From a virus (taxonomy: Duplodnaviria > Caudoviricetes), in IMG/VR virus record IMGVR_UViG_3300032253_000023, positions 1-35,401 of that record: 35,401 bases of DNA, one strand, 5' to 3'. The translations under genes were made by a program, and so were the position numbers. Below are positions 1-35,401 of the stretch, piece after piece. Position 1 is the first letter of the stretch. Every line of letters starts with the position of its first letter. Below the pieces are notes generated by a model, which was not told the DNA's origin, did no database searches, and worked only from the letters and a program-made list of their open reading frames with translations.

Positions 1-300
1 CTACAGGTCTTTAACATCGGTAATACTTATAAGTGTGTCGGCTATATTTGCCGCGATTTCCGCAACGATTTCATCATCGGATATATTTAATATTGAAATA
101 GCTGAACTAATAGCAGTATCAATAACATCATCAGAAATTGTTATTTCATTCCAATTAAAGCTCTGATTTGTATCGTCCAAAATGCATTTTAAATCATCTT
201 CTATAATTGATAATTTATTTGGTTCTTGATTTGTTTCAACATAACATGGTCGAGATAATCCGCATCCGTCACATTTATACTTTCTATTTTCTGTTTTCAT
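1..300 (-). CDS. Hypothetical protein with N-terminal CxxC (possible Zn-binding)
   Basis: ORF track 1..306; GGAG RBS 7 nt before the ATG at 300; KCDGCG motif. Confidence 0.6.
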   Translation of the reverse strand: MKTENRKYKCDGCGLSRPCYVETNQEPNKLSIIEDDLKCILDDTNQSFNWNEITISDDVIDTAISSAISILNISDDEIVAEIAANIADTLISITDVKDL

Positions 301-302
301 AA

Positions 303-592
303 TCACTCTCCAGTTTATTTATTGGTCGATCTAGAAAACTTAAATCTTCTTAAGTATCTTTTGCGCTATCTCATCACTGTTTATACTGTATTCGTACTTA
401 CCTACTAAAACAGTAAACGATCCAAAACACTCGTATATTTCCCCGAATGATCCAAAATGCGTCACATGCGAGTTTAACACCCTATACGCGATACCTTTAT
501 GCCTGTAGCATCCATCTTTTTTTATCTTTGCCTTTTTTAAAATTTCATTATGTACGTCAATTTTTATCCCCATAACTTCACTCTCCAGTTTA
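303..592. repeat. 15-bp direct repeat TCACTCTCCAGTTTA at 303-317 and 578-592, each containing the RBS of a minus-strand gene
   Basis: Exact match read from the sequence. Confidence 0.8.
340..573 (-). CDS. Hypothetical phage protein (77 aa)
   Basis: ORF with GGAG RBS; no recognisable motif. Confidence 0.65.
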   Translation of the reverse strand: MGIKIDVHNEILKKAKIKKDGCYRHKGIAYRVLNSHVTHFGSFGEIYECFGSFTVLVGKYEYSINSDEIAQKILKKI

Positions 593-613
593 ATTTTTAA
601 CCATCAGTTTGTT

Positions 614-797
614 TTAGATACAGCAAGACCCCTTATCTATGGTTGATAGCTTACAAGGCCTAGTATTAACTGCCTTATCGTTATCAGCACACTCAAACTG
701 AATTGAGTAGAATCGGTTGCCTTAGCTACGTTGAGCCAATCTACGGTCGATTGTCGTTATAGACACGGTTACAGGGGTCAAGAATTGCCGTGTTTAA
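614..797 (+). ncRNA. Putative multibranch structured RNA or ssDNA element
   Basis: 614-626 pairs with 785-797 and GACCCCT 627-633 pairs with AGGGGTC 773-779, enclosing further hairpins; region has no ORF of 60 aa or more. Confidence 0.4.
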
Positions 798-970
798 TAA
801 ATATTTCTATCCTAAGAGTAAATTAGGTGGTTTATTTATCGTCTGGATAACCAATAACCATTTTGACGTAATAAATCGCTTTCGTGCATGTAGGGACGAC
901 TGACCCCATGTAATAACGCTATGCAAACGTGAAGATGTATTGATAATTTTAAATGATGAACAAAGAAGTG

Positions 971-999
971 TTGCTTGGATTACGGCGATTGCCTATAAT
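971..999 (+). promoter_or_regulatory. Sigma70-like promoter TTGCTT-17-TATAAT
   Basis: Consensus -10 and 17-bp spacer, antisense to flanking genes. Confidence 0.65.
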
Positions 1000-1005
1000 A
1001 TCCTT

Positions 1006-1055
1006 ATCATCATCCAAAACCGCTGAGGGCTGTAACCCGTTGAAGCGGTTTTTCT
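1006..1055 (+). ncRNA. Putative ~50-nt antisense RNA ending in an intrinsic terminator
   Basis: Follows promoter 971-999; stem AAAACCGCT (1016-1024)/AGCGGTTTT (1044-1052) with inner GGG-CTGTAA-CCC and T tail. Confidence 0.5.
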
Positions 1056-1135
1056 TCATCTGTCGTTTAATATATACCTATTCCATTATTTAATCCAATT
1101 CAAATTTCCGATGTATTAAGGCTTAATTGATCGGA

Positions 1136-1324
1136 TTATTCGATGTCAGGATACTTTTCATAAAATGCCTTGCTGCCTATTTCGTCGCATTCCTCTACAA
1201 ATTCCCAAACATCCTCGGCAAAATCTTCTTTCCCGTAAAGATCATCAGAGTACTTCAGCGTTTCAAAATCCATTCGTTTATTAATTGCTGTTTTTGCAAT
1301 ACTTATCATTTCACTTTTTTCCAT
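1136..1324 (-). CDS. Small acidic hypothetical protein
   Basis: 62-aa ORF co-oriented with neighbours. Confidence 0.65.
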   Translation of the reverse strand: MEKSEMISIAKTAINKRMDFETLKYSDDLYGKEDFAEDVWEFVEECDEIGSKAFYEKYPDIE

Positions 1325-1375
1325 TACTCATTCCCTAATTAATCAAACATTGCCCATTGACATTATCAATGTATT

Positions 1376-1609
1376 TCATGTTTCGCATTGATTATTGTCA
1401 ATCTCGTTTAAATAAGCCTCTTCTGCACTAATTATTTCTTTAACCCTTTCTAAACCGGATTTTAGAATAATTAACTCCTCTTCTCTTTTTTTGATTTTAT
1501 CGTTTATATTAATTGCAGCTTTTTTGTAATCCTGCAATGTTTTAAATTGGTTATGCCATGAGTGCTTCCATTCATCCATATCAACGCATTTTCTTACTAA
1601 TTCATCCAT
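1376..1609 (-). CDS. Coiled-coil hypothetical protein (start revised to MDELVRK)
   Basis: ATG at 1609 follows GAGGGA and the stop of the upstream gene, removing a long overlap. Confidence 0.6.
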   Translation of the reverse strand: MDELVRKCVDMDEWKHSWHNQFKTLQDYKKAAININDKIKKREEELIILKSGLERVKEIISAEEAYLNEIDNNQCET

Positions 1610-1613
1610 TACT

Positions 1614-1895
1614 CTATCCCTCGTCGTATAAATCGTATTTTTTGCAAATATCGTCCAATTCTGGAATCGCTCTAAAAACACCAAACTCTCCGTCGAATTT
1701 ACCACTAATTTTTTTATACTTTTCACCTTTCAAAATCTTGAAATCTTTTTTCGCTGCAACTTTTATTTTTTCCCAATCTTCAGGATCAAATTCAGACCTA
1801 AAAAAACCAACTGTGTTGTCAATCCAAACTGATGCTTGACATTGATAATTTTTGCGTGCCACCGGATGCTCAACTTTTGCTATTTCCCAGCTCAA
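1614..1895 (-). CDS. Hypothetical phage protein
   Basis: 93-aa ORF, GAGGAG RBS, TTG start. Confidence 0.7.
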   Translation of the reverse strand: MSWEIAKVEHPVARKNYQCQASVWIDNTVGFFRSEFDPEDWEKIKVAAKKDFKILKGEKYKKISGKFDGEFGVFRAIPELDDICKKYDLYDEG

Positions 1896-1908
1896 AATTT
1901 ACTCTCCT

Positions 1909-2250
1909 CTATACCTCGTTAATTAACTCATCTGGCATACAAGAAAACCCGTTAAGTTTTAGTTTCATTTCCCAATGTGGGGCGAAATCCCATTGACCTG
2001 TTTCTGGAAACGTCATTTGACCTTCTTCGTGACTAAATTCTGTTGCTGTAAACTCTGCTGAAAACGCGCCTGACGGTATTGATATTTCATTAAGCTCACA
2101 TTGCATTGACTCAAAAATATCTTTCTTAGCATCGGTTATCATGTCATAGCTAAGTCCGTTAACAACCCCTATTCCATACTCGTCTTCAGAGTCGGCCGGG
2201 CCTTCTTTATCGACCATGATCCAACATGTTAAACTACCATACATCTTCAC
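1909..2250 (-). CDS. Acidic hypothetical protein
   Basis: 113-aa ORF with GAGGAG RBS. Confidence 0.65.
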   Translation of the reverse strand: MKMYGSLTCWIMVDKEGPADSEDEYGIGVVNGLSYDMITDAKKDIFESMQCELNEISIPSGAFSAEFTATEFSHEEGQMTFPETGQWDFAPHWEMKLKLNGFSCMPDELINEV

Positions 2251-2259
2251 TTCTCCTCG

Positions 2260-2607
2260 TTAATTAAGTTTTTTAGGCTTATCAGGCAACGGCATCCAAT
2301 GCGTCGGCTGGTGCTGCGCCTTTTCTCTACGATAATTTGGAGGAAGACACGTACTATCTTGCTCTAATCCTATCCAGCCATCGCCAGGGGAATATTCCTT
2401 ACCATTCCAATCACACCACCTAACAACCTCAACTCCATAATGAGTAAGACCGAGAATTTTCACACCATCTTTTGGCGCACTATCTATACCACGCCATTTA
2501 TGTTTTCTTAATTTGTCGTTCAATGATGCAACTTCAAAAACCATCTTGAATAGCGCGTACATTAGTATTAAAAAAATCAAAATCAAGCCTATTTGATCCA
2601 CCTTCAC
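2260..2607 (-). CDS. DUF551-like protein with N-terminal transmembrane helix
   Basis: WRGIDSAPKDG ... PTHWMPLPDKP pattern typical of DUF551/Eaa-like phage domains; hydrophobic N-terminus. Confidence 0.7.
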   Translation of the reverse strand: MKVDQIGLILIFLILMYALFKMVFEVASLNDKLRKHKWRGIDSAPKDGVKILGLTHYGVEVVRWCDWNGKEYSPGDGWIGLEQDSTCLPPNYRREKAQHQPTHWMPLPDKPKKLN

Positions 2608-2626
2608 TGCTCCTTTTTACATTTAA

Positions 2627-2887
2627 TCATTCAGGCTCAGGAAGTGCCAATAACTCGCCTATTTTACGTTCAATATCAGATTTTTTATTGTGATACTCCT
2701 TCTTGAGTTCCTTTTTTGCGCCCTCAAGAATAGCCACTTCCTGGGTTGTAACTGACTTGTAATCAAGTGGTATGAATTCTACTTCAACGTATTCTGTTAA
2801 GCGCACGTATTTGCTACTTTTTTCAAGTTCCTCATTACCGACAGTCTCAATTCCATACTTAACATATTTAAACATTGCAAATTTCAT
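2627..2887 (-). CDS. Hypothetical protein with C-terminal coiled coil
   Basis: 86-aa ORF, AAGGA RBS. Confidence 0.7.
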   Translation of the reverse strand: MKFAMFKYVKYGIETVGNEELEKSSKYVRLTEYVEVEFIPLDYKSVTTQEVAILEGAKKELKKEYHNKKSDIERKIGELLALPEPE

Positions 2888-2920
2888 AACTTTAATTCCT
2901 TTGTGATTTATTTAACTAAT

Positions 2921-3052
2921 TTACCCTGACCGTGACCGTGACCCTGACCGTGACCGTGACCGTGACCGTGACCCTGACCGTGACCCTGACCATGACCATG
3001 ACCATGACCGTGACCCTGACCGTGACCGTGTTTGACGTTTGCCGACTATCAT
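2921..3052 (-). CDS. 43-aa RS/GS/WS dipeptide-repeat microprotein [43 protein letters not shown]
   Basis: Translated by hand; ATG overlaps the upstream stop (ATGA); TAA falls exactly at the end of the repeat; below the ORF-track cutoff. Confidence 0.75.
2924..3028. repeat. Hexamer tandem repeat, about 17.5 units of NGGTCA on the minus strand (N = C, G or T)
   Basis: Directly visible TGACC[G/C/A] array. Confidence 0.95.
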
Positions 3053-3306
3053 TTTACTATACCGAATGACTCAACCGCTGCTGTCTGAATGTACAGGTTA
3101 TTTGGCAACTTTTCAGCATCCTTCCAGCTCTTTGACTCAAAACTTCCAGTTTCATAAACTACAGATGGGTCTTCAAGCAATACACACGTATCATTTACGC
3201 CGATTAATTTACCTGTGTATATGTAGTTCAAGCAAAAAAATGTCACTCTTTCGCCAATTAACTTATCAAGACCTTCGCCGTTAACTTCTTCAACTAATTT
3301 TTTCAT
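3049..3306 (-). CDS. Sm/Lsm/Hfq-like fold protein (85 aa, start MKKLVEE)
   Basis: LDKLIGERVTF-YIYTGKLIGVND-CVLLED-LYIQTAAVESF fits the Sm1/Sm2 strand pattern; GGAG RBS before ATG 3306. Confidence 0.65.
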   Translation of the reverse strand: MKKLVEEVNGEGLDKLIGERVTFFCLNYIYTGKLIGVNDTCVLLEDPSVVYETGSFESKSWKDAEKLPNNLYIQTAAVESFGIVK

Positions 3307-3344
3307 TCTTAACTCCGCTTGTGATTTATGTAACTTACACCATA

Positions 3345-3373
3345 ATAATAGCAATGTGATCTGTATTAGTCAA
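3345..3373 (-). promoter_or_regulatory. Sigma70-like promoter TTGACT-17-TATTAT upstream of the Sm-like gene
   Basis: Near-consensus hexamers with 17-bp spacer in intergenic DNA. Confidence 0.7.
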
Positions 3374-3409
3374 CCTAAGTACAATATATTTTATACTTAA
3401 GTTGAATTG

Positions 3410-3658
3410 TTATTGGGTTAATTTGATTGATTCGCAATATACTTTTTCAAAACCATCTCCATTATTGCATTGGGTCAATACCAGTGCGACGAAATAATCA
3501 TCTGAGTCCAGCTTTGGCCCAGCAACAATAACACCTCTCATCTCGCGCAAGTTGCCATCTTCGTCTAGCCGGCGGCTAGGATTTGAAGGAAAATCTGTAA
3601 ACGTGCATTTTTTTCCTATTAACATTTCATCCCCCCTTGTTATTTTCAATGAACTCAA
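3410..3658 (-). CDS. Hypothetical protein (true start probably MLIGKK)
   Basis: ORF track; GGGGGA RBS before the internal ATG. Confidence 0.55.
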   Translation of the reverse strand: MSSLKITRGDEMLIGKKCTFTDFPSNPSRRLDEDGNLREMRGVIVAGPKLDSDDYFVALVLTQCNNGDGFEKVYCESIKLTQ

Positions 3659-4139
3659 GCATTTGGCTCAACTTAGTTTCAACGCCGTCTATGTTTAGAC
3701 CAAGTTTAGTGCAGCGCATACCCGCTGTTGTAAATCCTACTGCGAACAAATCGCGATAAAGCATACGGTTTGTCGTTGTCTCACTGCTCCGTATCATCTT
3801 TCTGGCGTTTGACATTATGACCGCATCTCGTTGCCTAACTTGCAATATAGACAAGCATTTATCTTCCCTGAGATATTTTAATTTACCCGAACAATCAACG
3901 CTCACTTCCTTTATCATCTGGTTAAATTTTTCCTCGCTAATACCTAAGAAATAATCCCTCACATTGCGCCACTTGACGGCTATACGTGACTCCGGATAAT
4001 CCGCGACGAATTGGTTGCGCCTGCCCTTATCTCTGAATACGGACAGTCTACCGGCGATAGAACGTCGACCTGTCTTTTTGTGTGGGTCGCCGGTTGGAGT
4101 GTCCTTATCTGCTAGGTATGTGAATGCGTAATATTTCAT
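3627..4139 (-). CDS. Basic hypothetical protein
   Basis: 170-aa ORF, GAGGG RBS. Confidence 0.7.
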   Translation of the reverse strand: MKYYAFTYLADKDTPTGDPHKKTGRRSIAGRLSVFRDKGRRNQFVADYPESRIAVKWRNVRDYFLGISEEKFNQMIKEVSVDCSGKLKYLREDKCLSILQVRQRDAVIMSNARKMIRSSETTTNRMLYRDLFAVGFTTAGMRCTKLGLNIDGVETKLSQMLEFIENNKGG

Positions 4140-4141
4140 GA

Positions 4142-4759
4142 TTATATTTCCCTCTTGCTTTTTTGGATTATTTCAGCCCAATGGTAATCTGACTTTTTAT
4201 ACCCTGCCTCTGCGAGTCTGTCTTCGTAAAAATCATCGATGGTTTTGTATCTACCACCAGACACGGATTTGTTACCGTTACGCTTGAAATGAAAAGCAAC
4301 GTAATAATCATACTCGACCGGCACTACTTTCACTGGGAATGGGTAGATTACTTGTTCACTTTTCGTTTCATCTGTAAACTCACGACCATAGCGAGTAAAG
4401 CTTCTACCGCCATTGGTCTCAAGTGGATAACCAAAGTCATCTGTAATCGCTATAATTTTAGAATCAGTCCCATCTATATGATAAACTGTATCGCCTACTT
4501 TTAAATCCTTTAACTCTTTCATGATTTTAATTTCCTTTTTATCTGATTTAATCGGTTCAAGAAATGAATCGCGCCAAGCCCATGAGCCATCATCTATGTC
4601 TAGCCTATAATTCCCAGTATCTACAACTCTTATTACCTGTGCCGCCAGCCCATCGTATTGATCCATTGGACTTGCCCAATAACCCTGTGTTTCGTTCACA
4701 TTTACTGGCTTAACAATCTTTACTCTATCGCCTACTTCGTATGTCATAACTATCTCCAT
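4142..4759 (-). CDS. Hypothetical protein with two KOW/SH3-like units
   Basis: YEVGDRVKI and LKVGDTVYH motifs. Confidence 0.65.
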   Translation of the reverse strand: MEIVMTYEVGDRVKIVKPVNVNETQGYWASPMDQYDGLAAQVIRVVDTGNYRLDIDDGSWAWRDSFLEPIKSDKKEIKIMKELKDLKVGDTVYHIDGTDSKIIAITDDFGYPLETNGGRSFTRYGREFTDETKSEQVIYPFPVKVVPVEYDYYVAFHFKRNGNKSVSGGRYKTIDDFYEDRLAEAGYKKSDYHWAEIIQKSKREI

Positions 4760-4783
4760 TTGATTTATTCAACTTACAATTTA

Positions 4784-4860
4784 ACTATATCAGCTAATCG
4801 CAAATTGTCAACGTAGGTATAATAATAATTGTAGACAAGTTGGATTTGGTGTGCTAAGCT
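4784..4860. promoter_or_regulatory. Divergent promoter pair: leftward TTGACA-16-TATAGT (4811-4784), rightward TAGACA-17-TAAGCT (4832-4860)
   Basis: Hexamers read at the point where gene orientation diverges. Confidence 0.6.
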
Positions 4861-4925
4861 TTGAGTAAGAAGGCAGGTCAGTTTGCATTTACTGGAATAA
4901 ATGTTGACTGCAAAATGGAACCTAC

Positions 4926-4964
4926 CCCAGTGGGTTTTTGCCGGATAGACTGGGGACTTTTTTT
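4926..4964 (+). terminator. Leader hairpin CCCCAGT...ACTGGGG followed by a T run (possible attenuator)
   Basis: 7-bp stem with long loop and T7 tail, between promoter and first gene. Confidence 0.45.
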
Positions 4965-4978
4965 AAAAGGATGTATGT

Positions 4979-5152
4979 ATGATTGAATTTTTAATTTGGT
5001 ACGCAGGATGGTACATAACCGGCGTATTCGTGATGGCTTATATCGATAAAGATTGCACGATAATGGCCGATGCATCAAGGGCGCATTTTCTACTACCGGC
5101 TGTGTTAATTCTAAGCTGGCCGTTTTGGCTGTATAAATATTGGAGAAATTAA
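4979..5152 (+). CDS. 57-aa predicted two-TM membrane protein (MIEFLIWYAGW...WPFWLYKYWRN), not in the ORF track
   Basis: Translated by hand; AAAGGA RBS; stop 1 nt before the next ATG. Confidence 0.7.
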   Translation: MIEFLIWYAGWYITGVFVMAYIDKDCTIMADASRAHFLLPAVLILSWPFWLYKYWRN

Positions 5153-5153
5153 A

Positions 5154-5351
5154 ATGTATGAAATTTTCATGTGGATATTATTAGTAGTTACTGTTTTCCA
5201 GCAAGTTATTATTCGTCGTAAAGACATAAAAATACACGTCTTTGAAATAATAAATAGACGGCTCAATGATGACCTTAACGACAAGCTTGATTACGATTTA
5301 CGTCAGCAGCTTAAATCCATTCCTAACTTTTGCGGAAAACAAAATGACTAA
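5154..5351 (+). CDS. Small protein with N-terminal TM helix
   Basis: GGAG RBS; hydrophobic N-terminus. Confidence 0.65.
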   Translation: MYEIFMWILLVVTVFQQVIIRRKDIKIHVFEIINRRLNDDLNDKLDYDLRQQLKSIPNFCGKQND

Positions 5352-5520
5352 ATTACAGGCAGCGAAAGAGGCGTATTATCGGGCAAGTGGTTATTTTTCC
5401 AAGACTAATTTTACTACTCGCGACGATCATGTTTACGCAAAAGAGCAGCGCGATAAAGCATTTGCTGAGTATCATAAACTGCTGGTGCTTTATTTGTATA
5501 GCAAAGGAATTGACGGATGA
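5344..5520 (+). CDS. Hypothetical protein (58 aa, start MTKLQAA)
   Basis: Start overlaps the upstream stop; ATGA coupling to the next gene. Confidence 0.6.
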   Translation: MTKLQAAKEAYYRASGYFSKTNFTTRDDHVYAKEQRDKAFAEYHKLLVLYLYSKGIDG

Positions 5521-5852
5521 GATATTTTATTATTGTCATGTTACTAGTAAGCGCAAACACTCAAGCTAAGGATTATTACTTGGAGTCTGCGATAGGATTA
5601 CATTTAATTGACTGGATGCAAACACGGCATATTGTTGTTAATGATAGCATCAAGGAATCAAACCCGATACTAGGAAAGAATCCAAACATGCAAGAAGTCA
5701 ACGGTTATATGGCTATCACAGGCGCGGCAATGCTGATAATACATAAGTCAATTCCTGTAAATTACCGAAAGACGTTTAGGATGTTTTGGGCTATGAATAA
5801 CGCCGCTTTCGTGTCTAACAATTTCATGATCGGTGTTAAATTTAAAATTTAA
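5517..5852 (+). CDS. Signal-peptide-bearing membrane/exported protein
   Basis: MRYFIIVMLLVSANTQA signal-like N-terminus with further hydrophobic segments. Confidence 0.7.
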   Translation: MRYFIIVMLLVSANTQAKDYYLESAIGLHLIDWMQTRHIVVNDSIKESNPILGKNPNMQEVNGYMAITGAAMLIIHKSIPVNYRKTFRMFWAMNNAAFVSNNFMIGVKFKI

Positions 5853-6060
5853 AATATTTGGAGTAAATTATGAGCGGCCACAAAAAGTACAACATAGTTT
5901 TGCCCAAAACTAAGGGCTACGAAATGCCCGAAGTTACTGAAGAAAAATTGGAACGTGGGCGGATTATACGGGCGACACTTGTACTATCACTTTGTTAGAT
6001 TGCCCTAAGTGTAACCATTCTATTATTGTTAATAGTTACTGAATAAACTAGGAGAATGTT

Positions 6061-6309
6061 GTGGAAGAAAATAAATGGATAGCTAGCGTGAAAGGCCAAT
6101 GCAACTCGGGAAGTTGGGAGATATCAGTTTTGCGAGCTGACAATGAGCATGGCCAAAGAAGTTACGGTTGGTTTGATGAAAACAAGCTGTTAATAAGTCA
6201 TAATGGTGGGCCGTGTCATTGGCCGATCTGCGGATTTGTTTTTGAACAGCAAGTTATTATCGCGAATGAAGTTGCAAGGCGATTAAATGCTGGTGAAAGC
6301 ATTGACTAA
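6061..6309 (+). CDS. Hypothetical protein
   Basis: 82-aa ORF, AGGAG RBS, GTG start. Confidence 0.7.
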   Translation: MEENKWIASVKGQCNSGSWEISVLRADNEHGQRSYGWFDENKLLISHNGGPCHWPICGFVFEQQVIIANEVARRLNAGESID

Positions 6310-6386
6310 TAATACATTTATTTCCGGATAGCCCATTAATTGGGGCTTTTGGGTGAGCCACGTGGCTAAATTTAAAATTAAATAAG

Positions 6387-6590
6387 GTGGATAAAATGCA
6401 AGACTGGAAATTACGAGTGAAAAATGAAAAGAGCGAACTTGATGATAATCTTGGCCGTCTATCTTTGTTTATCGACGGAGTTAAATTTGAGCATCTTCCT
6501 ATCGAATCAAAAAGACTTCTTAAGGAGCAGGAGGGTCATATGTCCGCGTACTCCGAAACACTCGGCAAGCGACTGTCTCTAGATGTATGA
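6387..6590 (+). CDS. Small helical phage protein resembling the crAss001_48-related family
   Basis: RVKNEKSELDDNLGRLSLFI...LLKEQEGHMSAYSETLGKRL pattern recalled from this family. Confidence 0.6.
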   Translation: MDKMQDWKLRVKNEKSELDDNLGRLSLFIDGVKFEHLPIESKRLLKEQEGHMSAYSETLGKRLSLDV

Positions 6591-6622
6591 TATTTGGTAA
6601 AAATACTATTTTATAGTAACGT

Positions 6623-6660
6623 AAAGCCACTTAATTGTGGCTTTTCTGTTTTTTTTCTTT
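6623..6660. terminator. Probable bidirectional terminator at convergent gene ends
   Basis: AAAGCCAC-ttaatt-GTGGCTTT followed by T-rich tract. Confidence 0.65.
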
Positions 6661-6888
6661 GTCTTTTTCCATCTTAGCCGCGATAAAATTCTTAGCTTCT
6701 TTTGAATAGTGCATGAAAAATACAACTGCAGTGGACGCTATTAAAATATCAATGTTTATACTGTGAAAGTCAGCGTTTGCCATTACGCCGCCAAGCTGAG
6801 TCGTGCAGCCTAATATTCCGCTATGGACGCAAAACCTGAACTTGTCCGTTTTACTGATCATCTCTTCTGCTTTCGTCGGTTCAGTCAT
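6631..6888 (-). CDS. Holin-like small membrane protein
   Basis: Two hydrophobic segments, basic C-terminus, ATGA-coupled to the endolysin. Confidence 0.5.
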   Translation of the reverse strand: MTEPTKAEEMISKTDKFRFCVHSGILGCTTQLGGVMANADFHSINIDILIASTAVVFFMHYSKEAKNFIAAKMEKDKEKKQKSHN

Positions 6889-7196
6889 CTCACACCCTCA
6901 TGCTCTAAAGAAAAATGATTACCATCGTTAAATCTGCCGCCCCATGAGCCGCCTATGCTTTCCCAGTATTCTCCTAAAATTAGGTAATCGTCAGTTTTAG
7001 TCAAGTACTCGCCATTTTTGAATAAGTTAAAATCTACCGCCAATCGTTTTTTGTGTAAAGAATTTTTCTTTCCGTACTTGGCATTCTGAGGTCTAAACGC
7101 ATCACCAAACGTTAAGCCGTAACCAAGTTGCTCGGCATGTAATATCAATCTGGCTATCATGCTGGTAAACTGCATCTGTTTTGATGACAGCCTCAT
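6885..7196 (-). CDS. Endolysin, peptidase M15 family (L-Ala-D-Glu peptidase-like)
   Basis: SLH...LAVD Zn motif and WGGRFNDGNHFS. Confidence 0.9.
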   Translation of the reverse strand: MRLSSKQMQFTSMIARLILHAEQLGYGLTFGDAFRPQNAKYGKKNSLHKKRLAVDFNLFKNGEYLTKTDDYLILGEYWESIGGSWGGRFNDGNHFSLEHEGVR

Positions 7197-7672
7197 TTTT
7201 CTTTACTCCGATATCGATCATTCTCCGCTCTAAGCCTGTTCATTTCATCATCGTTCATCGATTTAATTGCCTGGTTAATCTCTTTAATACTGTCAATAAC
7301 TTCTACATGCTTTGTCTGTGATGATAGCTCAAACTGCCTCATGCGCTGATCTACGTGTGATTTCCAGTTCTGTTGATCATTCTTAACCTCTTTAAACATC
7401 GCATCTGTGTGTTCAATACTAGGAAATTTACGATCATTTTTTGCGTCTCTATCATCAAGTCCCGCCGTGATAAAATCACGTAAATCAGTTATTTCGGCTT
7501 TTTGAGCGCTCACAGTTACCTCGATATCTTTTTTAAATTGTTTAGTATCAGCAGTTTGCTCCCTAACTTCCTTAGCTAATCCTAAATTTTTATAGATTGC
7601 GATAAACATTCCGCTTATTGCAGTCAACGCAACAACAAATGGAGCCAATAAATCTGAATACTTACCTGGCAT
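7193..7672 (-). CDS. N-terminal TM plus coiled-coil lysis-cassette protein (holin/antiholin-like)
   Basis: Single TM helix; ATGA overlap with the endolysin. Confidence 0.5.
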   Translation of the reverse strand: MPGKYSDLLAPFVVALTAISGMFIAIYKNLGLAKEVREQTADTKQFKKDIEVTVSAQKAEITDLRDFITAGLDDRDAKNDRKFPSIEHTDAMFKEVKNDQQNWKSHVDQRMRQFELSSQTKHVEVIDSIKEINQAIKSMNDDEMNRLRAENDRYRSKEK

Positions 7673-7783
7673 AATAAACCCTTATTCTAAAACTTACTGT
7701 AAATCCCTCCTACATTGCGTTGCTTTATTATTTTTGTGTGCTATTGTTTTCTATAATTACATTATTTATCAGGTTAAATTTCA

Positions 7784-7855
7784 ATGGACTTAACAGCTAT
7801 CGGTATAGGTATTATTATTTATTACCTATTCTCTCTCTATGTCTCCAGGTGGTAG
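7784..7855 (+). CDS. 23-aa hydrophobic peptide MDLTAIGIGIIIYYLFSLYVSRW
   Basis: Translated by hand; AGGT upstream; AT-rich promoter-like DNA at 7720-7757. Confidence 0.35.
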   Translation: MDLTAIGIGIIIYYLFSLYVSRW

Positions 7856-9367
7856 TTCTTCAAGTCTACCGGCTTGCAACAATCCTAATCTTACTAAAGA
7901 TGGCAAAAGATTGTGATTAATCAAATTTAGCTTTCCAGCTTTTTGAATTTCCATTATTTTAATTCCAAGCTTTGCCTTTACTTTTGGCATTTCTAAAATT
8001 GACAAAGCGGTTGTTGCCGCCATTCCAGCAGGGCCAGCCGCAGCCGTGCCAGCACTTATTTTAATCGGCGCGCCAATACCTATAATATCTCTATTCTCAA
8101 TGCGTCCAGCACTTCGCTGTAATGGGTCTTTTAACTTTAAAAGCTTGCCTAATTCTTTGTTTAAATCTTTAACGTCTGTTATTTTTTCAATTGAATCTTT
8201 TGCCGCTCTAGCTACCGACTTTCTTCCTTCGTCCCGACCTATTTGAGACTGTGAAGTTTTTTTGTCAAAGTTTATTTCTTTGTATGCGTCTTTTTTGAGC
8301 GCGTGAACTTCGTTAGGGGTTAGATAATCTTTATTTATATTTTTAAGATGCTCGTCTAGGTTTTTAGCAACCTTATCTATTTGGCTTAGATTCCTGGATC
8401 CTTCTATTTTTGCCCCGCCAAGTTTTTTCCGTGCCTCTTGCATATGAGCAAACAGTGCTTTTTTAGGGATCATTTCCCCTGCTTTCGTAGCTCCGTCAAC
8501 CATTGAATCTATCTTTGCGCTTAAGCCGCTCATAACTCCGTTTAACCTATCGACGCCTGACGATGACGGCATTATTTTATTGTTCAGAGCTGTATTTGCT
8601 AATAATGCCCTTTCCGATTTTGGCATAGTGGTTGAAAATTTAGCCGCACTCTCGTACAACCTGCCAGGCATTGTATTTGGGATTGCTTTTGCCGCGGCAT
8701 ATTTGGCGCCACCACTTATCAGGTTGATAGGTTCAGCCGTCATACCCGCTGTTTTCATGACTTTACCAGCTTTCCCAGCTACTCCAGGGAGCTTTGCCGC
8801 TGCCGCACCTCCGCCAGTTAATACGGTTGCAAAATCTGCTAAGGCGCCTACTGGGTCATCCATTACAGTTTGTTTAAACCTGTCTGTCGTTCCATATCTA
8901 TCTTTTATAAAGTTACCAACTTGGTTTACATATTTTTCATGCTCCCCGGTCTTTCCTGATGTATAAGGATTTTCTCTAACTGGGATTCCGATATCCCTTA
9001 GTGACTGAGAAGCTTTATTACCTAAGTCTTTTACGCTATCTGGCAAGTAATCCAGAAAGGTGTTTTCTATCTTCTCTGAGGCACCTAGCGCAAGATTCCC
9101 GACCGCTTTACCTGTATCAACTGGGTGAATGAACGGCTGTGCCATATCAGTAGCAAATTTTCCAGCACTTGAAGGGATATTGCTTATCATTTCTCCGGTT
9201 GAAAAGTCTACGCTTTTAGGAATTGCAGGTGCTGAATTTTGAACTACATTTGGAGTAGATTGGGCTATTCCTCTTGCTTTAGCTTCCCAATTTACTGGCG
9301 AGTTAGCGTCATCCTCATTTTCAGAAGTTAGCCCCCTTGCTTTAGCTTCCCAATCTATTGATGGCAT
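7826..9367 (-). CDS. DNA ejection / internal virion protein
   Basis: Third large Ala/Gly/Lys-rich helical ORF after the tail nozzle; podovirus synteny. Confidence 0.65.
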   Translation of the reverse strand: MPSIDWEAKARGLTSENEDDANSPVNWEAKARGIAQSTPNVVQNSAPAIPKSVDFSTGEMISNIPSSAGKFATDMAQPFIHPVDTGKAVGNLALGASEKIENTFLDYLPDSVKDLGNKASQSLRDIGIPVRENPYTSGKTGEHEKYVNQVGNFIKDRYGTTDRFKQTVMDDPVGALADFATVLTGGGAAAAKLPGVAGKAGKVMKTAGMTAEPINLISGGAKYAAAKAIPNTMPGRLYESAAKFSTTMPKSERALLANTALNNKIMPSSSGVDRLNGVMSGLSAKIDSMVDGATKAGEMIPKKALFAHMQEARKKLGGAKIEGSRNLSQIDKVAKNLDEHLKNINKDYLTPNEVHALKKDAYKEINFDKKTSQSQIGRDEGRKSVARAAKDSIEKITDVKDLNKELGKLLKLKDPLQRSAGRIENRDIIGIGAPIKISAGTAAAGPAGMAATTALSILEMPKVKAKLGIKIMEIQKAGKLNLINHNLLPSLVRLGLLQAGRLEELPPGDIERE

Positions 9368-10566
9368 TATATATAGCCCTCTTGTTTCAATATCGCTAAA
9401 GTTTGGCTTTCAGAATAGCCCTGTTTCGTTAGCTCATCACCTCTGCTCTGAATTGATGGAACAGAATCAAGCGGGTTTTCTTTTAAGAAAAGTTTAAACG
9501 CTTTATCATTGTCCACTCCTGAAACTGTAGCCGCTTTTGCTCTTGCGTTTAAACGTCTTGTAAGTGAGGTTCTTAATTCAAGTTTAGCTTCAAAATCTTG
9601 CGGTGAATCATCTTCAGAGAAAATACTTCTTTTTATTTCTGCCATTTCCTTCTCACCGCCAGCTACACCAGTCGCCCATTTTCGAAACCTTAAAAACTCC
9701 TGATTTGTGGACGATATGAACTTTGCGCGCCTTGCTTGAAACTTACTCTTAATATCTGGGTTCATTTTATTTAAAAATGTAGCCAATTTACCTTCGCCAG
9801 CCCCGTAATATGTTAAAAATTCAGGCTCATATAAGGACTTTATTTGCGCCATTGAATCCAAAGATTGTTGCCCTGCCAATATGTCTTTAAAAATTGAGGT
9901 CTTTACGCTTTTAGGTGGCGCTAACGCTGGATTTTTCCCGCCCATTTGCATGGTAGTGCCATCAGGTAGCGTCATACTCATGCCATTACCTTTTTTGGAC
10001 TGTAAGAAATCTTGATACCCACCCTTATAGCCCTGCTGTTTAGCGAACTGAAATTCTCTAACAGAGGTCGGATCAGCCGCTTGTTTTGGTGGCGCAAATT
10101 CTTTAGGACTCATTCCAGATTTAAGGCCTTGTTGCTGTCTAAATAGACCGATTTCACGATCATTTTTACCGGCCATTATTCCAGGTGTTTGAAACAAGCT
10201 GCTCTCAGGGTTAAAACTATTCGCGTAATTTTGGCCAGCTTGATACTTTTCACCCTCACGATTCTGCAAAAGGCTCTGATATTCATCCTTTTTTGTATTC
10301 CTATCATTCTGTATTTGCTGCTGATTAATCGCGTTATTTTGATTAAACATGCTCATGCCGTGTTCTTTTTCGCGCATAGCATCCTGTTTTTTCTTGCGTT
10401 CGGCTTCGCCTTTTGCTTGCTGCATTGAAAGGCCGTTCTTCATCCCCCACATGATATCTTCAGCAAGATTTCGCCTTTGCCCACCTTGAGAGTTAGCAAG
10501 TAAGCCCATTCCAAGCCCTGATATAGCAGATTGATTTTTGCCGAACATCGGATCAAATAAGCCCAT
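9367..10566 (-). CDS. DNA ejection / internal virion protein (start MGLFDPM)
   Basis: GLGMGLLA N-terminus, Gln-rich, PTSVREFQFAKQQGYKGGYQDF motif typical of podovirus injection proteins. Confidence 0.7.
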   Translation of the reverse strand: MGLFDPMFGKNQSAISGLGMGLLANSQGGQRRNLAEDIMWGMKNGLSMQQAKGEAERKKKQDAMREKEHGMSMFNQNNAINQQQIQNDRNTKKDEYQSLLQNREGEKYQAGQNYANSFNPESSLFQTPGIMAGKNDREIGLFRQQQGLKSGMSPKEFAPPKQAADPTSVREFQFAKQQGYKGGYQDFLQSKKGNGMSMTLPDGTTMQMGGKNPALAPPKSVKTSIFKDILAGQQSLDSMAQIKSLYEPEFLTYYGAGEGKLATFLNKMNPDIKSKFQARRAKFISSTNQEFLRFRKWATGVAGGEKEMAEIKRSIFSEDDSPQDFEAKLELRTSLTRRLNARAKAATVSGVDNDKAFKLFLKENPLDSVPSIQSRGDELTKQGYSESQTLAILKQEGYI

Positions 10567-10567
10567 T

Positions 10568-12652
10568 TTATCTACTCCCGAAGAATCCAAGTAAACCGCC
10601 ACCAGCCGCGCCCCACGGCCCAAATTGAGAACCAGCCGCCGCACCGCCCAAAGCCCCTAATAGCGGGTTGCCGCCTTGCTGTTGCTGGTTAGGTTGCCCA
10701 CCAATTGCAGCATTATAGTTGTTTATGTTTGTCCATGGCTCATTTGCTTGTCGATAATTTAGATCGTCTGTCATACCGCCTGACTGACCCAATTGCCCTA
10801 ACTCGTTAAAATCATTCTGGGCAAAATTAAACGCTGGCTGAATCGCACCGAGTGAGTTATTGAAATCAGTATTGTAATTGCTGCTAGCACCAGCAGCGCC
10901 ACGAAATTGACGGTCAGCACCTTGATTAAAAATATCACTTGCTTGAGAATTAGCGTTAAAATTAAAGCCCTGCCCAGCGTCAAAAATATTAGAATTAGCG
11001 TTAGCGCCTGCGAATACTCGATCCATTCCAGTGTTGTAGTTATTTGACAATCCACTTGCGCCAATCGCTCGATTATTCACGCTGTTCTGATTAGCTCCAG
11101 ACATGCCAGAAAGCGCCCCGCTTCTGTTGCTAAAATCAGAGTTATAAACATCAGATTGAGCGCCTAGCCCGGCCATTTCTCTATCACGATCCTGATTAAA
11201 TAGGTTGCTTCTACCTTGTGTGACGTTTGATAATGTACCTGTGTCAGTATTGAATTGATCACCAATAATTCCGACACCCTGGTAATCGCTGTTTACATCG
11301 TTTTGAAAGTTATTGCTCGCTAAATTAGCGCCTTGCATATTCCGATCTAAACTTTGGTTGTAATTGGCTCCAAGTCTGTCGGCTCCGATCATCAGTCGAT
11401 TTGTTGCTGAGTCAGAGAATGAACCAAGCGGGTTTAACGACGATACCATACGGTCGCGCTCTTGCTGGTAATTGCCGCCGTAAATGTCATTTGATAGACC
11501 TCCTAAAGCATCACCGAGACCCTCGTTTTGTCTTTCCAATGCTTTTTGGTGCGCTCCAGAGCCATACCTTCCTGACATTGAGAAATTAGAGTTTTTACTA
11601 TCCACGGCGTTAGAATATGCGTCTGTTAATTTCCTTGATGCTCGATCAAATGTCTCATCTAAATAAGGGTTGTTGTTTAGAAACTCGCCACTAGCTGTGC
11701 GTCCGAGTTGGTCGAAAGCGCGATTTCCAGACAACAAAGAATTACTATTTTTATAAAAATCAGTCGATGGGTTGGCGCTGTTAAAATCCGTCGTCATCGC
11801 TTTGTTAGCAAATTGATCAGTAGGGTTCCCACGGTTTATCTGGTCACTTGCTAATCCGTCAATTGGATTGCCGCCAACCCTACCGCTTATGTCATCATAA
11901 CCTTGGTATGCTGGGTTTTCGCCTGAGTACCCGCCAATAGCAAATTTATCAAAACCACCTATAGATGGATTTCTAGAATTTGATAGTTCTCTAAACCCCT
12001 GCCCTGATGGATCGTCAAACTGACCTTGCCCCATAGACTGGTAAAACGGTGAAGATGGATCATCACCACCCAATGTGCCATTTGCAAAGTTTTCAAATGT
12101 GCCAGAAGAAGGGTTATAGTAATTGTAATTTTGGAAAAAATCTTTAGCAGGATCAGCGCCGAATTGATTACCATTTTGAGCCGATTCGTAAAATGAAGAA
12201 GTTGGATTACTTTGACCGTAAAGCCCGTTAAGCTCCGTTTCGGCCTGATCTAACGTTAGGCTACCGTCTTGCACACGCTGCCGTATGCCATCAATATAAG
12301 CCTGTGTATCTTGTGAAAACTCAGGGTTTAAGCTGTCACCGCTATTATAAGCTCCCTGTGCGCCCTGCAACATTTCTTCACGATACCTTAGATATTGATC
12401 ATTAGCCGCTGAGCTCGGGTCTTCTGGGTTTAATAGTCCGCCAACTACACCTTTTTCGCCCCAGCCTTCACCGCCTCCAGGGTTGTAAGCTCCTGCAGTT
12501 ATTCCAATTGTCGCCGCATTTCCGGCGTCGCGGATCTCGTCTTCCAGCCACCCTTTACCGCTACCAGGATTATAAGCGCCAAATGTCGCCAAATTAACCC
12601 CAGCGTTACCAATTGAGCTACCTACGCTTTTCGCACTATCCCAAAGGCTCAT
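10568..12652 (-). CDS. DNA ejection / pilot protein, Asn-Gly-Gln-rich with C-terminal glycine zipper
   Basis: FSMSGRYGSGAHQ motif, internal repeats, GALGGAAAGSQFGPWGAAGGGLLG end. Confidence 0.7.
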   Translation of the reverse strand: MSLWDSAKSVGSSIGNAGVNLATFGAYNPGSGKGWLEDEIRDAGNAATIGITAGAYNPGGGEGWGEKGVVGGLLNPEDPSSAANDQYLRYREEMLQGAQGAYNSGDSLNPEFSQDTQAYIDGIRQRVQDGSLTLDQAETELNGLYGQSNPTSSFYESAQNGNQFGADPAKDFFQNYNYYNPSSGTFENFANGTLGGDDPSSPFYQSMGQGQFDDPSGQGFRELSNSRNPSIGGFDKFAIGGYSGENPAYQGYDDISGRVGGNPIDGLASDQINRGNPTDQFANKAMTTDFNSANPSTDFYKNSNSLLSGNRAFDQLGRTASGEFLNNNPYLDETFDRASRKLTDAYSNAVDSKNSNFSMSGRYGSGAHQKALERQNEGLGDALGGLSNDIYGGNYQQERDRMVSSLNPLGSFSDSATNRLMIGADRLGANYNQSLDRNMQGANLASNNFQNDVNSDYQGVGIIGDQFNTDTGTLSNVTQGRSNLFNQDRDREMAGLGAQSDVYNSDFSNRSGALSGMSGANQNSVNNRAIGASGLSNNYNTGMDRVFAGANANSNIFDAGQGFNFNANSQASDIFNQGADRQFRGAAGASSNYNTDFNNSLGAIQPAFNFAQNDFNELGQLGQSGGMTDDLNYRQANEPWTNINNYNAAIGGQPNQQQQGGNPLLGALGGAAAGSQFGPWGAAGGGLLGFFGSR

Positions 12653-12690
12653 ATTTACGTCCCTTCTGCTATCACAGCAGTAGTTAATGT

Positions 12691-12993
12691 TTAGTCTAAA
12701 TAAATGTAATTAAAATCACGATCCGCACTTACTGCATTTGCGTGTGTAATGATAAATTGACCATCGGTTATATTTGCCGCAAGTATATACCATGTTTCGT
12801 TTGCCGCGTTTAAAGTTAACGGCGTTAAGTAAATTTTTGAGCCGCTATAAATATTTTGATCTGATATTGTTGTCGTTGTCTGATTTGCTGTTAGAGTTAA
12901 TGAGCCTGTATTTTTTACGCTTGCCTTGATTAGCTGATTTATTTTAATTCTTATATTGTCAACCGTTGGCTTAACCCCTATCAGTTTAATCAT
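12691..12993 (-). CDS. Small virion structural protein
   Basis: Beta-rich 100 aa, coupled to the nozzle gene. Confidence 0.55.
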   Translation of the reverse strand: MIKLIGVKPTVDNIRIKINQLIKASVKNTGSLTLTANQTTTTISDQNIYSGSKIYLTPLTLNAANETWYILAANITDGQFIITHANAVSADRDFNYIYLD

Positions 12994-14408
12994 CTTCTAC
13001 CCCTTGCTACAAACTCAACCTTTAAACCTGAAAATCTATCGAAGTCGCTTTGTACTCTGAATTTAAAATATCGTCCAGTTTGTCTTATTTTGCTTCCACC
13101 TGTTTCGGTGACTGTGATGGTATCAATTAGCGTTTTCGTATCATCGTAAGATAGTATGTCAATATCTTCACTTGTTACCCCTTCACCAATTGTGTCAATT
13201 CTTGTAATAGTAGCCCATTGATTAGGCGCTAACTCGTAAAACCCTGTTTGCAAATCTGGCGTTAAAGTCGACGCAACATCAAAAGACCATTTTTTTAAAC
13301 CTTGCGGTGACGAATTACTGCGAGAGATAAAACTTATCGATGCTGGCAAGTTGCTAATACTGGCCTTAGTTGGCACAAGCCACCAATATATTTGATCAGC
13401 ATAGTCGCCCGAATCAGGTATTTCCATCGTAGTAAATTCATCGGTATCAATTTTATAAACCCAATGTGGTTTGGGACTCTGTATATCAGACCAAATTATT
13501 GTATTGTTCATTGGATTATGGGCACCAAATATATCTACGTCAGTTACATTGTGGTCTACCATGTCGCCATATGGCCCTTCTAATTTTCCTACCCCTAATT
13601 TTTTAGAACTCTCGCCGTTGAAGACATAAAACCCCGCTTCAGTTGCGTAATAAATTAGATTATCAACTTTCACTACACCGTACATAAACAGCCTAGATAC
13701 CTTGTGCCAAACCTTTATGTCAACCTGCCATCCTGCTTCACCTCCTATCCTTTGCATAACTGCGATTCCATTAGAAGCGAATATCGTGCAATACTCGCCA
13801 CCAACTACTTTATAAATATCTCCTAACTCAGGATTATCATCATAATCACAAAGGTTCGTGCCTGGCGTCCAACCTGCCGAATCGTTTATAGCAGAGTTCC
13901 ATATTCTGTCTGGATACGAGACACTGCTTTCATATGTATTAGCTAAAATAACAAAATCATCCACGACGCAACATGTCTTTGATTGCGGGGGTGAGCCGCC
14001 TAAGTCAATGTATTGAGCGTTATCAACTGATGAATGTTTAACGTTGTTTAATGCCTGCGTTGCGATTACAGTTTGACCCCATTGGCACATGTCTACGTTT
14101 GTGCTAGATAAGAAACTACCACTTCCTGCAACCATTGTTGATTCTAAAGTATAATAAGAATCTGCCGTAGCACCTGTTACTATTAAATGCAATCTACTAT
14201 TAGAACCGTTTGCCCTATGTGCGTCGAAAGCGCCTAGCAAGAATGTTGCGTCAGCTATTACGCCTTGACCACTTAACCCATAAATCGCCTGAAAGCCCGA
14301 AAAGTCATGATAAACATTCTCAGCAGTTTCCAAAAAACCAGAATTATCTTCAGTCTTGACATTAGAGAAGCTATTAAACGGGATTAGTTTTTTCTGCTTA
14401 TTTTTCAC
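12990..14408 (-). CDS. Tail nozzle / packaged-DNA stabilisation protein (P22 gp10 / tubular B-like)
   Basis: 472 aa, beta-propeller-like composition, directly after the adaptor. Confidence 0.7.
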   Translation of the reverse strand: MKNKQKKLIPFNSFSNVKTEDNSGFLETAENVYHDFSGFQAIYGLSGQGVIADATFLLGAFDAHRANGSNSRLHLIVTGATADSYYTLESTMVAGSGSFLSSTNVDMCQWGQTVIATQALNNVKHSSVDNAQYIDLGGSPPQSKTCCVVDDFVILANTYESSVSYPDRIWNSAINDSAGWTPGTNLCDYDDNPELGDIYKVVGGEYCTIFASNGIAVMQRIGGEAGWQVDIKVWHKVSRLFMYGVVKVDNLIYYATEAGFYVFNGESSKKLGVGKLEGPYGDMVDHNVTDVDIFGAHNPMNNTIIWSDIQSPKPHWVYKIDTDEFTTMEIPDSGDYADQIYWWLVPTKASISNLPASISFISRSNSSPQGLKKWSFDVASTLTPDLQTGFYELAPNQWATITRIDTIGEGVTSEDIDILSYDDTKTLIDTITVTETGGSKIRQTGRYFKFRVQSDFDRFSGLKVEFVARGRR

Positions 14409-15037
14409 TTGCTATACCTAGTATTGGCGCGCAATGGCCCGGGGTATTTTTTCTTTTTATTCTTTTTCTTTATCTTCGCGATAAATATGTCGTACTGCCT
14501 TTCGTATATATCTGAGTCTTCCTGAGAGAATATTGCCGCATGTTTTAAAGCGCCATACAAATAGCAATTTAAAAATATCGGAAAAATTTCGTTAGTGGTA
14601 TTCGTGGTGCCATCAAGTGACGTTAATTTGTTGTATAAAAATTCAGTCTCATAAACTACATCTGAAATGCAATTGAACTGAAGTTGCCCATCAACTACTG
14701 CAGCATAGCGCGGCCTCTGCGCTGTTGATGAGTAGTGAGAACTTAACCCGTCTGGTGTCGTGAATTTAACGGGGTACTTGGATATAGCCCCATTAGCATC
14801 GGTTACGTTGATATGCAGTCTTACCGGACTAGAAAAATACAATGGCAATGATAGCATCTGACTTGTAATTGACGTGTTAGCGGTTGCAATCGCCTGAGTT
14901 TCAACCAAATCAAGATCGGACTTGATTTCTCCCTCTGCCAATTGGATAAATAGCGGAATATCGGCTGTCATAGAACCAATATCTATAAAATTTGCTATCT
15001 CTGTATTTAAGTCTGAATAATTAGCTATTATTGCCAT
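14405..15037 (-). CDS. Head-tail adaptor protein
   Basis: NYSDLNTEIANF...IPLFIQLAE...YLYGALKHAAIF pattern; synteny. Confidence 0.8.
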   Translation of the reverse strand: MAIIANYSDLNTEIANFIDIGSMTADIPLFIQLAEGEIKSDLDLVETQAIATANTSITSQMLSLPLYFSSPVRLHINVTDANGAISKYPVKFTTPDGLSSHYSSTAQRPRYAAVVDGQLQFNCISDVVYETEFLYNKLTSLDGTTNTTNEIFPIFLNCYLYGALKHAAIFSQEDSDIYERQYDIFIAKIKKKNKKKKYPGPLRANTRYSK

Positions 15038-15038
15038 A

Positions 15039-15062
15039 GAAAAAGAGGGCTATTCGCCCCCC
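15039..15062 (-). terminator. Intrinsic terminator after the capsid genes
   Basis: GGGGGC-GAATA-GCCCTC-TTTTT on the minus strand. Confidence 0.7.
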
Positions 15063-15265
15063 TCCTTCGCTTCAGTTTTAGATTTCAAGCTTAATTTCGC
15101 CTTTGGTTTCGGCTCAACTTTAGGCTTTATTTCCTCAACTTTTTCCATCCATATTTTAGAAAAATCACTCTCTGACTTTATAGAGAACACATCGCCTGGA
15201 TATCGGCGAATGCTCCCATAAAAGCCAAAGAAGCCTTTGCGGACTTCTTTAACTCGTACCTTCAT
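15050..15265 (-). CDS. Small basic head-region protein
   Basis: 71 aa, GFYG...RYPGDVF motif often seen after cement genes. Confidence 0.65.
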   Translation of the reverse strand: MKVRVKEVRKGFFGFYGSIRRYPGDVFSIKSESDFSKIWMEKVEEIKPKVEPKPKAKLSLKSKTEAKEGGE

Positions 15266-15274
15266 GGTATCCCC

Positions 15275-15748
15275 TTATGTTATTGCGTAACCATCTGCGA
15301 AAGATACACTTGCATCGATATCGCATTGCTCAACTAAGAATGCCGAAACAGTGATTGTTGGTGTAGTCCCCGTTACGTCATAACGAACACCTAGATACTG
15401 CTCACTTTCTGAAAGCTTAGTTGGTGGCAAAGGAATAGCAAAGCTGAACCCAGCTACAAGCAAATCAGCATCCTGAGCGGGTGCGCCAGGCGTTCCAGAC
15501 TCAAAAACCCTACGTCCCATTAGTTGACGTCCGGTTGTTTGAGCCGCATTTGTTGCGTACTCAACGTCAAAAGTATAGTCTTCATCACCTGTGGTCTGAT
15601 CTGCTGCAACCTCAACAACAAACAAAACTGCCATAGGCGTCCCGTTGCCAATTGATCGATCATTAGATAAATCGATCACGTTTGTACCAACCGCGTCAGC
15701 CGTTACCGCTTGCGAAGCGGAAAATCTTAATTCTGCATCTAATCTCAT
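15275..15748 (-). CDS. Capsid cement protein (Bordetella phage BPP-1 Bbp16-like)
   Basis: MRLDAELRFSASQAVTA...NVIDL...YLGVRY pattern; follows the major capsid gene. Confidence 0.8.
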   Translation of the reverse strand: MRLDAELRFSASQAVTADAVGTNVIDLSNDRSIGNGTPMAVLFVVEVAADQTTGDEDYTFDVEYATNAAQTTGRQLMGRRVFESGTPGAPAQDADLLVAGFSFAIPLPPTKLSESEQYLGVRYDVTGTTPTITVSAFLVEQCDIDASVSFADGYAIT

Positions 15749-15760
15749 TTTATACTCTCC

Positions 15761-16777
15761 TTAAGATACGACCGCTTCAGCTTCAGTCAAAGCGTCAACA
15801 GTACGAACAGGAATTCCAAGGAATTTCAAAGTTTTGATATCCTTGCCGAATTGGTTTAAACCGTCTTCTATGCTTAAAACAGAACTGGTTTTTTCCATTG
15901 CCATCACGGTTAAGTGAGAACATACGGTTCGATTTGCATAAAAAGCAGGTTTAATCCCACTACGTGATGGTAAGCGATGTATAGCCCTGGCCATCAATTT
16001 TGGCAAAAATGTTGAAGCGGTTGTAGCTTGCGAAGTTGAAAGTGAAACCAAATCAGAAATATCAATATTCGGAATACGAACGCCATATCTCCAATCTTTA
16101 ACTACTAAGCCTGTTTTCCACTTCCAATAATCAACATAAGCCATATAGTTATTACCACTGTCGTCTTCTACTTCTTGAATGCCTCGATCGATATGCTCAA
16201 GACCAGCTTTTGACCCCTTAGGGAAAATATTGTGAATTGTATTCTCGCCCCATCCGATCAGCCACATTGAGCTGTTATCAGAGCCAGCACCACCAGCACT
16301 TAAAATGTTTTGGCCGTTAGCGTCCGTAGTAGCTGAATATCGATTAGCAAAGCCCACGAATTCCTCTGGATTAGAGGCAGCACCGTAAAACTCTGTGCTA
16401 CCCATTTCCTGATTCATTGCCTCAAGAAACGCCTTACCTTCATTCATTCGGTAGTTTTTAACATCGCCGTTAATTTCCGCGATTTCAGTATCTACCTGTG
16501 AACGAGCAACTAAACCACCGCAATTTTCAGTGATTTGAGCCGATGTCGATTTACTGTTTGGCGTACCTGCATTCATCATGCGCCAGTAAGCCGTTGGTAA
16601 TCCCGTTCGGATGTTTACCAACTCACCGTTAGATTGATTCCCTTCTTTATAAAGAGCATCTTCAAGTATTTCATTAGTCTGTGAAAGTAACTCGACGGTT
16701 TTACCCATCTTCCCCTTAGGGTCTCGTTCTTTCGCCCAGTCTGCTAGCGTTTTTACACCACCACCTATTGTAGCCAT
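15761..16777 (-). CDS. Major capsid protein (BPP-1-like)
   Basis: TLADWAK...ELLSQTNEILED...RTGLP...DWRYGVRIPNID...GIPVRTVDAL. Confidence 0.92.
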   Translation of the reverse strand: MATIGGGVKTLADWAKERDPKGKMGKTVELLSQTNEILEDALYKEGNQSNGELVNIRTGLPTAYWRMMNAGTPNSKSTSAQITENCGGLVARSQVDTEIAEINGDVKNYRMNEGKAFLEAMNQEMGSTEFYGAASNPEEFVGFANRYSATTDANGQNILSAGGAGSDNSSMWLIGWGENTIHNIFPKGSKAGLEHIDRGIQEVEDDSGNNYMAYVDYWKWKTGLVVKDWRYGVRIPNIDISDLVSLSTSQATTASTFLPKLMARAIHRLPSRSGIKPAFYANRTVCSHLTVMAMEKTSSVLSIEDGLNQFGKDIKTLKFLGIPVRTVDALTEAEAVVS

Positions 16778-16790
16778 AATATTTTACACC

Positions 16791-17741
16791 TTAATAAAAA
16801 TAGTCTGCATCCGACTTTGGAGTTTCAGCAGGTTTTGCTTGTGCGCGCTTCCTGCCGACCTTTGGCGCCCTATTAACTAACTTTTTGATTTCCGGCTTGC
16901 TTTCGGTTAAAGCATCATAAGCTTTGGCCTTTTTCAGTAAAACGTAAGTGTCCGCATAATTACTTAAAATCGGATTCATTTTGTTTTCTGAAAGGTACGA
17001 CTCAAGCTCTGAAGCTTCTTTCTTTGCAACATCAGGATCATTCCAGCCAGGCATTAGAGAAACCGCTTTTTCGACCTCACCTTGTCGGTTAGCCTCTTCG
17101 GTTTCCTGCCTCTGCCTTGCTGTATATCCGAGAGCCTGCTTAATACTTGCCTCTCTCGATTTATAATCCTGCTGTTTTGCCGCAAATTCTCCAGGATCGC
17201 TATCTCTTAACATCTGCCAATCAATCTGATTAGATTCTGCGTATAACTCCCGTAGAGCTATGTTGTTTAAATCTTCAGATTGTTGGAAACGCTGTTGAGC
17301 TTGCGCCTGTAAGTTAGTCTCTTGCGCTTTCAAGTTTTCTTCGCGAACATTTGCATCACGAAGTTTATTGTCGAGGTGTCCTTGCTTTTGGTAGGTAGCT
17401 AAAGTATCACGAGCCTTGGCCGTACTTTCCTGGCCGTCAATTTTTGATTTATACACGACTAAACCATCTTCATCGATGTCTAAGTCGCTTTCGTCAAGCC
17501 CTAACGCAAGGGCAATTGATGACAGTTCTATATTGGGCTGGTCTTGATCTTTACTAGCATCGCTGGGTTCAGATTCTGAGCTTTCGCCATTATCCTCTTC
17601 AGTTTGAGCCGCTTCCGACTCTTGAGTATTTTGCAACTCAGTTTCTGTCGTTTCCGACTCATTAAGAACCGTTTCCGATTCACCATAAAATTGACTACTT
17701 GCATCCTCTTCGAGGGTAGGTTCCGTCACTTCTTCATTCAT
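16791..17741 (-). CDS. Capsid scaffolding protein (start MNEEVTE)
   Basis: Acidic N-terminus, KIDGQE, IDWQMLRDSDPGEF, coiled coil; located before the capsid gene. Confidence 0.8.
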   Translation of the reverse strand: MNEEVTEPTLEEDASSQFYGESETVLNESETTETELQNTQESEAAQTEEDNGESSESEPSDASKDQDQPNIELSSIALALGLDESDLDIDEDGLVVYKSKIDGQESTAKARDTLATYQKQGHLDNKLRDANVREENLKAQETNLQAQAQQRFQQSEDLNNIALRELYAESNQIDWQMLRDSDPGEFAAKQQDYKSREASIKQALGYTARQRQETEEANRQGEVEKAVSLMPGWNDPDVAKKEASELESYLSENKMNPILSNYADTYVLLKKAKAYDALTESKPEIKKLVNRAPKVGRKRAQAKPAETPKSDADYFY

Positions 17742-17844
17742 ATTAATAGTAATCCTTCTATTATGTCTCACGACATTATGGGAGTAATCGTCTCGCGACG
17801 GTATAAGAGAAGCCTTAAGCGCTCCTAGTATTCTTTAAATTCTG

Positions 17845-18165
17845 TTATCTCATAATTTGAGGTTCACGCTCATTTTTCTTGTCTTTTTCCACTTTAGCTT
17901 GAATAGCTTTCATATCCCGGGCTTCAATTGCTCGACCATCTTTGATGACTTTATCTATGATTGTTTCCATTTCGTTTAACAATTGTCTATACCTGATAAT
18001 GTCAACAGCTATTTCGGGGCTAAGTGAAGTATCGCACTCTATCATACGATTGTCTAATATTTGACGCATTGCCGCTCGAATATTAACCTGAAAGAAGTTG
18101 TTTTTAAGAAGGCTTTCGGCTTCTCTATAATCTTTCTTTTTCAATAAGTCCGTATTATCGCTCAT
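17845..18165 (-). CDS. Small conserved protein between portal and scaffold
   Basis: 106-aa helical ORF overlapping the portal stop. Confidence 0.7.
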   Translation of the reverse strand: MSDNTDLLKKKDYREAESLLKNNFFQVNIRAAMRQILDNRMIECDTSLSPEIAVDIIRYRQLLNEMETIIDKVIKDGRAIEARDMKAIQAKVEKDKKNEREPQIMR

Positions 18166-20344
18166 CTTGTAAACCTGCTCCTATACCTGGCTGACCTAAA
18201 TCAACTTTCATACCCTCCACAGCGTAATCTTTTTCTAATTCAGCCGCTTTTTTAGTTTCATCGGACATTATTTGATCATGGTTTTGTGCTAATTTGAACT
18301 GCTCTTTAATAAATAATAGTTCACGATTAAACTCAGCCTTTTGATTCTGTAGCATCATCTCAAATTGTAGTCTATTTTGTGAGGCATTAGCCTTATTTGC
18401 CTCTCTTAATTGCTCTATAGTGTTTTTATTTGATTCTCTGAGCTGCTCAATCTGACCTTTATACTGATTGCTCATTTGTTCTTTCTGAATTGAAAACTTC
18501 CCTTTTATAGCTTCAGCTTCAGCAAGTGGGTTTTGCTGGCCTTGAGCTTGAGCTGCTTTCTGTTGTTGCTTTATCTGTGCGTATTTCGGATTCTGAGGAT
18601 CAGGTGTAACCGCGTATTTTTCAGGGTTTGTTTCGCCTAATTCTTTTGCAATATCAACGTATAACTTATAGGCTTCTTCGTCTGTAACTAGTCCACGCTC
18701 TTTAAGTTCTTCTTGCAACCCTTTGAGAAGCGTTAGATTTCTTATTCTCTCTTCGCTATTGCCGGTTCCTAACCCAACTTTTACAACGACTTTTTTACGA
18801 GGACTCCACTCCGATGGGTCGATACTGGTAAAGTTCCCGCCAAGCTTTACGCTATCCGCTTTTAACTGATGCTTAACAATGAGAGCATGGACATTGATTA
18901 CCAACTCTTTGACGCTCTCAGCAATCATTCGCGTGGTCATTTCCATCTTTTGAGACTTGCGGCTCAAGTCTTCCATGAAAGCACCCTTAGTTGCCTGCAT
19001 CAGTACATTAGGGTCTAGATCACCCTCGTTGACTCCTGTTCGCTTTTTCTTCTTCTCTTCGACATAGCTAATCACCGGCAACAAATGCTGAGCTATAGAG
19101 TCGTGACGAATAGCCTCGATTGAACCGTTTACAGGCTCTTTTCCTTCAACTCTAAATGCGGCCGATGGCCCTTGGTCTAAAAATTCGGCTTCGTCTACTC
19201 GGTCATTAAACGCCCACTGATTGTTTGTTGTTTTATACGTGTTATCGAATAGCTGCCTAACTAATGTCGTGTGCTGCTCTGCTAAATCCGATAGATCATC
19301 CTGGAAACTTTCCCCAATGTGTCGATGTGGCATTCGCTTAGGTGAAACGCCCGTAAAAGGGATCGAATCGACTATTCTGTTCCACTCTTTACCTGTGGGG
19401 ATTTGATCAGAAACAGTGACTATTCTGCGCAACTCTGCGATACCATCATCATCAAAGTCCATTCTTACATATTCGACCGAATAGGACATATATTGCATTG
19501 ACTTATCTATATCAATTGTTGTTTCGTCTGTTTCGTCTGTTGCCTTGTCCCTTGCGTCGGACTCAGTATTGTCATTATACTGGCTTTGACTGTCGTTGTT
19601 TGTGCCGCTAATCTTATCAAGCCATTCCTTATCAATACCCATTTCGATTAGGTCTGATCTTGTTTTACGCGGCTCATGTCCGACATAATCGGACTTTTGA
19701 AGAGACCCGCGGCAATTATTTGATATCTTTAGCTCTTCAGGTGGCACAGCTTCTACATTTATACGTCTGACTTTTGTTGTTATTTTTGCAGCTACTTTTT
19801 TATATTGACCACTATCTTCGCTTTCTTCTTCTGTTTCAATTATTTCAAAAGTGGTCGAGTCATTTTCAAACTTATCCTTTATTAAAGATAGCTCCATATC
19901 ACTTAAATTCGACCACTCTCGAATATATACCTCGTCGAGCTCTTCAAACTCATGATTGAAATAACCATTTCTTAAGATTAATGCGTCTTTAACTACATCA
20001 TGAAGCGAGATAAATCCGTCGTTATCTTCCATTATGACGTAATTTGTGTAATCCGACTCTACTTGGACTTGTTCTTCGTCGTCTTCGCTGTCCGGCTTAA
20101 ATTCTGCCAAAGTACCGGACTGGATGAATGGCCTCATTATTGTGGGCATAGCCCAATCGACATTTTCAGCAAGGTCTTTTGTCACGAACTGCGAAAAGCC
20201 TTCTTCCTCGTCGCCATAAGGTCGGCCGTGGTATCTATCCATAGCCTCCGCTCGATCTCTCGTCAACTGCTTATCGTTAGCGCCGAAAGAATCCTTTCGA
20301 TGATTTCTCAAGACTTTTATTACATCGTCATCGGTCATTTTCAT
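18155..20344 (-). CDS. Portal protein (podovirus type with C-terminal coiled-coil barrel)
   Basis: 729 aa after TerL; DALILRNG, DFDDDGIAELRRI, PHRHIGES, VKVGLGTG. Confidence 0.9.
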   Translation of the reverse strand: MKMTDDDVIKVLRNHRKDSFGANDKQLTRDRAEAMDRYHGRPYGDEEEGFSQFVTKDLAENVDWAMPTIMRPFIQSGTLAEFKPDSEDDEEQVQVESDYTNYVIMEDNDGFISLHDVVKDALILRNGYFNHEFEELDEVYIREWSNLSDMELSLIKDKFENDSTTFEIIETEEESEDSGQYKKVAAKITTKVRRINVEAVPPEELKISNNCRGSLQKSDYVGHEPRKTRSDLIEMGIDKEWLDKISGTNNDSQSQYNDNTESDARDKATDETDETTIDIDKSMQYMSYSVEYVRMDFDDDGIAELRRIVTVSDQIPTGKEWNRIVDSIPFTGVSPKRMPHRHIGESFQDDLSDLAEQHTTLVRQLFDNTYKTTNNQWAFNDRVDEAEFLDQGPSAAFRVEGKEPVNGSIEAIRHDSIAQHLLPVISYVEEKKKKRTGVNEGDLDPNVLMQATKGAFMEDLSRKSQKMEMTTRMIAESVKELVINVHALIVKHQLKADSVKLGGNFTSIDPSEWSPRKKVVVKVGLGTGNSEERIRNLTLLKGLQEELKERGLVTDEEAYKLYVDIAKELGETNPEKYAVTPDPQNPKYAQIKQQQKAAQAQGQQNPLAEAEAIKGKFSIQKEQMSNQYKGQIEQLRESNKNTIEQLREANKANASQNRLQFEMMLQNQKAEFNRELLFIKEQFKLAQNHDQIMSDETKKAAELEKDYAVEGMKVDLGQPGIGAGLQDER

Positions 20345-22035
20345 TTAATATACTTTCGCTTTAACTTTTTAGTTGATCGCTTTCTTTTAACAGCGGGTTT
20401 AAATAATGCCATCATTATACTGTCGCTTCTGTTCGGTGATATTATACCCAATTTCATCATGTCCAGTTTGTTTAATAACTGCACTAACCCTCTGGAGTTA
20501 GGCTTAAGTGGTATTCTACATATCTCTGAACGTAAAGCCGAGATACTATCGATACCATCAGAATCAAAGCTTATCATTTCACTCGGGTCGACATACTCAC
20601 CTTTCACTACGCATTTGTACGTTTTATAACACCTATCCGATAAGTCTGTGTAATATTGTGCTCGGTTATTAAAGAAAGTTTCCGCGTATGTTTTTGGTTT
20701 AGTATTCTTGTCGTCATCGCAAGGCTGGTATGTTTCGTCTGCGTTATCCTGACCACTACCTGAAAGCGATCCTCTAAACATGTGATAATTTACATGAGTT
20801 CCTTCGAAAGCGTCTGATATCTGCCGTTTTAACCCTGCACCCATTCCGTCACCATCCCAAACGAACCAATCAGCACCGGCCTTTTGAGCCTCTCCAGTCG
20901 CCCAATCGCAGCCATCGTCTATCTCGCCATCTGTTTTCTGAGCAACCTTTGTGATTATTGAGCCGTGTCTAATTGCTAAGCCTTTACTATCTTTGCCCTC
21001 GCCACTAGGGTCATGTGCAGCTATAATTGCGCCGTACGGTTTAAATGCCTTAGCTAATCGCTCTAATTTATGAGCATCAATGCATGCGTCAAACCATTCA
21101 GCTTTTATGATAGCACTATCAACCTCATCGTTATATTCACCTAACCACTTATGATTATAGTACGCTCTGTCCATGTTTGCATAATCCCACACCCTTTCAC
21201 TTTCTAGCCCTGAGTCTTCGAACCATGGATTGTCGGAATAATTAATTTTAACTATGAGATGAAGATTGTCTTCGTAGAACCCGTCTTTATCTATGTGCTC
21301 TTTGTACGGCTCAATAAATCTCTGGCTAAATGGATCAGCACTGCTACCAGGATTGGCAATAAACACCATGGAAACGTCGTCTTTATCCGGGTGTGTCTCA
21401 ATGTCCTCAAGTACCGGACTGTCTTTAAACTTTAACGGTAACCCGTTTACCGGGTCTTTCCTTAGCGATGGCGTTAAAACGTTCAATGATGCTTGTGAGA
21501 TGAATTGAGCCTCTTCTATCTCAAACCGCTTGAATCCATGGGTCGATTTTATTGAGTCAATATTTCTCGATATACCTGCAAATTCAAATACTGACTCTTC
21601 CTTGTAGTTAATCGATTGTTGCTGTGTCTCGAAATTACCGTAACCGAATCTATTAATCTCACTTTTCACCAACGAATGGACAGAGTTTTTAATACTCGAT
21701 TGATACTCACGTAAAAAATACGTTCTACTACCGTAATCCTTAGCATCTGCAATAGCCAAATCAACGCCAGCCACGGACTTTGTGCTACCTCGACCACCAA
21801 TCAACACCACAAACCTTTTCTTTGTCTTAACTACTCGCTCTAACTTTTCGGCAATGTAAATGTTTGGCTCTAAATCTACTTCATGCCAAACGTTATCTGT
21901 TTTTTGTATTGACCGCAAAAGTCCATTTTCGGGACTGACTATTCCAAAAACTGTTTTAATTTCAGTTCTTCGACGCTTTAGCTCAATAGCCGCCGCCGCT
22001 TTGATTTCTAATTGCTCCCTACTTAGAGCTTGCAA
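20341..22035 (-). CDS. terL: Terminase large subunit (PBSX-like)
   Basis: Walker A GGRGSTKS, Walker B FEIEEAQ, ANP motif, nuclease HDPSGEGKD and SPNRSDS. Confidence 0.95.
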   Translation of the reverse strand: MQALSREQLEIKAAAAIELKRRRTEIKTVFGIVSPENGLLRSIQKTDNVWHEVDLEPNIYIAEKLERVVKTKKRFVVLIGGRGSTKSVAGVDLAIADAKDYGSRTYFLREYQSSIKNSVHSLVKSEINRFGYGNFETQQQSINYKEESVFEFAGISRNIDSIKSTHGFKRFEIEEAQFISQASLNVLTPSLRKDPVNGLPLKFKDSPVLEDIETHPDKDDVSMVFIANPGSSADPFSQRFIEPYKEHIDKDGFYEDNLHLIVKINYSDNPWFEDSGLESERVWDYANMDRAYYNHKWLGEYNDEVDSAIIKAEWFDACIDAHKLERLAKAFKPYGAIIAAHDPSGEGKDSKGLAIRHGSIITKVAQKTDGEIDDGCDWATGEAQKAGADWFVWDGDGMGAGLKRQISDAFEGTHVNYHMFRGSLSGSGQDNADETYQPCDDDKNTKPKTYAETFFNNRAQYYTDLSDRCYKTYKCVVKGEYVDPSEMISFDSDGIDSISALRSEICRIPLKPNSRGLVQLLNKLDMMKLGIISPNRSDSIMMALFKPAVKRKRSTKKLKRKYIK

Positions 22036-22480
22036 TGATCGCCTCTAACTCTGCATCAGTTTTACCAGAAAGATCGATAGTTATTTTTTGCTCGTTTCTA
22101 TCCTTCCACTTGCCTTTTGTACGATTATTAAGCCAATATCTTATGGCCGTTACGTCGGGGGCAATGTGCTTTGTTGTCGTCGTAATCTGCTCTTCAATTA
22201 CAGCCTCTTCCTCACTATCGTCATCTGTTAATTTTGCGCCTTTTACCTGAACTTCGTCGTAATTATAACCGTTAGCCCTTTCAAATAACTTTCCAGCAAC
22301 CTGTGCATCGGCAATTAATTTACCTTTCTTCATTGATTCGTAAAATTCAGGGTATTTGTTTTTCCAAACATTTAGCGAGCTTTCACAAACACCGAAAAAA
22401 TCCGCTAGCTCTGTGTCGATCGCGCCAAGTAAGCAAAGTTTATACACTTGCTCAACATACTCTGGTTTATATTTTTCCAT
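22019..22480 (-). CDS. terS: Terminase small subunit (start MEKYKPE)
   Basis: HTH LGAIDTELADFFGV, YPEF, PDVTAIRYWLNNR; TAATG overlap with the upstream gene. Confidence 0.88.
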   Translation of the reverse strand: MEKYKPEYVEQVYKLCLLGAIDTELADFFGVCESSLNVWKNKYPEFYESMKKGKLIADAQVAGKLFERANGYNYDEVQVKGAKLTDDDSEEEAVIEEQITTTTKHIAPDVTAIRYWLNNRTKGKWKDRNEQKITIDLSGKTDAELEAIIASSK

Positions 22481-23424
22481 TACTGTTCCGTCCATACTTC
22501 GGTTGATATTGCCTCTTCTGACCATGCCCCATCTGCGATTTGCTGAATCTCCCACACTGGAATATTAACTCCTACGCCACTCAATGTAAGATTAGGAATA
22601 GCCAATACCCCAACGCCTGTACTAGGATTTGTCCCTGCCGCTGTCAACGTCAATGCTGGAATAACTAAAGTTCCGACGCCCCAATTTTCGGCAACCTCAT
22701 TCGTTCCTTGCGCTGATAGTGTTAGCGCAGGTATTGTTAATACGCCGACTCCGTTTGACTCACCAGGTTCAATCGCAAACATGAACCCTGTCATACCGTC
22801 AGACGTGCCAGAACTTATCGTACAATCGTCTGTTGCGCCTAATGTTGCCTGTACTTTAGTTGATACACACCCACTAGACCCGTTTAATGTATCTGCACCG
22901 TCTGACGTTACTTCGCTGTGTTTAGTCCATCCTGTACCGCTTGTCGTAAATGTTGGGCCATCCCCACCATCGTAAGCATGAACAGCAAAAACCAAACAAT
23001 CGTCAACTGTCGTATTGACGCCTGCAATTGCCAATGACGTCACATTTAGAGCGCTATTTGTATCAGCCCCGATAACATTAACATCACCGGCACTGGACAA
23101 CCTATAACACCACGCACACGTGTCTTCGGTTGTTGATATCTGTGATGGTATTGTAAAATTACCAGTTTCGGTTCCTGCCGCTATTTTCTCAAATGCCCCA
23201 ACATGACAATCGCACGTTATATCACCAGACTCATTAATAAAATCAAAACCAGCGGGCTTTAATGTCGAGTCATCCCATTGGGTATTTGCGTTGCTTTTAG
23301 CTTCATTAATAACAACGACTAGCAATTTCTCACCAGCAACAATACCAGCCGGATATGCAATAGAAATATCGCTAGCTGACGTTAACGCCGCTGCTGTCGT
23401 ATAGTCCTCTATTACCGCAGTCAT
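22480..23424 (-). CDS. Putative virion fibre/decoration protein with three C-terminal GVGxLxIPxLTL repeats
   Basis: Thr/Gly/Ala-rich beta protein; repeats visible; Trp-spaced tail. Confidence 0.55.
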   Translation of the reverse strand: MTAVIEDYTTAAALTSASDISIAYPAGIVAGEKLLVVVINEAKSNANTQWDDSTLKPAGFDFINESGDITCDCHVGAFEKIAAGTETGNFTIPSQISTTEDTCAWCYRLSSAGDVNVIGADTNSALNVTSLAIAGVNTTVDDCLVFAVHAYDGGDGPTFTTSGTGWTKHSEVTSDGADTLNGSSGCVSTKVQATLGATDDCTISSGTSDGMTGFMFAIEPGESNGVGVLTIPALTLSAQGTNEVAENWGVGTLVIPALTLTAAGTNPSTGVGVLAIPNLTLSGVGVNIPVWEIQQIADGAWSEEAISTEVWTEQ

Positions 23425-26115
23425 TTAGTGCACAACTGGTGTAAATCGTCTGTATTGCATTTTATACGGGATGCTGTTTGCTGTTACCGGCCCCTGATTA
23501 TAACATTCAGCCGTGACACACAATCCAGCATTTGTATTGTCACAAGTTACGCCTACCATACCCTCAACGTCTAAAGTTATTTTGCCATCCGAATCTGTTG
23601 ATTCGTTTGAAGATGTATAAATTGGTGTACCGAGAATCGAAGTAATTGAATCATAGACTTTACACTCCCAGCCCGTCGTTGATGCAAACGGCCAGCCACG
23701 CCCTAGCATGTAAACATTGACAAATGGCTTTTTAACAATCGTCCCAATGTTTAAAGTGATCGCTTGCGAATCTTCACCGTCAGTTAGCGTAATTCCGAGA
23801 GAGCCGCACCCAGCCTCATTGGCATTGGCATTCGCTGGGGTATACAAGATATTTATATTGTCTTCACTTACTGCAAATGTTCCGCAGGTCAGACTATTTG
23901 TTGGAGTACCTGAGATTGAGATAACACCGGCCAACGTTGTTGTACTTGCAATCGCATACGTTGCTGGGTTTATCGTCGTAGGTGACGAGTATTGGTTTAA
24001 AATATTGTTAACCGTCGGTGACGTGTCGCCAACACTTAGCGTTCCAGGCGTCAAAGGCACTGCCGCAACAACTGAGATACCCATCAATTCTGGCTTATTG
24101 TCAAGTGATCCGGTCGTTCCTTTACTTAGAGTGATCGTTAAAAATCCATCATCAACAGCATCATCAATAACGATAGATGACTTAGTATAAATATTTGCAG
24201 TATTGCCAACCCCCGTTGGACAATTATTATATTCATTTTCTTCTGATATGTTTTCGACCGAAATATCAAAACGCCTGCCGCCACACTCTAAAACATTTAT
24301 CCAGTACTCTTCTGTAAAGTACAATTTCAAATCCCACGTACCATTCGCAATCGGGAGCTTTATAGTTATTGTCCCGTTGCACCCATACCATGCCTGATAT
24401 AATTCATCTTCTGATGTTCCTAAGATTGGTGTTGTCACTGTTCCGTCGTCGCTATATTCCGCGCATGTGTAAGTAAAATATGCAGCGTTATAAGCAATCC
24501 ACGTCGTAGAAACTGGAGTTATCTCGCCAGTTGTGCCAACGTTCATGTAAAACGGAGTTGTAATATCCGCGCCTGCTGCACCTGCCACGTTCTCAACAGC
24601 ACCAATATCAGGTGAAGTATCATCTCTATCAGTACATTCAAAATCCTCGTCAGCTTTTTCTAACCAATTTGCTGTATAAGAACAAGGGGTTTCAAAGTTA
24701 TTATAAAGCGGATAATTAATTGTAGTCATGTACGTTGGGGTTGTAATCATTGGATCGCCAGCGGCTAATGCAGCGCTGCCAGTTGCCAACCTGACATCTT
24801 CAAACGTTGGCATATTTAATGATGTATACAGTAAAAAGCTTGTTGCTGTTGATAGCGTTGGATCACCGTAAACATCCCCTGTCCCGTCGCAATCTGCGTC
24901 AGTTGGGTTTGCATACCATGAGTTGTGGTGCATTGTTATATTAACGGATGTTGGAGATATACATCCTGCAGCTCCGGTAGATGTTTCCCAGAAAATATTG
25001 TTAGCAATTTCCATCGTTGCGCCATATTGTGCGGCGGCATTACCAAGCTCTATCGTAGTATCATTGCCTACGCATGTGTTATAGACAAACTTATCAGCTA
25101 TGTATAACCCTAAATTTCTAGCTTCTAATTCTACGTTCGTGTAAAAACATCTGTCAGTATTAACACCTAGATTATTTCTAAAAATATTACCGATGTTACT
25201 TGTATTTGTAGCACGACCCTCGATTGACGAGCCAAACGCTTTTTTTGTTCTTGCGACTGTCCCGTCCCCGACACCGACAACAATGTTCCCTTCAATTACA
25301 TTTTCGCTAGAATCATCTATATAAACACCAAGATATCGCGGATTTTTAATAACATTACCACGTACAGTATTATTGTCTGAAGCGTTCCATAGTGCGATAC
25401 CCTCACACTCACAAGATGTCAAATCGTTATTTTCAATAAGGCCTTTAGTAGTGTTTGAATATGATATACCGCCAGGGTGTGATCCATACGGGCTAATCCC
25501 GTCAACAATTGCCCACGCCCCCTCTGTCATTGTGTTATTGCTTGTCTGTATCCTGGTTGATGTATTACCGGATAAAACCCAGCCACCAACGACGTGATCT
25601 ATTGTATTGCTATCAATAATAATATCGGTTTCACTGCCTGCTGAATCTACAACGATCCCATACCCGCTTGAATCTTTTATATGTAAATTCTCTACTGTAA
25701 TGTAACTACCTGATATTTTTATCAGTCCGGAATATATGCTCGACGGAACTGTGCCGATTGACAGAGTTGAAACATACCCGCCAGCGATTATGGGCTTAAG
25801 TCCAACTCCAACCCCAACCCCTATTACTTCACTTCCACTGTCCGTGTTATAAGCCCCATAAATCGAAGGATTAGCAGTGCTTACTCCATCATGATCAATC
25901 GTTAACTTTTCTAGAGCCCAGCTATCACCGGCTTTAAAATAAATATCGTCACCAGCGGCAAATGTAAACCCGTTGACTTTACCTATTGTCTCCCACGCAG
26001 TCGCATCCGTTAACCCGTCAGCGGCATTACTCCCGCCATTTTTAACGTAGTAAGTCGCAGCATTAGCGCCGAATGAAAATAGAGAGAGGGTGACTAGTAG
26101 TGTGATTAATCTCAT
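23425..26115 (-). CDS. Signal peptide + right-handed beta-helix + malectin-like domain protein (putative glycan-binding or depolymerase)
   Basis: MRLITLLVTLSLFSFGANA/ATYYV; parallel beta-helix repeats; DIGAVE; ELYQ...NGTWDLKLYFTEEYW...RRFDISVEN malectin pattern. Confidence 0.75.
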   Translation of the reverse strand: MRLITLLVTLSLFSFGANAATYYVKNGGSNAADGLTDATAWETIGKVNGFTFAAGDDIYFKAGDSWALEKLTIDHDGVSTANPSIYGAYNTDSGSEVIGVGVGVGLKPIIAGGYVSTLSIGTVPSSIYSGLIKISGSYITVENLHIKDSSGYGIVVDSAGSETDIIIDSNTIDHVVGGWVLSGNTSTRIQTSNNTMTEGAWAIVDGISPYGSHPGGISYSNTTKGLIENNDLTSCECEGIALWNASDNNTVRGNVIKNPRYLGVYIDDSSENVIEGNIVVGVGDGTVARTKKAFGSSIEGRATNTSNIGNIFRNNLGVNTDRCFYTNVELEARNLGLYIADKFVYNTCVGNDTTIELGNAAAQYGATMEIANNIFWETSTGAAGCISPTSVNITMHHNSWYANPTDADCDGTGDVYGDPTLSTATSFLLYTSLNMPTFEDVRLATGSAALAAGDPMITTPTYMTTINYPLYNNFETPCSYTANWLEKADEDFECTDRDDTSPDIGAVENVAGAAGADITTPFYMNVGTTGEITPVSTTWIAYNAAYFTYTCAEYSDDGTVTTPILGTSEDELYQAWYGCNGTITIKLPIANGTWDLKLYFTEEYWINVLECGGRRFDISVENISEENEYNNCPTGVGNTANIYTKSSIVIDDAVDDGFLTITLSKGTTGSLDNKPELMGISVVAAVPLTPGTLSVGDTSPTVNNILNQYSSPTTINPATYAIASTTTLAGVISISGTPTNSLTCGTFAVSEDNINILYTPANANANEAGCGSLGITLTDGEDSQAITLNIGTIVKKPFVNVYMLGRGWPFASTTGWECKVYDSITSILGTPIYTSSNESTDSDGKITLDVEGMVGVTCDNTNAGLCVTAECYNQGPVTANSIPYKMQYRRFTPVVH

Positions 26116-26477
26116 GGGAACGGGATCGTCACTGATGTTAAGTTTGCAATACCACTAGCCGCAACCGTCAACGTATCGAACGTGAAATCACCACCACCGC
26201 CGGTTATCGTCGCCGTGCCAGTGCCAACCAATGCCGCCCCAACTGTGTATAGCTTACATTTAGCTATCACTCCACCAGTCGCACCCGTATCTGATCCGAT
26301 TGCGTTTGCTAAAGCTGACCCTGCCACAGCATCCGCAAAAGCTGTTGCACTTAGTGTGTACGTCGCTACCTCAACATCACCTGAAGTTTGGGCCTCTATG
26401 TACCCACCAGCATCTAACAACGCTGTCCCGCCGTCGATACATGCATTTTTGAAATTATCTTCCCATATCATGCTCAT
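26112..26477 (-). CDS. Small Gly/Ala/Thr-rich structural protein
   Basis: 121 aa beta-rich; ATGA coupling. Confidence 0.6.
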   Translation of the reverse strand: MSMIWEDNFKNACIDGGTALLDAGGYIEAQTSGDVEVATYTLSATAFADAVAGSALANAIGSDTGATGGVIAKCKLYTVGAALVGTGTATITGGGGDFTFDTLTVAASGIANLTSVTIPFP

Positions 26478-26496
26478 TGTTTATTTCCTAGATTAT

Positions 26497-27003
26497 TCAA
26501 ACATAAATTCGTTTACTGAAATCAGTAGTTCGCCAAAATGGGTCTTTTGTAAGCCGCTGCCCTGGAGTTAAAGATAAAAAATAATCGCTGTACGATTGCC
26601 ATGTTAGCGGGAACCCATCAGTATCAAATGTCAGGGGAACGTCATACGCATACTTAAACATTTCAGGCACTTCACCAGTCATATCGATAGGATACTTTAT
26701 GTCTAAACCTAGCCCGGTTGTGTATTGATAGCCATTCTCCCAAAACGCTGCCAGCTCAATAAAAGTAGGAGGTGGAAAATCAGCATCTAATTGAGTTACA
26801 GCTTCAATCGTTAAATCTTCTTCACCGAAAAAACAGATTAATTTTTTACTAGAGACTTCTTTTGAGTAAGATGCTAACTCAACACCTTCAGGCTGTAACG
26901 ATTGAGCCAAGTTTGCTAGTACTTTTGAATGTAAGCTTGCATCTCTGTTATGCACAAGATCAAACAAAGCTGCGTTAACTTCACAAATTATATTAATTTT
27001 CAT
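26497..27003 (-). CDS. Hypothetical protein (possible fibre chaperone)
   Basis: 168 aa, coupled to the upstream fibre-like gene. Confidence 0.55.
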   Translation of the reverse strand: MKINIICEVNAALFDLVHNRDASLHSKVLANLAQSLQPEGVELASYSKEVSSKKLICFFGEEDLTIEAVTQLDADFPPPTFIELAAFWENGYQYTTGLGLDIKYPIDMTGEVPEMFKYAYDVPLTFDTDGFPLTWQSYSDYFLSLTPGQRLTKDPFWRTTDFSKRIYV

Positions 27004-28748
27004 AATGTTGCAATCCCAACTGAGTACACATGGCCACTAACAAAATTACCTACCCCATTCAATGATCCAGTTTGGATTCTTGTCGGCTCTGTAAAATCAA
27101 TGGTGTTAGCGTGCCCTGTTCCTGCCGCTGAATTTACTGTTATTCCTATTCCGTCAACATCATGATAAGTACCTTCGATAACGTATTCTGCGTCGTAATC
27201 AAGGGCTAATGTGTACGTTGCGTCGTATATTGTACTAACCCGTTTACGCACTATAAATTTTGTTCCGTCATGTAATATTGCAAGATAATTTGTCGAATTT
27301 GTGTATAAGCAAACAATACAAATAACCGCTGAATAATCTGTGCGAATAGGTTTAAAAGTAGCTGATAGCTTAATATTATTTACAACTCCAGCAGGGTAAG
27401 AATCTCTTAGATCGGACTTAATCATTGATAATGCAGCGCCTGAAGTCAAGATTGGTGTCGGAAATAATTCCCCGTCTTGTGCGCAGTCAATCACAATCGA
27501 CCCTGTTGCTGACACTTGAGTAGTTCCAAGTGCTGCTGTTACAGCAGGGTAAACTTTAAATTCGGCAGTAGTATTACCTGAAGTGTTATTAGTTACTTGA
27601 ACTCCCATCCACCACCACAATCCCTCATCTTTCACAACATGGTCAACAGTGCCCACATTCAATCTTACGTTCGTTGATCCAGTTTCAGTATTTAGTTGTA
27701 CACCTATATATTGCTCTGTTCCTCCTGACAGTCTTAATTGTATTTCTGGGTATCTGCTTATGTCGCTATCTTTTAAAATAAAAATCGACTTGTAATGTGT
27801 CGCATTATCATTAGCTATAGCCAGCGAATGTGTAATATATTCATACCCTGCTGTGTTATTATCCTCTAATGTTGTCGCTGTGTTTTCAGCGTTGTCTATG
27901 CCATTTTGATCTTGTGTCAACACTGGTGATAACACAGTTCCCCAAGTGCTGAAATCCCTTGCGTATGTGATGTTATTAGTGATTGTTGGCTCTATAAGCA
28001 AGCCCTCTAACGTGCTGAGTGCAGCTCCTGTCGCCTCAGTTACGACATTACCCGAAACAGTATTTCCATTTTCAGTAGAGAAAAATTTAACTCCGTCAAC
28101 TACTGCACCGTGATACGGGCTTGAAAGAACATCGACACTTACATACTCGTCAGGAATAACCTGTTGAGCAGTGACATAAGAAATCTTATCCTGAAGTTGA
28201 TGCTTATCAAAAGTAATCTCGTCCCCGCTTGTGACTATACGAACTCCAAATGCTGAATTTGTTACTGCACTTTGAGCAATGCTGAATGTTTCTTCTACGC
28301 CTGATAATGTGATCGTTGTCCAAGTAGTACCACCGTCAACAGTTAAATCAATGTCACCTGTTCCGGTTACACGCTGGATATCCACACGGTAAACAGCTTT
28401 GTCATTTACCCCTGTCCATGTCTGTAGGCAAGTTGCATTTGCTGCATCGGCTGTTAAAGTCGTTCCACTTGGGGTACAGTTAGTCTTAACCCAAACCGCA
28501 TTACTTAAATCTTCCGTATATCGTGCTAAATTTATAACGACACGAGCACCAGTAAATTTAGGCACGTTTGTTGGCAGAAGTTGGTAGTAACCGTCTGAGT
28601 TTTTAAAATATCCACCGCCAGACGTGAACGAAATCAGTGAACCTACCGCCGGAATTATAGACGTTTTATTGAAGCGCGAGAATAAATAGCTTATTAACGA
28701 CTTACCAAGGCCGATATATCTGAGATCAAACCCAATGCCAATGTTCAT
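27000..28748 (-). CDS. Head spike/fibre-like protein with carbohydrate-binding-like and LamG-like regions
   Basis: NLARYTEDLSNAVW, GLLIEPTITNNITYARDFSTW and PTPILTSGAA motifs typical of phage spike/fibre proteins. Confidence 0.65.
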   Translation of the reverse strand: MNIGIGFDLRYIGLGKSLISYLFSRFNKTSIIPAVGSLISFTSGGGYFKNSDGYYQLLPTNVPKFTGARVVINLARYTEDLSNAVWVKTNCTPSGTTLTADAANATCLQTWTGVNDKAVYRVDIQRVTGTGDIDLTVDGGTTWTTITLSGVEETFSIAQSAVTNSAFGVRIVTSGDEITFDKHQLQDKISYVTAQQVIPDEYVSVDVLSSPYHGAVVDGVKFFSTENGNTVSGNVVTEATGAALSTLEGLLIEPTITNNITYARDFSTWGTVLSPVLTQDQNGIDNAENTATTLEDNNTAGYEYITHSLAIANDNATHYKSIFILKDSDISRYPEIQLRLSGGTEQYIGVQLNTETGSTNVRLNVGTVDHVVKDEGLWWWMGVQVTNNTSGNTTAEFKVYPAVTAALGTTQVSATGSIVIDCAQDGELFPTPILTSGAALSMIKSDLRDSYPAGVVNNIKLSATFKPIRTDYSAVICIVCLYTNSTNYLAILHDGTKFIVRKRVSTIYDATYTLALDYDAEYVIEGTYHDVDGIGITVNSAAGTGHANTIDFTEPTRIQTGSLNGVGNFVSGHVYSVGIATL

Positions 28749-29062
28749 AGCAGGCCTTTTATGTTCCCGTCTAGTCCGCCGCTGGTTGATTCGCCAATTC
28801 GCTTAACCGGGAATGGTATGATTTCAGGTATTGCAGCTTCCCATATTTCAACTGTATCACTACCAAATGCCATAATGTAGTAAGTCCCCGCAGAATTTAG
28901 CTTGATCGCTTTTGGGATTTTGGTTAAATCGACTGTATCGCTCCACTGGCCCACCGGAATATCAAAATAATCAGTTGCTTGGTTGCGTACATCGTGCGTC
29001 TGATTTGCTATATTACCATCTGTGTGACCTGGATTTAAGCGTACATTGCTCACTGTTGACAT
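28745..29062 (-). CDS. Small structural protein (spike-base-like)
   Basis: 105 aa with IIPFPVKRI; first late gene, coupled to the spike-like gene. Confidence 0.5.
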   Translation of the reverse strand: MSTVSNVRLNPGHTDGNIANQTHDVRNQATDYFDIPVGQWSDTVDLTKIPKAIKLNSAGTYYIMAFGSDTVEIWEAAIPEIIPFPVKRIGESTSGGLDGNIKGLL

Positions 29063-29080
29063 GTGGAATTTTCCTTGGGC

Positions 29081-29108
29081 ATAAAAAAACCGCTCAAATT
29101 AGAACGGC
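29081..29108 (-). terminator. tR'-like terminator between late promoter and first late gene
   Basis: GCCGTTC-TAATTT-GAGCGGT-TTTTTT. Confidence 0.7.
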
Positions 29109-29150
29109 CTTTTGTTGTAGTTTATAAGCAGGCTTATAATTTATACTAAT

Positions 29151-29179
29151 ATTTTATGCCTGCATTGCTGTTTTGTCAA
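29151..29179 (-). promoter_or_regulatory. Late promoter candidate TTGACA-17-TAAAAT
   Basis: Consensus -35, 17-bp spacer, upstream of the morphogenesis operon. Confidence 0.75.
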
Positions 29180-29194
29180 TAAATCGGCAAATTG

Positions 29195-29545
29195 TTATGG
29201 CTTAATACCATTAATAGCTTTAATCACGCTAACTAAATCCATATTTTCAGTTGTTTGTCGATATACTTCAACCTCTTTAGTCATGTCTGAGGGCATTCTA
29301 GCTGGCTGGGACGCTACAGGTATTTTATTTTCAACTTCTTCCGTAATAACAATCGTGTATCGTTTTCCGCTCATTTTTGAATCCTCTTTTTGTTCATCTG
29401 GTTTTAGTCCTTTGCATTGTGGGCAACCATATCCAGAAGACCCATATGCCGCAGTATTATAATATACATGTAAAATGTTACGCTTTCCGCAGCACTTACA
29501 AGTAAAGTCAACTAATTGATTGCTATAAATATCTCTCAATGACAT
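29195..29545 (-). CDS. Zn-ribbon protein (CKCC...CPQC) with a possible internal start at 29374
   Basis: Two Cys pairs; GAGGA RBS before internal MSGKRY. Confidence 0.6.
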   Translation of the reverse strand: MSLRDIYSNQLVDFTCKCCGKRNILHVYYNTAAYGSSGYGCPQCKGLKPDEQKEDSKMSGKRYTIVITEEVENKIPVASQPARMPSDMTKEVEVYRQTTENMDLVSVIKAINGIKP

Positions 29546-29547
29546 CT

Positions 29548-29919
29548 TTAGGACTCCATATGGCCAAAATTCATACTGCATATAGTAATTCGGTCATTAC
29601 GCGACCATATTTTAGTTATTCTTAAGTCACTTATATGGCTATCATTTTTGTAAATAGCGTCAAGAAGGGCTTTTGTCAAATTGTCCACGTCCGGAGTTTG
29701 TTCATGAGGTTGCATGTCCATGGACTCTTTTTTCTTTTTTGACCAACTTTTAGGCATTTTAATTTGAAATGTAACATGATCACCAGTGTTAACCTGTATA
29801 TTATTTATTCTAACTTCCTCGCAAAACGCCCAATACCGTAAAACAATTGGTCGTTTTTTCCACTTATCCCCCAGTGTCATTCTAGGCTTCGGAACCGGCG
29901 TTATATCATAGCTTTTCAT
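29548..29919 (-). CDS. rusA: RusA-like Holliday junction resolvase
   Basis: PVPKPRMT; PDVDNLTKALLDAIYKNDSHI catalytic motif. Confidence 0.88.
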   Translation of the reverse strand: MKSYDITPVPKPRMTLGDKWKKRPIVLRYWAFCEEVRINNIQVNTGDHVTFQIKMPKSWSKKKKESMDMQPHEQTPDVDNLTKALLDAIYKNDSHISDLRITKIWSRNDRITICSMNFGHMES

Positions 29920-30262
29920 ATCGCCCACCAATTAACTCATATCCCGCTTTTTCAAAAACGTTAACATCAAGCATTATGCATATAACCTGCAATAATTTTA
30001 TTTGAGGGTCGAATTTTAATTCCCACGTTTCAACCCCAATAGTGTGAATGCCATGCTTACCTCGATGCCACTCTACTGATAGTGGTATAACGAGCCAATC
30101 GCTATTTTTCTTACTTAAGCTTGTATGTATTCCTAATTTGCTCAAGCTGCCGCTTTTACAATGATGAATTTCGGCATCATCACTAGAACTCACCAGACAC
30201 CCAATGGACGCGACATTTTCCCAATGTTCAAGTATTTCTTTGTATGGTTTCTTTTTAGCCAT
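29906..30262 (-). CDS. Ref/DUF968-like HNH nuclease-type protein
   Basis: VASIGCLV...AEIHH...SDWLVIPLSVEWHRGKHGIH...WE. Confidence 0.75.
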   Translation of the reverse strand: MAKKKPYKEILEHWENVASIGCLVSSSDDAEIHHCKSGSLSKLGIHTSLSKKNSDWLVIPLSVEWHRGKHGIHTIGVETWELKFDPQIKLLQVICIMLDVNVFEKAGYELIGGRYEKL

Positions 30263-30672
30263 TACTTTGATTTCTCCGTTTTACCGCTAATCGCATCAAC
30301 AACAGCTTTAGACATCACCCGCTTAACATCCCATACATGGCCACAATCCTCGTTCTTACACTCCTTACCCTCAAACTCATGTTCGCCGCTATCGTCACGC
30401 CAGTCGTCGTTTACACAGTTTATATCACCGCAATCGGGGCATTTAGGGACTAACTTCATTTGCTCGTCGACTAAAATGACATAAATGTCAAGCTCATGGT
30501 CGATACACTTATAACGAGTGGAATCACTTACTAGTACTTCTCTAACTGTGCAAGTATTTCCATTCCAGCGAGAACCTTCGATAACAGCCTCTACAACATC
30601 CCCAACATCAAAATTACTCATCGATTCTCTTAATTTTAATCCTACCATTAGTATGTTAATTCCTTTATGCAA
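30262..30672 (-). CDS. Hypothetical protein with KOW-like and Zn-ribbon parts (start uncertain)
   Basis: FDVGDVV; CPDCG...CKNEDCGHVW. Confidence 0.6.
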   Translation of the reverse strand: MHKGINILMVGLKLRESMSNFDVGDVVEAVIEGSRWNGNTCTVREVLVSDSTRYKCIDHELDIYVILVDEQMKLVPKCPDCGDINCVNDDWRDDSGEHEFEGKECKNEDCGHVWDVKRVMSKAVVDAISGKTEKSK

Positions 30673-30724
30673 AATTACGTCAAATCGACGTGTTAAAATG
30701 TTTCACTTTGATATCTACTTAGTG

Positions 30725-31003
30725 TTATACAGACTCGTTTTTCCGCTCTTCTGCAAGCTGCTTTAAGATCAAATCAAACGCTTTACTTGCACCTGCTGTT
30801 TTCCATTCTTTAAATAAAAATAGCATCGAGATAAAAGTAAAATAGTTGTCTGTTGACGCATCCCATTTTCCTGTTCGCTCCCAGCGACTCCACATATCGT
30901 AAGCTTTCTTTCCCTCGAAATCGAAAAGTAGCTTACCTGCCTCAGTGGGCGTGAGGCCCAGCGCCTCACGCACTTGTTTTGCTTTGTTAGCTTGTGCGGC
31001 CAC
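30725..31003 (-). CDS. XRE-type helix-turn-helix protein
   Basis: VREALGLTPTEAGKLL...WSRWERTG. Confidence 0.8.
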   Translation of the reverse strand: MAAQANKAKQVREALGLTPTEAGKLLFDFEGKKAYDMWSRWERTGKWDASTDNYFTFISMLFLFKEWKTAGASKAFDLILKQLAEERKNESV

Positions 31004-31224
31004 TACTCAGCCTCATTCGCTATCTTAACTACAAACTCTGAAACTTCGTCGAATGTTGGGTTCATTTCTCCGTTTTTACTTAACTGACAATCATATTGCT
31101 GATTAAAACACCCGTTCAGTCGTTGCACTTCACAGATATCCCCGCTATCAAGCTCAATAACAACGGTGTCCGTACCATCTTCTTGACCATCATACTGAAT
31201 AGTATCAATTTTTAATGCTTTCAT
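31003..31224 (-). CDS. Small acidic hypothetical protein coupled to the HTH gene
   Basis: AGGAGG RBS; stop overlaps the HTH start by 1 nt. Confidence 0.75.
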   Translation of the reverse strand: MKALKIDTIQYDGQEDGTDTVVIELDSGDICEVQRLNGCFNQQYDCQLSKNGEMNPTFDEVSEFVVKIANEAE

Positions 31225-31274
31225 GTCTCTGCCTCCTTTCTGGCTTTGGAGTTATTTCCTCAGTCCATATAAAG

Positions 31275-31302
31275 AGTATATACTACTTTAAGTAGTATAC
31301 AA
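31275..31302 (-). promoter_or_regulatory. Promoter TTGTAT-16-TATACT overlapped by a 21-bp palindromic operator TATACTACTT-T-AAGTAGTATA (31279-31299)
   Basis: Perfect 10-bp inverted arms read from the sequence. Confidence 0.65.
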
Positions 31303-31340
31303 GTGGCTTAATGCAAATATCCGAAAATAAATTCACGTCT

Positions 31341-31402
31341 ATATAACAAGCCAAATACACAGCGACAACAAAAAGCGTTGCGCGTGATTTGCAACGTTAT
31401 GT
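31341..31402 (+). mobile_element. Integron attC-like recombination site (62 bp)
   Basis: ATATAAC-5bp-AAATACAC ... GTGATTT-5bp-GTTATGT: R''/L''/L'/R' geometry with one extra base in L''. Confidence 0.6.
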
Positions 31403-31403
31403 G

Positions 31404-31589
31404 TCACTGATTTTCGTCATTATCAAAATATATAACTAGGCTACAGTCATCATCTAGCGGCATAACCTCAAGTGCATGAACTTCTATTTGGGCTTTAAAA
31501 TCTTCATTTGCGTCACCAATAACTACATCAATATCCCCATACTCACGGCGCACATCTAAAATCCTTCTGACTAATTCATCAATTTTCAT
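31404..31589 (-). CDS. Small hypothetical phage protein
   Basis: 61 aa MKIDELV...YGDIDV pattern; AAGG RBS. Confidence 0.65.
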   Translation of the reverse strand: MKIDELVRRILDVRREYGDIDVVIGDANEDFKAQIEVHALEVMPLDDDCSLVIYFDNDENQ

Positions 31590-31591
31590 AT

Positions 31592-31880
31592 TCAGTTACC
31601 TTTCAATAAAATGATAGCCATTTGCTTAGTGTATTCGGCGTACTCTATCTCGCTTCTTATCTCAATCCACGATCGTCTGCCTTCGATGACAAGCGTCGCA
31701 ACCTCACTTGGTGATTTACAGTAAAAATTTCCCATTCTCATCAACCCATTGTTTACCAGTTCTAAAAATATTATATATATTTTCATGCCATTGGGCTTTC
31801 TTTTTAGTGCCATCTGCAAGAGTTAACATTACAAATCGATCATCGTCAGGAGTTGTTTTTGTTTGGCTCCACTTTTCCAT
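31592..31880 (-). other. Gene apparently split across two frames (54-aa ORF 31880-31716 plus downstream frame to 31592)
   Basis: GAGGA RBS at 31880; frames overlap at GGG AAA TTT TTA CTG TAA. Confidence 0.4.
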
Positions 31881-31965
31881 AGCTATTCCTCATTTAATAA
31901 TCGACTATATAATTTCAGTTATTCCAATTTTTCGACACACTTAACATTCAGTTTCCTTTTAAAAA

Positions 31966-32074
31966 TGGTGGGCGCACTTCTAACGGAGATCAAACCGCTA
32001 ACTTGGTAAGTGACAGCACATACTCCAGCGAGATTTTACTAGTATTCCCCCTCAAGCAGTTACTACTAACGCCC
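31966..32074 (-). ncRNA. tRNA-like structured element ending in ACCA
   Basis: 5' GGGCGT pairs with GCGCCC-ACCA 3'; internal hairpins; not a canonical cloverleaf. Confidence 0.3.
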
Positions 32075-32109
32075 ATTGATCGTTTTCCTGCATACAAGCA
32101 AACGTTATT

Positions 32110-32580
32110 TTAACTATTCTGCTCATCTGTTAATTTTCTATACTCGGAATCTTTAGGTTGTAGCAATATTATCCCCCTGTTCGCCGCAAATTCCTCATGT
32201 TTCTGCATAGCAAAAAACCGCTCGCCTTTCGTTGCTGGCCTTAGCCCTTCCCGCCCTGACTTTGACCAGCTCAATCGCCTACCTTCTTTATCAACTCCAA
32301 GGTGCTGTGCTGTGAACAACTCATGAGCATCGTTTTGATCGAATGGCCTTGACCCGTAATTACTGCCATCTTTCATAACCATTAAAGGCATCATTACACC
32401 ACTTTCATACATAAAGCTTGCCGTACTACTCATCCAGCTACGCCATAACCTAGTCATTGTCCATTTCCCAATCGCCTCGTTTTGCGTAGTTATAATTAAA
32501 TTCGGACTCTCTTCGAGTTCAACACTTAATTCATTAATCAAATTATTAAGCGTGAATTTGTTAAGGTGAAAATCTTTCAT
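32110..32580 (-). CDS. Hypothetical protein, possibly NinB/Orf-like
   Basis: RLWRSWM helix, HELF, ends ILLQPKDSEY; follows the recombination genes. Confidence 0.45.
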   Translation of the reverse strand: MKDFHLNKFTLNNLINELSVELEESPNLIITTQNEAIGKWTMTRLWRSWMSSTASFMYESGVMMPLMVMKDGSNYGSRPFDQNDAHELFTAQHLGVDKEGRRLSWSKSGREGLRPATKGERFFAMQKHEEFAANRGIILLQPKDSEYRKLTDEQNS

Positions 32581-33279
32581 TTAGCTTTCTGCCACATCTA
32601 TCGCCGGTACGACTTCATTATTAAAATTCATCCGGTTATAAATTCTTCTAATCGTTTCAACATCATAATTATTATAGTTAATAATCTTTTCAAAGTTACC
32701 ATCTATATAATGTTGACCAACGTTTGCCCCGCTTATATCGCTAGGTTTTTGCTCTATACCCAAAATAAAGCATAAATTGTCCTGACTTATTCGATTACCT
32801 CGTCCAGCCCATTCGAACATCGTATCAAAAACTTTTTTATCCCAAGGGTTAGGATTTACAGGCAAACCATCAGGCAAAGTTACACCGTTAATAATGCATC
32901 GTTTATAAATAAAAGGCAGATCGAAAGCCGCTACATTATGCCCAACCCATTGATCTATTTTTCTTTGTCCTAAATCTTTACTTAAACCCATAGCAAACCC
33001 GTTTAGGAAGATACTTTCAGACTCTCCTTGGTACCTAAAAACGTTATTAACAGCCCCATCATTCAAGGCATAAGAGATTGATATAATTTCCCCAAAGTCA
33101 CCACTTAAAGATGTTTTATCAAGACTCTCTTTTACTGCTATTCCTGACTTATCTTTCCACCAAGCGTCAATAGATTCCTTCTTCTTAATATTCCCTGGCG
33201 GCTTAATTGTCTTATTAAAATGTTCGGTTAAATCTGTTCGTGTTGATTTTATTGTCTCAATATCTATAAAACATATCAT
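32581..33279 (-). CDS. DnaQ/PolB-like 3'-5' exonuclease
   Basis: ExoI DIET, ExoII GHNVAAFD, ExoIII YNNYDV. Confidence 0.88.
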   Translation of the reverse strand: MICFIDIETIKSTRTDLTEHFNKTIKPPGNIKKKESIDAWWKDKSGIAVKESLDKTSLSGDFGEIISISYALNDGAVNNVFRYQGESESIFLNGFAMGLSKDLGQRKIDQWVGHNVAAFDLPFIYKRCIINGVTLPDGLPVNPNPWDKKVFDTMFEWAGRGNRISQDNLCFILGIEQKPSDISGANVGQHYIDGNFEKIINYNNYDVETIRRIYNRMNFNNEVVPAIDVAES

Positions 33280-33851
33280 TTTGTTTTCTCCGTTATTAAA
33301 ATTTTATAATCAAATCTTGGCTGTCCGTTATTATCTCTCGCCCTTAACCTTTTAACTCTTCCGCTTTCATCGCTATCCAAATACCATGCCCATTCCTTAA
33401 TTTTTAAATTCCAAGTAGCTTTCGGCTTTGGTTTTGCCGTGTAATCTATTTCATCATTCCATTTGTCAGGTTTATTTTTATCACCTAACAATTTAATACT
33501 AATAACAGGGAAATCGTAAAGTTCAATCCCAATACCCCAATTAAAACAAGCACGCTTAAAACTGTCGCTGGCTAGCCCTTTTTTTGCTTCTGTATTGCTT
33601 TCTGTGCCCGTATCTTCTTTGCCCACCCAATGCCCATGGTCAGCATCGTAAACACTAACAGTGCAGTTTTGATTATCCCTAGAGTGTTCGCGCTTCCACC
33701 CTAACCGACCACATACGCTATTCAATCTATTTATATCGGTTCGCGCGTCTTTATACGCCAAGATAGTCGCATACCCGCCGTTATTAATTGACTGAACTCT
33801 AAACTCAATTTCATCAACTTTTAGAGGTCTTTGTAAATCATCTATGTTCAC
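33276..33851 (-). CDS. Sak/Rad52-family single-strand annealing protein
   Basis: LAYKDAR...RLNSVCG...W; KGLASDSFKRACFNWGIGIELY. Confidence 0.88.
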   Translation of the reverse strand: MNIDDLQRPLKVDEIEFRVQSINNGGYATILAYKDARTDINRLNSVCGRLGWKREHSRDNQNCTVSVYDADHGHWVGKEDTGTESNTEAKKGLASDSFKRACFNWGIGIELYDFPVISIKLLGDKNKPDKWNDEIDYTAKPKPKATWNLKIKEWAWYLDSDESGRVKRLRARDNNGQPRFDYKILITEKTK

Positions 33852-33987
33852 GAGTCGCGTACTCCATGTTTTGTTCTTGCTGATACTGTGCCGAATAACC
33901 TCTCAAATAATCCTCACTCGGGTTATCCATCGGCTGATTCCCTTCCTTACAATCTTTTTGTCCTTTCAAAAACTCTTCTGTATCCAT
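33838..33987 (-). CDS. 49-aa hypothetical protein MDTEEFLKGQKDCKEG...YLRGY, not in the ORF track
   Basis: Translated by hand; GAGGG RBS; TGATG overlap. Confidence 0.65.
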   Translation of the reverse strand: MDTEEFLKGQKDCKEGNQPMDNPSEDYLRGYSAQYQQEQNMEYATREHR

Positions 33988-34193
33988 CAATATCCCTCAA
34001 TCGCTATTTTTATTTTGTTTGTAACTCTGTGCAATTTATCCTCACTTAACCGCGCTTTTTTATTAGCCCGATCAGTTTCGTAAACCTTTTCGTTGACATA
34101 CTCCGACAGATTTCGACGACTGATGTATAGGTATATTCCTGCTAGTATTAAAAATACCTGGGCACATGCTAGTGTGATTAGTGCTGTTAACAT
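33987..34193 (-). CDS. Small TM plus coiled-coil protein
   Basis: Hydrophobic N-terminus; GAGGA RBS. Confidence 0.65.
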   Translation of the reverse strand: MLTALITLACAQVFLILAGIYLYISRRNLSEYVNEKVYETDRANKKARLSEDKLHRVTNKIKIAIEGY

Positions 34194-34195
34194 GA

Positions 34196-34318
34196 TTACT
34201 CATCCTCTTTTATATTGTATTTCTCTAATAAATTACCATTCATGACTTCGCCTCCAATCGTGTAAAAGAAAAATGCCGCACCAACGATTAAAACTAAGTC
34301 TACAAATAAGCTGAACAT
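34196..34318 (-). CDS. 40-aa single-TM peptide MFSLFVDLVLIVGAAFFFY..., not in the ORF track
   Basis: Translated by hand; AAGGA RBS; first gene after the leftward promoter. Confidence 0.6.
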   Translation of the reverse strand: MFSLFVDLVLIVGAAFFFYTIGGEVMNGNLLEKYNIKEDE

Positions 34319-34341
34319 TTCAAGTCCTTTAATTTATCTCA

Positions 34342-34411
34342 CAACCCAAGCTTAGCACCCTTAAAATTACTTGTCAACTTGGGTTGAAATATAATTGTAG
34401 TTGTGTATAAT
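34342..34411. promoter_or_regulatory. Divergent promoters (leftward TTGACA-17-TAAGCT 34377-34349; rightward TTGAAA-16-TATAAT 34384-34411) with inverted repeat CAACCCAAG/CTTGGGTTG
   Basis: Hexamers and 9-bp inverted repeat (34342-34350, 34378-34386) read directly. Confidence 0.7.
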
Positions 34412-34440
34412 TGTTTTATCAACTATACGAAAGGTGGATT

Positions 34441-34692
34441 ATGAAAACAAAACAGGTAATAGCATACTACAACAACATCGAGAACATTGCCTTAGTGCTA
34501 GGTATCAATCAAAGCGCGGTCTACAAGTGGGGCGATGATGTTCCAGACGGTCGAGCATACCAGCTTCATGATCTCTCTAACGGTGATCTGAAATTTAACG
34601 GTGTATTTACAGCTAAACAACGACGGTACGCTAAAAAAGTACACGAGCATACTGTAGAGAAGAATAAACTAAACAAACCAAAAAGGACTTAG
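34441..34692 (+). CDS. cro: Cro-like HTH regulator
   Basis: MKTKQVIAYY...IALVLGINQSAVYKWGDDVPDGRAYQL...GDLK matches the P22 Cro/DicC pattern; AAGGTGG RBS. Confidence 0.85.
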   Translation: MKTKQVIAYYNNIENIALVLGINQSAVYKWGDDVPDGRAYQLHDLSNGDLKFNGVFTAKQRRYAKKVHEHTVEKNKLNKPKRT

Positions 34693-34695
34693 ATT

Positions 34696-35401
34696 ATGAG
34701 CGAACGATCACTAGTGACAATAGAGAAAGATAAATTGCCCGAAGTTTTTACAGATAGCGGCGCTGATAAAATAATCGCTGAGCTAAGAAAAAAGGCGCAA
34801 GAATTTATACCAGACTTGTCGACTGTTAAAGGTCGAAATCAAATAAAAACTAATGCAGCTAAATTTTCAGCAAGTAAAACAGTTGTTGAAGATTTTAGGA
34901 AGGAATTTAAGTCTGACTTAGCTAAACAAGTGAAAATCATAGATTCCGCTGGCAAGAAAATGCGCGATGTTTGCGACGAACTAAAAGCTGAAGTTAGAAA
35001 GCCTCTAACTGAGTGGGAAGCAGAAGAGGCAGAAAAAAAGGAAAAGTTGCGAATAGCCGAAGAATTAAAGGCTGAACAATTAAGGATCGCTAAAGAGTTG
35101 GAAGAATCTCACGAGCAAGCCATCTTATTAAACGATTTGCGCGATAGAGAAAAAGCCATTGAAGCAAAAGAGGCTAAAATCGAGGCAGAAAAAGAAGCTC
35201 AAAGATTGGCCGATGAAAAAAAACAGGCTGAATTAGATCGGATAGCTCATGAAGAAAAGCTTAAGGCCGACGCTGTGGCAGAAGAACAACGCAAGCATAA
35301 TGCAAAAATCGAAGCTGAACGGCTCGAATCAGCTAAACGTGAAGCTCAGGCCATAATCGACAAAGAAGCTGCTGAAAAGGCTGTACAGGACGGTATTGAA
35401 C
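34696..35401 (+). CDS. Conserved phage coiled-coil protein (often mis-annotated TolA-like); runs off the window end
   Basis: Translated by hand: PDLSTVKGRNQIK...MRDVCDELKAEVRKPLTEWE then E/K/A-rich coil. Confidence 0.75.
   Translation, partial: MSERSLVTIEKDKLPEVFTDSGADKIIAELRKKAQEFIPDLSTVKGRNQIKTNAAKFSASKTVVEDFRKEFKSDLAKQVKIIDSAGKKMRDVCDELKAEVRKPLTEWEAEEAEKKEKLRIAEELKAEQLRIAKELEESHEQAILLNDLRDREKAIEAKEAKIEAEKEAQRLADEKKQAELDRIAHEEKLKADAVAEEQRKHNAKIEAERLESAKREAQAIIDKEAAEKAVQDGIE

Follow-up and report, generated by a model that had tools for sequence, protein, structure and literature searches.

A widespread phage gene pair encoding a predicted Sm-fold protein and a dipeptide-repeat microprotein

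Sequence comparisons and modelled structures point to a real and widespread two-gene system of phages, which combines a protein of predicted Sm fold with a dipeptide-repeat microprotein whose composition appears to be under selection. Analogues are known for its parts, namely the Sm fold and low-complexity tails; the two-gene system itself is absent from the literature searched, which included few subscription papers and excluded supplements, and a bioRxiv preprint (10.64898/2026.06.03.729735) proved irrelevant to the pair. The cassette is common yet mostly invisible to annotation. By estimate, about 480 and 390 stored viral stretches match two patterns of alternating X-Ser residues, and about 2700 match a pattern of alternating Gly-X residues found in related cassettes. 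GenBank record MW202825 (L569) lists neither gene; the Gly-X gene is missing from the annotation of phage phiPLPE (EU876853, L650) and is given as hypothetical in phage Koroua (L651).

Layout and recurrence of the cassette

The whole stretch of DNA analysed here, referred to as the window, is an entire virus record of 35,401 bases, linear and estimated to be 49% complete. Pfam and PHROGs searches identified genes for a GP7-type capsid, an SU10-type portal and adaptor, a terminase, an M15 peptidase, a PolB-related exonuclease and a Rad52/Erf annealing protein. The cassette is surrounded by small minus-strand genes, to most of which the searches assigned no function, and consists of the following features:

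3345..3373, minus strand: sigma70-like promoter candidate, TTGACT-17-TATTAT with extended −10 TG (10/12 match)
3313..3318, minus strand: Shine-Dalgarno-like GGAG region ahead of the ATG at 3306 (read from sequence)
3049..3306, minus strand: 85-aa protein of predicted Sm fold ('family A'), net charge −4, with a long conserved L4 hairpin (IVYETG...WKDAQ) (homologues and predicted fold)
3029..3052, minus strand: microprotein start within the ATGA overlap, and its basic 8-aa leader MIVGKRQT (ORF and homologue comparison)
2921..3028, minus strand: (NGG-TCA) hexamer array plus stop codon, encoding 35 X-Ser residues (X = R, G, W) (tandem-repeat scan and ORF)

The elements on which the original prediction was built, i.e. 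the promoter-like site, the 85-aa ORF and, overlapping it by ATGA, the 43-aa ORF with its leader and strict X-Ser alternation, are all present in the sequence. The 43-aa ORF (3052-2921, minus strand) overlaps the 85-aa ORF by ATGA and consists of MIVGKRQT followed by 35 residues. Its 18 X residues comprise 10 Arg (CGG), 5 Gly (GGG) and 3 Trp (TGG), every one of its 17 Ser residues is encoded by TCA, and the TAA codon follows immediately after the last unit. With 18 copies (2923-3030) and a score of 160, the hexamer array is clearly the strongest of 17 tandem-repeat rows in the window, and a scan for X-Ser and Gly-X patterns revealed it as the sole match in 146 tiles. The protein-database entry for the Sm gene (P0003, 101 aa) uses a longer TTG start which overlaps the −10 box; we prefer the 85-aa start because the homologues agree with it. 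The promoter candidate is located in a 103-nt intergenic gap (3307-3409). As sigma70-like sites are not enriched in the window (27 versus 21.5 ± 4.6 in shuffled sequences), a promoter at 3345-3373 is plausible and is deduced from its sequence.

Three further features of the window were observed. A second, stronger sigma70-like site (4784-4811, minus strand; 11/12 match, extended −10) heads the minus-strand gene block of the cassette, and the plus-strand genes at 4979-6590 form a short island of reversed GC skew which converges on the lysis genes. The 896-aa product of 23425-26115 (minus strand) matches beta-helix and malectin-like entries and is likely a tailspike or receptor-binding protein.

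Searches starting from the Sm gene revealed an adjoining X-Ser ORF at 90 of 98 distinct family A genes, the window's own included (88 downstream, 2 upstream only), compared to arrays in 4 of 336 flanking windows used as control. Among the eight exceptions, four were truncated and four fell below the filter, and three of the latter show short or Leu-rich X-Ser ORFs by eye. In the opposite direction, an Sm gene was found upstream of 44/57 mixed arrays for which 450 nt or more of upstream DNA was available, versus 0/19 single-residue arrays. This near-obligate pairing supports the claim that both genes form one unit, and the X-Ser ORF that had been predicted to recur downstream with varied codons does so (88/98 loci, four Ser codons). 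By sequence criteria, the microprotein is thus a conserved gene. For 53 of 90 microproteins the start codon lies at the −4 overlap; lengths range from 19 to 110 aa, and the stop codon follows the repeat after a median of one residue; extensions of more than 40 aa past the repeat are almost never seen (1/124 and 0/122). We found no conserved third gene, the largest same-strand neighbour cluster covering 6 of 78 loci. The exact peptide sequence is absent from the protein collection, and no usable Atlas match was obtained for it. Homologues also occur in 13 MAG contigs assigned to several phyla, which are probably binned phage DNA.

Several other explanations for the repeat ORF were considered and rejected. 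A chance microsatellite is ruled out by the recurrence, the in-frame start and stop, and the flanking controls. The +1 frame is open in 82 of 87 arrays, but it has no leader and its product depends on which Ser codon is used (Gly-Leu, Gly-His/Gln, Gly-Arg or Gly-Ala across arrays); X-Ser is the only frame with a constant product across all Ser-codon types. An obligatory frameshift fusion of both proteins is unlikely, since the Sm gene and the microprotein start can also be separated by a gap (0 to +10 or more), in some cases with a separate GGAG, and since some peptide genes are located upstream of the Sm gene. A search for longer proteins returned two matches, neither a natural Sm-repeat fusion, which adds little weight.

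At some loci, several X-Ser genes sharing one leader are arranged on both sides of a single Sm gene (L028, L076, L079, L112; L126/L127, L141/L142, L173/L174). A third leader type (MIKKSIYKRN-like) was observed in the X-Ser ORFs of L152, L168, L170, L191 and L203, for which the upstream DNA fetched contained no Sm match; their Sm partner may lie further off or be more diverged.

Predicted fold and relatives of the Sm protein

One protein search returned 1014 relatives of the 85-aa protein and a second gave 426 clusters at 50% identity, almost all of them unnamed, and a family A relative was detected in 1 of 50,697 GenBank phage records. Neither this protein nor the peptide yielded a sequence match in Pfam, PHROGs or the PDB. 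The LSM and Hfq profiles were not matched by family A, as 6 of 134 homologues touched LSM14 with E values of at least 0.099 only.

An AlphaFold2 model based on 134 sequences (pLDDT 93.5, pTM 0.82) revealed a helix (residues 12–16) and beta strands at residues 20–25, 28–37, 41–52, 63–66, 71–74 and 80–82. The model shows the features that define the Sm superfamily fold, namely an N-terminal helix, a five-stranded bent beta sheet and a glycine in beta2. A Foldseek search of the PDB returned 23 matches with E ≤ 0.001, the best among the matches listed being spliceosomal, Sm and LSm chains (E = 3.9e-4). A VIA fold search ranked Lsm1-7 first (Z = 10.5, RMSD 2.5 over 67 residues), followed by SmF (10.3) and SmAP1 (10.2), with Hfq (Z = 7.0–7.6) below them. 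As Sm and LSm chains lead both searches, the Sm fold of the original prediction is upheld by the model.

Within family A, the beta2 glycine (G32) is conserved in 134/134 and the L3 asparagine (N38) in 127/134 sequences. Conservation peaks on the exposed long beta3-L4 hairpin and on beta5, and the beta4/beta5 region is also conserved (E79-S80-F81-G82). Loop L3 of Sm proteins carries a stacking aromatic residue or His at about the position where the window protein appears to have Thr; its L3 reads GVNDTCVL, with the conserved Asn but no aromatic residue. The window protein contains a single Arg and its net charge of −4 equals the family A median. Two tandem family A Sm domains occur in three relatives (P0140, P0144 and P0207) which, together with the conserved beta4/beta5 region, hint at an oligomer, which in Sm proteins is cyclic and closes through beta4-beta5 contacts. 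Such fused two-domain relatives would suit an even-numbered ring. The 43-aa peptide was modelled without secondary structure (pLDDT 57.7), and a complex prediction with three Sm copies and the peptide reached a score of 0.05 (mark 0.32), where only the peptide partner was scored, and carries no weight for or against binding.

A wider group of related proteins was recovered from the repeats. Loci found by their repeats uncovered a family B with the motif WIADTGRF, which aligns with family A in hhalign (96.5%) and is accompanied by an X-Ser ORF in 65 of 70 cases, with a different, neutral leader. The search for Gly-X patterns led to DUF6948 (PF22253), with 38 of 60 upstream proteins, picked from 80 of 120 loci, above its cut-off. 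Conversely, searches starting from DUF6948 revealed an acidic Gly-X ORF at 66 of 68 distinct genes, including those of the cultured phages phiPLPE and Koroua. None of the three families carried the other array type. The beta3-L4 segment carries a charge of −2/−1 in families with X-Ser arrays and of +2/+1 in those with Gly-X arrays. Family B aligns with DUF6948 over the N-terminal part (hhalign, 95.3%) compared to 3.4% for family A, the window protein remains below the 27-bit cut-off of the PF22253 Pfam profile, and a BFVD fold search related family A to DUF6948 with TM values of 0.59–0.64. Family A is thus linked to DUF6948 indirectly, via family B and the fold search. Loop L3 is not conserved across family B and DUF6948.

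In 22 of 58 DUF6948 loci the Gly-X ORF extends more than 40 aa past the repeat, and in six examples (L251, L262, L271, L281, L286 and L322) it runs on into a similar-looking further domain. Another unnamed family of small beta-proteins (alignment A4) precedes Gly-X ORFs at L258, L263, L265, L274, L287 and L320; it matches the DUF6948 profile with 92%, yet falls under the Pfam cut-off. That basic and acidic cassettes are obligatory partners was rejected, as family A records contained DUF6948 in 1/50 and family B in 1/50 cases (50 of about 100 family A loci, many records being incomplete). One record (G036) holds family A (L070) and DUF6948 (L637/L652) genes at opposite contig ends on the same strand; they would be neighbours if the genome were circular.

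Selection on the repeat and possible modes of action

In 96 arrays (one of them a spurious upstream match), the dominant Ser codon was TCG in 42, TCT in 33, TCA in 12 and AGC in 9, and a single Ser codon accounted for at least 90% in 81 of the 96. NGG codons encode X in 1889 of the 2136 units, while Leu, Lys and Glu units are tolerated though they break the GG. At the free position, G, T and exactly one Arg base (A or C) were present in 68/76 arrays of family A and 49/54 of family B. The Trp fraction of X amounts to 0.28 in both families with dispersions of 0.84 and 1.02, i.e. no excess over binomial, and like neighbouring units are slightly under-represented (0.91 in family A, 0.89 in family B); these array statistics count related loci as independent and are uncorrected for kinship. 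The constant mix of Arg, Gly and Trp points to selection acting on peptide composition rather than on the order of the units. The NGG bias can be explained by slippage, as NGG is the sole codon box in which first-base swaps give R, G and W without stop or Cys. Within 87 arrays, synonymous positions were no more variable (37 and 37 variant types) than Ser positions 1 and 2 (35 and 35), which fits homogenisation and gives no signal of purifying selection within arrays. Leader codons vary synonymously (23 leaders), and leader motifs, picked post hoc, are family-specific (56/85 versus 0/62 and 36/62 versus 0/85). A target of a diversity-generating retroelement was rejected, since four bases at the free position occur in only 3/76 and 3/54 arrays and the A of TCA is invariant across the window's 17 Ser codons. 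The array RNA folds no better than shuffled sequences (z = +1.69) and has no Rfam match.

We tentatively propose that an Sm oligomer serves as a scaffold and binds the separate low-complexity peptide as a detachable 'sticker' and that the basic form of the pair condenses nucleic acid, a reading which we consider quite possible, if somewhat short of probable. The Sm protein and the peptide would be co-translated from an early promoter through ATGA coupling, and the basic leader and repeat would attach to the conserved, acidic beta3-L4 face of the oligomer. Several peptides per oligomer would provide multivalent Arg/Trp contacts (cation-pi, stacking) through which nucleic acid may be condensed or coated in the early phase of infection, with the outcome that phage nucleic acid is shielded or host material is trapped. 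Slippage would reshuffle the order of the units, selection would keep their composition, and DUF6948 with its acidic Gly-Asp/Tyr peptides would represent the same design with a different, cationic client. Docking is suggested by the median peptide charge of +10 (n = 80; +12 with 3 Trp in the window) versus −4 for family A Sm proteins with their acidic beta3-L4 segment, a charge contrast drawn from two classes; the matching of leaders and charges to families may also come from co-inheritance. Since acidic Gly-X peptides cannot interact with nucleic acid in this way, a function common to both classes is an assumption. Phage-driven condensates have a precedent in Gp27 of SPO1 (PMC13401047).

A broader version of this proposal, which we regard as doubtful, would place all these cassettes in one phage superfamily of split machines, in which a family-specific leader would be recognised by an Sm ring that presents a composition-tuned dipeptide polymer. 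The cationic form would combine Ser with Arg/Trp/Gly and the anionic form Gly with Asp/Tyr/Ser, the charge of the ring being opposite in each case. The slippage-shuffled polymer would build condensates or cross-beta gels inside the host which shield nucleic acid or trap defence proteins, and the hexanucleotide arrays would encode natural functional dipeptide-repeat proteins. If the proposal of a detachable sticker holds, bacteria-infecting viruses would have a dedicated low-complexity system, DUF6948 and two unnamed Sm families would be assigned a function, and a natural library of compositions making a working sticker peptide would be at hand. The cassette is tractable, as it consists of two short genes and its DUF6948 form is present in cultured phages.

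Antimicrobial activity is known for Arg/Trp-rich peptides, and ribosome inhibition for Arg dipeptide repeats. The peptide could accordingly be a host-takeover toxin, either membrane-active or binding to ribosomes or nucleic acid, and the acidic Sm protein would restrain it or time its release. The charges of both window products (+12 with 3 Trp versus −4) and the ATGA coupling with the Sm gene first (53/90) agree with such an effector and antidote pair, but this idea extends poorly to the acidic Gly-Asp/Tyr class with its identical layout, Ser makes up half of the residues, no amphipathic helix is present and additional peptide copies are found in some genomes (L028, L076, L079, L112), so that we consider it unlikely. 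We give slightly less credit to an anti-defence decoy, in which a hypervariable peptide presented by the Sm oligomer would sequester a host defence sensor, kinase or protease while reshuffling tracks the hosts. An autonomous cassette within variable small-gene regions, fast changes of length and order (19–110 aa) and numerous Ser acceptor sites would suit this role; the constant composition across diverse phages is contrary to target-specific escape.

The original prediction favoured a classical Hfq/Sm-type RNA chaperone or an antagonist of host Hfq with an SR-like cofactor. Sm and LSm proteins are indeed the best structural matches and the beta2 Gly (134/134) and L3 Asn (127/134) are retained, but this function appears improbable for a protein with one Arg, a net charge of −4, no LSM or Hfq match in Pfam and a Thr in place of the L3 aromatic residue or His, in a loop that varies in family B and DUF6948. 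According to a published review, RNA-binding Sm pores are often cationic and the Sm fold is also found in non-RNA proteins such as MscS (PMC3710371); the fold by itself does therefore not imply RNA binding.

There is a small chance that the repeat acts in cis, either as RNA with one GG per 6 nt bound by the Sm ring in a TRAP-like manner or as a run of NGG and single Ser codons sensing tRNA damage, thereby controlling downstream genes. The strong codon bias (NGG in 1889/2136 units, one Ser codon in 81/96 arrays), synonymous sites which are no freer than others within arrays, and the GG at a 6-nt period common to both array classes are compatible with this. However, A and C are mutually exclusive and G and T nearly always present at the free base, which tracks amino acids; NGG is explained as the only box for swaps between R, G and W without stop or Cys, GG-breaking Leu, Lys and Glu units are tolerated, the RNA fold (z = +1.69) and Rfam searches gave no support, and the downstream genes are not conserved. 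Finally, a RiPP-like precursor, with a leader recognised by the Sm protein and a hypervariable Ser-rich core modified by an enzyme encoded elsewhere, is very improbable despite the conserved family-specific leaders, variable cores and multiple copies at some loci, given that no conserved enzyme, protease or transporter lies nearby (neighbour clusters of at most 6/78 loci) and that the Sm fold is not known to recognise leaders.

Comparison with known systems

The predicted fold of the window protein, a helix followed by a five-stranded bent beta sheet with the beta2 Gly, is shared with Sm and LSm proteins (Lsm1-7, SmF, SmAP1) and with Hfq, and its long L4 resembles that of Sm and SmAP proteins (VIA Z = 9–10.5, Foldseek E about 4e-4). 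It differs from them in being acidic with one Arg, in lacking a Pfam LSM or Hfq match, with 7–28% identity among the matches listed, and in its conservation on L4 and beta5. The RG tails of SmD1 and SmD3 are fused to the Sm protein, as is the C-terminal tail of Hfq, whereas the low-complexity part of the cassette is a separate gene. Other phage-borne Sm-fold proteins are similar in fold (VIA Z = 7.0) and in an Atlas feature score (0.80, a lead only), but have no sequence match to the window protein and are not known to have a repeat partner.

DUF6948 resembles family A in its predicted structure (BFVD TM 0.59–0.64), in its profile link via family B and in its coupled dipeptide-repeat ORF (66/68). 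In contrast, its partner repeats are acidic Gly-(Asp/Tyr/Ser/Asn), its L4 surface is basic and the window protein falls below the PF22253 cut-off.

The RS domains of SR splicing factors are basic and disordered and consist of Arg-Ser dipeptides, features which also characterise the microprotein. Arg, however, occupies only about 28% of its X positions, Trp and Gly are equally constant, and the 43-aa ORF contains no RRM or other domain, being a stand-alone phage peptide of 19–110 aa. The proposed likeness to SR proteins thus holds for composition only; it does not extend further, since Arg is no more constant than Trp or Gly and the related Sm families use acidic Gly-Asp/Tyr repeats. Serines of RS domains are phosphorylated by SRPK/CLK-type kinases; among the recurrent neighbours of the cassette, compared by clustering, no kinase was seen. 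By profile, the 85-aa protein belongs to none of LSM, Hfq and DUF6948, and the cassette, judged by its sequence, is not an SR protein.

A further parallel is offered by the Sm ribonucleoproteins of Borgs, in which Sm proteins of a mobile element are associated with disordered sequence made of rapidly evolving tandem repeats (Schoelmerich et al. 2023, PMC9879509). Of 19 such proteins, 5 carry the repeats as an N-terminal fusion; the units measure 4–17 aa, and the Sm1/Sm2 RNA motifs are retained (PMC9879509). In the phage system, by comparison, the repeat is a separate gene with a two-residue period which stands beside about 90% of the family members.
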